Numbered from the stretch's first letter, positions 1 to 64,000 are shown. The stretch: DNA of 64,000 bases from Candidatus Thorarchaeota archaeon (GCA_004524445.1 SDNP01000005.1:1-64000); one strand, 5' to 3'. The notes: generated from the sequence alone by a model not told the origin. A program made the numbers and translations.

Positions 1-1
1 T

Positions 2-259
2 ATGCTGAGTGGCATCATCACTACCAAGACCTGCTAATCCAATTACATCTTGCTGTGGCGGAAATAAGAACACCAAGACGCTTCCAGAAACAATTCCAAC
101 AATCAATGACGAACCTACAACATGAAATGCGAATGGAACAGCACGCTCTACCCAGCCGACAGGAAATGACACATAGGACTGAATTACGAGGACAAGTGCA
201 ATACTAGCCGCGCCAATGAAAAAGCCCCTCCAGCTGAAGAACTCATACTTCATTGACAT
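2..259 (-). CDS. Partial membrane protein running off the window start (N-terminal 86 aa visible)
   Basis: Not in the ORF track. Manual translation from ATG at 259 gives MSMKYEFFSWRGFFIGAASIALVLVIQSYVSFPVGWVERAVPFAFHVVGSSLIVGIVSGSVLVFLFPPQQDVIGLAG..., open to the edge, with two hydrophobic segments. Confidence 0.65.
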   Translation of the reverse strand, partial: MSMKYEFFSWRGFFIGAASIALVLVIQSYVSFPVGWVERAVPFAFHVVGSSLIVGIVSGSVLVFLFPPQQDVIGLAGLGSDDATQH

Positions 260-452
260 AATACCGTCTGTCACTGCCGGCTCAACTCTCTCCGATTATT
301 ATATGAACGGAGAATATCCCCACCAGATAAAGCTTTGTTTATTCATAGAAAACTCACTCTCAGTTCCTTCTTTGCCGCCGAGAGAGAATATTAGTACAAT
401 GGGTGCTCTATCAGAAAAGACTAAATGCCTAGCATGAAGAGTATAAGCAATC

Positions 453-1169
453 ATGGAGGAGGAATTGATGTCCAACGACCTCATTGTTGATCTGCGAGAA
501 GTTTCTCGAGTATACCATATGGGCGAAGTAGATGTTCATGCCCTTCGTGGGGTAGATTTGCAGGTAAATCGGGGAGAGGCAATTGCAATTATGGGCCCTA
601 GTGGGTCCGGGAAGACTACATTGCTCAATCTGATTGGAGCGCTTGATAGGCCAACTACAGGTCAGGTCATGATTGACGGAGTTGATATAACAAAAATGAC
701 GGAGAAGCAGCTAACGAAGGTCCGTCGTGATAAAATCAGTTTTGTCTTTCAATTCTTCAACCTCCTTCCTGTGTTAACAGCCTATGAAAATGTAGAGCTC
801 CCCCTCCTCATTGCGGGTGTGGAAGAAGACGCAAGGAGAGAAAGGGTTGACTATCTTTTAGAACTTGTCGGGCTTACAGAGCGTGCTGATCATCGTCCTG
901 ATGAATTGAGTGGTGGGGAGCAACAGCGGGTTGCCATATCACGAGCCCTTGCAAAGCCGCCCGGGTCAACTAGTTCTGTTGTTGTTCTTGCGGACGAACC
1001 GACGGGCGATCTCGATCAGGTAACTGGAGAGAGTGTAATGAAGCATTTGGTCAATCTCACAAAGGGAGAAGGGGGAACACTCATCACAGTCACTCATGAC
1101 CCTGAAGCGGCAGAGAGGATGGACAAAGTCTATACGATTCGTGATGGTGCGATTGTGGATGTGAAATAA
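453..1169 (+). CDS. ABC transporter ATP-binding protein, LolD/MacB/SalX family
   Basis: Walker [11 protein letters not shown]-loop FVFQFFNL, signature LSGGEQQRV, Walker [11 protein letters not shown]-switch VTHD. The start may be 468. Confidence 0.95.
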
Positions 1170-1180
1170 GAGGGTAGAAT

Positions 1181-3991
1181 ATGTCAGCTGTTCCAGTGGG
1201 ATATGAAGCATTTTCAAATATGAGAAGAAAGGGAGTTACGCTCCTAAGCATACTTCTAGCCACCTCAATGGTAATGGGCATTTTTGTCTACGTCGACTCT
1301 TACTCAGTTTATGAATGGGATAATCAGATGGGACAAGTGGGTCCAATCGCCATGTCAGTTCAAGGTCCGGGAATCGCCGCGATGGTTGACGAAGTGAAGG
1401 CTATCGACGGGGTCACGGTTGCAGAATCTATAAGGGGAGTCCACACGGAGTTGCTGGACGTAAATGTGTCCGGAAATAACGGATATGAGTACGAAAGAGG
1501 CATTTGGGGGCTCATTCAAGCACCCAATCAATCGTATATTGAAGCATTTCCTGATGCGTTTACATACCTCGAAGGTCGCCCATCGGAATCAGACAGTGAG
1601 ATCGCAATTCATGAGGCAGCGATGGAACAAATGGATTGGCAATTAGGGGGTGCTGTTAATTTCACATACTGGATTGGTAGTAACTGGGAACGAGAAAGAG
1701 CAGGCAAAATACTTGAGATTGTGGGTATCTATTCACATTACACTGACGCGTACAGCTCCGAATACTACTACTTTGACTTCTACAACAGCCCATTAGCACT
1801 AGTCAATGACAGCAATATATTTGGAACAAATATTGAAAGGCGAGTTGACCTTGATGTTGATCGTAGCCAGCTTTCACCATTCGACGCCCGGGCATCATTG
1901 ACATTCACACAGAATATTGCTGAGGAAATCAAGAGATTCGATAACTGGTATCCGGAACATAGAAGATACTCGGACTACAATGTAAACAACCGAATTGGGA
2001 GCAGAATCAGCTATTTCATGAGTTGGGTCTTGATGCAGAGAATAAGCCAAATTGGAAGGACAACCGGCGTATTTCTATTGCTTATTCTAGTGCTGTTCCT
2101 AACTATTAGGCACAATGTGAACGAACGCAAATTCGAGATGAATATGCTCGTGTCAAGAGGTGCCTCGGAAGGAGACCTAAACAAAATCATTTTCCGCGAG
2201 ATTGTGATTCTCTCTGCGTTAGGCACGGGGCTAGGTTTAGGTGTCGGAGCAATATTCAGTAGAATTGCAAGTATGGCCACAGGATTCTTTCAGTTTAGTC
2301 CAATATTATTCTTCACTGAACCACTCTTGATTACCGTCGATTCAATAATCATAGCTGTCTTGATTGGATTTACGCTACCAGTTGCTACCTACATTCTCTA
2401 TAGAATGGTTTACAAGATGAGAGATGTGGTCACAGAAAGCAAAGGAAAGCTCGCAAAGCTGTCAAGGGGGCTTCGAATGATAAGGTGGGATGCCCTACTG
2501 CTCTCGCTCTCCATTCTGCTCATGATGTTGGTTTACACATCTGACATTGGCGTCCAATATAATCCATTTTTTGGCATGATCTTGGCCATAACCCCGCTCA
2601 CCATCTTCATCAGCTTAGGAAGTCTTACTATCAAACTAGTGAGGAAAGGTGCTGATTTCTTATCAAGACACATGCACAAGTTGGCTGGTGATATATCTGC
2701 GAATATTGGCGTAAGAAGGATCGGAAGAGGTGCCTCATCAGCAGGTCCAGCGATTCTTGTCCTCGTTCTAGCTATTAGCTTGTCCTGGACTAATTCGGTT
2801 ATTGGTGCATCCTTGCCTGTAACAAAAGAAAACCATGCACGTTTTGCATTTGGCGGCGACCTTTCATTTCATCTTGACACCAGTTATCAGACATCATGGG
2901 ACAATTTCACAGCCAATGTTTCCATTCATCCCCAGGTCACAGCAGTATCTCAACTATCAGTTGCTAATCTTTACCTCTCTGCGGGGGCATCGGATGAGGT
3001 CCAAGTCGTTGCAATGAATCCAGATAGCTACCTGAATGTTGGTTACGACTATTTGGGAGCTCCCTTGGAGAATTCCACATTGAAACCAATGTTAGATACT
3101 CTGAGTTCGTCATCTACTGGAGCAATCATTACTGAAGATATAGCCGAAGATTATGAAGTATCTGTTGGAGATACACTGAGAGGCTTTACAATTACGGGAG
3201 AAGATGTAGAGCAAGTGTTTGTGTTCACCATCATTGGCATCACTGCAGCTCTATCCGATGCAACACTGACTGATACTGGGACAGCCCAGGATGACCCCTG
3301 GTGGTGGAGACCAACTGAGGTTGGAGCTACGACCATCTGGGTCAACAGGGACTATATGATGAGTCAATACGACCTTGTGAATAACTCGCAAAATATCCTG
3401 TGTACTCGAGTCATTGACGGGGCAAATACAACGACTGTTATGCACGATATCCTCAATATGTCATCTAGTCCACCGATTCGCCCAGACGGATTTGCCTCTG
3501 TTTCCCTTGAAGTATCGACCTACCTATCTCAGACTGCATTTCAAATAGACAGATCAGTTGATACGATGCTGACGGTAGCAACCACTGCAATAATCTTAGG
3601 AGGCTTTGTAATCTATGCCTTTGAGGGAATCCGAAATAGAAGAAGGGAAATTGCTCTCCTGAGAGCTATGGGAGCAGACAGAAGAGATGTACTTAAGGTT
3701 CAAGCAGCAGAAATGCTGGTGCTAATGTTTATTGGACTAATTCTCTTGATTGGATATTCACCGCTTCTTATCGCAAATACATTGATGACATATTCTACAA
3801 CAACATTCATTTTCCCTGTGAGCATCTATGCTGTGATTCCTTACCTGCAATTGGGAATTATCTTCATATTCTTCACTGCAATGGTGAGCATATTCATCAT
3901 AGCAGTAGCTGCGCTAAGTACAAGGGTTAAGCTATCTGAAGCATTGAATGCTGCATGGGCCGAAACGGGTATCATATGGGGTGAGCAGTAA
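1181..3991 (+). CDS. FtsX/MacB-like ABC permease (duplicated architecture, large extracellular domains)
   Basis: N-terminal TM, large soluble domain, then ERKFEMNMLVSRGAS and RRREIALLRAMGADRRDV FtsX-type motifs, each followed by TM clusters. Lies in an operon with ABC ATPases. Confidence 0.9.
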   Translation: MSAVPVGYEAFSNMRRKGVTLLSILLATSMVMGIFVYVDSYSVYEWDNQMGQVGPIAMSVQGPGIAAMVDEVKAIDGVTVAESIRGVHTELLDVNVSGNNGYEYERGIWGLIQAPNQSYIEAFPDAFTYLEGRPSESDSEIAIHEAAMEQMDWQLGGAVNFTYWIGSNWERERAGKILEIVGIYSHYTDAYSSEYYYFDFYNSPLALVNDSNIFGTNIERRVDLDVDRSQLSPFDARASLTFTQNIAEEIKRFDNWYPEHRRYSDYNVNNRIGSRISYFMSWVLMQRISQIGRTTGVFLLLILVLFLTIRHNVNERKFEMNMLVSRGASEGDLNKIIFREIVILSALGTGLGLGVGAIFSRIASMATGFFQFSPILFFTEPLLITVDSIIIAVLIGFTLPVATYILYRMVYKMRDVVTESKGKLAKLSRGLRMIRWDALLLSLSILLMMLVYTSDIGVQYNPFFGMILAITPLTIFISLGSLTIKLVRKGADFLSRHMHKLAGDISANIGVRRIGRGASSAGPAILVLVLAISLSWTNSVIGASLPVTKENHARFAFGGDLSFHLDTSYQTSWDNFTANVSIHPQVTAVSQLSVANLYLSAGASDEVQVVAMNPDSYLNVGYDYLGAPLENSTLKPMLDTLSSSSTGAIITEDIAEDYEVSVGDTLRGFTITGEDVEQVFVFTIIGITAALSDATLTDTGTAQDDPWWWRPTEVGATTIWVNRDYMMSQYDLVNNSQNILCTRVIDGANTTTVMHDILNMSSSPPIRPDGFASVSLEVSTYLSQTAFQIDRSVDTMLTVATTAIILGGFVIYAFEGIRNRRREIALLRAMGADRRDVLKVQAAEMLVLMFIGLILLIGYSPLLIANTLMTYSTTTFIFPVSIYAVIPYLQLGIIFIFFTAMVSIFIIAVAALSTRVKLSEALNAAWAETGIIWGEQ

Positions 3992-6814
3992 ATGTTTCTA
4001 ATCTCCCGGCTAATGTCTAGAGCTCCACAGGTGTTAGCTACATTCGTGATATTCTCATTATCAGCAGGGGTACTAGGCGGCTTGATTTTTTATGTCGATA
4101 ATGCTGCCCCAGATGTGCTGGGTAATTTCACTGAGGATACGCCATTTGACATGGAGGTTTCCATTACATCGTCATTCTATGACCAAAACACCACATCCAT
4201 CTACGATGTCAGGAGCTCGATGACCTCTGAAGCTATTGTCGATGATTTGGAGAAGGTCAGTTTCATAGATACCTATTATGAAGATGAAGATTATACCGAT
4301 TGGAGATACGAAAACCGAATCTACATTGGAGTAGAAGAATCATTTTTCGAAGAATTTCCGAATGCTATTGAAACAAATGCAGACCACTCGTTGCTTACTG
4401 ATGAAACCTGCTTCGTAGAACAAAACACGATGGACCGACTAGGACTCGAGATTGGTGATGATTATACCGCGTATGTGACCTACTGGTCACCGGACGTAGG
4501 TAGAGTTGAGTATAGTGAAACGTATGAGATTGTTGGAGCGTTCGATTCCAATATCTTCATGGATGAGTATTGGTGGTATTCTGGGCAGGAGCTAATTAGT
4601 CGTCTTCAGATGCTCACAACTACTGAAGGTCTAGCCTCACGATTTGACGAGCTCCCTTACGGTGAATACTCAGGAATACGAGAGGCCTATTGGCTGAATC
4701 TCGACAAAGCATGGATACTCGGCGAAGACCCTGCTCTTCTCATGGAGGAACTCGATAATCTAAGGAAACGCATAGAGCAAGCAGCATTGCCATATGCATA
4801 TGTTTCAGATTATGAGATACTTGACGCCGTAAGAGATTACGTTGCATGGGCAACTGCTATGCGAGCTATTGCAATCTCATTTTCCATCCCCAGTATTGTC
4901 ATGGGAGTGATGTTGGTATACTACACTTCAAACCTATTGGCTGATGAGAGAAGGAAGGACATTGGAACCCTAAAGACGAGAGGCGGGTCCGGATGGCAGG
5001 CATTCAAATGGATAATTAGTAGCTCACTATTAACAGCAACAATAGGGAGTCTCGGTGCTATTGGAACTGGTGCTGTTGCGGCATATCTATCTAGTGCAGT
5101 TAAGCTATTCTTCATATTTGACTTGACACAGCTTACCGGTCTAGAATTCCTGCTTTATCCTCAATCTCTGGCGATAGTATTCGGTTTTTCATTTGGTGTC
5201 GGTATTTTGGTTTCATTACCAATAGCTATCAAGTCATTTCTAATGTCATCAACCGAGGCCCATAGCACAATTGAACGAGAAATACTTCTCGAAGAAGAAA
5301 AAATGGGAAGCCCATGGATTGATTTGGTTGTAATAGCAATCTCCGGCTACGCCACCTTGCAGACTGTAATGTATACATCAATGTTCAGTTACTATGGACT
5401 TTCGGTTCTTGGCATGCTCATTGTACTTGTTCCGTTTCTCGCAGGATTCATCGTGGGATTTGCTAGGCTTCTATCCAGACCAGTGGCTTCTATCAAGGAA
5501 AAGGTTCTCAAGAGGATAAAATTGGATGTATTCCGCGTAGGATCAAGAGTAATGAGCAGGACTGTAGCGCTATTCAAGAAAAGCGAGTCCATGGGCGTAA
5601 TGTTTGTTGCAATGGTGTTTGCTGCGGGCGTCTTTTCCTCCGTATCCGCTTATACTGGACATAATCATATGATTGAAACTTTCAAGTTCCAAGTGGGCTC
5701 CGATGTCACAGTCGATGTGAAAACTGGATTGAACAACGTGACTACCGCCGTCATTGGCAATATTTCTTCAGTTGAAGGGGTCTCTCACGTAAGTGCGGTC
5801 CTAACTGTCACCGGTGCGGTTACGTATTACACTGCTGATCAAGACAACTTCCGAAGATGGAGGAATGAAAGTATAACTGTTTATGCCGCGCAACCGGACT
5901 CATGGTATGATGCTGGATTCTGGCTGCCATATTTCACTAATTCATTACCCCCACAGGAAGCATTACGTCTGATGTCAGAAAACTATACCAATGTTCTTTC
6001 TTCATTCAGACCAGTTGAGGAATATAGTGGATATACGCCAGTTTACGGAGATAGCATCACTGTGCGGCTAAAGGGTGATGGATGGTATAATACATCCGAA
6101 TGTAGTATTGTTGACATAATGGCGGATCCAGGAGTATATACTTCCACAACTTACTTGCCCGGAATGCCCAATACTCGTCAGTTTGTCGTCATGGGTCTTG
6201 ACTATGTTCACGACTGCCTGAACACAACAGAAGTGACACGGTTTCTCATCAATCTAGAAGACCCCTCAGAATATGAAACGGTTATGGATCGACTCTATGA
6301 GCTCGCGCCAAACAGCTTTTCGTCCATTGAATCGCCTTATAGCGATATTAATGCCGCAATTGAATCAAATGCTGGGCAATCAATTCATGGAATCTACACA
6401 ATGAATGTGGTATTTACTCTGATATTCCTATCAGCTGGCATGTTCATTGTTTCATTGATGAGAGCTAACAACCTGAGCAAACAGTTTTCAATTCTCCGGG
6501 CTTTGGGTACCGAAGATAGATCCATCACAGCCTCGGTCCTTGTAGATACGAGCATTGGATTATCGATTGCAGCAGTAATTGGTGCATTTCTGGGCTTTGT
6601 CCTTTCAGGATTCATCATCAATATGCCCATTGTCTATTTTGGAGCAGAAACAGCTAGACTCTGGGCTCGGTTGCCGGTGACCATAGTAATACCCGGCTTG
6701 GTCTTGAGCGGTATCATTATTGCGAGTTTCTCGTTTTCGCTGATAGCTACCTATGTCGTAATACGAAGAACGCTAGACAAGAACATAGCAGAAGACATTC
6801 AATATATGGAGTGA
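3992..6814 (+). CDS. FtsX/MacB-like ABC permease, second paralogue
   Basis: ERRKDIGTLKTRGGS and KQFSILRALG motifs, same layout as the upstream gene. Starts immediately after its stop codon. Confidence 0.9.
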   Translation: MFLISRLMSRAPQVLATFVIFSLSAGVLGGLIFYVDNAAPDVLGNFTEDTPFDMEVSITSSFYDQNTTSIYDVRSSMTSEAIVDDLEKVSFIDTYYEDEDYTDWRYENRIYIGVEESFFEEFPNAIETNADHSLLTDETCFVEQNTMDRLGLEIGDDYTAYVTYWSPDVGRVEYSETYEIVGAFDSNIFMDEYWWYSGQELISRLQMLTTTEGLASRFDELPYGEYSGIREAYWLNLDKAWILGEDPALLMEELDNLRKRIEQAALPYAYVSDYEILDAVRDYVAWATAMRAIAISFSIPSIVMGVMLVYYTSNLLADERRKDIGTLKTRGGSGWQAFKWIISSSLLTATIGSLGAIGTGAVAAYLSSAVKLFFIFDLTQLTGLEFLLYPQSLAIVFGFSFGVGILVSLPIAIKSFLMSSTEAHSTIEREILLEEEKMGSPWIDLVVIAISGYATLQTVMYTSMFSYYGLSVLGMLIVLVPFLAGFIVGFARLLSRPVASIKEKVLKRIKLDVFRVGSRVMSRTVALFKKSESMGVMFVAMVFAAGVFSSVSAYTGHNHMIETFKFQVGSDVTVDVKTGLNNVTTAVIGNISSVEGVSHVSAVLTVTGAVTYYTADQDNFRRWRNESITVYAAQPDSWYDAGFWLPYFTNSLPPQEALRLMSENYTNVLSSFRPVEEYSGYTPVYGDSITVRLKGDGWYNTSECSIVDIMADPGVYTSTTYLPGMPNTRQFVVMGLDYVHDCLNTTEVTRFLINLEDPSEYETVMDRLYELAPNSFSSIESPYSDINAAIESNAGQSIHGIYTMNVVFTLIFLSAGMFIVSLMRANNLSKQFSILRALGTEDRSITASVLVDTSIGLSIAAVIGAFLGFVLSGFIINMPIVYFGAETARLWARLPVTIVIPGLVLSGIIIASFSFSLIATYVVIRRTLDKNIAEDIQYME

Positions 6815-7695
6815 AACACTTGACTGAAAATATCGAAGAAGTTGCAGAAGAGTATAAGCTTGTAGTAAGGGATTTGATGAAGGTCTATCGTAGAGGAATG
6901 AAAGAGGTAATTGCTCTTAGAGGTCTGGATTTTGAAGTTGAGGAATCCGAATTTCTTTCCATTATCGGACCATCTGGTTCAGGGAAGTCCACCCTTCTGA
7001 AAATGCTTGGAGCTTTAGATAAGCCAACTGCAGGAACAATATTGTTTGATGGACATAGTGTCACTCTCCTCGATGATCGTCGAGCCATGCTATATCGGAG
7101 ACAGAAGGTTGGCTTTGTGTGGCAAACGGGAAATCTTGTTCCCGGACTCACTGCAATAGAGAATGTCAAGCTGCCCATGAAACTTGCAGGAGCACCTAAG
7201 GACAAAGCAGAGGAACGTGCAAAGATGTTGCTGGAATCAGTAGGAATGCTTCCACGGAAGAACCACAAGCCGCACCAGATGTCTGGTGGCGAGAATCAGC
7301 GAACAGCAATATGCGTCGCATTGGCTAATAAACCAGAATTATTGCTGGCGGACGAACTGACTGGTGAACTGGATACTGAAACTGCTGAAATTGTAATGGA
7401 AACTCTGAAACAGATGAACAAGGAGTTTGGGACCACAATTATCAACGTTACACATAATCCTAGGGTGGCTGCTTACGCTGGCAGAGTGCTGAGAATCCGG
7501 GATGGTCTCATAGAAGGCCAGCAGCACACGCTTTACGGTGATATCAGTGAGGTAGATGCAAAAGGCAGAATGGTACTTCCTGACACCATTAGACGCCTTG
7601 CAGGCATAAAAAAGCGGGTGGTACTACAGGCCACATCTGAAGGCATTTTAATCAAGCCACTAGATACAGAAAATTTCGAAAATGAAGAAGAATGA
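6811..7695 (+). CDS. ABC transporter ATP-binding protein (LolD/MacB family) with C-terminal AbrB/MraZ-like extension
   Basis: GPSGSGKST, MSGGENQR, LLLADELTG, VTHN. C-terminal EVDAKGRMVLPDTIRRLAGI resembles a swapped-hairpin domain. Confidence 0.9.
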   Translation: MKHLTENIEEVAEEYKLVVRDLMKVYRRGMKEVIALRGLDFEVEESEFLSIIGPSGSGKSTLLKMLGALDKPTAGTILFDGHSVTLLDDRRAMLYRRQKVGFVWQTGNLVPGLTAIENVKLPMKLAGAPKDKAEERAKMLLESVGMLPRKNHKPHQMSGGENQRTAICVALANKPELLLADELTGELDTETAEIVMETLKQMNKEFGTTIINVTHNPRVAAYAGRVLRIRDGLIEGQQHTLYGDISEVDAKGRMVLPDTIRRLAGIKKRVVLQATSEGILIKPLDTENFENEEE

Positions 7696-7767
7696 TTGCT
7701 GTATTACTCCGCATCGATTTGAAAACTCCTAAATAGATTTTCAGTATTCACCAAAAGGGGGTATTCA

Positions 7768-8034
7768 TTGGATGAAGCAGAGCTACCCTGGTCATATTAT
7801 GCCTCAATAGGAACTTCTGGACTATTCTTCTTCTCTTTGAATATGTACATTTTCACCGAGTGGCTCCCGCACCCTCTTCAAAGTCCTCTATGGCTAGTCC
7901 CGACTATTGGAGGATTTGTTGGACTCATCTATTCTATAAGAATGGTGAAAATCCATCAAGCAGAGCTAATATCCCAAAAAAAGGTCCGAAGAATAGTAGG
8001 CCATTTCCTTATCTCACTCGGGTGCCCTCATTGA
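7768..8034 (+). CDS. Small hypothetical membrane protein (2 TM)
   Basis: Two hydrophobic segments, TTG start after a GGGGG stretch. The 3' end overlaps the convergent mscS-like gene by 21 nt. Confidence 0.55.
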   Translation: MDEAELPWSYYASIGTSGLFFFSLNMYIFTEWLPHPLQSPLWLVPTIGGFVGLIYSIRMVKIHQAELISQKKVRRIVGHFLISLGCPH

Positions 8035-8973
8035 TTCCTCGTCTGCTTCTAATTCCTCTTCTGTATGTTCATGTTTTTCAGCTGATGGAGGATGGCGATA
8101 TATGAAAAGCAGCTGGTCCATGAAATCCGATATGTATTCAATCAAGTCTTGTGGCTCGTCAGCCAATACAGTGAATTTGTAGATAATTGCCTGATTAGTT
8201 GTATCCCATACCTGCCAAGTAGGAGCTCCCACGAAGGTATCCGCCCATTCCTCGCAGATCTCATCGAAATTGTCCCTCGCACGCAGGTGATCAAATTGGA
8301 AGTTCAGAGTCAAATCGAAGGTGTATCGATATGCAATCTCCGTATGAGTTATGCCCTTCAGTTTAGCTAATGCAGTGGTAAGAAGTCGCCTTTCTTCCAC
8401 TTCTTTCGTTTTGAAACGGTCATGGGCTACGTCCTTTATGACATCTTTCAGTTCCACTCTGAAGTTTACAATGTCGCTATTTACTATCTTTGTATTTGGG
8501 ATTCTCAAACGAGTTTCATCGGGCTTCAGAATCTTTGTGTAATTCAGTGTGATGCCGGTGACAATGCCTTCATCTTGCCCTATTCGAACATAATCCCCTA
8601 CCCGGAATGGCCGCGCAATCAGAATGTAGAGCCCAGTCACCATGCCAGACACAGCTTGTGCAACAGCTAGACCTATAGCAGCTCCTATAAGAGTAGAGAA
8701 AGAAACAAGAGTTCCCAAATCGGGACCAAATGAATTTACAATCAATATTGCTGCCACCACAACGAAGAGAAGTCTGAAAACAATGACTATGCCTGTTCTG
8801 GCCTCTCCAGAGAGTCCGTATTGTCTTAGACGCCTTGAGATACCTCTGGTCGAAATTGCGTAGATAATCAGCAGTATTATCAGCTCAGCGGCAAGTAAAA
8901 GGAATGGCTGCACCAGCGACAGATTCGAAATAATGAATCCAATCGGATCTTCCAGAAATTCAAGAATTTGCAT
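8014..8973 (-). CDS. mscS: Small-conductance mechanosensitive channel family protein
   Basis: Three N-terminal TMs, then RPFRVGDYVRIG...GIVTGITLNYTKI...IPNTKI, the MscS beta-domain pattern. Confidence 0.88.
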   Translation of the reverse strand: MQILEFLEDPIGFIISNLSLVQPFLLLAAELIILLIIYAISTRGISRRLRQYGLSGEARTGIVIVFRLLFVVVAAILIVNSFGPDLGTLVSFSTLIGAAIGLAVAQAVSGMVTGLYILIARPFRVGDYVRIGQDEGIVTGITLNYTKILKPDETRLRIPNTKIVNSDIVNFRVELKDVIKDVAHDRFKTKEVEERRLLTTALAKLKGITHTEIAYRYTFDLTLNFQFDHLRARDNFDEICEEWADTFVGAPTWQVWDTTNQAIIYKFTVLADEPQDLIEYISDFMDQLLFIYRHPPSAEKHEHTEEELEADEESMRAPE

Positions 8974-9116
8974 TGGTGTGTTCTCCTCCGACTAAAGACT
9001 CTAAGGCAAGTCCTGTGAAACAGAGACCAGTTTTCAAGTATATCATGCTGACCGAATCTTAAGGATTTATGGGACTAGCAAAAGCGAATCACACAGTTCT
9101 ATTAATGCCCACAAAT

Positions 9117-10424
9117 CTACGGGTAAATCCTAGATACGGTTCTGGGGAAAGGAACAACGTCCCTAATATGATCAAGCTTTAGCATCCAAGTAATTAGCCG
9201 ATCTATGCCTACTCCAAAACCTGAATGGATAACACTGCCATATCTGCGAATATCGATGTACCACTTGTATTTTTCAGGGTCATCTCCTATTCTCTTGAGA
9301 TTCTCCAGAAGCTTGTTGACATCATCCTCTCGTTGACTACCCCCAATAATCTCTGCATAACCCTCTGGAGCTAACAGGTCGTTGTTCTTGTAGGTTCTCG
9401 GGTCCTCTTCATTGTGTTTCATGTAAAAGCTTTTGATTTCCTTTGGGTAGAACTCAACAAACAGGAAGTTCTTTCTGTCATCGGTCAAAACACTTTCTGC
9501 CTCTGTACGTAGGTCATCACCCCACTCGATATCTAGACCTTCCTTTTGGCACATCTCGATTGCCTCCGAATATGTAATTCTATCGAAAGGAGTTTGAATA
9601 TCAAGCAGTCTATCGGGCGAGATATCAAGTTCTTCAAGCTCCGACAGCCGGTTTTTAGCTACTGAGTGACAGATGTGAGTTATGAGTTCTTCCTGACGGT
9701 TAATGTTGCATTCGTGGTCGCACCAAGCTTCCTCAGCCTCAAGATGCCAAAACTCTGTCAAATGCTTTCGAGTTCTTGATTTCTCCCCCCGGAAGGATGG
9801 AGCCAGTGTGAATACCTTTTCCATAGCGAACAACTGCGGCTCAAGATGCATTTGTGATGTCTGAGTCAGATATATTTTCTCTCCGAAGTAGTCCACTTCA
9901 AATAGCTCAGCACCCTCTTCTCCGATTGTAGAAACAAACATAGGAGAGGTAGTTTCGTAAAATCCTTTTTGTCGAAGATATTCCCTTGCTGCTCTGAATA
10001 CCTCGTCCCGGACTTTGAGAGCGTTTGTGAGCTTCCTCGATCGCATCCAAAGGTGCCTGTAATCATTTAGCAATTCAATGCTGAGATTTTCTGTCAAAGG
10101 GAATTCCTCTGCGTAATGAAGAACTTCTAGAGAGTTAACTTGAATCTCATATCCCTCCGGTGCACGTTCATCAGCTTTTGCACTACCATGAATGGTGATG
10201 AGCGATTCAATCAGCATCGACTGAGCTGCATCATATTCTTTTTGAGACACATTTCCTTCCTTGATTACGGCCTGAACAACGCCTGATGGGTCTCTTAGTA
10301 TAACAAAGACCATGTTTTTCTGCTTTCGGATACGATGCACCCATCCTCTAAGATAAATGGATTCTCCATCATGTTCTCCATCAAGCACTTCGTGTATAGG
10401 AGTGAACACTTTCATGAATATCAC
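9117..10424 (-). CDS. asnS: Asparagine--tRNA ligase (archaeal type)
   Basis: OB-fold GWVHRIR, YLTQTSQMHLE, motif 2 FRGEKSRTRKHLTEFWHLEAE, EIIGGSQR, motif 3 HSGFGVGIDR. Matches archaeal AsnRS rather than AspRS. Confidence 0.92.
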   Translation of the reverse strand: MIFMKVFTPIHEVLDGEHDGESIYLRGWVHRIRKQKNMVFVILRDPSGVVQAVIKEGNVSQKEYDAAQSMLIESLITIHGSAKADERAPEGYEIQVNSLEVLHYAEEFPLTENLSIELLNDYRHLWMRSRKLTNALKVRDEVFRAAREYLRQKGFYETTSPMFVSTIGEEGAELFEVDYFGEKIYLTQTSQMHLEPQLFAMEKVFTLAPSFRGEKSRTRKHLTEFWHLEAEEAWCDHECNINRQEELITHICHSVAKNRLSELEELDISPDRLLDIQTPFDRITYSEAIEMCQKEGLDIEWGDDLRTEAESVLTDDRKNFLFVEFYPKEIKSFYMKHNEEDPRTYKNNDLLAPEGYAEIIGGSQREDDVNKLLENLKRIGDDPEKYKWYIDIRRYGSVIHSGFGVGIDRLITWMLKLDHIRDVVPFPRTVSRIYP

Positions 10425-10513
10425 TTCAGGCTGTTTTAATCAACTCAATTGTTGAATGAGCTAACAGGCCCTGTACGATTATGGATAAAAGGCTGACGGC
10501 TTGTATCAGCCAA

Positions 10514-12406
10514 TCAGCGTATTTTCGCATACCAATAAACTACAGCAATAACCAGTGCAACGACAACAACTCCAACAATGGTATAGATTCCCAGTATAAC
10601 TAACGGAGGTCCAACAATCACTTCTACGGTATCACTGGCTGAGTTGCCACCAACATCATAGACTGTTAATTTGACATAATGGACACCGTCGGCCAAACCC
10701 GCGAAGTCGAATTCGATGTTTTCTGAAGTCCATTCTCCTTGCTCCACGATGAATCCGTCTACGGAGATTGTGTAATTTTTCTTATAGTCATCCTCTGCAG
10801 TCCAATTTCGGATGACATTCAAATCGCCTCTATTGTAAATCACAGTGTCTGGAGAGTAAATTATCTCGGGAGCGACATCATCTCGTTTCACGGTCACTGT
10901 AACGTTATCAGACGCTTCATTCCCACTCGTATCATTGACAACAAAGTAGTAATTGTAGACACCCAAACCAAGATTATCCAGACTGATTGTCACGAATGGT
11001 TGAGCAGGGTTAATTGAACCATTCTTTGCCATTTCATCATTTCTCAGTATCCAATAGGAATCAAGATAATCGTCGGATACATTCCACCTGAGAGAGTATC
11101 CTGCTTCGAAACGGTAGAATTCGACATCATCGGGACCTTCAACTACAGGGGGGGTGTCTTCGTAGACTCTTAGCGATATTGTATCCTCTGCAGAATTGCC
11201 ATTCTGATCCTCTAATTGGATGGTGATTTCATAGGTTCCTATCGCAATACCTGTTGCATTGAAGGTGAACTCAGTTTCATTCGTCCAGGTACGAGTATCA
11301 TTCACTCCTCCATCAATTAGGATTACAATCTCGCTTGGGTACTCGTCATATATCTGCCAAGTTACGGTAATAGTTGCGTTATCATAAAGAACATCTATGT
11401 CTCCAGGAGACTCAATCACTGGACTTCTAAGGTCCGATGTTGACACACTGAGATTCTGATATCCGCTTGCCAATTCTTCGAGATTATAGATTACTGACCA
11501 GTTCACAAAAGCAGCTGGAAGGTCAAGAATCAGTACTGTCCCGTTAGAGGGTGTGGTTTTTGACTCGATCTCAGTTCCATTCTTGAAAGTGACATTGACT
11601 AGAGCGTCTGAGAGTGGAAACAGACTTGTTTCATAATATGTGAAGACCTCTAAGTCATAATATTCGGGGTCACCACCCAGAAGACCAAGCCTCTGTGCTG
11701 AAAGCAATTGGGTTCCATCTGCGGTAAAGTTTTCAGCCAGCAATTCTGTCCCTGCGTAGTCTCCGAATGGTACCACTACTTTCCATGTATAGTTCTGGAT
11801 AGGAATTTCGGTGAAACTAGCCTCGCCGTCTGCATCCAAGCTCTGCTGACTCCAGATGGTAGAGTTATCTCGGAACACAATCTGGAAATCCAGGCCCTCA
11901 GCAGGATCACCATCAATGTCAACCACAGTGGCATTAAGGTCATCATCATCATTTTCCCAATCAAGATTGCCTATCTCTACATCAGCAAATGCTTCAGGTC
12001 CATCCGAAACCATTACGCCTTCTTCAACAGCCTCAGGTGCTTCATCCCAAGTCACATTCCACTTGTATGTTCCTTGTGGTACATTGTAGAAGACTGCAGA
12101 GCCATCACCAACTGTTGCAAGCGTATCATATTTTGTGTCGTCAGTTGCATTATAGAGCGATACATTTGCTCCGGCTATGGGCTGGGTCCCATTATTGACT
12201 TCAAAGAAGAAATCATCATCATTGAATTCTTTATTGTAATTGAAAGTCCTGTTCTCAACGACCAAATCGGTTGCACTCAGTGTCATAGGAATATGGATGT
12301 CATCAATAGTAGTCGCTGGGCCATCATCAATCAGGAATGGCATAGCTGAGCTAGTTGCGAATAGCAAGATAATAATGGATGCAAGCAGTTGCGCTTTCTT
12401 CTTCAT
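10514..12406 (-). CDS. Cell-surface glycoprotein: signal peptide, tandem beta-sandwich/Ig-like repeats, C-terminal TM anchor
   Basis: MKKK plus hydrophobic signal. Three repeats ending D..GN.A.D.(V/I).V.V, many N-x-S/T sequons, and a C-terminal hydrophobic helix followed by KIR. Confidence 0.8.
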   Translation of the reverse strand: MKKKAQLLASIIILLFATSSAMPFLIDDGPATTIDDIHIPMTLSATDLVVENRTFNYNKEFNDDDFFFEVNNGTQPIAGANVSLYNATDDTKYDTLATVGDGSAVFYNVPQGTYKWNVTWDEAPEAVEEGVMVSDGPEAFADVEIGNLDWENDDDDLNATVVDIDGDPAEGLDFQIVFRDNSTIWSQQSLDADGEASFTEIPIQNYTWKVVVPFGDYAGTELLAENFTADGTQLLSAQRLGLLGGDPEYYDLEVFTYYETSLFPLSDALVNVTFKNGTEIESKTTPSNGTVLILDLPAAFVNWSVIYNLEELASGYQNLSVSTSDLRSPVIESPGDIDVLYDNATITVTWQIYDEYPSEIVILIDGGVNDTRTWTNETEFTFNATGIAIGTYEITIQLEDQNGNSAEDTISLRVYEDTPPVVEGPDDVEFYRFEAGYSLRWNVSDDYLDSYWILRNDEMAKNGSINPAQPFVTISLDNLGLGVYNYYFVVNDTSGNEASDNVTVTVKRDDVAPEIIYSPDTVIYNRGDLNVIRNWTAEDDYKKNYTISVDGFIVEQGEWTSENIEFDFAGLADGVHYVKLTVYDVGGNSASDTVEVIVGPPLVILGIYTIVGVVVVALVIAVVYWYAKIR

Positions 12407-12647
12407 GCAATGTCACTCTCGGATATTTGAGATGAACCTAACTTCTGACATCTCAGTTCCTAACGGCCTCGAACTTGTGTCCTGCATAAAAGGATTTCCC
12501 AGCGTACAGCTGAATTCTAGCATCAAGCTGATGACTGGTTGTCCAATCATTCACACAGCCCGCTCTTGGCCTGTCCTGTCAGGGGCGTACTAGTCCCCAA
12601 TTTAAGGTTATCAAATGCTAATTACTGTACTATTTCTTGATGAAAAG

Positions 12648-13481
12648 CTACAGCCGGCCAACCAACCATCCATAAATGTCATCTAGCATTTTCTCTCCAC
12701 CCTCATCTTCAAATGGTTCATGATAGAAGCCCTCGTACAGGTTCCACGTCTTGTCTTTTGATGCAATTCGATTGTAGAAATCTCTGTTCTCTTCGGGAAC
12801 TAAAATTCTATCATCCCCTGACTGCGCCACCATAATTGGCACTTCGAGTTCGCCTGCGGATTCGAACATCTCGTCTTTTGCTTCAAGACCCTCCTTGGCA
12901 AATCTTGGTGTGACTTTTTCGACGCGAAGAGGGTCTTCTTTATGCCGCTTCACAACCTCCGGATTTTTCGCAACCAAATCCAAATTTAGGCCGGAGTCAA
13001 AATGCGCTTTCACATTCAATCGTGACAACCCAGAAAGAATCTTGCGAATGAATGGCGAAGTTTCTAGCCTCTCTGAAACCGCAGGACAAGTGACAACTAT
13101 ACCAGCGATTGCTTCGGGGTAAGCTATTGCATAACGGAGAACGTGAAGCCCTCCCAAGGAATGCCCAAACAAGAAGAGCTTGGTATCATCATACTTCAAT
13201 TGTAGGTAACTCACTACTGAATTGATATCCTTGGTGTACTCATCAAAGTTGTCAATATGACCCATCTCGCCTTCATTTCTACCGAAACCTCGCAGGTCCG
13301 GAGCATAGAAGGCAATGCCTTTCTCACAGAAGTACTCAGCAATAAACGTCAATTCACCACTGTGTCCACCCAGTCCATGAATGCCCAAAACTACGCAAAT
13401 AGGTTCATCCTCGGGCAACCAGTATTGCATAAACATGTTCTTCCCGTCATGACCTGTGTAGCTGCTTTCTTCATGTTGCAT
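12648..13481 (-). CDS. Alpha/beta hydrolase, monoacylglycerol lipase/lysophospholipase family
   Basis: HGLGGHS, DLRGFG, nucleophile GHSLGG, D in QSGDDRIL, H in FYHE. Start placed at MQHEES (ORF track extends to 13568). Confidence 0.9.
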   Translation of the reverse strand: MQHEESSYTGHDGKNMFMQYWLPEDEPICVVLGIHGLGGHSGELTFIAEYFCEKGIAFYAPDLRGFGRNEGEMGHIDNFDEYTKDINSVVSYLQLKYDDTKLFLFGHSLGGLHVLRYAIAYPEAIAGIVVTCPAVSERLETSPFIRKILSGLSRLNVKAHFDSGLNLDLVAKNPEVVKRHKEDPLRVEKVTPRFAKEGLEAKDEMFESAGELEVPIMVAQSGDDRILVPEENRDFYNRIASKDKTWNLYEGFYHEPFEDEGGEKMLDDIYGWLVGRL

Positions 13482-13625
13482 CAATTCATCCACCCAAATG
13501 ATCGACTCAGTAAGTAGACATATCAAACCGCCTTTTTTCAATTGTGCTTCAGAGAAAAATCGCTCCAAAGTGTTAATGGCGGGAGTTATTTTCCCACTGC
13601 GAGTACGTCACCTTTAAAAAGGCGC

Positions 13626-13632
13626 TTATATA
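13626..13632 (+). promoter_or_regulatory. Putative archaeal TATA box (TTATATA) of tbp
   Basis: TTATATA preceded by the purine-rich AAAAAGG, about 50 nt upstream of the ATG at 13682. Confidence 0.45.
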
Positions 13633-13681
13633 CTTGAAACTTAATTAGTTGTCCTATATAAAGGACAGGAGTATCAGGAAA

Positions 13682-14269
13682 ATGCCCCGACCTCAACCAA
13701 AAACAAAGATTGAGAACGTGGTTGCGTCAGTAATTCTCAACCAAAGACTCGACTTGGATGAGATTGCAGCAACTATGCCAAACGTCGAGTTTGACCCCGA
13801 ACAATTTCCAGGTCTTGTCTATAGGTTGAAGAAACCTAAAACAGCAACATTGATCTTTAATTCCGGCAAGATGGTTTGCACAGGTGCGAAGAGCGAAAAG
13901 GAAGCGAAAAGAGCGGTTCACAAAATCGTGAAGAACATAAAAGAAGCTGGAATAGAAATAACTGGAAAGCCAATTATTGTAGTTCAGAATATTGTTGCGA
14001 GCGCCAGTCTTGGTGCTGAGTTGAATCTCGAATTGGCGGCTATGACATTAGAGAATACCTTGTATGAGCCTGAGCAATTTCCAGGCCTTATTTATCGAAT
14101 GAGGGATCCTAAAGTGGTGATTCTGTTGTTCGGTTCTGGCAAGCTCGTTATCACTGGAGCCAAATTCGAGCCTCAGATTGACGAGGCAGCTGAGAAAGTC
14201 ATGGACCGACTTCTGGAACTTGGTGTCATTAGAATTCCAGAAGGCGAAGACTGGACGCCTGGCGCATAG
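13682..14269 (+). CDS. tbp: TATA-box-binding protein
   Basis: Two direct repeats: IENVVAS...PEQFPGLVYR...IFNSGKMVCTGAK and VQNIVAS...PEQFPGLIYR...LFGSGKLVITGAK. ATG at 13682 follows AGGA motifs. Confidence 0.98.
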   Translation: MPRPQPKTKIENVVASVILNQRLDLDEIAATMPNVEFDPEQFPGLVYRLKKPKTATLIFNSGKMVCTGAKSEKEAKRAVHKIVKNIKEAGIEITGKPIIVVQNIVASASLGAELNLELAAMTLENTLYEPEQFPGLIYRMRDPKVVILLFGSGKLVITGAKFEPQIDEAAEKVMDRLLELGVIRIPEGEDWTPGA

Positions 14270-14277
14270 TAACCATA

Positions 14278-14340
14278 TGAGTCCTGAGTAGGAAAATCAT
14301 TACTCAGGCTCTTCATTTCCCTTTTTTCGATTCTTTTGTC
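14278..14340 (+). terminator. Stem-loop plus T-rich tract after tbp
   Basis: CCTGAGTA (14283-14290) pairs with TACTCAGG (14301-14308), followed by pyrimidine/T runs. Lies between convergent genes. Confidence 0.55.
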
Positions 14341-14379
14341 TTCTAGCAAAAGTGTTATGGACCTTACTCATACTGACTC

Positions 14380-15561
14380 TCAGAAGATGGAGAAACCCAA
14401 TGGCGGAATTGACAGTGCAAGTATCACCATCGCCATCACAAAAAGGGCTATCCTGCTTTTTGAAATAGGGACAGTATCTTCTAGAGGCCCTGGATGACCA
14501 CCTCGGGCAGACATGGCAATTACTAATATGGCCATTAAGTAGAATCCCATTAGAAACATTATTGCCACAGCCACGTATCCGATATACTTGTGTTTCTTGT
14601 CAGCGATAATGGCTCGCAGGGCATGACCCCCGTCCAGCTGACCCACTGGAAATAGATTCAGAGCAGTTACCAGACATCCAACCCAGCCCGCAAAAGCAAC
14701 AGGATGCAGGTATATTGTTCCACCTGCGGGGATAAAACCTGCAAAAACCATTTCCAGCACTACGAAGATGTATGGTACAGGAAGCGAACCTGACATCCCC
14801 GGAAATGCTTCGTCAATGGCGACCAACTCTTCAGCAGTTACGGGAACAGACAGCAAAAACCCAACAACAAGAACGACCAGGGTAACAGCAAATCCCGCCA
14901 TGGGACCAGCAATGCCAAGGTCAAACAAGTCTGTTCTATTCTTAGGTGGGCTCTTCTGTTGGATGAATGCGCCAAAAGTACCACCTATCTGCGGCAATCC
15001 TGGTAAGAAATAGGGTGGCGTAGCATCAATGCCCCTGCGTTTTGCTGTTTGGTAATGACCTTGCTCATGAGTGAATATGATTCCCATGAGAGCAAGCACG
15101 AATAGAAATGTTGTGAAAATGATATCAATGAATGTCCACCCGAACGGATAAGTGAGTGTCAAGAATACTGGACTAGTAGCTTGGAGAAAACCACCAATTC
15201 CGATGGTTCCTAGTGTTGCAACGAACAATGCATAGTTTATCCGGACATCCCCCTTATCCTGCTTTTCTTCAGGAACGAATCTTGTATAATAAATGCCCTC
15301 GTCTTCATTTTGCCAGCGTACTACGGGCCACACGTGAAGATTTTCCGCTTTCTTTGTAACTTCGTCGAAAACAGCTCGTTGCTGCTCAGGATCAGGGATT
15401 TCTTCTTCCTTCCACCGATATAGGAAGGTGGGCATTCCATATTCCATTGAACTCGATATAATATCAAAATTCTGAGAGAGAATTTCGCCGAGTTCTGTGA
15501 AGGTTGGGTAACTAATTACTCTGGTATTTCCGCCAAATGACACTATGCTCTGATTCTCCAA
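14380..15561 (-). CDS. Site-2 protease (peptidase M50) family intramembrane metalloprotease
   Basis: HEQGH zinc motif, GTFGAFI, GIAGP, NLFPVGQLDGGH, multiple TMs. Confidence 0.93.
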   Translation of the reverse strand: MENQSIVSFGGNTRVISYPTFTELGEILSQNFDIISSSMEYGMPTFLYRWKEEEIPDPEQQRAVFDEVTKKAENLHVWPVVRWQNEDEGIYYTRFVPEEKQDKGDVRINYALFVATLGTIGIGGFLQATSPVFLTLTYPFGWTFIDIIFTTFLFVLALMGIIFTHEQGHYQTAKRRGIDATPPYFLPGLPQIGGTFGAFIQQKSPPKNRTDLFDLGIAGPMAGFAVTLVVLVVGFLLSVPVTAEELVAIDEAFPGMSGSLPVPYIFVVLEMVFAGFIPAGGTIYLHPVAFAGWVGCLVTALNLFPVGQLDGGHALRAIIADKKHKYIGYVAVAIMFLMGFYLMAILVIAMSARGGHPGPLEDTVPISKSRIALFVMAMVILALSIPPLGFSIF

Positions 15562-15643
15562 AATCCGTGATTAGAGGCCTGTAAGTGGGATAACCTATAA
15601 GATTATGCGCCAAGGCAGCTACTTGTGTAACGGATTTTTTTCC

Positions 15644-15901
15644 TTAGTCCCAAACCCTAGCTGGAAACCTCGCCTGGTCTTCAAGCCACTTTGGGTGAAC
15701 ACCGACACTCCTTTCTAAAACTTCACATGGAAATTCCTCACATTCCGAACAGAATCTGAGACCTTGCTGCTCGACGCAGCATTCACGAATGGTGCAGCCC
15801 TCGCGACTCGCTGTACCACAGCCTTTACACTCATTATTCATGAAGTATCGGCATGATCCGCAATATAGAAGGCATGGCGTACCGAGACCGTCGAATTCCA
15901 T
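15644..15901 (-). CDS. Small Cys-rich protein, DUF3795-like
   Basis: CLLYCGSC...CKGC...CTIRECC...FCSECEEFPC pattern. Confidence 0.75.
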   Translation of the reverse strand: MEFDGLGTPCLLYCGSCRYFMNNECKGCGTASREGCTIRECCVEQQGLRFCSECEEFPCEVLERSVGVHPKWLEDQARFPARVWD

Positions 15902-15981
15902 ATGAAATCACTCGAAGACACTGTGTCATCAATAGGTCATATGGCTATCCGTCTTAGCAAGAAGAAATCTAACCGAGATTC

Positions 15982-16818
15982 TCATCCATAATACTTGAAA
16001 AAGTGGGTAACTGCAGTTTCTACTCGTTGATCAGCTTTCTCCAAATCCATTTTTGGCACCAAGCCCGCTTCTATGAAGTCGTTGGGAGTCATTCCCTTAT
16101 CACTTGCCTCAATAACTCGGTCACGAAATATTTCAAGAAAATCAATGTGATATTTTACTTGCTCATCGCCACAGGCCGGGCCATGACCCGGAATAATCAA
16201 GTCATAACGACCAGCAAGGACTTTTTCCAGCGCCATGATCCATCGTTCCGGGTCACATGTTGGGTCTGCAGCATATGGAAAACTGCCGTTGAAGATCAGG
16301 TCACCGACGAACGAAATCCTCTCTGATGGAACAGCGACAATAGTGGAACCAGCAGTGTGTCCTCCAACATGTTCGATTCTCAACTCCATGTCCGGACCAA
16401 CAGATAGATGTCGCTTGAAAACCACATCAGGAATACGTATCTTCAGGTCTTGCATAGCTTCGAACAGCTCGGGTCGCTCTGCTTTCACTGATTCTGCGTA
16501 TTCTACAAGTCGGTTTCTATCCCATTGGTCTTCCAGATTCTTGACACAATAGTCACGTGTACCCTCTGAAGAAATGATGCTCGCGGTATCAAATGCCTGT
16601 GCGCCAAAGACATGATCACTATGAGCATGCGTGAGAATCAAGTTCCTGATGGGCAGCTCATATTCTTCTAGCTCGATTCTAATCTCCTTTGTCTTCTGGT
16701 GAAACATGCCCGAGTCAATAATGACAACTTGGTCGTTCAGGATAACAACACCCATATTACCGCCGTTTTCACCGCTAGTCTCAGCAAGTATATGATCAGT
16801 GACTTTTTCGAGAGGCAT
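15982..16818 (-). CDS. Metallo-beta-lactamase-fold hydrolase (cyclase-like subgroup)
   Basis: THAHSDH, GGHT, FVGDL, IPGHG. Confidence 0.9.
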   Translation of the reverse strand: MPLEKVTDHILAETSGENGGNMGVVILNDQVVIIDSGMFHQKTKEIRIELEEYELPIRNLILTHAHSDHVFGAQAFDTASIISSEGTRDYCVKNLEDQWDRNRLVEYAESVKAERPELFEAMQDLKIRIPDVVFKRHLSVGPDMELRIEHVGGHTAGSTIVAVPSERISFVGDLIFNGSFPYAADPTCDPERWIMALEKVLAGRYDLIIPGHGPACGDEQVKYHIDFLEIFRDRVIEASDKGMTPNDFIEAGLVPKMDLEKADQRVETAVTHFFKYYG

Positions 16819-16881
16819 GATTTCCTAATTATCTGGGTACTTCATATACTTGCCCCTCTTAGTACCAATATAGAATTCTGA

Positions 16882-17520
16882 TTATTCGTCAAGGATCGCA
16901 GCAATTTCTTGCATCAGTTCAAAGGAGCCTTTGAAGTCGCGAACACGTAGCTCGATATCAAATTCGCGGGCTAGCTCACGGCAGGCATTAATGTCAATCC
17001 CGGGAATTCGAACAACGGAAAAAATGACTTTCATGTATTTGTTGCAGTCTTCAGCAAAATCCAGCAATGAGAGGAAAGCCTCAGCCCCATGAGAGGGCCT
17101 GCATAATTTCACGTATGTTTGGGCATCTGGAGCATTCAGCGATATCTGGATTTCTGAAACCCCAGACTCCGATAGCTCCTTTGCTACGTTGCAGTCCGGA
17201 TAGAATAGCCGCGCATGACCGTTCGTATTGATTCGAACTCGGAGCTCGTGTGATGAAAGGTATTCTGCAGATGCGAGGGTCCCATCCAAGTTCAATAATG
17301 GTTCTCCAAAACCGACGATTGCCGCTTCATTGTACTGACTTAGATCCACATGCTTCAGCGCTGCGGTCAATTCAGTTGGTGTAGGATCTTTATCTAATCT
17401 CAAATCAAACCCGTAGACGCCATCATTGAATCCTAGAATGCAAAAAAGGCAATCATTGCTGCATCTAGATGTGGGATTCACATATAGAGTCCCATTATTC
17501 CAGTAGACTAGAGAACTCAT
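16882..17520 (-). CDS. Radical SAM protein, TatD-associated type
   Basis: LYVNPTSRCSNDCLFC (CxxxCxxC), GFGEPL, RINTNG, ISLNAPD, CRP: the pattern of the TatD-associated radical SAM family. Confidence 0.85.
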   Translation of the reverse strand: MSSLVYWNNGTLYVNPTSRCSNDCLFCILGFNDGVYGFDLRLDKDPTPTELTAALKHVDLSQYNEAAIVGFGEPLLNLDGTLASAEYLSSHELRVRINTNGHARLFYPDCNVAKELSESGVSEIQISLNAPDAQTYVKLCRPSHGAEAFLSLLDFAEDCNKYMKVIFSVVRIPGIDINACRELAREFDIELRVRDFKGSFELMQEIAAILDE

Positions 17521-17658
17521 AGAATTGACTTAGTTCGATATCGGAAATAAGGGTTCACAAGGCTGCAACATAGTCAAATCGCCAAATGACATGTTGAATG
17601 AACAGAATTAATAGCAATTCATTAACAATAGTAAACATAAGAAACTAGGAGAATTATC

Positions 17659-18003
17659 ATGTCAAACGAAGAAGATTTGACCAAGTTGAAATGTGTACCT
17701 TGTCGTGGAAACGAACCAACTTTGGAAATGAATAAGGCTAAGGACATGCTCGGTGAGGTTGAAGGCTGGGAGCTTCATGAAGAGGATGAACCACACATTG
17801 AGAAGGAATTCAAGTTTGATGACTTCGCAGAAGCGATGAAATTCGTGAATAAAGTGGCAGACCTCGCAGAGGAAGAAGGGCATCATCCGGACATCTGCAT
17901 CCACTGGAACGAGGTTGAACTCACTCTGTGGACACATGCAATAGGTGGCTTGCATAAGAATGACTTTATTGTTGCTGCCAAAATAGATGAGATAGATATC
18001 TAA
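17659..18003 (+). CDS. phhB: Pterin-4-alpha-carbinolamine dehydratase
   Basis: CVPC N-terminus, FKFDDF, EEEGHHPDI, WTHAIGGLHKNDFIVAAKID. Confidence 0.92.
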   Translation: MSNEEDLTKLKCVPCRGNEPTLEMNKAKDMLGEVEGWELHEEDEPHIEKEFKFDDFAEAMKFVNKVADLAEEEGHHPDICIHWNEVELTLWTHAIGGLHKNDFIVAAKIDEIDI

Positions 18004-18082
18004 TAGTGTAAATTCGGTTAAACTGGATACTGCTAATATTACTAATGTGGGTATCATATCCTATAGAATGCATAATAATAAT

Positions 18083-18247
18083 CTATCTTACCAAAGAGGG
18101 AGTTTGAGATGCAATCGCAGCAATCAGCAGAGTGATAACCCAAACTATAGCGCCTATCGTGTCGGCCGCACGATGGAAGAAATTGAGTAGGATAGAAGCC
18201 AGAACCACGGGTAAGAGAATCAGAATGAAGTCAATCGATGGATCCAT
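18083..18247 (-). CDS. Small 54-aa two-TM membrane protein (below the ORF-track size cut-off)
   Basis: Manual translation: MDPSIDFILILLPVVLASILLNFFHRAADTIGAIVWVITLLIAAIASQTPSLVR*. The ATG is 6 nt after the stop of the upstream epimerase gene. Confidence 0.55.
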   Translation of the reverse strand: MDPSIDFILILLPVVLASILLNFFHRAADTIGAIVWVITLLIAAIASQTPSLVR

Positions 18248-18253
18248 GCGTTA

Positions 18254-19255
18254 TTACTTCTTCTCAAGATAGCCATTCTCGTAGTACCAGTCAATTGCAC
18301 GCTTGATTCCCTCTCTCATTGTTACGTCAGGAGACCAGCCAAGTAGTTTCTTGGCTTTGTCGTTAGAATACCAGCGTTCTTCATCCATTGATTGAATTGA
18401 TTGCATATGCCAGAGGAATGTTGTTTTGCCGCGGTTTTTGAATGGACTAAGAAGGCCTACGCCGAATTTGGCAAAGTTCGTAGGAACATATCGTGTGGGC
18501 GGTTCAACTCCTAGGACATCAGCGATGTATTCTATGAGGTCTTTGTACTTCTCTGGCTCATCGGGGCAGAGAATAATAGTTTCATTCAATGCTGATTTGG
18601 ACGTTAGAGCCTTTGAGAACCCTCTGACGATATCATCAACATGTGTATACATGATGTGTTTTTCGCCATCACCAGGCAAAACAGGCACTTCCTTATTGTT
18701 GAGAGCTTTGATGAGCTCATATCCAGTGTACAAATCACCCTCACCCATCACTCCTGTGGGGCGCAAAATGATGTAGTCGATATCGTGGTCCTTTCCAATT
18801 TTGCGTACAGTTTTTTCTGCTTCGACCTTGCTTTCCCCGTAGGCAAACGCTGGATTTGTGACTGTGTCTTCATTACCAGGCGGAAATTCCACAGGACCAA
18901 TTGCCTCAGTTGACGAGCAGTAAATGAAACGTTCCACGCCAGCATCCACACATGCCTCCATTAAATTGCGAGTCCCATCTACATTGATCTGAAACATGAG
19001 TTCTTCATCGCTAGGATAGAAATCAAAATAGGCAGCGAGATGGATGACAGCATCGACATCCTCAACACATGGTTTCAGTGATTGTTGTTCAAGTAGATTA
19101 GCCTCTCTGAATGTCATGCCACTGGGAAGCCCAGCACGATTTGAGGTGGAACGAACTAATGCCACAAGGTCATGCCCTTGTTCATCCAAGTAGTCGGATA
19201 ATCTTCGACCAATGAAACCGGTAGCTCCTGTGATCAGCACTCGCATCCCAGTCAC
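18254..19255 (-). CDS. NAD-dependent epimerase/dehydratase (extended SDR)
   Basis: TGATGFIG, HLAA, CSS, YGESK (YxxxK). Confidence 0.92.
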   Translation of the reverse strand: MTGMRVLITGATGFIGRRLSDYLDEQGHDLVALVRSTSNRAGLPSGMTFREANLLEQQSLKPCVEDVDAVIHLAAYFDFYPSDEELMFQINVDGTRNLMEACVDAGVERFIYCSSTEAIGPVEFPPGNEDTVTNPAFAYGESKVEAEKTVRKIGKDHDIDYIILRPTGVMGEGDLYTGYELIKALNNKEVPVLPGDGEKHIMYTHVDDIVRGFSKALTSKSALNETIILCPDEPEKYKDLIEYIADVLGVEPPTRYVPTNFAKFGVGLLSPFKNRGKTTFLWHMQSIQSMDEERWYSNDKAKKLLGWSPDVTMREGIKRAIDWYYENGYLEKK

Positions 19256-19372
19256 CTATTCATCGTTTCATTACCACTGACATTTATCTGTTCCCCCAGC
19301 GTTGCTGAAATGGCATTCATTCACAATATTTCTCTTCTCAACAGCAACTCATGCCGTGAATAAGACAGGAGA

Positions 19373-20119
19373 TTAATCAGAATAGGGCATATCATACATT
19401 TCATCGATCTTCGGAACAACTTCACCAGCTTTCCCTCCAACGCGGATGTCCACATATCTGGAGAGAGCCGTTGTATCTGGGTTTATCTCAATCAGCGTTC
19501 CATTATTCCTTTTTACTATCATCGGAAAAGAAGCAGCCGGTTGAACCATTCCTGATGTTCCAATTACAAACAAGACGTCAGCTTTTCCCAATTCAGCGTA
19601 TACCTGATTCATTATATCTGCATCTAGGCTTTCTCCAAACCAGACGACATCTGGCCTAAGAAGCTCAGTGCATTCTGGGCATCGAGGAGCCCCTTCAGCT
19701 GGCCCCATGAGTATCGATGTATATGAACAAGAGGTACACTTCACTGCCCAGATATTTCCATGAACCTCAAGAACACGCTTAGAACCCGCTTGTATGTGCA
19801 ACCCATCCACATTTTGGGTTATGATAAATTTAAGTAGCCCATCATCCTCCCACGATGCCAAGACACTATGAGCCGGATTAGGTTCGCAATTGCCAATTAG
19901 GTTCTGACGCCATGAGTACCATTCCCAAACCAACTCAGGATCCCTTTCGAATGCCCGAGGTGTTGCAAGCTCCATGGGATTGTAATTTCGCCAGAGTCCG
20001 TCCTTCCCTCGGAAAGTCGGTACGTTTGATTCCTTTGAGATACCAGCACCTGTTAAGGCAACAATGTATTCTGACCTTCGCATTACGTGGACTATATCGT
20101 CTAACTGGGAAGTCATCAA
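19373..20119 (-). CDS. cobB: Sir2-family NAD-dependent protein deacylase
   Basis: GAGISKESNVPTFRG, TQNVDGLH, HGN, CxxC...CxxC zinc site, RPDVVWFGE, GTS. Confidence 0.95.
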   Translation of the reverse strand: MMTSQLDDIVHVMRRSEYIVALTGAGISKESNVPTFRGKDGLWRNYNPMELATPRAFERDPELVWEWYSWRQNLIGNCEPNPAHSVLASWEDDGLLKFIITQNVDGLHIQAGSKRVLEVHGNIWAVKCTSCSYTSILMGPAEGAPRCPECTELLRPDVVWFGESLDADIMNQVYAELGKADVLFVIGTSGMVQPAASFPMIVKRNNGTLIEINPDTTALSRYVDIRVGGKAGEVVPKIDEMYDMPYSD

Positions 20120-20269
20120 TTTTCAGTAGTTAATGAATGGGATATGCTTATCTATAGTTTTGCTGCCGCATCGAATTATGCTGATGGTTCTGACGCCGAC
20201 AATCTTATTAGGTACACCATCTTCACTATAGTGAATGTACAAGCGGTTCCTTTTCAGGGGTTAATGTAG

Positions 20270-20707
20270 ATGTCAAAAACAAAAAAGCGTAGAAAGCGTA
20301 GAACTTGGCTCATGCCACAGGAGATTGAAGTTTGGTACGTCATTCCAGCAATACGAAGAGAGCTAACCAGGATAATGATTGACAAGGGCATAGCACAGAA
20401 AGATATCGCAAAGATGCTTGGAGTCACGGAGCCCGCAGTAACGCAATACAAACTCAAGAAATCAAAGCGGTCGAGGGGAGACCAAGTTGAGATTGACGAA
20501 GAGATGAAGGCAGAAATCGAGAATTCCGCAGAGAAAATCATCGCAGCTTGGAAAGATAAAGAGGAAGGTGAGGTCGTCTATGAAGAAATGACAAGAGAGA
20601 TAAACAGAATTATTGCGCTCTTGAGAGATAGAGGCGATCTCTGCGAAATTCATAGAGAGTATTGTGCCCATGTAAAGGAAAACTGTGCTGCATGCAAGGA
20701 TTTGTAG
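20270..20707 (+). CDS. Archaeal XRE-like HTH transcriptional regulator (COG2522-like) with C-terminal Cys/His cluster
   Basis: PQEIEVWYVIPAIRRE...QKDIAKMLGVTEPAVTQY, and C-terminal CEIH...C...C..C. Confidence 0.85.
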   Translation: MSKTKKRRKRRTWLMPQEIEVWYVIPAIRRELTRIMIDKGIAQKDIAKMLGVTEPAVTQYKLKKSKRSRGDQVEIDEEMKAEIENSAEKIIAAWKDKEEGEVVYEEMTREINRIIALLRDRGDLCEIHREYCAHVKENCAACKDL

Positions 20708-20826
20708 AATCCATCATTGACAATAGACATAGTATGGAAAGCAATGGAATTTTCTCTTCACAAGTAATAGGATGAGATACTGCCCAGAAAGCTTTATTCC
20801 ACACTTTATCTTCTGTTAATCAACGT

Positions 20827-21573
20827 GTGGATGTGGAAAAAACCTTGGAAGGAGAAATTAGGGTTGAAACTGATGGTGAAATAGGCAAAATAACCATGAG
20901 TAGACCAGGCAAGCTAAATGCAATGACTGCGAAAATGCTTCAAGACTTTGACGAGGCAGTATCCAATCTCACTAACAATCCGGACATTTCTATTCTAGTT
21001 TTCACAGGACACGGAAAAAAGGCATTTTGTGCTGGTTTTGATTTGAATATGATCCAATCTCTTAAGGGAGAAGAACACTATAACTTCTTCAAAGGAATTG
21101 AGAAGACAATTTCAAAAATAAGGCAGGCTAGAACATGCCTAACTATTGCTGCCGTAAATGGATATGCGGTTGGGTTTGGAGCAATGATCATTTGTGCATG
21201 CGATTTCCGTTTGTTTTCGAAAGATGCAGCATTTCGGCTTCCAGAGATTGATATTGACATCTTTCCGGGCGCAGGTGCCGCTTCAAACTTGCTTCACCTT
21301 GTTGGACCTGCTCGGACTAAAGATATTCTCCTGACTGGAAGAATGGTAGCCTCGGGTGAGTGCTATAGATTAGGAATTGCAGATAGACTATATGAACTGG
21401 ATGAACTAATGGATGGTGCCATGGATTTCGCAAGGGAACTTCTCAAAAAGGACCAACTCATTCTTCTGCGAACAAAGACCCTAGTAGATGGAATGGCTGG
21501 TGAAACCATAGCTGATGCAGAGGCACTAGAAGCGACCTACTTAGAAGAATGGTTGCGAGAGCATAAAGAATAG
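20827..21573 (+). CDS. Enoyl-CoA hydratase/isomerase (crotonase) family protein
   Basis: RPGKLNA, AFCAGFDL, IAAVNGYAVGFG, LPEIDIDIFPG. Confidence 0.9.
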   Translation: MDVEKTLEGEIRVETDGEIGKITMSRPGKLNAMTAKMLQDFDEAVSNLTNNPDISILVFTGHGKKAFCAGFDLNMIQSLKGEEHYNFFKGIEKTISKIRQARTCLTIAAVNGYAVGFGAMIICACDFRLFSKDAAFRLPEIDIDIFPGAGAASNLLHLVGPARTKDILLTGRMVASGECYRLGIADRLYELDELMDGAMDFARELLKKDQLILLRTKTLVDGMAGETIADAEALEATYLEEWLREHKE

Positions 21574-21612
21574 TAATAAGCAGTACTTTGATTCGCTTGG
21601 TTAGGGATAAGA

Positions 21613-22905
21613 TTGTGCGATACAATCGTAGCACTCGGTAACTCTACGAAATTGAATCACACCATTTTTGCCAAGAATAGTGATAGACCACCTAATGAAG
21701 CTCAGGTAGTGAAGTACATTCCAAGGCAAGAATTTGAATCCGGTACAGACCTTCATTGTACTTACATAGAAATTCCCCAGGTTCAAGAGGTAAATGCGCT
21801 CTTCTTATCAAAACCATTTTGGATTTGGGGTGCGGAGATGGGGGCCAACGAACATGGCGTAGCCATCGGGAATGAAGCAGTGTATTCTAAGGACCCCGTC
21901 CCAGAATCAGGATTGCTGGGAATGGATTTGCTCCGCCTCGGACTTGAACGGGGAAAAACTGCGATAGAAGCACTTGACACGATGACAGAGCTCCTGGAAC
22001 GACACGGGCAAGGTGGTACTTGTGAGAGAGATGGTGTTCTTACGTATCACAATAGCTTCCTGATTGCCGATCCATCTGCTGCGTGGGTACTAGAGACTTC
22101 AGGACAGAGATGGGTCGCTCAAAAGATAGAAAATGTAAGAGCCATTTCAAATGGGTATACAATACACAAGTCTTGGGATAGGGGGTCTCATGACATCAAA
22201 GACTATGCGGCTGAACAGGGCTGGTGGGATGAGGATTCAGATTTCGACTTCGCTCAAGCTTATGAGAATGAAGCGATGAGGTATATAGCTCGTTGCGATG
22301 ATAGATTAAGCTGCTCGAAGGAATACCTGCAGAAGCATAAAGGGCAGCTCGATTTTTCGCTCATCGCGAACCATATGAGGAGTCATCCGGATTCTTGGAC
22401 CCCCTGGACACAGGAATCCGCTGCGATTTGTCAACATGCTAGTCACGTTAACTCATTTAGGACCACGGGAAGTCAGATTTCAGTGCTAGATGAGAATCCA
22501 ATTCATTGGTTCACGGGGAGTTCTAACCCTTGCATGAGCATTTATTTCCCCTTTTCATTTAGCGTGCCAAGTGTATATCGAGGAATGGATATTGGCAGAG
22601 AGAAATATAATCCTGAATCCTTTTGGTGGCGCAGAGAGTCAACAAGAAGAAAGCTCAGCAAACGATTTTCTAACACACAAAGAGAAATCAGTGCTTTGAT
22701 TGATAGAATGCAGAATTCCGTACTGCAGGTGGCTAGTCGGGATGTTGACCGAGATGCAGTTATCAGGTTGTCCCGTGTTGTTGAAGACGCACTCGAGGAG
22801 ATCCTTGAGGGTTCTGCGGAAGAAATCAAATCTGATCCGGAGTTCATCGACTACTGGCAGAAACGCAATAGCGAAGCAGATTTACCAGAGTCTGCAGGTG
22901 ACTAG
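21613..22905 (+). CDS. Peptidase C69/secernin-family Ntn hydrolase
   Basis: N-terminal (M)CDT nucleophile, AKNSDRP, WGAEMGANEHGVAIGNEA, GMDLLRLGLERG, YHNSFLIAD, AWVLET. Confidence 0.9.
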   Translation: MCDTIVALGNSTKLNHTIFAKNSDRPPNEAQVVKYIPRQEFESGTDLHCTYIEIPQVQEVNALFLSKPFWIWGAEMGANEHGVAIGNEAVYSKDPVPESGLLGMDLLRLGLERGKTAIEALDTMTELLERHGQGGTCERDGVLTYHNSFLIADPSAAWVLETSGQRWVAQKIENVRAISNGYTIHKSWDRGSHDIKDYAAEQGWWDEDSDFDFAQAYENEAMRYIARCDDRLSCSKEYLQKHKGQLDFSLIANHMRSHPDSWTPWTQESAAICQHASHVNSFRTTGSQISVLDENPIHWFTGSSNPCMSIYFPFSFSVPSVYRGMDIGREKYNPESFWWRRESTRRKLSKRFSNTQREISALIDRMQNSVLQVASRDVDRDAVIRLSRVVEDALEEILEGSAEEIKSDPEFIDYWQKRNSEADLPESAGD

Positions 22906-23303
22906 AAGTCCATCTTTTCGAAATACAGCTCAACCTCACCCTCAACAATCATCAGTGGAACTCGCCTGTTTGGAAGCCAAGGATAGTCTTCTTCATATTC
23001 TTCATAGGTGTCATTAGAAACAATGATACCATCTTTTCTATCTGCAGTTTCAACTATGAAGTAATCTGCATCGGTACCGGCTGGAGCCTGATGAAGAAAA
23101 CCAGTATCCTCTAATTCGTCAAGTAATTCTGGGTCATCTACCTCATGTCGGAGACTCGCATCAATGATGACTACAGGTCTGTAGCCCTTGGTCTCTAGCT
23201 TCTTGCTAACTTTCCGAAGATTGTCAATCTTGGGTTTATTGTTTTCAGATAGCTCAAGATAGGCAACATTCGAGCCATCAACAATTGCAACTTGCTTAGA
23301 CAT
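22902..23303 (-). CDS. NYN/PIN-fold ribonuclease, Zc3h12a(Regnase)/PRORP-like
   Basis: IVDGSNVA, DAS, DADYFI and IVSND acidic catalytic motifs. Confidence 0.85.
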   Translation of the reverse strand: MSKQVAIVDGSNVAYLELSENNKPKIDNLRKVSKKLETKGYRPVVIIDASLRHEVDDPELLDELEDTGFLHQAPAGTDADYFIVETADRKDGIIVSNDTYEEYEEDYPWLPNRRVPLMIVEGEVELYFEKMDF

Positions 23304-23310
23304 TGCTGAG

Positions 23311-23910
23311 TCAACCGTCTTTTTCTATTTCCTCTAATGTTTTTCCACTTTTCGAGGACTTGGGTTTCTCTTGTACGATGTCTGCATCACCATCGGCATG
23401 CTTATCATCCATCTTTATTAGAAGCCATCTTGAATCCTCGCTATTTCCAGTCCGGATAAGAACGAATCCACCCTGCAGCTTATTCCCATTGAGTTCAACC
23501 TCAACTTTGCCCTTCTCCAGAGTCTCGACCATGGTTGCGTTATCATCAGACTTCTCCTGCAGAATGTTGCGATAGGTTCCAATGTCCCAAACCATGACTG
23601 TACCGGCCCCATACTCCCCCTCGGGGATTACGCCCTCGAAGTCAGCATACTCTAGTGCATGGTCTTCAGTTGGAATAGCCAAACGCTTAACTGATGGATC
23701 GAGGGAAGGCCCCTTTGGAACGGCCCATGATTTCAGAACGCCATCAACTTCAAGTCTGAAGTCATAATGGAGTTTACTTGCGTCGTGCTTCTGGATAACA
23801 AAGATGGGTTCATCACCAGACTCTCTCTCACCGCCTTCCGGTTCAGGAGTCTTTGAGAAATCGCGTTTCTCTTTATACTCCTTCAATTTGTCATCTGCAC
23901 CCATCACCAC
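23311..23910 (-). CDS. Stand-alone LigD 3'-phosphoesterase (PE) domain protein
   Basis: [65 protein letters not shown]. Confidence 0.95.
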
Positions 23911-23932
23911 ACCTCAATTGGGGAATCTGTTC

Positions 23933-24706
23933 CTAAAGCCAATAACCAGTCTTATCCAAATTCTCATAGAGTATGACTTCATAATCCCTCGTCAATTCTT
24001 GCTCAGGATTATACTCGGGGCTATTCTTAATATCCTCTTTTGATACATCCACGCCAATATGGGAACTAAGCCAGTCGACATCTTCAATCCACTCTGGAGA
24101 TACAATAACATCACGTCCGGGAAGCCAATCCCGCGTGTTTACTATGAAGTACCGTACCATCCATCTATTTTCTGGCACGTTCGCCTCATCTTCAATTAAC
24201 AGGTCCTCCAGATGTCCTATGCGCCCATCAGTCGCGTGAATATGATAGCCTTTGATCTCTTCAGCGCTACGGAGATGCATTGGCTCTTCTTCATCACCCA
24301 AGTTCTCTGAAACTACTTCACCCATTTCACTTGGAGTTGGTGGGGGCACTCCTGTTGGTGGTGGTCCAGCTGGCATTCCGCCAGGCCAATATGCTGACCA
24401 TCCATAGTAATTATGCAATGCCACCAGGTGTTTTTTAGACACAGGCCTTTCTGCTTCAGGCTCTGGGCTTTCTTTCACTTGCTTCTTCGGAACATTGAGC
24501 TTCAATTTCTCATTTTGCCAATCCATTTTATCTATTTCTTCTGGTGAAATCAATACTTTGCGGTCAGAAATCCAATCGCCAATATCAATGACCAGATATC
24601 TAACGCACCAATCACAATCATCAACATAAACGTCAGAAAGGTTGCCGATTTTTCCATCGGATGCTTCTACTTCAAATCTATCAGGGTCGCCTAATCTTCC
24701 AATCAT
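23933..24706 (-). CDS. Tandem PRC-barrel domain protein
   Basis: Two repeats, ASDGKIGNLSDVYVDD..W.VRYLV and ATDGRIGHLEDLLIED..W.VRYFIV, joined by a YYGW..YW and Pro-rich linker. Confidence 0.85.
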   Translation of the reverse strand: MIGRLGDPDRFEVEASDGKIGNLSDVYVDDCDWCVRYLVIDIGDWISDRKVLISPEEIDKMDWQNEKLKLNVPKKQVKESPEPEAERPVSKKHLVALHNYYGWSAYWPGGMPAGPPPTGVPPPTPSEMGEVVSENLGDEEEPMHLRSAEEIKGYHIHATDGRIGHLEDLLIEDEANVPENRWMVRYFIVNTRDWLPGRDVIVSPEWIEDVDWLSSHIGVDVSKEDIKNSPEYNPEQELTRDYEVILYENLDKTGYWL

Positions 24707-24807
24707 AATTAGATTCTACTCTCGTATTTAATATAGTTAAATCGGTTTATTAAAAGGTTCGGAAGGGGCGCCAGATGCTTCCTTTTCATAGAAACGAATG
24801 CTTAACT

Positions 24808-26886
<2,079 letters not shown>

Positions 26887-27005
26887 TTAAAACCTATAAA
26901 CGCCCCCATATCAGAAATATTGTTCATTCTGAGGTTTTTCTGAAACCATTTAGCTTAAGAGGGAATGTTACCTTCGCATCTTTCCCTAAGGAGGAAGCTT
27001 TCACA

Positions 27006-27980
27006 ATGGCTCGAAAGGCAGTAGTCGCTATAGGCGGAAATTCACTAATTAAGGACAAGAATCATCGTACGGTCCCAGACCAATATGAGGCAGCTGCAGA
27101 AACCTGCAAACATATTGCTGATATGATTGAACAAGGATGGGATGTTGTAATCACATCAGGAAATGGTCCACAGGTAGGATTCATTCTAAGAAGGTCCGAG
27201 TTGGCATCTCATGAGTTGCATGAGGTCCCACTTGACTACTGCGGGGCTGATACCCAAGGCGCTATAGGATACATGATACAACGAGCCATGTACAATGAGT
27301 TCAATAAACGCAACATGAACAAATCAGTGGCAACCGTGGTCACTCAAACGCTTGTTGATAAAAAAGATCCAGCATTTGAGAACCCCGCAAAACCTGTTGG
27401 GTCATTCATGGAGGAGAAGGAAGCTAAAAAGCGAGAAAAAGAAGAAGGGTGGCAAGTGGTTGAAGACGCTGGAAGAGGTTGGAGAAGAGTTGTGCCTTCA
27501 CCAATTCCAAAGAAGATTATAGAGTTACCAGCGATTGAAGCGCTCATAAGAGAGGGAATCATTGTCTATGCAGTCGGGGGAGGCGGCATTCCTGTCATAG
27601 AAAATGACAAGGGCAATCTTGAAGGTGTTGCTGCCGTGATTGACAAGGATCGAGCCTCCGCGTTGCTCGCAAACGGTCTGGATGCAAATGTACTTCTCAT
27701 ATCAACAGCCGTAGAAAAAGTATACTTGAACTTCGGTACTGACGACCAAGAGCCTATAGACAAGATGGACCATATTCAAGCTCAGAAGTATATGGAAGAA
27801 GGACACTTTGCAGCCGGCAGCATGCTTCCAAAAGTAGAGGCCTGTATTTCATTTATCCAGCGGGGTGGAGAGATGGCCATAATAACTGATCCTCTAAATA
27901 TCACAAAGGCTCTACGAGGAGAAACAGGTACACGGATTGTAAGAGGTTACCAAGTCCCGCCCCCGCCGGAAAGACGCTAG
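27006..27980 (+). CDS. arcC: Carbamate kinase
   Basis: AIGGNSL, GNGPQVG, DPAFENPAKPVG, GWRRVVPSP, GGGGIPV, AVIDKD, GSMLPK. Start placed at MARKAVV after AGGAGG. Confidence 0.95.
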   Translation: MARKAVVAIGGNSLIKDKNHRTVPDQYEAAAETCKHIADMIEQGWDVVITSGNGPQVGFILRRSELASHELHEVPLDYCGADTQGAIGYMIQRAMYNEFNKRNMNKSVATVVTQTLVDKKDPAFENPAKPVGSFMEEKEAKKREKEEGWQVVEDAGRGWRRVVPSPIPKKIIELPAIEALIREGIIVYAVGGGGIPVIENDKGNLEGVAAVIDKDRASALLANGLDANVLLISTAVEKVYLNFGTDDQEPIDKMDHIQAQKYMEEGHFAAGSMLPKVEACISFIQRGGEMAIITDPLNITKALRGETGTRIVRGYQVPPPPERR

Positions 27981-28064
27981 TGTTTCTGCCTGTAGGTTAG
28001 CCAACGATTCTGCAATTCCAGTCGGAGAGATAGATTAATACAGCGGGCTGCCTGAGTCTGCTCG

Positions 28065-28451
28065 ATGAAAATGGTGCGAGAAGTAATATCGACAGCAGAC
28101 GCTCCAAAGGCTATTGGACCGTATTCGCAAGGAATCGCAACAGCAGACCTCGTTTTCTGTTCAGGACAAATTCCCATGAATCCTGAAACTGGTGAGTTAG
28201 TTCACGGCACCATAACCGAGCAGACAAAACAGTGTCTAAGCAACTTGAAAGCGGTCTTGGAAGCGGCTGGTTCCTCACTATCGAAAGTGGTGAAAGTCAC
28301 AGTCTTTCTGAATAACATGGACGATTTCTTAATGATGAATGAGGAATACTCCAAATGGTTCACCAAGGATCCACCAGCCCGCGCAGCAGTTGAAGTGGCA
28401 AGGCTGCCAAAGGATGTAGGTATCGAGATTCAGGCAACAGCTACAAGGTAA
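28065..28451 (+). CDS. ridA: RidA/YjgF family enamine/imine deaminase
   Basis: APKAIGPYSQG, SGQIP, NLKAVLEAAG, PPARAAVEVARLPKD. Confidence 0.93.
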   Translation: MKMVREVISTADAPKAIGPYSQGIATADLVFCSGQIPMNPETGELVHGTITEQTKQCLSNLKAVLEAAGSSLSKVVKVTVFLNNMDDFLMMNEEYSKWFTKDPPARAAVEVARLPKDVGIEIQATATR

Positions 28452-28494
28452 GCCGTTCATCATCTACAACCTGAGAGATGATGCAGGCTTTTTT
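28450..28494 (+). terminator. Hairpin plus T-tract after ridA
   Basis: AAGCC..CATCATCT / AGATGATG..GGCTT inverted repeat followed by TTTT. Confidence 0.55.
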
Positions 28495-28623
28495 CTCGTG
28501 CTTCTTCTCAAGTCGATTGACCTGAATTGACCCTTCCACCGACATACGATAAGATTTTTATCTGCCACCGATATGCTCTGCGATACATAACGCCATATGA
28601 AAATGTGGAAAAATGTGATACTC

Positions 28624-30078
28624 ATGAGCGGGTCAAAAACAAAACTATACGGAGTTTTAGCACTGATCATTATAGTGGCAGGAGCTGCGTTGGCCACAAT
28701 CTACCTAATGCAACCCCAAGAAGGTGGGCCGTCGATCACCGTGATTGGTGCAGATGGCACCGAACAGGAAGTCAGTCTTTCAGAAATGAGAGCTATGCAC
28801 ATTGTAAGTGGATATACATCATTTCAGAATTCATTCGGAAATGTACGAGGACAGGGCACCTATTCAGGCGTCAGAATCTCAGATTTGATTGAGCTGGTTG
28901 GCGGAATGGAGGAACAGGATAGGGTTGTTGTGAATGCGACTGACGGTTACGAGGTGACCTACGGGTATCAAAAAGTGTATCCTGAAGGGTCAAACCTTGA
29001 CCTCCAGGGAGATATGATTTTGGCTTTCGAATACAACGGAACTACTGTCCCGGATTGGGAAGATGGTTACAGAGTAATATTCGTTCCTGAAGATGGGTAT
29101 TATGACAACTCTGATGCTGAAGCGACAACTTCAGAGGAACTCTTTGGCGGTTCTGCTGGACCACAATGCGTTAGCAGCGTAGAAACCATCAAAGTCAACA
29201 ATATTGCGCCTCCCGCGTTAACAGTACAGACAGAGTCAGAAACTTTAGGATTTACAATGGAAGAGATTCAAGAAATGCCTTCGGTGACTGGGGATGCTGG
29301 ATATGTCAAATCAACTGGGACTATTGAAGGCCCATTCACGTATACAGGCGTTGAATTGGAGTATCTCCTTAACCAGACCGAGTATTTGCCACCAGAGTAT
29401 GGGCTAGAGGTCGTTGCCTCAGATGATTATACTTTATATTTCAATAGCACCGAGGCACAAGGCGAGCTTCGGGCATACAACTCAACCACTGGTGAAGTGG
29501 TCGGTCGGAGTAATTTCACCCCTGTTCTGGCGTATTACGAAGACGGTGAACCTCTAGCGCATGGAGGGCCGATACGCATGGCCTTCTTTAATGACGAAGG
29601 CTATTTCACTGACGGACACTACTATATCCAAGATGTTGTGAATATTACTGTTCTAAGCCGAGTCAACGCTTGGCAGCTGGAACTTTCCGGAGTAGAATCC
29701 TTCAATATGTCCCATGATGTATTCTATTCAGCTGCATCATGTACACATCATAGGAAAGCAGTCACAAATAACGGGACCGAATATGAAGGACTCGCTCTCT
29801 GGACAATCGTTTCTGCAATGGATGGAGCAGACGACGAACACTTCCAGTTCAACTCAAGCCTTGTTACAAAGAACTATACAGTCACCTTATACGATTCCCT
29901 AGAGAATTCTGTATCATTCAATGCATACGAGGTCGCCTATAATGATAGCCTTGTTCTCGCAGCCTGGGCCCATGGAGATCTACTCAGTGAACCAGATTGG
30001 CCAATCATATTGGTATCTGAGGATGGAGATCGAAATCTGGGCAATATTGTAAAAATTGAGATGACTGGTTGGGAATAA
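28624..30078 (+). CDS. Membrane-anchored extracellular protein with repeated molybdopterin-oxidoreductase-like domains
   Basis: N-terminal TM anchor. Repeats of (Y/F)xGV/L..L...A.DGY...LA(F/Y)..(N/D)G, e.g. YSGVRISDL..ATDGY, YTGVELEYLL..ASDDY, YEGLALW. Confidence 0.6.
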   Translation: MSGSKTKLYGVLALIIIVAGAALATIYLMQPQEGGPSITVIGADGTEQEVSLSEMRAMHIVSGYTSFQNSFGNVRGQGTYSGVRISDLIELVGGMEEQDRVVVNATDGYEVTYGYQKVYPEGSNLDLQGDMILAFEYNGTTVPDWEDGYRVIFVPEDGYYDNSDAEATTSEELFGGSAGPQCVSSVETIKVNNIAPPALTVQTESETLGFTMEEIQEMPSVTGDAGYVKSTGTIEGPFTYTGVELEYLLNQTEYLPPEYGLEVVASDDYTLYFNSTEAQGELRAYNSTTGEVVGRSNFTPVLAYYEDGEPLAHGGPIRMAFFNDEGYFTDGHYYIQDVVNITVLSRVNAWQLELSGVESFNMSHDVFYSAASCTHHRKAVTNNGTEYEGLALWTIVSAMDGADDEHFQFNSSLVTKNYTVTLYDSLENSVSFNAYEVAYNDSLVLAAWAHGDLLSEPDWPIILVSEDGDRNLGNIVKIEMTGWE

Positions 30079-30083
30079 AATTA

Positions 30084-30116
30084 GAGGTTGGGAGTGGCCA
30101 AGAGCACTCCCTCCTC
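30084..30116 (+). terminator. GC-rich stem-loop downstream of the 28.6-kb gene
   Basis: GAGG..GGGAGTG / CACTCCC.CCTC inverted repeat just after the stop codon. Confidence 0.4.
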
Positions 30117-30221
30117 AATCTATCCAATATTGCAATCAAAGCAAGACTTTTTTGCTCAGATTTTGGGGCGCTTCTTAAGGTCTTGATTCATATAGAATTC
30201 AGATCGGAAGGGAAATTCTCA

Positions 30222-30851
30222 ATGGATTGCGGAAATAAAGGAAATGACGATATAGGCTCTATTCTCAATCATGCTTCATTACTCATGAAGAATTCAGAAT
30301 TCGACGAGGCTATACAAACTCTTGAGAGAGCTATTGACCGTTACCCCTGCAATAGGGGTCTATGGGAACAAGTCATTGCCTGCAATATTGAACTGAAAAA
30401 ACCCAAGCAAGCCATCATAGCTCTAGACAGAATGCTATCCATTGAGCCAAATCAGAGCCAGGTATGGGCCGATAAGGCATTTTTGCATCTCTTGCTAAGC
30501 GAAGTAGATGAAGGCATTGCAGCTCTAGAAAATAGCCTTGGGTTGTATCCAAGAAATGCTAGCGGCTGGCAGCTGTTGGCAATGGCATATATGGGAGGAG
30601 AGGAATGGGATAGGGCGGCTTCTGCGTTAGAAAAAGCGATACAGCTGAATCCCAACTCAGGAATCATCTGGTACAATTATGCTGCCTGCAAATTCATAAT
30701 GGGAGAGAATCAAGAGGCGATTGCGGCCGCAGAGTACTCCTTTTCCTTGAATCCTGGCTTGGAACAATATGCAGACGACTGGATTGATTTTGCTAGAGAT
30801 GAAAGAAGTATGAACATATCGCTAGATAGCTTTATGGCTTCAGCAGGCTAA
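30222..30851 (+). CDS. Tetratricopeptide repeat protein
   Basis: About five 34-aa TPR units (EAIQTLERAIDRYP, ALDRMLSIEPN, ALENSLGLYPRN, ALEKAIQLNPN, SFSLNP). Start placed at MDCGNK. Confidence 0.85.
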   Translation: MDCGNKGNDDIGSILNHASLLMKNSEFDEAIQTLERAIDRYPCNRGLWEQVIACNIELKKPKQAIIALDRMLSIEPNQSQVWADKAFLHLLLSEVDEGIAALENSLGLYPRNASGWQLLAMAYMGGEEWDRAASALEKAIQLNPNSGIIWYNYAACKFIMGENQEAIAAAEYSFSLNPGLEQYADDWIDFARDERSMNISLDSFMASAG

Positions 30852-30895
30852 ATGGAACATCGTTGAATTATTAACTCTTCAGGATAGATTTAATG

Positions 30896-32806
30896 CTAGT
30901 CCTGAGATTTCTTGCTACGGGATAAAGATTCAATCTCTTCACGGATTTTGCTGATATCTTCCAGCTCGCCTTTCATTTCGAAATCCTCAGCAATTGATTC
31001 GGCTTCTCGAATAGCATCTTCTAATCGCGATATTGCTTTCTTTCTCTCTTCCTCATTTGTCATCTGCTTAATGGATTCCTTCTTCTTGGGCACAAGATTG
31101 AGTATTCCAGCTATTGCATCTCGTGCTTCTTTTTCACTGCTCAAGACATCCACTTGGCTGGATTCAGAAGATTCGATGATTCTCGAAATTTGGTCCTTGA
31201 TTTCTTCGTACTTCATAATTGCTGTTGTAACAAGGGACTCGATTTCCTCTTCATCCCCAATTTCTTCCCTTTTTTTCTGAAGTATTTCTATCTGATTATT
31301 CAAGAAATCCAATCTATCTGATAGCCTGGTTCGCCGTCGTTCTATCCATCTCCACTCATTATCGATTCCCTCGATTAATGAATGAATTTCGCCTACTTTT
31401 TCTCTGTAAGCTTCAAGCTTTGATTTTGCAGATTCCAATGCGGATTCCAGTTCATCTGCGGTATAGGTCAGCTGGTAGCTCAGAATGTGCCCTTCTTGTG
31501 CATCTGATAGGACCCGACTTTCTTTAACGGCTCTTCCTACTCTGTTCCAAAGCTTCTCTACATATTCGTCTTCACGCTCCAGACGACCCTTTTTGTCCAG
31601 TTCGTTTGAAACATCTGAAACCTCTTCAGTTAGATGTTCCAATTCCACGATTTTTGCTTTTAATAGGGCCCTCCCCAGTCGCTCGTTTAGGTCGGTGGTC
31701 ATCCGTTCCCGTTCATCTGGAACCTCCAAGAGAGCATGGGTATTGTCGATTAACAACTGCAAAGCATTTTCGTAGTCAGAGACCGCTTCATGATACTCTT
31801 TCTCTTCAATATGTGCTTCCGCTTCCTTTTGTAATTCAATGGCATCTTCAAGGACATCGTAAGGTGATGTCTTGAGTATGGTAGCTCCCAATCTGCTGTT
31901 TTCAATGGAAGACAAATCGAGGGAGGTCTCACCTACCATCAGACGAATTACACTGATACCTCGATCAGTGGCAATAATCAGCAAATCCCTATCAACAAGG
32001 ACTCTGCGTACCCGAGCGTCTTCTACTTTTATTCGTCCCAAGCGTGACATGCTCTGAAGATCCCAAATGCTGATGAATGAAGAATCTGAAGCAGTAACCA
32101 AGAAGAGGCTATTGGCCCACATAGAGATGATTGTGTTATCATTCTTGCTTTCTAGCTTACCTACCTCTGTCCAATCAATGCGATCCCATAACTTTATTGA
32201 GCCGGTCTTGACCGCCGAGAAGATTAATTCTTCATTCCCAGTCAAAACAGCTCCCTTATCTTTGAGTTCCAATACTGCAAGCTCGACCGGTGCTTCTCCT
32301 TCCTTCATTTGGTATGCACGTGCATCGTCCTTGGCAGTAGAGATGCAAACGAGATTCTTGTCCGCCCAGAGACTAGTAACATCCGATTTGTAAAGTTGCC
32401 AACTAGAAGTCTCATGGCTGTCCTTTCTAATCGATACTAACCGGCCCTCTTTCGCACCTACATATAGATAGTCACCTCTCAGAGCGGAAGTAACAGCATC
32501 ATAAGCAAGTTCAAACCAACCTGTCATCCCCCACCCGCTCTTTTTCCAAACGTAAACCCGGTTCTCACAAGTGGCATAGACCTGCTCCTCATCAACGTGC
32601 ACGGCCAGGGGCGCAGAGTTGGTTTCTCCCAGCACTACTTCTTCTTCCCAGTCTTCTTTAGTCCAGGCGCGAATCTTCAAGTCAGAGCATGCAGCATACA
32701 AGTATTCTTCATCTTGATTCAAGTATGTAACGTCCACATCCAGTGAAGCTATTGACTCGAAGGTTAGCTGCAGCTCTTCAGCCTTCGTTGGTTGGGCATT
32801 TGACAT
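30896..32806 (-). CDS. WD40 beta-propeller + MIT/TPR-like helical bundle + C-terminal coiled coil
   Basis: WD-like blades in the first ~290 aa (ACSDLKIRAW, CENRVYVW, TGSIKLWD, SDSSFISIWD), then DAIELQKEAEAHIEEKEYHEAVSDYENALQLL, then about 250 aa of E/K/R-rich heptads. Confidence 0.8.
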   Translation of the reverse strand: MSNAQPTKAEELQLTFESIASLDVDVTYLNQDEEYLYAACSDLKIRAWTKEDWEEEVVLGETNSAPLAVHVDEEQVYATCENRVYVWKKSGWGMTGWFELAYDAVTSALRGDYLYVGAKEGRLVSIRKDSHETSSWQLYKSDVTSLWADKNLVCISTAKDDARAYQMKEGEAPVELAVLELKDKGAVLTGNEELIFSAVKTGSIKLWDRIDWTEVGKLESKNDNTIISMWANSLFLVTASDSSFISIWDLQSMSRLGRIKVEDARVRRVLVDRDLLIIATDRGISVIRLMVGETSLDLSSIENSRLGATILKTSPYDVLEDAIELQKEAEAHIEEKEYHEAVSDYENALQLLIDNTHALLEVPDERERMTTDLNERLGRALLKAKIVELEHLTEEVSDVSNELDKKGRLEREDEYVEKLWNRVGRAVKESRVLSDAQEGHILSYQLTYTADELESALESAKSKLEAYREKVGEIHSLIEGIDNEWRWIERRRTRLSDRLDFLNNQIEILQKKREEIGDEEEIESLVTTAIMKYEEIKDQISRIIESSESSQVDVLSSEKEARDAIAGILNLVPKKKESIKQMTNEEERKKAISRLEDAIREAESIAEDFEMKGELEDISKIREEIESLSRSKKSQD

Positions 32807-32958
32807 ATTCTTTCAACCGTAATTCGAATTGTGGCTACTCCTTTCGTCTATTGGAGGAATAGAAAAACCTGTTTAAAGTTACTGTGGTAAGCAAAAAATC
32901 GGCTTTTCATTTCATGAGGCATATTTTCGCCACTTAACTCCATCGAAACAGCAAGGGA

Positions 32959-33028
32959 TTATATAGAGGCAGAACAGACTTAAAACCAATGAAGACAAAC
33001 AAGATTTGTTTGACTAAAAATAAGGAGG
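32959..33028 (+). promoter_or_regulatory. Putative TATA box (TTATATA, 32959-32965) and Shine-Dalgarno (AGGAGG, 33023-33028) of the tubulin-like operon
   Basis: Located in the 229-nt divergent intergenic region. The SD lies 7 nt before the TTG at 33036. Confidence 0.5.
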
Positions 33029-33035
33029 AACTTCC

Positions 33036-35723
33036 TTGGATAGCAACAAATGGAGACGAGAGCTTGACCGCCTCTCCGAAATGAAAAGCATGCTTGTCAT
33101 TCTAAACCCTGCTCTTGAGGAGCAGACTAGCAGACAGCTCAGAGGACTTTATGATATCTTTGCAGAGTTGACTAGGCTGGAAAAAGAACTCAAGGATGCA
33201 GGATTTCTCAAAAAACGAAAGGTCAGTTCGCAAGTCGAGGACGCTGAAAAGAATTTAGAAGAAGAATTCATGCGAATCGTCAGAGATTTTGGTGAATTAC
33301 TGAGAATGGAACATCGCAGAACTTTATCAATCAGAGAAAAACTACAGTCCTACAAACCAGCTGAAACAAAGAAACTGCTGACCATGAGTATGCCGTCGAT
33401 TGGAGCGGGAGATCTAACAGATTTCCAGAACCTATATGATTTTGCAAAGAATTTCTCCGAATTATACAAAATGTTGCACAAGGACTTGGCAAGTCAGGCT
33501 AAGGAACTCTTAGACGAAAATAAGCGCATAGTTGAAACTTATGAAAGACACGTGACAATTGACCGTGGAGAAGTTTCCACAACAATCTCTACTGAAAATG
33601 TCGTCGGTCTTGCTATCGCTGAATTGATGATCCTCATGGAGAAGATTCAGAATGAAAGAGTCTATCTAGACGGAAGAAAGGACGAAGTCGGAAGGATGCT
33701 AAGTGCATCTCTTATGAGCGATATCGATTCACTTCAAGCATCGGTTGATACAGCAACCAAACTTGGACTCGATCTTCCAATGGATTTCTCCCAAAAGATC
33801 AGAGTACTAGCTCGAGATTCCTCTCAGGCGGAAAATCTTACATCCCTATTGAGTTTGGAAAGTCAGCTCCATTCTCTGCGGCTCCAGATGGCCAGTATTT
33901 TGCAGGATAGGATTATCAATAGCAAACACGAAGTCACCTCTAGTATCGTTGAGGGAGGGATTCCCACTAGCTCGGATGTAATACCTCAACCTCCTGCGGT
34001 TTCCACGGAGGATCAAGATGTTCCCTCATTATTATCATCCTATCAAGAGATGGTTGAGTGGGAGTCGCAAGTCAAGATTGCCCTCAAAGATAAGGTTGAG
34101 GAAACACTTGATGAAGTCGAGAAAGCTACTGACTATCCAGAAGATACAGGTATAGATGACATAGTTGCGGTTAGACAATTTGTTGCGGATTCTAAAGGCG
34201 AGCTTGAGAATGCGGGCATCGAAGACATGATCCGCATATATATCGATGCTGAAAAGCGCCAAGAAGCCTACAGAAAGAACCTGACAGAAGAAATCAGGGG
34301 CTATATGACGAGATTCAATGAACTTGCTACCTCTGCTGATAGAGTATTGGATTACGCTCAGCTTTCCAAGAAAGCTCCGAAGGTCGAGGACCTCGAGGGA
34401 GGAGTCATCTATTTGCACCAGTCACTTGTGAATCTAAGAAACACAGTTGAAAGCGGTGTCGCTACCTTTAGGGAAGCATGTGAACAGGAGATTGATGCAA
34501 TTATCCAGGATTTGCAGACCATCAAACCAGCATATGCGGAGATCTTCATGCCATTAATAGTCAAACTGGATGAAGGTAAAGCCGGCATTGAGAAGCTTGA
34601 TGAGTTTTCTGAAATCCGTAGTGAAATGCGAACTATCAAGGACTCGATTCTTGCAGATGCGAAAGATGCCCTTGAGAATTTGAGATACAGACTAGGAGTA
34701 AAAATCAGGCTGGCAGCTGCAAAACTCATGGGTGCGGGAGTCGAGATGCCTCCAGAAGTCCAAGAAGCTATCAGTGAGTTAAACAATATTGGAGTAGTAG
34801 CAGACACTGTATTCAGTCTTCCTGCAAAAGCCCGAAAGATGGTTGAGATATATGAAAAGAAAATCACTGGAAAGGTAATCGATAAACTCAATGAAGAGGT
34901 TGACGAACTAACAAAGTCTTTTGAACGCGCAGCACTAGTTGGTGTGGACTTGAATGAAGAGTTGGCAATCCTCTATAATCTACAGGAGAATCCTCCCGAT
35001 GAACTGGAGGATGCCGCAGATGCTTTCGATAAATTGTCAGCCCTTACAACATCTGAATCGATTCAGACAAAGATCATTGAAAGAGCAAATGAAGCACACA
35101 GGCAAATCAAGGATGCTGTTTCAATTTTCGAGGAACAGGGAATGCCCGACTTTGTAAAACGCCTGAAGGCCCTATTGGAGAAGGTCCCAAAGACCCTGGA
35201 GCAAGAATCAAAATATGTGACTGAAGCGCTAGATGTATGTCTCACCTTAGCTAACATCCAAGATGAAATGCTGGGTGTCATTAAGGACATTGCAAAGAAA
35301 GACAGAGAAGAATATGAAACGAAAATCAAGGAAGAAAGCAACTACTACTCAACAATTATGCGAGTATATAAGAAGCATCCAGAGGAGTTCAGCAAGCACA
35401 TTTTCCCAATGACCAAGATGTTGTCAACTGAAGAAAATCTATCTGAAGAAGGGAGACTCGATAAGGCACTCGAGTACTTCAATGAGTTAGAGAAAATGAA
35501 AGAAGACTGGATGGATAAAGCGTCTACCATGGACCAATGGCACAAGACGCTTCGAATGTACATGAGTGGATTCAGTGCATCAGCAAGTGCTGATGATAGA
35601 GCTAAGTTCATGGAAGATGCAAAGAGAAAAATCAAAGAAACATATAGTCGAGAGGACATAAGCACATATTTGACTTGGGCACTTGAAGAGATTGTTCAGA
35701 CAATGATGGAGAAAAGAGGATAG
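33036..35723 (+). CDS. 895-aa all-alpha helical-repeat/coiled-coil rod protein of unknown function
   Basis: No enzyme motif or TM segment. Amphipathic helices throughout, with recurring turn motifs (KLGLDLP, GAGVEMP, LVGVDL, EQGMP; LQSYKPA/LQTIKPA). Good SD. Confidence 0.85.
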   Translation: MDSNKWRRELDRLSEMKSMLVILNPALEEQTSRQLRGLYDIFAELTRLEKELKDAGFLKKRKVSSQVEDAEKNLEEEFMRIVRDFGELLRMEHRRTLSIREKLQSYKPAETKKLLTMSMPSIGAGDLTDFQNLYDFAKNFSELYKMLHKDLASQAKELLDENKRIVETYERHVTIDRGEVSTTISTENVVGLAIAELMILMEKIQNERVYLDGRKDEVGRMLSASLMSDIDSLQASVDTATKLGLDLPMDFSQKIRVLARDSSQAENLTSLLSLESQLHSLRLQMASILQDRIINSKHEVTSSIVEGGIPTSSDVIPQPPAVSTEDQDVPSLLSSYQEMVEWESQVKIALKDKVEETLDEVEKATDYPEDTGIDDIVAVRQFVADSKGELENAGIEDMIRIYIDAEKRQEAYRKNLTEEIRGYMTRFNELATSADRVLDYAQLSKKAPKVEDLEGGVIYLHQSLVNLRNTVESGVATFREACEQEIDAIIQDLQTIKPAYAEIFMPLIVKLDEGKAGIEKLDEFSEIRSEMRTIKDSILADAKDALENLRYRLGVKIRLAAAKLMGAGVEMPPEVQEAISELNNIGVVADTVFSLPAKARKMVEIYEKKITGKVIDKLNEEVDELTKSFERAALVGVDLNEELAILYNLQENPPDELEDAADAFDKLSALTTSESIQTKIIERANEAHRQIKDAVSIFEEQGMPDFVKRLKALLEKVPKTLEQESKYVTEALDVCLTLANIQDEMLGVIKDIAKKDREEYETKIKEESNYYSTIMRVYKKHPEEFSKHIFPMTKMLSTEENLSEEGRLDKALEYFNELEKMKEDWMDKASTMDQWHKTLRMYMSGFSASASADDRAKFMEDAKRKIKETYSREDISTYLTWALEEIVQTMMEKRG

Positions 35724-35740
35724 GAAAGGAGAATTAGCTG

Positions 35741-37141
35741 ATGGTATCAAACAGCGCAATCAGGCTTGATGATGAAGCAACGAAAGCTGCAGAGGTGTTC
35801 GCCATTGGAATTGGAGAGTGCGGTTCAAACATTGTGGGATCGTACCTGAAAACGAGTCGGGATAAGAAATTACCCTCAAGAGTACGAGGATATCTCTTGA
35901 TGAACACCGACAGGGCAGACCTAACTAAAGTTCGTTCCAAATATGGCATACCAAAAGAGCATACGCTACTCTATGGTGCCAGCGAAATAGGTGTTGGCGG
36001 AAGGTTCATGGAGGGCTATAATGCAATCCCAGAATCAAAGGACATTATATTCGACCAATTGAGTAATCTAGGATTCGAAGGAGTTTCAGGCTTCTCAATA
36101 TTCACGAGTCTTGGCGGAGGCACAGGCTGTGGAGGAACTCCCGCCCTCATTGAGGCCTTGAAACAGAGATTTCAGGAAGAAGAAGGCAGACGTATTTTCG
36201 TTTATGTGATAGGAGTCCTGCCGTTCGAAGGACAATCAAGCGAAGCTCTAAACTCAATCTGGGCGGTTAGCAAGCTCCTTCGGGCTCAGCTTCAAGAGCG
36301 AGGTGCAGATCTAACCATTCTACTAAGTAACCGCACCATGTTGAAGAGGATTCTTCAATCCAGAAAGACAGATAGTGTCGACTATCTGCAGCGAGAACTC
36401 GATGTGGATATAGCAAATATTGATTCTATAGAAACAATGGTTCCTTCAACCCTTGACGAATCGAGCGCCATACAAGAGAGGACAGAACAGGCCTTTGTCG
36501 AACTCGTTAATCCGCTTGCAGTTGATGTTATTGAAGCGATGCTATCCCCAGGAGTCTATGAGGCGAACAAAGACGTTTTTCCGACCACAGACCTTGCAGA
36601 TTATTCTAGAAAACTGGACCCAGTAGTAGTTCCAGCCCTCTATACTGACATCGGTCTTATTCCTGATGCGGGAAGCATGCGCAACCAGCTGAAAGCTATG
36701 ATAGATTATGCAGTGAAGGAAACCTCTTACGCTGATGTAGGCGAGGAACCGAATGCGGAGAGCGTTTACTATGTGCTCAGTGGTTCCAGACATATCAGCA
36801 AAGCTGAGTACGGTATGCACTTGAAGGAGGCACTGGATAAATTCATAGCTCCTGGCGCAGCAATTACTCCCTGTTACGTTCAATACCATGAAGAGAACCC
36901 ACCCACAAATCTTCTACTGCTACTGGGCCTACCCAAAATCCCAGAACTAGTACAAATAATCAATGAAGCGACACAATTGGTAAATCTCCATAGTGGAGCT
37001 TCACCTCTGAAACAGAGCTGGTTCCAGAGGTCCAAGGGAACAACAAGAAAAGAGCTGGTGAATGCAATAGCGGACTTTCGAGAGCTTTTCAGTTACTACA
37101 TGACACCAGGTTCTGGAGATAATCTCGAGCAGGGTGTGTAA
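35741..37141 (+). CDS. Divergent tubulin/FtsZ-superfamily GTPase
   Basis: T1 IGIGECGSNI, T2 MNTD, T3 GVGG, T4 GFSIFTSLGGGTGCG, T5 GVLPF, ALNS, T6 LSN, T7 TTDLADY. AGGAG SD upstream. Confidence 0.93.
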   Translation: MVSNSAIRLDDEATKAAEVFAIGIGECGSNIVGSYLKTSRDKKLPSRVRGYLLMNTDRADLTKVRSKYGIPKEHTLLYGASEIGVGGRFMEGYNAIPESKDIIFDQLSNLGFEGVSGFSIFTSLGGGTGCGGTPALIEALKQRFQEEEGRRIFVYVIGVLPFEGQSSEALNSIWAVSKLLRAQLQERGADLTILLSNRTMLKRILQSRKTDSVDYLQRELDVDIANIDSIETMVPSTLDESSAIQERTEQAFVELVNPLAVDVIEAMLSPGVYEANKDVFPTTDLADYSRKLDPVVVPALYTDIGLIPDAGSMRNQLKAMIDYAVKETSYADVGEEPNAESVYYVLSGSRHISKAEYGMHLKEALDKFIAPGAAITPCYVQYHEENPPTNLLLLLGLPKIPELVQIINEATQLVNLHSGASPLKQSWFQRSKGTTRKELVNAIADFRELFSYYMTPGSGDNLEQGV

Positions 37142-38195
37142 ACGAGTGGGCGAGACTTATCAGCTAGAGGACCTTATTGATAGGCTATTGCTGATTGTCA
37201 CACTGAACTCTACATTAGTTCATTTTCTGATTAGCTCCCAAGTGGAGGGACATTTCGACCCAGATAGAGTTGACTCTCTTACACAGGGTCTCATCAAGAC
37301 CAGGTCATGGATGGAGGAGGCAACTAAGATGGAGGGAGTTCCTTCCTCGACATCCAATATTATGGCACTAATAGTGAAACGCCTGTCTCAAATAGAAAAT
37401 CTACTCCCGAGACTCTCAGAGAAGGCGAAGCAGTTAGAGGCTGCCGAAACTCCCGCCCAGGAAATACTATCGCTTCTTGATGATTCATCGAAATTAGCGG
37501 TAAAAATGGTACAGGAAGATGAAGATGGACAACAGGTTTCACTCGTTAAATCAGAAGAGGAGATACCTCCAGAACCCTATCGGAGAGTAGACGTGGAAGA
37601 TGACGAATTTGGACTGATTGGCCAAACTGAGCGCCTGATTAAGCAGTATTCCAAGCGATGCCATGTATTATTGCCAACCTTTTGGCTAGAAGTAATCAGA
37701 CAGATCCACAAATATCGCTCTGAGTCCCCCTACATTGGCGATGCCATAGAAACCCCAAGCAAAGTGATTGCCAGAATCGTTCGCGGGCTACTGACAGAAG
37801 CCCCAGGAGCAAGACTATTGCAGGACCTGTCGAAACAACGGTCACAAGAGAATATTTTGAATGCGACCGAGATGGAGAGGATAGAGCGGGCTGTTGCAAG
37901 ATACTTCCATGGACTCGAGGGAATCCTCAGCAACAAGGAGCCAAATGTTACCGAGAAAATAAACGAGGCACATTCGGCCTTGGATGGATTCGGTTGGGGA
38001 GGGCCAGAACTTGAAAAGCGCCTTATTAAACGAATTCACCAGCGGTGTGAAGAGGCGCTTGATAACGCAGAGTCAGTTACAGATGAATCTAGACAGGTTG
38101 TCTATGCAGAAATAACAAAGATGCTCTGCAAGCTGCAACATGCAATACTTGCAGAGCCTAGGCTACGGGAAATACTTGCTCTGATGAAACCATAA
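37134..38195 (+). CDS. All-alpha hypothetical protein coupled to the tubulin-like gene
   Basis: Overlaps or abuts the GTPase stop (GTG at 37134 or 37146). Helical N-domain, acidic Pro-containing linker (EEEIPPEPYRRVDVEDDE), helical C-domain. Confidence 0.8.
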   Translation: MCKRVGETYQLEDLIDRLLLIVTLNSTLVHFLISSQVEGHFDPDRVDSLTQGLIKTRSWMEEATKMEGVPSSTSNIMALIVKRLSQIENLLPRLSEKAKQLEAAETPAQEILSLLDDSSKLAVKMVQEDEDGQQVSLVKSEEEIPPEPYRRVDVEDDEFGLIGQTERLIKQYSKRCHVLLPTFWLEVIRQIHKYRSESPYIGDAIETPSKVIARIVRGLLTEAPGARLLQDLSKQRSQENILNATEMERIERAVARYFHGLEGILSNKEPNVTEKINEAHSALDGFGWGGPELEKRLIKRIHQRCEEALDNAESVTDESRQVVYAEITKMLCKLQHAILAEPRLREILALMKP

Positions 38196-38205
38196 AGGTG
38201 GGTCA

Positions 38206-38535
38206 TTACTCCTCTTCTTCAGGTTCTTGCTTTGGGAAATATATGTACTCTTCATTTTCCCCCTTGTCTACTACTACCTTGATGATATAGTCCTCTACTG
38301 ATTTTATCATGAAGGACAGCTCTTTCAGAGCGTCTTCATCCTCTGGACTCAAGTTCAAATAGTCCTTCAGAAATTCCAGTTGGACACCTTCATCGGTTCC
38401 ACCTAACTCGTCAACCAATTGATCGAATCGCTCACCCATTTCCTTGTCGATCTTCATGTTGGCCTTCTGAATCTCCTCTAACTTCTTAGTATATTTTTTC
38501 CACGGCAATAAGGAACACCTAACTATTTGTATCAT
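38206..38535 (-). CDS. Small acidic hypothetical protein
   Basis: 109-aa protein-like ORF that fills the gap between convergent/divergent genes. True start uncertain. Confidence 0.65.
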   Translation of the reverse strand: MIQIVRCSLLPWKKYTKKLEEIQKANMKIDKEMGERFDQLVDELGGTDEGVQLEFLKDYLNLSPEDEDALKELSFMIKSVEDYIIKVVVDKGENEEYIYFPKQEPEEEE

Positions 38536-38671
38536 AGACTACAGATATAAGTGTCTTGACATGCAGAATATACCATTAGATTTATGATAATGGATTTCAT
38601 TCGGAAGCCGTATTTGATATAAGGGGTTACTTCTCTGAGGTGCTAAAGATACTGGTCCTTGAGGGAAAGAA

Positions 38672-40090
38672 ATGTCCACGCTAGATGTAATGTTGAACCC
38701 GAAAGCCGCTGCTGTAGTCGGAGTATCCACAACTAATCCGTTCTCGCCAGGCAATGTAATATTCCGAAAACTGCGCTTCGAAAATCAACTCGATGCATTT
38801 CCTATCAACCCGAAGGGTGGTCTTGTAGAGGGGCAAAAGGTCTACAAGTCCATTTCTGAAGCGCCCGAAGGCATTGATCTTGTTGTAATCTCCGTGGCAG
38901 CCAAATATGTACCGAGTGTTATGAAGGAGTGCGCTGAGCGCGGAATCAAAGCAGTTATTGTTGTATCAGGGGGTTTTAGCGAAACTGGTGAAGCAGGCGA
39001 GAACTTACAAAACGAAATTGTGGAAATTGCAAATAGCAACGATATGACTATGGTCGGTCCCAACTGCATTGGTGTTTTTGTGCCGCGAGTCCTTGATACC
39101 TTCTTCCTCCCATCTGAGCGTGTTGCTAGACCACGAGAGGGAAACGTTGCAATAATTTCACAGAGTGGAGGCTGGCTAGTGGAGAGGTTAGAAGAATACG
39201 CAGCTAGAGACCTTGGAATTGCAGCCGCGATATCTATAGGTAACGCGGCACAAACCAGAGTAGATGATTTCGTAGAATACTTCGGCAATCGAGATGACAT
39301 CAGCGTTATTGTAGCGTATATTGAGGGATTCCCAGAAGGAGAGGGAAGAGATTTTGTTGAATCAGCCTCTAGTGTCACAGTAAACAAACCGTTGATAGTG
39401 CTGAAGGGTGGAAAATCTGAAGCAGGACACCGTGCAACACAAAGCCACACATCCTCGTTGGCTGGTAGCGCAGAAATTACTTCTGCCGCCTTCAAGCAAT
39501 ATGGAATTCTTGAAGCGATTGATGAGGACGAAGTTATGGCGTATTCTAAGGCTTTCTCATTCAAACTCCAGCAGATGCAGGGTTCAAGAATTGGCTGTCT
39601 AACAGTTTCTGGAGGACATGGTGTTATTGCAGTAGATGAGGGGGACCATTACGGGCTGGAATTTCCACAATTCGACAAATCGCAGCGGGATGCCATGCGA
39701 GAAGTGATGACACCTTCATATCGGGATATCTCTTCATTCAGAAATCCCTGCGATTTGACAGGCAGCGCATCTGACATTGATTATGAGCGAGTTCTTGACG
39801 TCATGTTGAAATTTGATAATATTGATTCAGCCCTGCTCCTGTTGCTCCCTTATGCTCCAGGGATATCACTACAAATCGGAGCTCGCGTGGCTAATGTCGC
39901 CAAGAGGTACCAGAAAACGGTTGTTTCGTATGTTCCCTACCTTGGGAAGTACGAAGTCATCATAAGAGGCTTTGAGCTAAACGGTATTCCAGTTGGGGAT
40001 ACCATCGAAGAAGCGGTTCAGATGCTGAATGGTATCCGGAAGAGATCCGAGTTTCTTCAGCGCATGGGAAAGCTACGCGCTGAGAAATAA
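38672..40090 (+). CDS. acdA: Acetate--CoA ligase (ADP-forming) alpha-subunit family
   Basis: CoA-binding domain (PINPKG, IDLVVI, SGGFSE, GPNCIG), SQSGG, SIGN, YIEG, phospho-His SHTSSLAG, NPCDLTG. Confidence 0.9.
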   Translation: MSTLDVMLNPKAAAVVGVSTTNPFSPGNVIFRKLRFENQLDAFPINPKGGLVEGQKVYKSISEAPEGIDLVVISVAAKYVPSVMKECAERGIKAVIVVSGGFSETGEAGENLQNEIVEIANSNDMTMVGPNCIGVFVPRVLDTFFLPSERVARPREGNVAIISQSGGWLVERLEEYAARDLGIAAAISIGNAAQTRVDDFVEYFGNRDDISVIVAYIEGFPEGEGRDFVESASSVTVNKPLIVLKGGKSEAGHRATQSHTSSLAGSAEITSAAFKQYGILEAIDEDEVMAYSKAFSFKLQQMQGSRIGCLTVSGGHGVIAVDEGDHYGLEFPQFDKSQRDAMREVMTPSYRDISSFRNPCDLTGSASDIDYERVLDVMLKFDNIDSALLLLLPYAPGISLQIGARVANVAKRYQKTVVSYVPYLGKYEVIIRGFELNGIPVGDTIEEAVQMLNGIRKRSEFLQRMGKLRAEK

Positions 40091-40236
40091 AACAACTAAG
40101 ATACGAAACTTCTGATGAATCCCTATAATTTCACTAGTAAGTTGGAAGCTATTTGGCGGGAGAAGCAATTTGACTCGGACAACAAAGGGCCGGGTCTTTA
40201 AAATTTGCCAGGATGATGATCAAATCTCGTCGCGGG

Positions 40237-40440
40237 TCAAAATCGAAATGCTGAATCAGAATTTGATTGAAGTGGAGTGTTCTGCAATGATAATTGACGC
40301 GTTGCCGGAATTGTAATCTTGATTGGAATATTGTTACGTGGAACAACCCAGTCATAGCCCTTTGTTTCTACGCTGTTTGTGCCATTCTTGCACCAGTCAT
40401 GCTGGTCACGAGAGAGAGAAATTGGTGACGGATAACTCAT
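40237..40440 (-). CDS. Possible small hypothetical protein
   Basis: 67-aa ORF with a GGTGA SD-like motif about 7 nt upstream of its ATG, inside an otherwise empty 460-nt gap. No recognisable motif. Confidence 0.25.
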   Translation of the reverse strand: MSYPSPISLSRDQHDWCKNGTNSVETKGYDWVVPRNNIPIKITIPATRQLSLQNTPLQSNSDSAFRF

Positions 40441-40553
40441 GCCCGGTTCACCACATTACTATACTATCCATAGGTGAAGCATTGCTTACGAAATTGGGAA
40501 CTAATAGAGGAGGACTATTCATGCGCTAATTCCTGTACTAATTTACTGAGATG

Positions 40554-41687
40554 CTAAGGTCTAGATGCAAATAACTTGCTGTCGATATTGATTGATTCCA
40601 AAGCCTCTCTGAGTTTTCCCGTTATTATTAGCGGACATAACTTGGCCTCTTCAACAGTCTTGCAGCCAGTCAGATACATTGCAGTCTTCAGACTTCCCAA
40701 GAATAGCTGCAATTCTGCAATAACATTCTCCGTATCTCCATTGACAGCGGGCTCTAGCAGTGGCAGAGCAACTCCAGCAGAAGATGCACCAATAGCGAGC
40801 GATTTTGCGATATCAACTCCCGACCTGATGCCACCCGTGGCAATTATTTCCAGACTCGTCAGCCTATTGACCATTATTACACTGAGAGCAGTAGGAATAC
40901 CCCAATTCCAAAATTCGACACCAAGCTGAGCCTTTGCTTCGTTTTTTTCCTGCTTTGCTCGATAATACTCCACTGCGGCCCAAGATGTACCACCAAGGCC
41001 GCCCACATCTACACCAGACACACCAATAGACTCAAGAATTTCAGCAACACTGCTAGATATGCCCGCTCCTGTTTCCTTTACAATGACCGGAATTTCCACA
41101 GCATCAACAATCTTAGAGATTCTTTCGATCACTCCGCTTGAATCACAGTCACCCTCGGGTTGTACTGCCTCCTGTAGAGGATTGAGGTGAATTGCCACTA
41201 TGTCAGCGTTGACCATTTCAATTGCGTCTAGTGCAGCATTTGCGTGAGTTGCACCAATATTGGCTATAATGGGTACGGTGGGAGCATGCTCTCTTACAAC
41301 GCGAAATGTATTCTCTAGCTGAGGATCCTCTATTGCTGCTCGTTGGCTCCCGACGCCCATCGGCAATCCAAGCTCTTCTGCAGCTTCTGCCAAACGCCTA
41401 TTGATATCAAGGGTATCAGGGTGACCTCCAGTCATGCCAGCGATAACTAACGGTGCGTTAGCTCGGAGGCCCATGAAGTTGGTTGTAAGATCGATCTCGC
41501 CCCTATCGATTTCTGGTAATGCATTATGAATAAACGAGATATCTTCGAATAAGGAAGATTGTCCAGCTTGAACGTTCTCTTGCAGACAAATCTCAATATG
41601 TTCGATTTTCCTCCGTCTGGTTTGATCCGCTTCATCACTTTCTTCTGTAGGAATGCTGCCAGTTCTTCCCTTCGACATGATGATCAA
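40554..41687 (-). CDS. fni: Type 2 isopentenyl-diphosphate delta-isomerase (FMN-dependent)
   Basis: RRKIEHI, HNALPE, GMTGG, GVGSQR, HLNPLQEAVQPEGD, VKETGAG, GGTSWAAVE, WGIPT, TGGIR. Confidence 0.97.
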   Translation of the reverse strand: MIIMSKGRTGSIPTEESDEADQTRRRKIEHIEICLQENVQAGQSSLFEDISFIHNALPEIDRGEIDLTTNFMGLRANAPLVIAGMTGGHPDTLDINRRLAEAAEELGLPMGVGSQRAAIEDPQLENTFRVVREHAPTVPIIANIGATHANAALDAIEMVNADIVAIHLNPLQEAVQPEGDCDSSGVIERISKIVDAVEIPVIVKETGAGISSSVAEILESIGVSGVDVGGLGGTSWAAVEYYRAKQEKNEAKAQLGVEFWNWGIPTALSVIMVNRLTSLEIIATGGIRSGVDIAKSLAIGASSAGVALPLLEPAVNGDTENVIAELQLFLGSLKTAMYLTGCKTVEEAKLCPLIITGKLREALESINIDSKLFASRP

Positions 41688-41794
41688 CTACGAAATCGAG
41701 GTACGAATTTGTAGATAGTACTTTTGGTTGAAGTGTTTGCATATTTACTTGCGCAAGGCGAAGTATTTATGCGTAGATAGAGGTCTTTCAGAAC

Positions 41795-42334
41795 GTGAGA
41801 AACATCATGGATGATGAAGATAAGTATCGAGTAGAGGAGCCACGCAAATCGGAAGAGAGGACAGGTTTCCTGAGACCCCTCCCTGAGGCACCAAGGAAGA
41901 CTTCTTCATCGGGAGAGGCAATTACGACCTTTCTTGGCATAACTATGAGAGAAAGAGTAAGAGACTATCTCGTTCTTTTCATGATACCAGCCTGTGCTGC
42001 GCTCATTGATACTTACATCTTCAGTCAAATTGTGATTGATGCTTTACCCGATACGGCAATCTATGTCTTCATGATTCCGATGATTGCTGCTATTCCTGTT
42101 GGACTTACAGCAGGAAAGACCAGCGATGCTATGATTGGTTCGCTGCTAACAACGGTATTCTATCTCGTTTTCTTTACACTGTTCCTGGTGACACCAGCTT
42201 GGCTAGCACCTGAGGCAGATTTTGGTAGCTTCTTCATTACTGGCTTTGTTGTATCTGCAGGATATGTGTACATTGTTATTATGGCTAATCTTCTAGGCGC
42301 ATTATTCGGAATAATCATGCGCGAATTTCTTTGA
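41795..42334 (+). CDS. Hypothetical membrane protein (4 TM)
   Basis: Charged N-terminus followed by four hydrophobic helices. Confidence 0.75.
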   Translation: MRNIMDDEDKYRVEEPRKSEERTGFLRPLPEAPRKTSSSGEAITTFLGITMRERVRDYLVLFMIPACAALIDTYIFSQIVIDALPDTAIYVFMIPMIAAIPVGLTAGKTSDAMIGSLLTTVFYLVFFTLFLVTPAWLAPEADFGSFFITGFVVSAGYVYIVIMANLLGALFGIIMREFL

Positions 42335-42351
42335 AAATGCAAAAAAAGAGG

Positions 42352-42383
42352 AAATAATATATGCGGCGGTTTCTCCGGCCGCA
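42352..42383 (+). promoter_or_regulatory. AT-rich TATA-like box plus GC-rich palindrome TGCGGC-N10-GCCGCA before purN
   Basis: AAATAATATAT lies about 25-35 nt upstream of the ATG at 42387. The inverted repeat 42362-42383 sits between it and the start codon. Confidence 0.4.
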
Positions 42384-42386
42384 CAC

Positions 42387-42995
42387 ATGAAGCGAATCGC
42401 TGTTCTAATAAGCGGACGCGGAACAAACCTTCAAGCACTTATTGACGCAGAATCGCGTGGTGAATTGGCAGGGAAGATAGCCGTCGTCGTGAGTAACAAG
42501 AGTAAGGCACAAGGATTGAAACGTGCGAGTAAAGCCGGAATCAAGACTGAAATTGTCACCAAAGTCGATTTTCCACAAAGAGAGGAGCATGATCGCAAGG
42601 TCGTAGAAGTCCTTGAATCAAATGGAGTAGACTTGGTTGTATTAGCTGGATATATGCGACTGCTGTCAGAAGCCTTTGTATCATCCTTCGAAAGTAGGAT
42701 TATCAACGTACACCCTTCGCTGCTTCCTGCATTCAAAGGTTTGAAAGCGCAATGGCAGGCAGTTGAATACGGTGTACGAATTTCCGGCTGTACCACCCAC
42801 TTTGTCGATTTGAAAATGGATGCTGGTCCGATAATTCTTCAAAAAACCGTCCCCGTGGAAGAGAACGATACTGGAGAAATCCTAGCTAATCGTATTCTCC
42901 CATTCGAGCACGAAATCCTCGTCAAATCAGTGAATCTATTCTGTGAGGATAGACTTAGGGTGGCTGGACGAAAAGTCGCTATTGAAAATGGGTGA
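42387..42995 (+). CDS. purN: Phosphoribosylglycinamide formyltransferase (folate-dependent)
   Basis: ISGRGTNLQA, LAGYMR, NVHPSLLPAFKG, SGCTTHFV, DAGPII. Confidence 0.97.
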   Translation: MKRIAVLISGRGTNLQALIDAESRGELAGKIAVVVSNKSKAQGLKRASKAGIKTEIVTKVDFPQREEHDRKVVEVLESNGVDLVVLAGYMRLLSEAFVSSFESRIINVHPSLLPAFKGLKAQWQAVEYGVRISGCTTHFVDLKMDAGPIILQKTVPVEENDTGEILANRILPFEHEILVKSVNLFCEDRLRVAGRKVAIENG

Positions 42996-43001
42996 TGCAA
43001 A

Positions 43002-44399
43002 ATGTGTGGTGTTCTAGGCATTCTCGGTGACGTGTCACTTGCTAATGCTAGACAGATGCTCCTACTATTAACACATAGGGGACAGGATGCGTCCGGATTG
43101 CTTTGGGTTGATGATGACAAATATTCTGTAGCGAAGGCCATGGGCAGCCCCGACCAAATTGAACTACCCCATGTAAAAACATCCACTGTTCTTGGAAGCA
43201 CGAGATATCCGACCACAGGAAGGCCGGTTGTTTCAAAGGATTATTTGAGAACATTTGTTGGGCCTTTTTCAGCTGAGAATCTGGCTATGACGCATAACGG
43301 TAACATTACAAACTTGCATAGTCTCAGTGAGGGGGAATATGATTGTGATTCAGAATTCATGTGTGAAAGACTCAATCATTATCTGAAAATTCATGATAAT
43401 GATCTTGTGAAGGCAATCCGTTGTCTTGATAAAGATCTAGACGGTGCATATAGCATAGCAGGAGTACATGATGGCAACTTGTTCGCATTTAGAGATCCCA
43501 AAGGTTTCAAGCCACTCGCATTCGGTCGTGGAAATGGGCGGGTAATAGTCGCATCTGAAAGCACAGTTCTCGAAATGGGAGGCGTATCTCTTGAGAGAGA
43601 TATCTATCCAGGCGAGCTAATGATATTCAGCTCGGATACAAAGATGGAATCATACGCCATTTGTCAAAACAAAGCCCATTCACATTGCTTCTTTGAGTAT
43701 GTTTACTTTGCCCATCCAGCGGCAATTCTGGAGGGCAACCTTGTCTATGATACTAGATTCAGACTCGGGCGCGCACTTGCTCGCAAATTCAAACAAATGC
43801 AACTAGAACAACCAGACTATGTGGTTCCTGTGCCTGACACAAGTAGACCTGCAGCCCAAGCACTCGCTGAAGAACTGGACGTGCCGATGCGTGAGATCAT
43901 TCTCAAGAATCGTTACTTGGGGCGCACATTCATACTTCGTTCACAAAAAGAGCGGGATAATACTGCCAAGGGGAAGTATATCTACCTTAGAGAAAAAGTG
44001 AGAGGGAAAAATATCCTGGTTATTGATGATAGCATCGTAAGGGGTACCACTGCCAAAATGATAATATCTGACCTTCATCAAATGGGGGCATCGAAAGTGT
44101 ACTTTGCAGTCACCTGCCCACCTCAGAGTCATCCCTGTTACTATGGCATTGACATTGCGACAGACAAGGAACTCATTGCTTCTGAATTAGATATTGACGC
44201 CATAGCCAGACACATAGGAGCAGACGCTCTCATCTATCAAGATGCAACGGCATTGGAGAACGCTATAGGTTTGACCGACATGTGTACAGCATGTTTAGAT
44301 GGCGAGTATCCAACTGAACATGCTAGACTGATTCGGCGAAGCCTAGCAGAGAAGGGTGGAAGCGATACAGGAAGAGATTATGAGAGGGCGTTTCAATGA
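43002..44399 (+). CDS. purF: Amidophosphoribosyltransferase
   Basis: N-terminal MCG, HRGQD, HNGNI, CFFEYVYF, PVPDT, NRYLGRTFI, PRPP motif VIDDSIVRGTT, PCYYGID, C..C. Confidence 0.96.
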   Translation: MCGVLGILGDVSLANARQMLLLLTHRGQDASGLLWVDDDKYSVAKAMGSPDQIELPHVKTSTVLGSTRYPTTGRPVVSKDYLRTFVGPFSAENLAMTHNGNITNLHSLSEGEYDCDSEFMCERLNHYLKIHDNDLVKAIRCLDKDLDGAYSIAGVHDGNLFAFRDPKGFKPLAFGRGNGRVIVASESTVLEMGGVSLERDIYPGELMIFSSDTKMESYAICQNKAHSHCFFEYVYFAHPAAILEGNLVYDTRFRLGRALARKFKQMQLEQPDYVVPVPDTSRPAAQALAEELDVPMREIILKNRYLGRTFILRSQKERDNTAKGKYIYLREKVRGKNILVIDDSIVRGTTAKMIISDLHQMGASKVYFAVTCPPQSHPCYYGIDIATDKELIASELDIDAIARHIGADALIYQDATALENAIGLTDMCTACLDGEYPTEHARLIRRSLAEKGGSDTGRDYERAFQ

Positions 44400-45349
44400 A
44401 AATAGGCACTATCGCTAGTCACAGTGCACTCAACATAGTCTCGGGAGCACGGATAGAGGGATTCGAAACGATCCTTTTTTGCCCTCCAGAAAGAAAGGAT
44501 TTCTACGCTTCTTTTGGATTCGAGAACAGTCTTGCCATAATTGATTCCTTTGATGAAGTGCTAGATATGTCACCCGAGAACATAATTATGGTCCCACATG
44601 GTTCCTTTGTTGCTTACATAGGAGCAGAGAAACTCATCAAATCGGAGTTGAAAATATTCGGCAGCAGGAAACTAATGCAATGGGAAGCTGACAGGAATCT
44701 AAAATCAAAGCTGCTAAAAAATTCCGGACTCAAAGTTCCTCGTGAATTAATTTCGATCGACGATATTGATTGTCCCGTGATTGCAAAGACTCATGGTGCT
44801 GCAGGAGGAAAAGGCTACTTCATCGCCAAGAACAGAGACGATGCATATAGGAATATGCAACCGGGTGTGGAATATGTGTTTCAAGAATATATTGTCGGTA
44901 CAAAGGTGTTCGTTACTTATTTCCACTCATTAGCAAGAGATAGACTGGAGATTTTTGGTGCAGATATTCGTTATGAAACTGATGCCGATGCAAATCTTAG
45001 ATTTGATGCGCAGCCCTCCTTTGTTGTTGTCGGAAATATTCCTTTAGTACTAAGAGAGTCCACATTGGCAAGATATTTTGAGATTGGCAAGTCATTCGTA
45101 AAGGGTTTCAAAGAGCTTACAGGGGGAGTGATTCCGGGCCCATTTTGCATTGAAACTATTATCGATAGAAATATGGAGATTTACTCGTTCGAATTCAGCG
45201 GTAGAATCGTTGCAGGAACCAATATCTGGATGCCATATTCTCCATACTCGTTTATTACTCATCAAGAAAAGATGTGGATGGGTAGAAGGATAGCGAGAGA
45301 AATTCGCGAATTACTAGATAAAAATCTACTTGACGAGGCCCTTCTATGA
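44396..45349 (+). CDS. purP: PurP-family ATP-grasp protein (AICAR formyltransferase, formate-dependent)
   Basis: TIASHSAL, VPHGSFVAYIG, GGKGYF, RYE, GNIPLVLRES, GPFCIE, FEFSGRIVAGTN, MGRRIAREI. Confidence 0.9.
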   Translation: MKIGTIASHSALNIVSGARIEGFETILFCPPERKDFYASFGFENSLAIIDSFDEVLDMSPENIIMVPHGSFVAYIGAEKLIKSELKIFGSRKLMQWEADRNLKSKLLKNSGLKVPRELISIDDIDCPVIAKTHGAAGGKGYFIAKNRDDAYRNMQPGVEYVFQEYIVGTKVFVTYFHSLARDRLEIFGADIRYETDADANLRFDAQPSFVVVGNIPLVLRESTLARYFEIGKSFVKGFKELTGGVIPGPFCIETIIDRNMEIYSFEFSGRIVAGTNIWMPYSPYSFITHQEKMWMGRRIAREIRELLDKNLLDEALL

Positions 45350-45442
45350 GTCTGAATGAGAATTCAATTACCACAGAATTCCTAGATAGTCCAAAACATC
45401 TGATTGAAGACACTCAGGTTTCGTTCAGGATGTAGGTGATGC

Positions 45443-46522
45443 TTGAAAATGAAATTACCAACAATCGGAATGATTGGCTCGCACAGCGCAGAGGAGATTG
45501 CAGCATCGGCAAAGACCCATGGTTTCGAAACAGTTGTGGTTTGCCAACGAGGGAGAGAAAGGTTGTACAAACACTACAACAAGCATCTCTATGATAATTT
45601 GATAGTGCTTAACGATTTTGCAGATACGATTCATGATGATGTGCAACAGCAGCTACAAGATCTTGATTGTGTTTGGATTCCGAACAGGTCTTTTTCAGTG
45701 TACGTTGGCTATGACGCTATCGAAGAAAAGTTCGACATTCCCCTCTATGGGAATCGATGGATTCTTCGAGTTGAAGAACGAGGCCTACCCAAGGACCAAT
45801 ATTGGCTTCTTGACCAGTCAGGCATAAGAATACCCAAATCCTTCACGCCTTCTCAAATTGATAGACTTGTAATCGTCAAAGTTCAGCAGAAGGATAAACC
45901 ATTGGAGCGAGCGTTTTTCTATGCCGTATCACCAGAAGATTACGAAGAGAAATCCAATAAAATGATTGACGAAGGCCTCATTTCAGAAATTGATTTGAAA
46001 CACGCTACAATCGAAGAATTCATTCTTGCACCTCGATTCAATGCTAATTTTCAAGCATATTCCATGAGCGAGCATTTTGGATATTTGGATCTAGTTGGAT
46101 TCGATGACAGGATTCAAACAAATCTAAGCGGCCTTCTGAATCTCCCTGCAAGGGATCAGCTCAAGATATCTCCGGAGATTACAAATGAAGAGGTAGGGCA
46201 CAAAGGGATTACAATGCGCGAGAGCAAAAAGCCATTGGTCTACGAAGCTGCAGAAAAACTTCTTGAAGGCGTGAAAGAACATTTTCCACCACAGATGATT
46301 GGACTGTTTGCACTGCAAGGTGCCTTGACTCCAGAATCTCAATTCATCGTCTTTGATTTGAGCCCTAGAGTACCGGGTTCGCCTTGTGTTGGACCGACCA
46401 GTCCAGAAATGAGGAGACTATCCATCAAATTTCAGTGTGATATTCACTCCCCACTCGATTTGTGCATGTTGGATATTAGGAAGGCCGTATCTGAGCAGCG
46501 TTTGAGCGATGCGACCACATAG
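45443..46522 (+). CDS. Second PurP-like ATP-grasp protein
   Basis: IGSHSA, CQRGRE, PNRSFSVYVG, ERAFF, IQTNL, EEVGH, RES, FDLSPRVPG. Confidence 0.88.
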   Translation: MKMKLPTIGMIGSHSAEEIAASAKTHGFETVVVCQRGRERLYKHYNKHLYDNLIVLNDFADTIHDDVQQQLQDLDCVWIPNRSFSVYVGYDAIEEKFDIPLYGNRWILRVEERGLPKDQYWLLDQSGIRIPKSFTPSQIDRLVIVKVQQKDKPLERAFFYAVSPEDYEEKSNKMIDEGLISEIDLKHATIEEFILAPRFNANFQAYSMSEHFGYLDLVGFDDRIQTNLSGLLNLPARDQLKISPEITNEEVGHKGITMRESKKPLVYEAAEKLLEGVKEHFPPQMIGLFALQGALTPESQFIVFDLSPRVPGSPCVGPTSPEMRRLSIKFQCDIHSPLDLCMLDIRKAVSEQRLSDATT

Positions 46523-46564
46523 TTATATGCGACCAAATTAGCCGAATAGTAAAATGCCAAGGAG

Positions 46565-47542
46565 ATGCTTCTCAATATGGATTTGATTCACGAAGGGAAA
46601 GTCAAGCGGTTATATCAGGACCCTGATTCCGATGAGCATGTGATTATTGAATTCACAGATCTTGTGACTGCTGGAGATGGGGAAAAAAAAGAAGAAATCA
46701 AAGGAAAGGGACAGCTTGCTTGTGATACGAATTCACTATTGCTGAAGTATTTACAGGACAAAGGTATTCCAACTCACTTGACAAAGGAGCTTGATGGCCC
46801 CAGATTTCGAGCGCGTAAGCTGGATGTTTTCAAGCTTGAGATTGTTTGCAGAAACAGACCTACGGGCTCCTTCTGCAAGAGATATGGAGAACCGCAATTT
46901 GATGCATTTAGTCATCCCTTAGTTGAGTTCTTTCTAAAAGACGATAGTCTTGGCGATCCGTTCATCTCTAAGGAAGCAGTTACAAGACTCGGTATTGCTA
47001 AACCGGAGGAAATGGGAATCATCAAATCATTGACGTTGTCCGTGAATTACTATCTTACAGAACTTCTTGCACAAGTAGACCTGGTATTAATTGATTTCAA
47101 GCTAGAATTTGGCAGAACTGAGAAGGGCCAAATCTTGTTAGCAGATGAGATTTCTGGAGATACAATGAGAGTATGGGGGCAAGAAGGCGATTCATTGGAC
47201 AAGGACGTCTTTAGACAGGATAAAGGCAACATCATCGAGGCCTATAGCAAACTCCTCAGGTTTTTAAAAGAAACAAATCCAGACCAAGTGAATACTCGCC
47301 CTGAACAGCTGAGTGTTTTTGTTCTACCGAAGGAAGGCATAAAGAATCCTCCAGGAGAAGTTACAAAAAAGGCAATGAAACGTTTGGGATTCGGTCAGGT
47401 CAATGATGTTCGAGTTGGAAAAATCTTTCAGATTGAAATCGACTGTCCCGTAACATCTGAAATAGTGAAGGAATTAGATATGATGGGACTGAAGCTGCTA
47501 TCCAATCCAATTGCTGAGAAAAGAGAAGTGAGGTTTGGTTAG
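46565..47542 (+). CDS. purC: SAICAR synthetase fused to a C-terminal PurS domain
   Basis: PurC part: EGKVKRLY, TAGDG, EFFLKDD, DFKLEFG, LADEISGD, LDKDVFR. PurS part: LPKEGIKNPPGE...LGF..VNDVRVGK...LLSNPI. Confidence 0.92.
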   Translation: MLLNMDLIHEGKVKRLYQDPDSDEHVIIEFTDLVTAGDGEKKEEIKGKGQLACDTNSLLLKYLQDKGIPTHLTKELDGPRFRARKLDVFKLEIVCRNRPTGSFCKRYGEPQFDAFSHPLVEFFLKDDSLGDPFISKEAVTRLGIAKPEEMGIIKSLTLSVNYYLTELLAQVDLVLIDFKLEFGRTEKGQILLADEISGDTMRVWGQEGDSLDKDVFRQDKGNIIEAYSKLLRFLKETNPDQVNTRPEQLSVFVLPKEGIKNPPGEVTKKAMKRLGFGQVNDVRVGKIFQIEIDCPVTSEIVKELDMMGLKLLSNPIAEKREVRFG

Positions 47543-48241
47543 GTGCCCATTGCTGTACTCAGATTCCCGGGAACAAATAACGAACAGGACGTTATCAGAT
47601 CACTAAAGGCAATTCCAAATTCGGACCCCATATTGGTGCCTAGTCGAGAAGGACCTGAGGGTCTCACGAATGTTGATGGTGTTATTATTCCGGGTGGTTT
47701 CAGCTATGGCGATTATCTTAGGGCCGGAGCCATAGCCTCAATCGAGAACATAATGGAGGGAGTAAGGAATGTCGTAGAATCTGACCGTCCAGTTCTAGGG
47801 ATATGTAATGGATTTCAAATACTAGCGGAAGCAGGACTGCTTCCTGGTGTGTTGCTCCCTAATAGCAGCTCTCACTTCATATGTAAGTGGGTGTATCTAC
47901 AAGTCGCAGATCGAACTAACATGTATACGGAGGGGCTTGAAAATGCAGTGCTTCGCATACCGATAGCACATTCAGATGGAAATTACTTCTGTAACGATGA
48001 TGTATTTGGTGGACTGGTAACTGATGGCAGAATACCATTCAGATATTGCGACAAAGACGGAAATCCAGATCAGGCTTCGAATCCAAACGGATCAGTAGGA
48101 AATATTGCTGGAGTAATAAATGAAAGGGGGAATGTTCTAGGCCTAATGCCTCATCCAGAGAGAGCATCCAGGGAGATTCTCGGGTCTATTGATGGGAGAG
48201 CGATATTGGAGAATTTTGTAAGAGGATGTATGAAGAAATAG
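47543..48241 (+). CDS. purQ: FGAM synthase glutaminase subunit
   Basis: FPGTN, PGGFSYGDYLRAG, GICNGFQ, IAH, NPNGS, GLMPHPER. Confidence 0.97.
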   Translation: MPIAVLRFPGTNNEQDVIRSLKAIPNSDPILVPSREGPEGLTNVDGVIIPGGFSYGDYLRAGAIASIENIMEGVRNVVESDRPVLGICNGFQILAEAGLLPGVLLPNSSSHFICKWVYLQVADRTNMYTEGLENAVLRIPIAHSDGNYFCNDDVFGGLVTDGRIPFRYCDKDGNPDQASNPNGSVGNIAGVINERGNVLGLMPHPERASREILGSIDGRAILENFVRGCMKK

Positions 48242-50419
48242 GTGAACCATATGCTTTCACACGAAGAATTTGAACATGCAAAGGCAGCTCTTGGAAGAGA
48301 ACCCACGAAAACAGAGCTCGCCATGCTTGATGTTCTCTGGTCTGAACATTGTTCATACAAAAGCAGCCAGAAATGGTTCCATCTATTCAAGACGGATGGT
48401 GAGAATGTCTATCTTGGAACTGGAGAAGGAGCTGGCCTCGTAGACCTAGGTGATGGTTTCCTGCTCGGAGTTGCAATGGAATCACATAATCACCCCAGTC
48501 AAATAGACCCATTTAATGGAGCTGCAACAGGAGTGGGAGGCATCATAAGAGATGTTATTTCACAGGGATGCAAAGCCATCGGTCTCATGAATTGCCTTCG
48601 TTTTGGGACATTGGAAAAGCCCCGAAATGCGTATCTCTTAGAGCACGTAGTCAGGGGAATTTCGGTATATGGGAATAGTGTAGGGATTCCTACAATCGGG
48701 GGAGAAGTACAATTCGATGATTCTTATGACGGCAATTGTCTGGTAAATGTGGTATGTGTGGGAACAGCCAAAGCCGACCGAGTAGTTAGAAGCTCCGCAA
48801 AAACACCCGGACATAATCTTGTGCTTTTTGGCTCGACAACCGGAAGAGATGGAATTGCCGGTGTGAGCTTCGCCTCTATTGCTTTCTCTGATAACGAGGA
48901 GGAAAATAGAGCAGCAGTTCAAATTGGAGACCCATTAGCAAAGAAAGTGGTTATTGATACACTGGAGGAACTCGTATCTGAGAGATTACTAGATGGCCTT
49001 CAGGATTTCGGTGGAGGAGGGCTAACTTCAGCGGCAGGTGAGATGGCATCAAGAGGTGGAACTGGAGTCAAGATTGACATTGATAGAATTCCATTGAGAG
49101 AAGCAGGGATGGAATCTCATGAGATAGTGATTTCTGAATCGCAAGAAAGAATGCTTGCCGTGGTAGCTCCTGACAATTTGGAGAGAGTCCTAGAAATTCT
49201 CGAAAAGAATGAAACGACTCATGCAGTAATTGGACAGGTTACAGATGACGGAATCTTCACAGTTCTTGAGGATGGCGAAGAAAGAGCAGCGTTACCCATC
49301 GAGCTCCTTGTGAAAGGATTTCCGGAACCGGATAGGTCCGTTGCAAATTTACCAACGAGAACAAGAGGCATGGCATGGCTGAAAGAACCAGACGATTACA
49401 AGGAATTTCTTCTTGAGTTCTTGGAAGACTTAAATATCTGCGACAGGTCGTGGATTTTTGAGCAGTATGACCAACATGTACAGACCAATACTGTAGTGGA
49501 TATTGGTGAAAATGCTGGTGTCCTTGAGTTGCCATTAGGGAAATTAGTGGCCTTTTCCACTGACTGTAATTCGTTTTGGTCACTTCTAGATCCCCATAGT
49601 GGAGCCGCAAACTCTGCTTGTGAAACCATGAGAAATCTAGTTTGCATGGGCGCTCGTCCAATTCTAATTGCAGATTGTCTCAACTTTGGGAATCCAGAAC
49701 GTCCAGAATCATATGCACAGTTCGTTGAGGCTGTCAAGGGCCTCGGGCAATTTTCACATGACTTCGATATCCCCGTTGTTGCTGGAAATGTTTCACTCTA
49801 TAACGAAAGCGAGGAAAAGGGCGAAATTCATCGGATAAATCCCACCCCCCAGATTATGATGGCAGGAGTGTTCGATAATGGAATTCGTCCAATAGTCAGC
49901 AATTTGGCTATGCCATGGGCATCACTCTATCTCATTGGCGAAACACATGGGGAACTGAACGGAAGTGCATTTCAGCATCATGTTATTGGCGAAGTCAAAG
50001 GTCTTCCTCCCAGATATCGTCCAAAGCAGGAAAAAGTGGCAATGGAAGCAGTACTCGATGCACATAGTAATTCGGTCATAAGATCATGCAATAATGTAGG
50101 GAGAGGGGGAATAGCGATTTCATTGATGAAAATGCTATCTCGTAGCGAATATGGCTTCAAAGTGGACCTGGAGGGTACGGATGATGGACAGAAGGGTTTG
50201 TCAGAAATCCTATTCTCTGAAACGCCTGGGCGATACATAGCAGAGGTTACTGAGAGTAATCAGGAGCAGTTCCTGGCAATAATGGATAAACACGAGGTTA
50301 GCTACTCCGAATTGGGTCTGACTACTCCAAATCCAATTGCCGATTTTGGTGTCTTTAAGGTGCCTGTAGTTGAAGCTAGGCAAAGATATCGGAGAGGAAT
50401 CAGAAAATACATGTCATAG
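48242..50419 (+). CDS. purL: FGAM synthase large subunit (small-type PurL)
   Basis: WSEHCSYKSS, ESHNHPS, GAATGVGGIIRD, TGRDG, SESQERM, QYDQHV, DCLNFGNPE, GNVSLYNE. Confidence 0.97.
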   Translation: MNHMLSHEEFEHAKAALGREPTKTELAMLDVLWSEHCSYKSSQKWFHLFKTDGENVYLGTGEGAGLVDLGDGFLLGVAMESHNHPSQIDPFNGAATGVGGIIRDVISQGCKAIGLMNCLRFGTLEKPRNAYLLEHVVRGISVYGNSVGIPTIGGEVQFDDSYDGNCLVNVVCVGTAKADRVVRSSAKTPGHNLVLFGSTTGRDGIAGVSFASIAFSDNEEENRAAVQIGDPLAKKVVIDTLEELVSERLLDGLQDFGGGGLTSAAGEMASRGGTGVKIDIDRIPLREAGMESHEIVISESQERMLAVVAPDNLERVLEILEKNETTHAVIGQVTDDGIFTVLEDGEERAALPIELLVKGFPEPDRSVANLPTRTRGMAWLKEPDDYKEFLLEFLEDLNICDRSWIFEQYDQHVQTNTVVDIGENAGVLELPLGKLVAFSTDCNSFWSLLDPHSGAANSACETMRNLVCMGARPILIADCLNFGNPERPESYAQFVEAVKGLGQFSHDFDIPVVAGNVSLYNESEEKGEIHRINPTPQIMMAGVFDNGIRPIVSNLAMPWASLYLIGETHGELNGSAFQHHVIGEVKGLPPRYRPKQEKVAMEAVLDAHSNSVIRSCNNVGRGGIAISLMKMLSRSEYGFKVDLEGTDDGQKGLSEILFSETPGRYIAEVTESNQEQFLAIMDKHEVSYSELGLTTPNPIADFGVFKVPVVEARQRYRRGIRKYMS

Positions 50420-50420
50420 G

Positions 50421-51863
50421 ATGAGAAGGATGCTGGATGTACTCATTGTTTCGGGAAGCAAGAGCGATAACGAGATTGTCAAGAAAGTAACTGATACTCT
50501 CACAGACCTGGGCATTAAATATGTTGCAGAAGTTGCCTCAGCTCATCGAGAACCTGAAAAAGTAAGGAAAATTGTGAAAAGCACAGGTGCTAGTGTTATC
50601 ATTGCAATAGCGGGCTTGTCGGCAGCCTTGCCCGGCTTCATAGCCTCTCTTACACCTGCGCCTGTTATAGGAGTACCTGTATCAGCTGCACTTGGGGGTC
50701 TGGATTCCCTATTATCAATAGCTCAAATGCCAAAGGGGGTTCCTGTAGCTACCGTTGGCATAGATAATGGACAAAACGCAGCACATCTTGCAGCTCGAAT
50801 TCTGAGAGCAGGAGGCGAATACACGCGTATCCCCCGCACCTATGCAGAGGCAGGAGTGGATGAGAAGGCGATTGAAGAGAGCCTCAAAATTATGGGGGAT
50901 TATGTTAGAGAATCGTTTCAAGGCAGTCTTGTCGGTCATGATTATGGACACTTCGCAAATACTGTCCAAATCAATGATGATATTTGTCTAGGTATGTCTA
51001 CTGACGGCGTAGGGAGCAAAGTATTGATTGCTCAGCTAGCAGAGAAGTTTGATACAATTGGAATCGATTGCGTGGCCATGAATGTTAATGACTTGATTTG
51101 CATAGGGCTTGATCCGATTGCATTCGTGGATTACCTTGCACTCCATAGCACCTTGCCGGCACCGATTATGGAACAAATTGGTGAAGGCCTCTTAAAGGGC
51201 TGTCAGCAATGCGGAATACCAATTCTTGGTGGCGAAACCGCACTATTGCCTGATATAATAAGAGCCGCTCAAGGAGTCGGTATGGATTTGGCAGGCACAG
51301 CAGTGGGAATATCACATCCGCATGAACTGATTGATGGTTCAGCAATAATGGTAGGAGATGCGATTCTTGGGATTCAATCCAGTGGATTGCATTCAAACGG
51401 TTTTACGCTGGCAAGAAAGGTAATACTCACTGAGTATCGAATGAATCAGCTTCTCCCTTGGGGAGAACGGGTTGATAATGAACTACTTAGACCAACGAAG
51501 ATATACGTGAATCATATTCGATCATTGAAGGAAAATGGGATAGACCTACGCGGAATAGCTCATATAACTGGAAATGCGTTCAAGAAACTGCTTAGACTGG
51601 GTAAGCACCGCTTCAGAATTCAGAGGCTACCTGATATCCCCCCCATTTTTTCTCTCATCCAGAGGATTGGTGACATTAGTAACAGTGAGATGTTTTCAAC
51701 CTTCAATATGGGTATAGGAATGGTAGTTGTGGTTCCAGATGATGAGAAGGACAACGCTCTTGAAATACTGAGAAAGCATGATGAAACTACCGCAATCGGA
51801 GTCGTTGAAGAATCAGTACAGGGTGTCGTAGATATAGAGCCATTTGGGGTGACTCTAGAATGA
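50421..51863 (+). CDS. purE-purM: PurE-PurM fusion (AIR carboxylase/mutase + AIR synthetase)
   Basis: PurE part: SGSKSD, SAHR, AGLSAALPG, PVIGVP, QMPKGVPVATV. In frame with the PurM part: TYAEAGVD, STDGVGSK, AMNVND, GGETA, SSGLHSNGF, AHITG, FNMGIG. Confidence 0.92.
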   Translation: MRRMLDVLIVSGSKSDNEIVKKVTDTLTDLGIKYVAEVASAHREPEKVRKIVKSTGASVIIAIAGLSAALPGFIASLTPAPVIGVPVSAALGGLDSLLSIAQMPKGVPVATVGIDNGQNAAHLAARILRAGGEYTRIPRTYAEAGVDEKAIEESLKIMGDYVRESFQGSLVGHDYGHFANTVQINDDICLGMSTDGVGSKVLIAQLAEKFDTIGIDCVAMNVNDLICIGLDPIAFVDYLALHSTLPAPIMEQIGEGLLKGCQQCGIPILGGETALLPDIIRAAQGVGMDLAGTAVGISHPHELIDGSAIMVGDAILGIQSSGLHSNGFTLARKVILTEYRMNQLLPWGERVDNELLRPTKIYVNHIRSLKENGIDLRGIAHITGNAFKKLLRLGKHRFRIQRLPDIPPIFSLIQRIGDISNSEMFSTFNMGIGMVVVVPDDEKDNALEILRKHDETTAIGVVEESVQGVVDIEPFGVTLE

Positions 51864-53116
51864 CCACAGTGCTCTTGGTTGGAAGTGGCGCACGAGAGCA
51901 TGCCATTGCATTGGCACTATCACGCAGCGGAGTTGATATTCGAGCACATATGCACCGCAACAATCCAGGAATTGCCTCCTTGGCTGCGAAGACAACTATT
52001 GGCGATATTACCGATTATAGAAGCCTGAGCGATATTTCCGGGGTTGATTATGCAATAATAGGTCCTGAGTCTCCAATCGAACGAGGGCTAGCTAATTATT
52101 TGGAACGACATGATGTTCCCTGTGTGGCGCCGCGTCAAGAAGCAGCGCGAATCGAAACCAGCAAGTCATTTGCACGCAGAGTCTTGGATAAAGTAGCATC
52201 TGACGCGAATCCTAGATACAAGATCGTCAACAGCATTGATGAGATGAGAGAATTCGAAAGGGAGCTGAATCTCGAAGACTTAGTTGTAAAGCCAGATGGG
52301 TTAACTGGCGGGAAAGGAGTCAAGATATATAGCGAGCACTTCTCCTCACGCGACCAATTAGAGGATTATGCAATAACACATCTCAAACAAAGAGGCGTTG
52401 TCTTATTAGAAGAACGACTAGAAGGAACAGAGTTTACTGTTCAGTGTTTTGTGGATGGGAATAAGCTTGAACCAATGCCGCTTGTTAGAGATTACAAGAG
52501 AGCATATGACTCAGATAGTGGATCCAATACGGGTTCCATGGGCGCATACTCTTGTCCAGACCATGGCCTGAATTTTGTTTCTGGAAACGACATGGCAAAA
52601 GCATTGGAAATCATGAAATCTACAGTCGAAGGCGTAAGAAAACAGACTACCTATAAATACAAAGGAATTCTCTATGGTCAATTTATGAAGACAAATGGCG
52701 GGTTAAAGGTGATTGAATTCAACGCACGGTTTGGAGACCCAGAGGCAATCAATGTGTTGTCAATCCTAGACTGTTCATTAGATGAAATCTGCCAAGGCAT
52801 AATTCTAGGCGATGTTCCCGAACCCCAGTTCCTGAACAAAGCAACAGTGTGCGTATATGTTGTTCCAGACGGGTACCCAGGTCCCTCGGCAACATCAGAT
52901 TCGCCCATCACTATAGGTGATGAAATTTCAAGCATATTGCATTATGCGTCCGTGTATGAGGAGCAAGGCAAGGTCTTCACAACCAGCAGTCGATCTCTGG
53001 CGGTATGCGGTGTTGGGGATACAATAAGTGAGGCAAGACAAATGGCATATAATGACATCAGAAAAGTTAGTGGGAATATTCGTTATCGGTCAGATATTGC
53101 TCAAGGTGTAGAATAG
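51860..53116 (+). CDS. purD: Phosphoribosylamine--glycine ligase
   Basis: GSGAREHA, NPG, IGPE, ETSK, KPDGLTGGKGV, DYKR, NTGSMG, EFNARFGDPE. Confidence 0.96.
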   Translation: MTTVLLVGSGAREHAIALALSRSGVDIRAHMHRNNPGIASLAAKTTIGDITDYRSLSDISGVDYAIIGPESPIERGLANYLERHDVPCVAPRQEAARIETSKSFARRVLDKVASDANPRYKIVNSIDEMREFERELNLEDLVVKPDGLTGGKGVKIYSEHFSSRDQLEDYAITHLKQRGVVLLEERLEGTEFTVQCFVDGNKLEPMPLVRDYKRAYDSDSGSNTGSMGAYSCPDHGLNFVSGNDMAKALEIMKSTVEGVRKQTTYKYKGILYGQFMKTNGGLKVIEFNARFGDPEAINVLSILDCSLDEICQGIILGDVPEPQFLNKATVCVYVVPDGYPGPSATSDSPITIGDEISSILHYASVYEEQGKVFTTSSRSLAVCGVGDTISEARQMAYNDIRKVSGNIRYRSDIAQGVE

Positions 53117-53193
53117 AAAGGACGTCAAAGATCACAGTTGGTAGAATTAGAGGTAATGCTTAGCCAAATTTGCATCAAAGGGGAAAAGATGGA

Positions 53194-54753
53194 ATGAATC
53201 AGGAACGTATCCTCATTGTCGATTATGGAGGACAGTATACACATCTTATCTCGAGACGCTGCAGAGAATTAGGAGTTTATGCCGAAATCGTACCACAAAA
53301 TGCGGTTTTCAAGGAGTCTCTATTAGGTGGCGTAAGGGGAGTGATACTCTCAGGTGGACCTCGTACAGTGAGCGAGTCGGATCTGAGCGAGCCATTTGAC
53401 ACGAACCAAGAAACTCTCAGAGAACAGGGTATCGGTGTCTTGGGAATCTGTTTTGGACATCAGCTCCTAGCGAAGAAATTAGGGGCAAATATTGATGAGG
53501 GGGAAAATCCCGAGTACGGACAAACGGAGATTACTCTCAGCGGAAATCCTTCCATTTTACATGGTCTCGAAAAAGCACAGCATGTCTGGATGAGTCATAG
53601 TGACCAGGTGTCAAACCCCCCAGATACAATGCAAGTTCTTGCGACAAGTAATGAAGGCCATGTCGCTGCTTTTGCTTCATCTGATAGTAGAGTCTTTGGC
53701 GTTCAATTTCATCCCGAAGTAGCACATACCCCGAATGGTATGACAGTGCTTGATGCATTTCTAAGAGATGTTTGTGGCTATCAGCACAAATGGATGCCAG
53801 AAGACCAGATACAGGAAATAACCAAACAGCTAACTGAAGAAATCGGGAAAGAGAAAGTCATCATGGGTACATCCGGAGGTGTAGATTCCACAGTTGCGGC
53901 AGTTTTACTTCAGCACGCAATTGGAAACCGGCTATTCTGTGTCTTTGTAGATAACGGTCTTCTGAGATTCGGAGAAAGAGAAGAAGTTGAAAGCGCGTTT
54001 CAGTCAATGGGTTTTGAGAACTTCATCACAGTCGATGCTGCAGATGAATTTCTGAAGAATCTTGATGGAATAATTGACCCAGAGGAAAAAAGACGAATTA
54101 TAGCGGACACATTCATAGAGGTATTTGAGCGAACAGCAGAACAATTGCGGGAAGAATATGGCGATTTCGCCTTCTTGGGTCAAGGTACGATTTATCCAGA
54201 TAGAGTAGAGAGTGCGGCCACTGGCTCAGCTACTGCTGTGATAAAGAGTCATCACAATGTGAAACTTCCAGATTGGATACGTCTTTCCGTTGTAGAACCC
54301 CTGAAGCATTTCTATAAGGATGAAGTCAGAGCTGTAGGTGAAGAACTTGGGATTCCCAGTGAAATGATATCTCGCCAACCTTTCCCAGGACCATCGTTGG
54401 CAATCAGAATTGGAGGTCCAGTTACTAAGAACCAGCTTACAATCCTAAGGCAGGCTGATAGAATCCTTCAGGAGGAAGTTAGAAGAGATTCCATTTATCC
54501 GAGAATATGGCAGTCGTTCTGCGTTCTAATACCAATACGGTCTGTGGGCGTGATGGGGGATGAAAGAACATATGACCAAGCAGTTGTATTGAGAATTGTA
54601 GAAAGCCGAGATGCTATGACCGCGTCTGTATCCCGACCAAACTGGGATAATCTGCTTAGAATTGCATCGAGGATTGCCAACGAAGTTGAGGGGGTAAATC
54701 GAGTTGTATACGATATAACCTCAAAACCGCCCGGAACAATCGAGTGGTATTAG
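53194..54753 (+). CDS. guaA: GMP synthase (glutamine-hydrolysing), single-chain form
   Basis: DYGGQYT, GICFGHQ, QFHPEV, SGGVDS, QGTIYPD, IKSHHNV, RQPFPGP, GVMGD, YDITSKPPGTIEW. Start placed at MNQER. Confidence 0.97.
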   Translation: MNQERILIVDYGGQYTHLISRRCRELGVYAEIVPQNAVFKESLLGGVRGVILSGGPRTVSESDLSEPFDTNQETLREQGIGVLGICFGHQLLAKKLGANIDEGENPEYGQTEITLSGNPSILHGLEKAQHVWMSHSDQVSNPPDTMQVLATSNEGHVAAFASSDSRVFGVQFHPEVAHTPNGMTVLDAFLRDVCGYQHKWMPEDQIQEITKQLTEEIGKEKVIMGTSGGVDSTVAAVLLQHAIGNRLFCVFVDNGLLRFGEREEVESAFQSMGFENFITVDAADEFLKNLDGIIDPEEKRRIIADTFIEVFERTAEQLREEYGDFAFLGQGTIYPDRVESAATGSATAVIKSHHNVKLPDWIRLSVVEPLKHFYKDEVRAVGEELGIPSEMISRQPFPGPSLAIRIGGPVTKNQLTILRQADRILQEEVRRDSIYPRIWQSFCVLIPIRSVGVMGDERTYDQAVVLRIVESRDAMTASVSRPNWDNLLRIASRIANEVEGVNRVVYDITSKPPGTIEWY

Positions 54754-54840
54754 CTTGCTTAGCGTGCACTAATATGCGCATGCACATTTCTGCCTTTCCA
54801 TAGAATACAAATAGACATCTACAAAAAGAAACTCACCACC

Positions 54841-55989
54841 ATGAGTGCAAGATTGGCCTATCCCTATAGTGATGCCTTACTTCAGTATGAGTTCAAGAAA
54901 TCCCATCCTCTCAAACCCGAACGACTCGCATTCACATATGAATTATCTAAGATACTTGGTCTAGTTGACCACGTAGATGTGATTGAACCATCAATAGCAA
55001 CCAGAGAAGAACTTGAACTCTTTCATAGTCCAGACTATATAGACGCTGTACTGGCATGTGAGCAGAATATGTGTACTGACATCCGACATGGATTGGGAAC
55101 CTCGGATAATCCTATTTTTCCGAAAATCTATGAGGCATCAGCAAGGTATGTAGGGGCAACTATTGATGGGATGAAAAGAATTCTTGAAGGAGCGTCAAAC
55201 GCATTTGTCATTTCGGGGGGCCTCCATCATGCACAAAGAACAGAAGCATCAGGATTCTGTGTGTTTAATGATGTCGCAATTGCAATCAAGATGCTCCAGA
55301 AGAAACGGAAGAGCAAAGTCCTCTATGTCGATATTGATGCTCATCATGGAGATGGCGTGCAGAACGCATTCTATAGGTCAAAGGAAGTTCTCACAATTTC
55401 CATGCACCAATCCGGAAAAACGCTCTTCCCGGGTACAGGTCATGTGTTCGAAAAAGGGGGTGGAGAGGGGATTGGCTACTCTGTAAATGTCCCAGTTATT
55501 CCAGGGGCATCCAGCGCTGAAATGATTGATGTCCTGAACGAAATCATTGTTCCGCTGTTTGAGTCTTTCTCGCCTGACCTATTAGTAACGCAACTAGGTG
55601 TAGATGGTCATTTTCTGGATCCATTAGCCCATCTTTCATATTCTAGCCATGGGTACGAGAGAGTGATATCGAAGCTAAGGAACATGGCAGCTGATATCTG
55701 TAGTCTAGGATGGTTGGCAGTTGGCGGAGGGGGTTATGACCCAGTAAATGTTGCACGTCTATGGTCGTTGTTTCTAGCTGTAATGCTTGATGAAGATATC
55801 CCACAAAGATTGCCTGAGGAATTCAAGACGCTCTGCAATGATGCTGGGTATACAAGATTCCCTGAAGGAATGCGTGATGAATCAGAAGTTGTTCAGCAGT
55901 ATTTTTCACGTGATGATGTGGCACTAGATTTAGAGCGTTCAATCAGAAGGGTGAAGGAACTGATATTCCCCTATCATGGCTTGGCCTAG
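54841..55989 (+). CDS. Zn-dependent histone deacetylase family protein (AcuC/class I-like)
   Basis: HPLKPER, GGLHHA, SGFC, DIDAHHGDG, FPGTG, QLGVD, GGGGY. Confidence 0.93.
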   Translation: MSARLAYPYSDALLQYEFKKSHPLKPERLAFTYELSKILGLVDHVDVIEPSIATREELELFHSPDYIDAVLACEQNMCTDIRHGLGTSDNPIFPKIYEASARYVGATIDGMKRILEGASNAFVISGGLHHAQRTEASGFCVFNDVAIAIKMLQKKRKSKVLYVDIDAHHGDGVQNAFYRSKEVLTISMHQSGKTLFPGTGHVFEKGGGEGIGYSVNVPVIPGASSAEMIDVLNEIIVPLFESFSPDLLVTQLGVDGHFLDPLAHLSYSSHGYERVISKLRNMAADICSLGWLAVGGGGYDPVNVARLWSLFLAVMLDEDIPQRLPEEFKTLCNDAGYTRFPEGMRDESEVVQQYFSRDDVALDLERSIRRVKELIFPYHGLA

Positions 55990-56531
55990 ATCGTTTCGGA
56001 GTCATTCTCCAAACGCAAATCTATCCATTTCCTAACCATTTTTGTTACAAGTTCGGAAGCGGCGGCCATTACGATTTTGTCTGCATCCTCTGAAAGAAGT
56101 GATGTGGGGTCAACACCCGACCGCGCAATCCTCAACAATGATGGGTAACAAAGGAAACCAAGTCCTTGAATAATCTCCTGAGAATCCTCACCATGAATGT
56201 CGATTTCTTTACCCAAAGCTTCAGCCGGGTCTCTCTTCGAATCAGCATCAAGTAAGTCTTCAAGAACCGCCCTTGAACCGGTTATTGTAACATCTGGCTC
56301 TATGCATTCATCAAATACATCTGCCTCACTTGAATAAAAAACGAGAGAAACTTCTTCTCCATCATCCGTGATGAAGCATATTGTGATATCAACATATGAC
56401 GGGTCAGTGCTCTGCATATAGTTGTCGAAATCCTCCTCAGTCAATTTATGGAGCCGCCTTGCCTTCTCCAAACTGACTTTCAATGCCGCCCGGCTACCAT
56501 CGACTACAGGCCCTAGGTATTCCATAAGCAT
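55986..56531 (-). CDS. Hypothetical protein, possible SCP2/sterol-carrier-like fold
   Basis: Acidic protein with EPDVTITGSRAVLEDLL...DPAEAL..EIDIHG, an SCP2-like pattern. Start placed at 56531 (ORF track extends to 56714). Confidence 0.55.
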   Translation of the reverse strand: MLMEYLGPVVDGSRAALKVSLEKARRLHKLTEEDFDNYMQSTDPSYVDITICFITDDGEEVSLVFYSSEADVFDECIEPDVTITGSRAVLEDLLDADSKRDPAEALGKEIDIHGEDSQEIIQGLGFLCYPSLLRIARSGVDPTSLLSEDADKIVMAAASELVTKMVRKWIDLRLENDSETI

Positions 56532-56713
56532 GTACTCGTTGTCGTTTATGCCATTTGCGAGTGTATTCAAGAGTTGTGCTAGATACTTCTTTCTTGGTTC
56601 ATTCAAGGCAATCACTATAAATTGCGCCAGTTTGCTTTTAGAGATACTGCCAACAACATGAAACAGCAAAGAAAGAAAAGCACGAACTGCATCATAATGG
56701 ATAGTGTCTTTCA

Positions 56714-57466
56714 ATGACTACCGATATTCATACTGTTCTTGGGTCAAATCGAATGACGACTAAACAGGTAGATGAAATGAATTTGGCTCGTCATACCGAT
56801 GTATTAGTAGATAGAATGGATACATTTGGTATTGACAGGGCTCTTTTGACCCCAATTGACCCAAATCAGGGCAATGAACTTTATCTAACTGCTGCTGATA
56901 TCTATCCGGATAGGCTATTTTCCGCTTGTACTCTTATTCCCAGGCCTATTGAAACAGCAAGAGTGAAACTAAGAAGCTATGTAGACAGAGGATGCCTTGC
57001 ATTGGTTTTAGATGAAGACCTCTATTATCCTGATGATCCAGCAACCCACGCACTCCTTCGTACAGCTATTCAGGAGGATTTGGTGATATATTTCAGGTCC
57101 TGCAAGTTGGCTGAAACAAGGAGTTTCATCGAAAGTTCTGCTAACGTATACCCTGAAGCAAAATTTGTGATACTAGAGATGGGTGGACTCTTTGGATTCC
57201 CTAATCTTATTCCTTTGCTTTCAAAACCAAATATATGGTTAGAAACATCGATCACTCTGGTAAAACTTGTGGAATCTCCGCTTCGTGTTTTTTTGGATGC
57301 ATTGATTCAGGACATGGGAGTGAACAAACTGGTTCTAGGGTCCGGCCACCATACAGAATACCCCGATATGCAGGCGGCTTTGAACATGATGGACCTAAAT
57401 TATGAACAGAACAGAATTCTCACCAAGGAGAATGCATGGGTAATATTAGGTTTGAGATTTTCATAA
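56714..57466 (+). CDS. Amidohydrolase_2-family TIM-barrel protein with degenerate metal ligands
   Basis: DIHT, MDTFGIDRA, YPDRL, YPEAKFVI.MGG, NIWLETS, KLVLGS, ENA..ILG follow the family layout. Confidence 0.75.
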   Translation: MTTDIHTVLGSNRMTTKQVDEMNLARHTDVLVDRMDTFGIDRALLTPIDPNQGNELYLTAADIYPDRLFSACTLIPRPIETARVKLRSYVDRGCLALVLDEDLYYPDDPATHALLRTAIQEDLVIYFRSCKLAETRSFIESSANVYPEAKFVILEMGGLFGFPNLIPLLSKPNIWLETSITLVKLVESPLRVFLDALIQDMGVNKLVLGSGHHTEYPDMQAALNMMDLNYEQNRILTKENAWVILGLRFS

Positions 57467-57476
57467 TATGTACCAA

Positions 57477-57824
57477 TCAGCTAAGGTCCAATATTGCTTT
57501 GTGAATGTGTTGTTCAAGTTCATCTTCTCTTGGAATCCCGATTATTCTTGTTGCACCGATGATAGTGGTTGGAAGCGCCATGATTCTTTTTTCCTCTAGT
57601 ATGCTGGGCTTATCATCGATATTGACTTCAATGACATGAAGGTGCAGTCCATCCATGGATGACTTCTCGGCTGCCTGCCTAGCTACATGCAAAGCCTGCT
57701 CGCAGAATAGACACTGATTACTTGTATAAACTGTCACATCAGTGGATGCTTCCATATTGACATTAGATCCATAAGTACCGCTAGTCTTGTTTTCGGTATA
57801 TCTTTCCATGTGCATCTTCTTCAT
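57477..57824 (-). CDS. Small thioredoxin/glutaredoxin-like redox protein
   Basis: VYTSNQCLFC (CxxC), EVNID, IMALPT (cis-Pro loop), IIGIP. The start may be 57755. Confidence 0.8.
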   Translation of the reverse strand: MKKMHMERYTENKTSGTYGSNVNMEASTDVTVYTSNQCLFCEQALHVARQAAEKSSMDGLHLHVIEVNIDDKPSILEEKRIMALPTTIIGATRIIGIPREDELEQHIHKAILDLS

Positions 57825-57897
57825 TCCTCTTTGTTGTCAGGTCTCTTTGAAGGCAGGACAATGTGACGAAGCAATTCAGGGTTCATTTGCGAGTGCG

Positions 57898-58131
57898 TCA
57901 TTCTGCAAAGGCAGGAGGTTTAAGCCGGATTTCACTTCTAATCCGGTCAATTGCTCTCAGAGGTATTGCTTCCCAACTAGACGATGCGTTTGGACGCTTA
58001 TCACGCTCCACTATAACCATGGGCCCATCGCTGCTATCAATCCAAAGTTTCTTGACCCGTCCTATGGGATAACCTCTGAAGTCAGTTACGATTTTGTTTT
58101 TCAGTAGCCATTTCATCTCATCAGTCGTCAT
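57898..58131 (-). CDS. Single-domain PRC-barrel protein
   Basis: LKNKIVTDFRGYPIGRVKKLWID...IPLRAIDRIRSEIRLK fits the PRC-barrel consensus. Confidence 0.7.
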   Translation of the reverse strand: MTTDEMKWLLKNKIVTDFRGYPIGRVKKLWIDSSDGPMVIVERDKRPNASSSWEAIPLRAIDRIRSEIRLKPPAFAE

Positions 58132-58210
58132 TGCTTGTCGGAATGAAGAACACGATAATCATTGATAGGGATGTGTACAACGGCTGTAACATTCACTCTT
58201 GGGAATCTTA

Positions 58211-58798
58211 TCATTGAGACTCCGATTCATCCTCAGTTTCATAACCCCAATCAACAATGACATCATCGCTACTTGGAATCAGAGACCCTCCAATACAATA
58301 GCCAGTGGCACCCATAAGAAGTCCAACAATATTTAGAACTCCGCCTATGACGATATAAAGCCGTGAATCGCTGATTTGTTTGAGGGACAATTCAACGTTA
58401 GATGCCCCCTCAATACGCTCTACTCGAATAGTATATGCTCCGGTCTGCAAATCCACAATCTCTCTATATTCATAAGTTAAAGGATCAACACCAGGCATTT
58501 TATCGGAGAGGGTCATTGTGATATTCACGAACTGGATTAACTGAGTATCATTATTCTTGATGCTAATGTCCACTATCACACTACCATTAGTTTCGGGCCG
58601 CACCGTGGTGGTTATCTCGAGTTGGGGGTAATATCCGCTTTCCTCCCAAATATCAAATGCACTGGTATCCCCTTGATTCGAAATATAACTAGTATAATGA
58701 TACGGAGCTAGAAGCACAATAGCTCCACCAAGAAGTAAAACGAAAGCGCCTCCAAAATAGAAAAGTGCCTTCTTATTGAACCATGAACCTCTCATCAT
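58211..58798 (-). CDS. Hypothetical membrane protein (N- and C-terminal TMs flanking an extracellular beta domain)
   Basis: Hydrophobic helices near both ends, N-x-S/T sequons between them, acidic tail. Confidence 0.7.
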   Translation of the reverse strand: MMRGSWFNKKALFYFGGAFVLLLGGAIVLLAPYHYTSYISNQGDTSAFDIWEESGYYPQLEITTTVRPETNGSVIVDISIKNNDTQLIQFVNITMTLSDKMPGVDPLTYEYREIVDLQTGAYTIRVERIEGASNVELSLKQISDSRLYIVIGGVLNIVGLLMGATGYCIGGSLIPSSDDVIVDWGYETEDESESQ

Positions 58799-59105
58799 AC
58801 TACACTAATTGTGGATTTCCATTTGATAATATAGATGTAACGAACTAAGCGTTCTACCAACTGAAGAGTGCCCTGCAAATTCATCCTTATGGGTAAGAGA
58901 ATCAACCCTTCAATGTTGATGACATCACTTACGAGTTTTGCTGATGTAGTGGAGGAAGAGTCCAATCTTTGTCTAGGTTGAATAAGATCGAGGTACTTCA
59001 GGTGTCATGTACTGAATTGAAATGCAAGTCTGAGTGGTTTATATTATCTATGCATGACAGACTATAGTAGCAATTTTGTCTGTGGAGCAAAGATGGGGGA
59101 TATGA

Positions 59106-60209
59106 ATGATTTCCAGACGGAAGAGACAGACTGGATTATCTCCTTTGATACCGAAGAATCATTTCGCTTCTATGTCATTTTTCCGAGAGAAACCACTAAT
59201 CGAGTGGGATTTTACTAGTGCTGTATTGTTTACATCATATGATATTCATAGAAGTTCAGATTTTTGGATTGATTCTATTCTCAGGAGAGGAATGACACTA
59301 AAAGAAGGCCTTGTTGAGTTGGGCTTCAAAAAATCAAATACTCTGGTGGCTGATACAGGAGTCTTCGAAATTGAAGCACGAAAATCGGGGATAGCTAGAA
59401 GACTTGGCATCACTCCAGATATAGAATTGTCAATCGAGCAAATATTCGAGGCGTATGAAATTTCTGGGGCGGATTATTTTGTATCACCAGATGAAATCAT
59501 ACTACCGACGGATGATATCATTACTACAAGAGTAAAGGTAGAGAAGATAAAGAGTAATATGCTCTCGTTCTTGAAGCAATTTCCCGCTAAGAAAGCAATT
59601 GGCGTTATTCAAGGCAATTCCAGATCAGTTATCTCTGAAATATATGACTTCTATAGGTCACATAACTTGAAGATTTTTGCCGCCGGAGGAATAATTCCGC
59701 TTTACAAATACGACAAAGAATTATTCAAAAGAACTCTGAGATACATTCGTCAGATTACTAACGGTTTTTGGTTGCATACCTTCGGGCTACCGATGATTAA
59801 GCTCCTTCCGTTTTACTTGGGGATAGTTGGAATGGATAGTGTCGATACTTCCATGCTGCTCTATCTCACAGCTAGAAGACGATATCTTCAAGGCATACGT
59901 GCTTTGCAAGTGCGCATAGCCAAATTTGATGAATGCAGTTGTAGAGGATGTAGATTACTCAAGACTAAACTGCACCCTCGTTCCATTGATTTCTTCACGG
60001 CGTTATATATACATAATCTAACTGAAGCTACTAAGATCAGCAAGAACCCCATGGCATTCATATCATCTTCTTCAGACAGGAAGGACTCAAAGGGCGCGAA
60101 AGAACATAAACCAACGGAACCGTTCGAGTCACATGATTCTGGCAAAATCTACAAAGACCCGAACGGGAGAACTGCATCTGACATCTTTGTGGAAACAAAA
60201 GGCGGCTGA
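59106..60209 (+). CDS. tRNA-guanine transglycosylase (TGT)-like protein
   Basis: LVADTGVF (compare DSGGF), GVIQG, WLHTFG, GMDSVDT, zinc motif CSCRGC...HN. Confidence 0.78.
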   Translation: MISRRKRQTGLSPLIPKNHFASMSFFREKPLIEWDFTSAVLFTSYDIHRSSDFWIDSILRRGMTLKEGLVELGFKKSNTLVADTGVFEIEARKSGIARRLGITPDIELSIEQIFEAYEISGADYFVSPDEIILPTDDIITTRVKVEKIKSNMLSFLKQFPAKKAIGVIQGNSRSVISEIYDFYRSHNLKIFAAGGIIPLYKYDKELFKRTLRYIRQITNGFWLHTFGLPMIKLLPFYLGIVGMDSVDTSMLLYLTARRRYLQGIRALQVRIAKFDECSCRGCRLLKTKLHPRSIDFFTALYIHNLTEATKISKNPMAFISSSSDRKDSKGAKEHKPTEPFESHDSGKIYKDPNGRTASDIFVETKGG

Positions 60210-60362
60210 GGGGAATTACTATTTGAGTGGAGGAATCCTCTAAGGTGAGGCTCTTCTGAATTTCTCCACAGCCTTCCTGATACCTATTGTGACTGTGACC
60301 GTCAATTTTAAGTAGTCAGGAACTTGCGGAAGTCATGAACTTGCAAAGGGAGCAATCCAGCT

Positions 60363-60758
60363 ATGGTATACTTCGAACTCATGCTAATTCCATTCGCGGT
60401 AATTGTCGTAATATTTGTCATCTTCTGGATCGTACAAGAGGGGACTAAGTGGCAAAAACACCCCTATCTCGGCGTATTTGCGAGATTTATTCAAGCATCG
60501 CCTGCTAGGGCATTCTTCACATTTCTCGTGCTAACCATAGCAATCGTACCTTCCACCCTAGGTTTGATGATGGGAGTATGGCTAGATATTTTCGCTGCAG
60601 GCAATACCCCCTCAAACACAACCCCCGTCGTAAATACTCTATTGCTGATGTTTCTGATGCTTGCTGGGATGATACCTGTTCTATGGGGTAGCTTCGGAAC
60701 GTGGAGACAATCAGTTAGAAGCGCAGCTGATGTCAGAGTTAGAACAACCCAAGAATAG
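60363..60758 (+). CDS. Hypothetical membrane protein (3 TM)
   Basis: Three hydrophobic helices and a GGGAG SD upstream. Confidence 0.7.
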   Translation: MVYFELMLIPFAVIVVIFVIFWIVQEGTKWQKHPYLGVFARFIQASPARAFFTFLVLTIAIVPSTLGLMMGVWLDIFAAGNTPSNTTPVVNTLLLMFLMLAGMIPVLWGSFGTWRQSVRSAADVRVRTTQE

Positions 60759-60827
60759 CATAACCTCACCAGTGGCGGGCATAAGGTTATCACCTTGCAT
60801 CCGCCCTCATAATTGGGTGAGTTGAAT

Positions 60828-61751
60828 ATGCAGGGAAAAGCCGTTCAGATAACACCAGAAATTTATACCATTATTGGAGGCAAATTCCCATTATGCAATT
60901 CGGTTCTTGTTATTTCTGACCAAGTGTCGATAATTGACCCTGGATGCCGCTTGGAAGATTTGAGGACATTCTTGCATACAAAGAATCTTGAGCAGAATGA
61001 TATCGATAATATTGTGCTATCCCACATTCATCCCGATCATATCACTCATGCAGCACGTTTGAAAAGAGTGAGTGACTGCAAGATATGGGCGAATGAAATC
61101 ACAGCTCCTCTATTTGATGATAAAGAGAAGATGAAGAACTTCTTGGGTTTTCACCCAGGACACAAAATCCGCCCATTTTGGGAAGCGATGGTAAACAATA
61201 AGATGTACGGGGCACTCGATGAATCAGAAGTAGACTACATCCTTGCTGATCGTGAAAGATTTTCGTTAGGCGGAATCGAAGGTACGACTTTGTTTACTCC
61301 GGGACATACGCCTGACCATATGTGCATTGAATTTGCTGAATCTAATTACATATTTGGAGCAGACATCGATTGCACTGACTTCGGACCGTACTATGGTCAT
61401 CCAAACTCTTCAATCGAGGATTTCAAGAGGTCAATCTCACTCGTCATGTCGAAAAGCTATGAGGGGCTTATCAGTGGGCATCTTCTTGAGCCCATTGTTA
61501 GAGATCATGTTTCTGCACTGAAGTCATATCGAATGCATTTTGATTTGAGGGAAGACTTCATCCTAATGCGAATAAGCAAAGGAGCTCGTTCTATAGATGA
61601 AATAATGGAGGAACCCATCATCTACAAGTCGCTATCAGACTTTGTACTCCTTCAGTTTGAGAGATGGATGGTTGAACACCACTTGAACTCGCTAATTCAG
61701 AAGGAATTGGTTCGAAATGATAATGGAATCTATAGGACAATCAGAGCATAA
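60828..61751 (+). CDS. Metallo-beta-lactamase-fold hydrolase
   Basis: IIDPG, SHIHPDH, TPGHTPDH, GADID, SGH, and a C-terminal winged-helix-like tail (HHLNSL). Confidence 0.88.
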   Translation: MQGKAVQITPEIYTIIGGKFPLCNSVLVISDQVSIIDPGCRLEDLRTFLHTKNLEQNDIDNIVLSHIHPDHITHAARLKRVSDCKIWANEITAPLFDDKEKMKNFLGFHPGHKIRPFWEAMVNNKMYGALDESEVDYILADRERFSLGGIEGTTLFTPGHTPDHMCIEFAESNYIFGADIDCTDFGPYYGHPNSSIEDFKRSISLVMSKSYEGLISGHLLEPIVRDHVSALKSYRMHFDLREDFILMRISKGARSIDEIMEEPIIYKSLSDFVLLQFERWMVEHHLNSLIQKELVRNDNGIYRTIRA

Positions 61752-61836
61752 TCAAAGTCCATTTCTACACACAGACAACATCTCAATCCTTATTAATTAA
61801 CTATATTAAATCAGAGCTGCCATTCACCATTGGGAA

Positions 61837-63957
61837 ATGAATAACATGGTTGAATCAAAAACTAGTAACAGACTAATCCATGAGAAGAGCCCGTACCTCT
61901 TGCAGCATGCCCATAACCCAGTAGATTGGTACCCATGGGGTAAAGAAGCATTTTTTAAAGCAAGAGAAGAAAACAAACCGATTTTCTTGTCTATTGGGTA
62001 CTCGACTTGCCATTGGTGTCATGTAATGGAAAAAGAGTCCTTTGAGGATGAACAAGTGGCTGATTTGATGAATCAAGCCTTTGTAAATATCAAGGTTGAC
62101 AGAGAGGAACGACCTGATATCGACAAAACGTATATGCAAGTAGCTCAGATGATTACTGGTCGTGGAGGATGGCCTCTCACAATTATTATGACTCCTGATA
62201 AGGAACCCTTCTTCGCTTCAACATATATCCCCAAGAAAGGTAGATTCAACCAGATAGGGATGCTGGATTTAATACCACAAATTCGGAAACTTTGGGAAGA
62301 TGACCAAGCAAGAATATCCGATGTCACAAATAAGATCAAGCAAGCACTGAATCAGAAACCATCAACCATGGAAGAAAGAAGCCTAGACCGCTCAACAATT
62401 GATGATGCATTTCACGTATATTCACAGCGATTCGATGATGAAAACGGCGGGTTCGGAAGGGCCCCAAAATTCCCATCCCCACATAATCTGATTTTCTTGC
62501 TGAGGTACTGGAGAAGAAGCAAAGACCAGTGGGCGCTACATATGGTGGAAAAGACATTGGACAAAATGAGACTTGGCGGAATTTTCGACCATATAGGGTA
62601 CGGTTTCCATAGATACTCAACTGATGCACAATGGCTACTCCCGCATTTCGAGAAAATGCTTTACGATCAGGCGATGCACATCATGGCATACACGGAGGCA
62701 TATCAAGCCACTAAGAATCAGAACTACGCCGAGACTGCACACGAAATCATAGAATATCTTCAGAGAGATATGATGGACGAAGGAGGAGCATTTTATTCAG
62801 CAGAAGACGCTGACAGCGAAGGAGAAGAGGGTAAGTTCTATATCTGGACTAAGCAAGAAATTGAGAATGCACTATCAGATGAAGAATCACTACTCTTTGC
62901 TAAGGCATACAATATCTCTAAAGACGGAAATTTCAGAGATGAAGCCACACACAAGAGGACAGTGGCTAACATCCCTCATTTGCTTCATGATGAAGAGAAA
63001 ATTGCAGAACAGCTTGGATTGGACTTTGACAGCTACGTTGCGCTGATGGACAGAATAAGAATCAAGCTCCTTGAAACGAGAGAGAAGCGGATACGACCAC
63101 ATTTGGATGATAAGATTCTGACTGATTGGAACGGACTTGTCATTGCGGCACTCGCGAAGGCAGGCCACGTTATTGGTGTTCCTCATTATGTGACTCAAGC
63201 GGAAAAGGCACTAGATTTCATACTATCGAGAATGAGAAGGGATGGAGAACAATTACTTCATAGATATCGGGATAATGAGGCTGATGTAGACGCTTTCTTA
63301 GATGACTATGCGTTCCTAATTTGGGGAATAATCGAGCTGTATGAAAGTACATTCAAGACGAAATACCTGCAACTTGCTTTAGAATTGGCGAAAGAAATGA
63401 TAGAGAAATTTCTAGATGAGGAGCAAGGAGCCTTCTTTTTTTCCAGCCATGATTCGGAGGAACTGCTAACGCGCAATAAAGACGGCTATGATGGAGCGAT
63501 TCCGTCGGGCAACTCTGCTGCGGTTTTAGATCTGGTAAGACTTTCACGATTGACAGGTGATACTAGTCTAGAAGATATTGCAGAACAAACCATCAGAAGC
63601 TTTGGAGTTAGCATCAGCAATAGCGGAGCAGGATTTTCTTGGATGCTGACCGCATTGGATTATTTGCTTGGCCCGTCATTTGAAATCGTAATCGCCGGCA
63701 GCAAATTTGATGAACAAACTGAGAAAATGATTGATGCCTTAAGAAACCACTATATCCCTACTAAAGTTGTCATATACAAGCCGGGGCGAGAAATAGATAA
63801 TGAAATTGCGGCCCTTGCTCCGTATACAAAATATTATGATGTGGTGGAGGGAAAGGCAACTGCCCATGTCTGTGTTGAACATAACTGCAAGCTTCCAACC
63901 AATGATGTATCCAAGATGATTGAGCTTCTTAACTCTGAAGAGACACCAACAAAATAG
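61837..63957 (+). CDS. YyaL/SSP411 family thioredoxin-domain protein
   Basis: [80 protein letters not shown]. Confidence 0.95.
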
Positions 63958-64000
63958 TTGAAAAGAACGCGCCATCCCATACTCTTATTTTCGGCCGGTT

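Follow-up and report, generated by a model that had tools for sequence, protein, structure and literature searches.

A conserved three-gene module around an Asg.Tub GTPase in a Thorarchaeote genome, a candidate Asgard filament system

In a Candidatus Thorarchaeota archaeon, three adjacent genes code for a long rod-like helical protein, an Asg.Tub-clade GTPase and a second, small helical protein. They are probably the Thorarchaeote copy of a pan-Asgard operon whose products would form a dedicated cytoskeletal filament system outside division. Their arrangement is not a matter of chance, because of 20 loci representing nine Asgard families, 18 have rod, GTPase and small partner in this order on one strand. 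The genes lie within an analysed stretch of 64,000 nucleotides (GCA_004524445.1, SDNP01000005.1:1-64000; referred to as the window, with positions counted from its first letter), next to a WD40-type and a TPR gene:

30069..30851, plus strand: TPR gene, 260 aa, converging on the WD40 gene
30896..32806, minus strand: WD40-type propeller gene (P0001), ORF of 636 aa
32807..33035, no strand assigned: divergent intergenic region, 229 nt
33036..35723, plus strand: rod gene (gene 1, P0002), ORF of 895 aa with TTG start
35741..37141, plus strand: GTPase gene (gene 2, P0003), ORF of 466 aa
37134..38195, plus strand: gene of the small helical partner (gene 3, P0004), ORF of 353 aa with GTG start

Layout of the locus and conservation of the triad

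The reading frames, the 17-nt gap between the rod and GTPase genes, the third gene abutting the GTPase gene and the divergent spacer of 229 nt had been named in a preliminary description of the locus and were all reproduced in an ORF check, as was the convergence of the TPR gene on the WD40 gene. An AGGAG-type ribosome-binding site is located about 8 nt upstream of the ATG of the GTPase gene, and the rod gene is preceded by GGAGG at 33024-33028, inside the divergent region. With the 353-aa start, gene 3 overlaps the GTPase gene by 8 nt. However, its true start is probably the GTG at 37146, 4 nt past the stop codon of the GTPase gene, because an alignment of homologues and a database record of 349 aa, the length resulting from this start, suggest a GTG there. 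The 229-nt region likely contains the promoters of both the operon and the WD40 gene, and AT-rich stretches at 32959-32966 and 32980-32986, picked by eye, may represent TATA-like elements. A promoter and terminator scan gave counts at the level of shuffled sequence, using bacterial models which do not apply to archaea. The flanks of the locus consist of chromosomal housekeeping metabolic genes.

RNA-library contigs of a relative with 95-99% identity covered parts of all three triad genes in four runs of one study. In three runs, contigs started at 33024, 33031 and 33047, and these starts near the beginning of the rod gene give a weak hint of a promoter. None of the contigs bridged a gene junction with 31 nt on each side, and parts of the stretch were without cover. 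Because these are assembled contigs of one study, they prove neither transcription nor co-transcription of the genes, nor do they allow the WD40 gene to be called silent.

Conservation was analysed in 301 Asgard genomes from 30 families; with the window's own genome set aside, one family accounts for 76 of the remaining 300. Besides the window's own genome, the GTPase gene was present in 114, the gene of the small partner in 113 and the rod gene in 118 genomes, and the nine positive families were identical for all three genes (f1, f2, f6, f8, f12, f15, f16, f22 and f29). None of the three was found in the other 21 of the 30 families, including two sets of genomes with counts of 0/28 and 0/68; therefore, the triad is not a universal Asgard feature. 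A rod homologue was present directly upstream of the GTPase gene in all 20 loci, and the gaps inside the triad were -8 to 67 nt with one exception of 376 nt. The two loci deviating from the full order are second copies consisting of rod and GTPase genes without that of the small partner. No further gene family recurs around the triad across lineages, and the other flanking genes differ. Synteny across Asgard genomes had been set beforehand as the test that could refute the dedicated module of rod, GTPase and small helical protein claimed in the preliminary description, and the module withstood it in these 18 loci. In a few genomes, the triad members are 4-10 kb apart.

The genomes of family f22 carry two pairs of rod and GTPase genes. 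Three identical groupings appear in the trees of both proteins, and in these trees the second pair branches off ahead of the split of f22 and f29; the two genes were duplicated together in one lineage. The locus of the nearest outgroup GTPase (P0246) is without a rod gene. There, the protein encoded after the GTPase contains an N-terminal transmembrane helix and shows only a 5-bit likeness to the small partner. SMC and ScpA genes precede this GTPase gene by about 2.8 kb on its own strand, and four genes lie in the intervening stretch. The contig of a second outgroup GTPase carries that gene alone.

The GTPase and its relatives

Judged from its sequence, gene 2 codes for a member of the tubulin/FtsZ superfamily that belongs to the Asg.Tub clade. 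It matched PF00091 with 72.1 bits (cut-off 33) over residues 18-202, and its homologues also carry this domain. In an alignment of 16 sequences from nine families, which are 43-84% identical, the motifs GxGECGxN (T1) and GGGTGCG are invariant, the latter being the superfamily signature GGGTG(S/T)G with Cys replacing Ser/Thr. Two aspartates in a P-T-T-D-L-A-D stretch, D284 and D287, are likewise invariant in this alignment and are assigned to the T7 loop by motif position (N-x-D-x-x-D in FtsZ) and not by structure. The nearest relatives in the PDB are CetZ2, a Methanosaeta CetZ-like protein and CetZ1 (CetZ entries 4b45, 4b46 and 3zid), which the family profile matched at E values of 1e-13 to 9e-8. 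Beta-, Odin- and gamma-tubulin come next. The likeness to PDB entries is confined to the N-terminal domain, and the C-terminal half matched no Pfam C-domain at E values up to 10 (residues 205-466 together with three relatives).

The Asg.Tub clade was named by Santana-Molina, del Saz-Navarro & Devos 2023 (Front Microbiol 13:1100249, PMC9871819) from four sequences, with a C-terminal alignment of two proteins from Thorarchaeales and two from Heimdallarchaeia. This published alignment agrees block for block with the window GTPase and with our 16-sequence alignment, and one of its members, OLS26264.1, is identical with our search hit P0111 (52% identity over 96% of the query). The window GTPase thus belongs to the same protein family, which occurs in Asgard archaea only and stands apart from other subfamilies. 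All named homologue hits were from Asgard archaea, and a search of 1.84 billion representatives yielded just two full-length clusters inside the family. The nearest full-length proteins beyond it followed at E values of 4e-44 and then 5e-19. The position of Asg.Tub between CetZ and the tubulins has been reported as unstable in the literature. Among its language-model neighbours, CetZ ranked at the top (0.94), and clusters of the TubZ and PhuZ type reached 0.91-0.93.

The window copy is 44-62% identical to the GTPases of five other families. In the same genomes, the FtsZ1-type proteins are 46-65% and the FtsZ2-type proteins 45-56% identical, so the GTPase is about equally conserved. Two canonical FtsZ genes (FtsZ1 and FtsZ2, 165 and 148 bits) are present elsewhere in the genome. 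Identity of the GTPase itself with division FtsZ was rejected, since it reached only 29.7 bits against the cut-off of 295.2 for NCBIfam TIGR00065, contained no FtsZ_C domain and had no FtsZ chain among its best 60 PDB matches. It also does not belong to the tubulins proper (alpha, beta and gamma, BtubAB, OdinTubulin, AtubAB), as PF03953 is lacking and the matches are limited to profile positions of about 70-200 with E values of 2e-7 to 5e-5. It is probably not a CetZ either: PF21011 was not matched at E values up to 1 with the whole protein and up to 10 with residues 205-466 and three relatives, whereas CetZ proteins from the same profile search matched this model at 2e-26 to 2e-54.

Partner proteins and Thorarchaeote-specific neighbours

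Both partners of the GTPase are predicted to be all-helical, and both were found only in Asgard archaea. The AlphaFold2 model of the rod (pLDDT 86.7, pTM 0.39) contains 33 helices and zero strands, and hhalign of the rod against itself produced off-diagonal matches with E values down to 2e-10, indicating an internally repetitive protein; its length ranges from 900 to 1,190 residues across the family. For the small partner, a three-helix bundle is predicted at the N-terminus (residues 1-105) and a conserved helical domain at the C-terminus (about 150-353), connected by a disordered linker (106-144). Over distances where the GTPase keeps 44-62% identity, the partner proteins are only 17-28% identical.

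No Pfam, NCBIfam or PADLOC family and no specific PDB match were found for the rod; NCBIfam and PADLOC gave no match for the small partner either, and Pfam searches with every member of both partner alignments returned no family common to more than two members. Foldseek searches of the PDB with both partner models yielded nothing at E <= 0.001, and profiles of the partners compared with PDB sequences matched just apolipoprotein or designed helical proteins at E >= 1e-3. A wide VIA-align search with both partners returned generic helical bundles only, and it hardly probed the small partner's C-terminal domain or the greater part of the rod, because one bundle filled the lists. The small partner reached TM scores of at most 0.34 in a shape search of the ESM Atlas and had no usable match in the Atlas feature search. 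A comparison by hhalign showed no relationship between it and the rod (probability 1.5%). An identity of the helical partners with gamma-tubulin-complex (GCP) or tubulin-cofactor-like proteins was unsupported in any search, and nothing ties either of them to eukaryotic microtubule-associated proteins. A complex prediction of the GTPase with the small partner scored 0.01 against a mark of 0.32, which gives no verdict either way.

The product of the WD40 gene is composed of an N-terminal propeller and a helical C-terminal half, with a TPR/MIT-like helical unit at about residues 318-380 and a coiled-coil tail. More than ten independent Pfam propeller models matched residues 9-280 with E values of 5e-9 to 1e-3, each under its family cut-off; homologues carry the same matches, and some are named WD40 repeat proteins at their source. 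While the propeller and the coiled coil of the preliminary description were seen again, its MIT call is weak: PF04212 gave 16.9 bits with the whole protein and 20.6 bits with residues 300-400 against a cut-off of 30. Among 15 members of the family, TPR_2 was matched by 13 and MIT by four, all below the cut-offs, and the family profile aligned with Vps4 MIT chains over the full domain length at E values of 0.2-0.6.

Within the Thorarchaeote family, the WD40 gene was found in 31 of the 40 other genomes searched, representing 14 of 16 genera, nearly always on the opposite strand of the GTPase contig at a distance of 2.5-5 kb. Searches of two genera (g4 and g10) yielded no copy, and the gene is absent from all loci outside Thorarchaeota. 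The WD40 gene is therefore a Thorarchaeote-family accessory and not a part of the pan-Asgard module. The 260-aa product of the neighbouring gene matched TPR families with E values down to 4e-18, and TPR homologues were detected beside the triad in three loci (L004, L005 and L006); in L005, where the WD40 gene is missing, the TPR gene immediately precedes the rod gene and is co-oriented with it. The WD40 and TPR genes, both named in the preliminary description, lie outside the conserved module and occur beside the triad in this one family only.

Proposed function, alternatives and related systems

Because its nucleotide-binding and T7 residues are invariant, we infer that Asg.Tub binds GTP and polymerises head-to-tail into protofilaments, in which the T7 aspartates of one subunit would complete the GTPase site of its neighbour. 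The conserved gene order, the joint duplication and the agreement of the trees suggest that every GTPase paralogue is paired with a rod of its own (900-1,190 residues), which may serve as a scaffold, bundler or ruler along or between filaments and would probably contact them through its best-conserved C-terminal 130 residues. The small partner may bind the GTPase or the rod via its conserved C-terminal domain, while its three-helix bundle on the flexible linker could couple assembly to something else or regulate it. In Thorarchaeia, the WD40/TPR-MIT-like/coiled-coil protein and the TPR protein would have been added as lineage-specific adaptors, and division would be left to FtsZ1 and FtsZ2. 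Binding of the partners to the GTPase is deduced here from the genes and their arrangement, and the roles given to the partners are guesses because neither a motif for binding tubulin or FtsZ nor a membrane anchor or a known fold could be recognised in them. Conserved operons can also pair a protein with a chaperone, a regulator or a cargo instead of a structural partner, and the second GTPase and rod pair does without an adjacent small partner.

As a sub-case of this filament system, the GTPase polymer may act at the membrane in remodelling, vesicle or protrusion formation, with the helical partners, joined in Thorarchaeia by the propeller and MIT-like protein, linking it to the membrane or to ESCRT-III. 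Membrane action has been proposed for FtsZl families, and likewise for a CetZ-like protein in the "Halo_adaptin" ESCRT variant of haloarchaea, in which this GTPase is encoded together with WD40/PQQ-propeller "adaptin-like" proteins of an ESCRT-type system (Makarova et al. 2024, mBio, PMC10936438). The Thorarchaeote version of our locus resembles this set-up, its propeller being joined to a TPR/MIT-like three-helix unit, and the transmembrane helix encoded after the nearest outgroup GTPase fits as well. We still regard a membrane role as rather unlikely. The four window proteins contain neither a transmembrane segment nor an obvious amphipathic membrane-targeting helix, which agrees with the lack of TM helices claimed before (the highest 19-residue hydropathy window, 1.61, falls in a helix interrupted by polar residues). 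Moreover, no Vps4, ESCRT-III, Ig-like or membrane protein is encoded in the conserved neighbourhood, the MIT assignment is below threshold, and the propeller is a lineage-specific addition of one family.

Alternatively, both helical proteins might fold, assemble or sequester the GTPase in the manner of tubulin cofactors or stathmin-type regulators and thereby control the polymerisable pool. Strict co-occurrence and operon coupling would suit a stoichiometric helper equally well, the partners evolve far faster than the GTPase, and the small partner opens with a three-helix bundle, a shape also known from tubulin cofactor A. A repetitive protein of 900-1,190 residues would be unusual as a chaperone, however, and the duplication of the rod together with the GTPase speaks for a specific pairing at the structural level. 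Together with the missing likeness to tubulin cofactors in every sequence and fold search, this makes a helper function of both proteins unlikely.

A filament moving DNA, as in TubZRC or PhuZ systems with the neighbours as adaptors, is brought to mind by the TubZ- and PhuZ-type clusters among the language-model neighbours and by the SMC and ScpA genes upstream of the outgroup GTPase. We consider this very improbable: no neighbour carries a DNA-binding domain of the kind expected for a TubR-type adaptor, the flanking metabolic genes differ between lineages, the family trees of GTPase and rod match, and neither TubZ_C nor PADLOC gave a match. The claim that partition-type genes and a canonical ftsZ context are lacking here was borne out, as the neighbours include no such genes and both flanks are free of iteron or centromere-like arrays, containing just two-copy chance repeats of 10-13 nt. 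That the three genes are unrelated neighbours held together by chance or by close kinship of the genomes, many of which are indeed close kin, deserves hardly any credence, since synteny contradicts it: the order is kept at 43-62% identity of the GTPase and 17-28% of the partners with all other flanking genes different, presence and absence coincide in 30 families, and GTPase and rod were co-duplicated.

For a dedicated filament system, functional analogues are found around FtsZ, whose polymer is bundled, anchored or regulated by helical-bundle or associated proteins such as EzrA, ZapA/ZapB and SepF. EzrA consists of repeated triple-helical bundles, and according to their models the rod and the N-terminal part of the small partner may have a similar general shape. 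Unlike these proteins, with which no search gave a sequence or fold match, the Asgard partners have no transmembrane anchor, share an operon with their GTPase and are restricted to Asgard archaea. CetZ resembles Asg.Tub in that both appear as non-division paralogues alongside FtsZ1 and FtsZ2. Asg.Tub differs from it by a similarity restricted to the N-terminal GTPase domain, by lacking PF21011 and by some 45 family-specific residues that the window protein carries between the T6 region and H7, and CetZ genes are without such conserved partner genes (PMC9871819). On the tubulin side, the loci of Prosthecobacter BtubA/BtubB/BtubC and of OdinTubulin place the GTPase beside a gene for a helical protein of TPR or coiled-coil type that stabilises the filaments or is a putative partner (PMC9871819). 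BtubA/B and OdinTubulin are true tubulins with Tubulin_C, in contrast to Asg.Tub, and BtubC is a TPR protein; the neighbours of the Odin gene were reported to be unique to one genome (PMC9871819), whereas the triad is conserved over nine families.

The locus had initially been taken as undescribed, which holds only in part, as its GTPase belongs to a named clade and coiled coils had already been remarked among the neighbours, then described as "unknown and unrelated genes" (PMC9871819). In the literature searched, we found no biochemical or cell-biological work on Asg.Tub. Beyond the naming paper, our analysis adds a triad of fixed order whose members share one phyletic pattern (about 115 of 301 genomes), the co-duplication of GTPase and rod, the structure predictions of the partners and the Thorarchaeote-specific neighbours.

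Asgard archaea are the closest archaeal relatives of eukaryotes, and work on them has so far dealt with actin, ESCRT, FtsZ1/2 and the recently found AtubAB/Odin tubulins, to which Asg.Tub adds a third tubulin-superfamily line. With the two partners that share its distribution, the GTPase forms a defined set of three proteins that could be reconstituted and studied structurally. Joint assembly of these proteins would make them a novel type of prokaryotic filament equipped with associated proteins of its own; otherwise, the triad is still a cleanly defined, conserved gene module found only in Asgard archaea. It is a rather doubtful further step to regard the triad as a complete and ancient Asgard cytomotive system building an intracellular or cortical scaffold for shape, protrusions or compartment organisation, with rod and small partner as the first dedicated filament-associated proteins on the tubulin side that predate eukaryotes. 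If true, the logic of "tubulin plus dedicated associated proteins" would have been present in the archaeal ancestors of eukaryotes, independent of the AtubAB/Odin microtubule line. The lineages concerned would include Heimdallarchaeia: Asg.Tub occurs in Thorarchaeia as well as in Heimdallarchaeia-type lineages, and the one family with a duplication has sequences matching a Heimdallarchaeia member of the published clade.

Layout of the locus and identity of the GTPase

The ORF map of the window reproduced the four genes of the preliminary description at exactly the same coordinates:

30896-32806, (-) strand: WD40 gene, ORF of 636 aa
33036-35723, (+) strand: rod gene, ORF of 895 aa
35741-37141, (+) strand: GTPase gene, ORF of 466 aa
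37134-38195, (+) strand: small partner gene, ORF of 353 aa

The rod and GTPase genes are separated by 17 nt, which contain an AGGAG-type ribosome-binding site, and the divergent WD40 and rod genes share a spacer of 229 nt. The small partner gene either overlaps the GTPase gene by 8 nt or starts with a GTG at position 37146, 4 nt past the GTPase stop. We favour the latter as the predicted start because it agrees with the homologue alignment and a 349-aa database record. The WD40 gene has a convergent neighbour, a TPR gene of 260 aa, and no transmembrane-like segment was detected in any of the four window proteins. The remaining flanking genes are metabolic (molybdopterin-oxidoreductase-like, CoA ligase, FMN dehydrogenase and amino-acid kinase). 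A CoA-ligase-type gene (38672-40090, 472 aa) lies downstream of the triad of rod, GTPase and small partner genes and recurs there in three Thorarchaeote loci and one locus of family f16 (35% identical), which probably reflects local synteny and not a functional link. The source genome assembly comprises 2.79 Mb in 64 contigs and is 90% complete.

The window GTPase matched PF00091 of Pfam with 72 bits, and its C-terminal 260 residues matched no Pfam C-domain (CetZ_C, FtsZ_C, Tubulin_C and TubZ-like_C). All of the solved-structure matches listed here were limited to the N-terminal domain.

Solved-structure matches of the GTPase family profile
CetZ2 (4b46): 1e-13
3zid: 2e-8
CetZ1 (4b45): 9e-8
beta-tubulin: 2e-7
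OdinTubulin: 1.5e-6
gamma-tubulin: 1e-5
AtubA: 4e-5

No FtsZ chains were found among the best 60 of these matches, the NCBIfam FtsZ equivalog scored 29.7 bits on the window GTPase versus a cut-off of 295, and two canonical FtsZ genes are located on other contigs of the source genome. Named homologues were assigned to Thorarchaeota (85-89% identical), 'Promethearchaeota' (~60%) and Hodarchaeales or Heimdallarchaeota (50-56%).

The locus had been proposed to be undescribed, which does not hold for the GTPase, whose clade has been published by name: 'Asg.Tub' is an Asgard paralogue group defined by Santana-Molina et al. 2023 (PMC9871819). In trees the group takes no stable position between CetZ and the tubulins, its C-terminus is without any match, and its neighbours are given as 'unknown genes' with coiled coils (PMC9871819). 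The window GTPase matches the whole of the supplementary alignment of this group, which consists of two sequences from Thorarchaeales and two from Heimdallarchaeia (PMC9871819), one of the four being P0111, a match of our homologue search. A literature search retrieved no functional study of Asg.Tub; the fixed triad, the strict co-occurrence and co-duplication of its genes and the structures of the partners, all of them computational results, go beyond the literature.

Gauged against 1.84 billion representative proteins, the GTPase family is tight and isolated, with two full-length clusters inside; the next full-length matches outside it had E values of 4e-44 and then 5e-19, and bona fide CetZs ~1e-15. 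The nearest Asg.Tub outgroup, P0246 (457 aa; matched by the family profile with E 4e-44), is encoded on a Logan contig of SRR7811641 (L024:6001-8149). Its gene directly follows two DHODH-type genes, with SMC and ScpA genes ~2.8 kb further upstream of it on the same strand, and no rod gene is present at this locus. The end of the gene is overlapped by the gene of a 262-aa protein, which carries a transmembrane helix at its N-terminus and faintly resembles (5 bits) the small partner motif 'F-x-W-G...L-E-x-R-I'.

All of 16 GTPase sequences from nine families share, without exception, the motifs GxGECGxN and GGGTGCG and the two T7 aspartates, D284 and D287, from which we infer that the predicted nucleotide binding and polymerisation-coupled hydrolysis are probably intact. 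A family-specific acidic segment of ~45 residues and variable length (residues ~205-248; window 36340-36480) separates the T6 region (LLSNRTML) from the helix FVELVNPL, and R203, D223 and E249 are invariant at or near its ends.

Conservation, co-occurrence and duplication of the triad

The GTPase was found in 115 of the 301 genomes of the phylum, including that of the window. Using tblastn, ORF maps and family HMMs, we analyzed 20 fetched loci from nine families for synteny across Asgard genomes, which the preliminary description had set as its own test. The order rod, GTPase, small protein is kept on a single strand in 18 of the 20 loci; the remaining two, both second copies from a single family, comprise only rod and GTPase. 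The proteins vary from 873 to 1,185 aa (rod), 440 to 499 aa (GTPase) and 293 to 380 aa (small protein), and the intergenic gaps range from -8 to 67 nt, with a single exception of 376 nt. Clustering of all ORFs from the 20 loci revealed no other gene family common to the lineages around the triad. In three genomes, triad members are 4-10 kb apart, and these interruptions may be insertions: ~8 kb separates the GTPase from the small partner in G037 (G037:C69:8544-21918), and 4-10 kb separates the rod from the GTPase in G119 (G119:C96:89778-98894) and G184 (G184:C230:11419-27166).

The small partner and rod profiles were run on the same 301 genomes, and the three genes showed the same presence pattern at the family level.

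Genomes containing each triad gene in three families (window genome excluded)
f1: GTPase 66/76, small partner 65/76, rod 67/76
f12: GTPase 15/19, small partner 16/19, rod 16/19
f22: GTPase 19/21, small partner 19/21, rod 21/21

All three genes are also present in families f2, f6, f8, f15, f16 and f29, and the other 21 families, two of them with counts of 0/28 and 0/68 genomes, yielded none of the three. The mismatches among the counts are due to fragmented assemblies.

The genomes of family f22 contain two GTPase-rod pairs and one small partner. FastTree trees of GTPase and rod recovered the same three groupings, and the second pair splits off before the f22/f29 divergence in both of them; the matching trees indicate a joint duplication and divergence of the two genes. 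The second copies (L012:9420-14180 and L017:5860-10631) share ~56% identity with the first in the GTPase and ~22% in the rod. They are accompanied by a 311-aa co-oriented gene upstream and a 740-aa convergent gene downstream, and no small partner was found within 9 kb. Copy 1 is closely similar in sequence to one member of the published Asg.Tub clade, that of Heimdallarchaeia B3-JM-08.

The GTPase of the window genome is 44-62% identical to those of five other families, which is similar to the conservation of FtsZ1-type (46-65%) and FtsZ2-type proteins (45-56%) in the same genomes, and rod and small partner reach only 17-28%. A filament system would be expected to show just such a combination of a slowly evolving, polymer-forming core and rapidly evolving accessory proteins.

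Partner proteins and Thorarchaeote neighbours

Neither rod nor small partner matched any family of Pfam, NCBIfam or PADLOC, singly or over all aligned members, and every small partner homologue that is named by its source is an Asgard 'hypothetical protein'. The AlphaFold2 model of the rod (pLDDT 86.7, pTM 0.39) contains 33 helices, of which many span 30-45 residues, and lacks strands, suggesting an elongated helical array of uncertain overall path. The rod family profile matched itself off the diagonal at offsets of ~155, 235 and 325 residues (E down to 2e-10), which is compatible with internal repeats, although coiled-coil composition could inflate such matches; conservation is highest over the C-terminal ~130 residues. 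The small partner is modelled as a three-helix bundle (residues 1-105), a disordered linker (residues 106-144) and a confident helical domain (residues 150-353, pLDDT > 90) with most of the invariant residues. Fold searches with both models returned generic helical bundles only, no relationship between the two proteins was detected, and nothing connects the partners with eukaryotic microtubule-associated proteins.

The WD40 and TPR genes, initially counted as members of the locus, are kept neighbours in the Thorarchaeote family but lineage-specific. The WD40 gene occurs in 31 of 40 other genomes of this family (14 of 16 genera), nearly always on the GTPase contig, 2.5-5 kb off and divergently arranged on the opposite strand, and NCBI locus tags of several records confirmed the adjacency. 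Genera g4 and g10, where the triad is kept, yielded no WD40 gene, and outside the family the gene adjoins none of the loci examined. Residues 300-400 of the WD40 protein matched TPR_2 in 13 and MIT in 4 of 15 members, all below cut-offs, and Vps4 MIT chains matched the family over their full length with E values of 0.2-0.6. The region behaves as a TPR-like unit, and its designation as 'MIT-like' is therefore possible, though unproven. The TPR gene is kept in all three Thorarchaeote loci examined. Because its homologue (42% identical) immediately precedes the rod gene in the same orientation in a genus without the WD40 gene (L005:5668-6276), it may be the more persistent Thor-specific companion.

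A putative filament system and its alternatives

The best-supported interpretation of the triad is a dedicated, non-division filament system, in which Asg.Tub would form a GTP-driven polymer, the rod would serve as a paralogue-specific scaffold or bundler and the small protein as an adaptor or regulator, and to which Thorarchaeia would add a propeller/TPR layer. Less likely alternatives are that the system remodels membranes, in analogy with the Halo_adaptin CetZ-like system and in view of the transmembrane-anchored protein downstream of the outgroup GTPase, or that rod and small partner are assembly factors. A DNA segregation system is improbable, as neither a DNA-binding protein nor iterons nor a mobile context was found at the window locus, and chance adjacency of the triad genes is excluded by the synteny data.

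Transcription of the triad is weakly hinted at by metatranscriptome contigs from four runs of one salt-lake study, which match parts of all three genes with 95-99% identity but, as assembled contigs, cannot prove it; none of those in the four runs extended across the gene junctions by the tool's criterion. Contigs likewise cannot show a transcript 5' end, but one with a very short leader is possible at window positions 33024-33047. The contigs that three RNA libraries of a relative (95-99% identical) yielded here all start no more than 25 nt from the rod gene's ribosome-binding site and TTG start codon.
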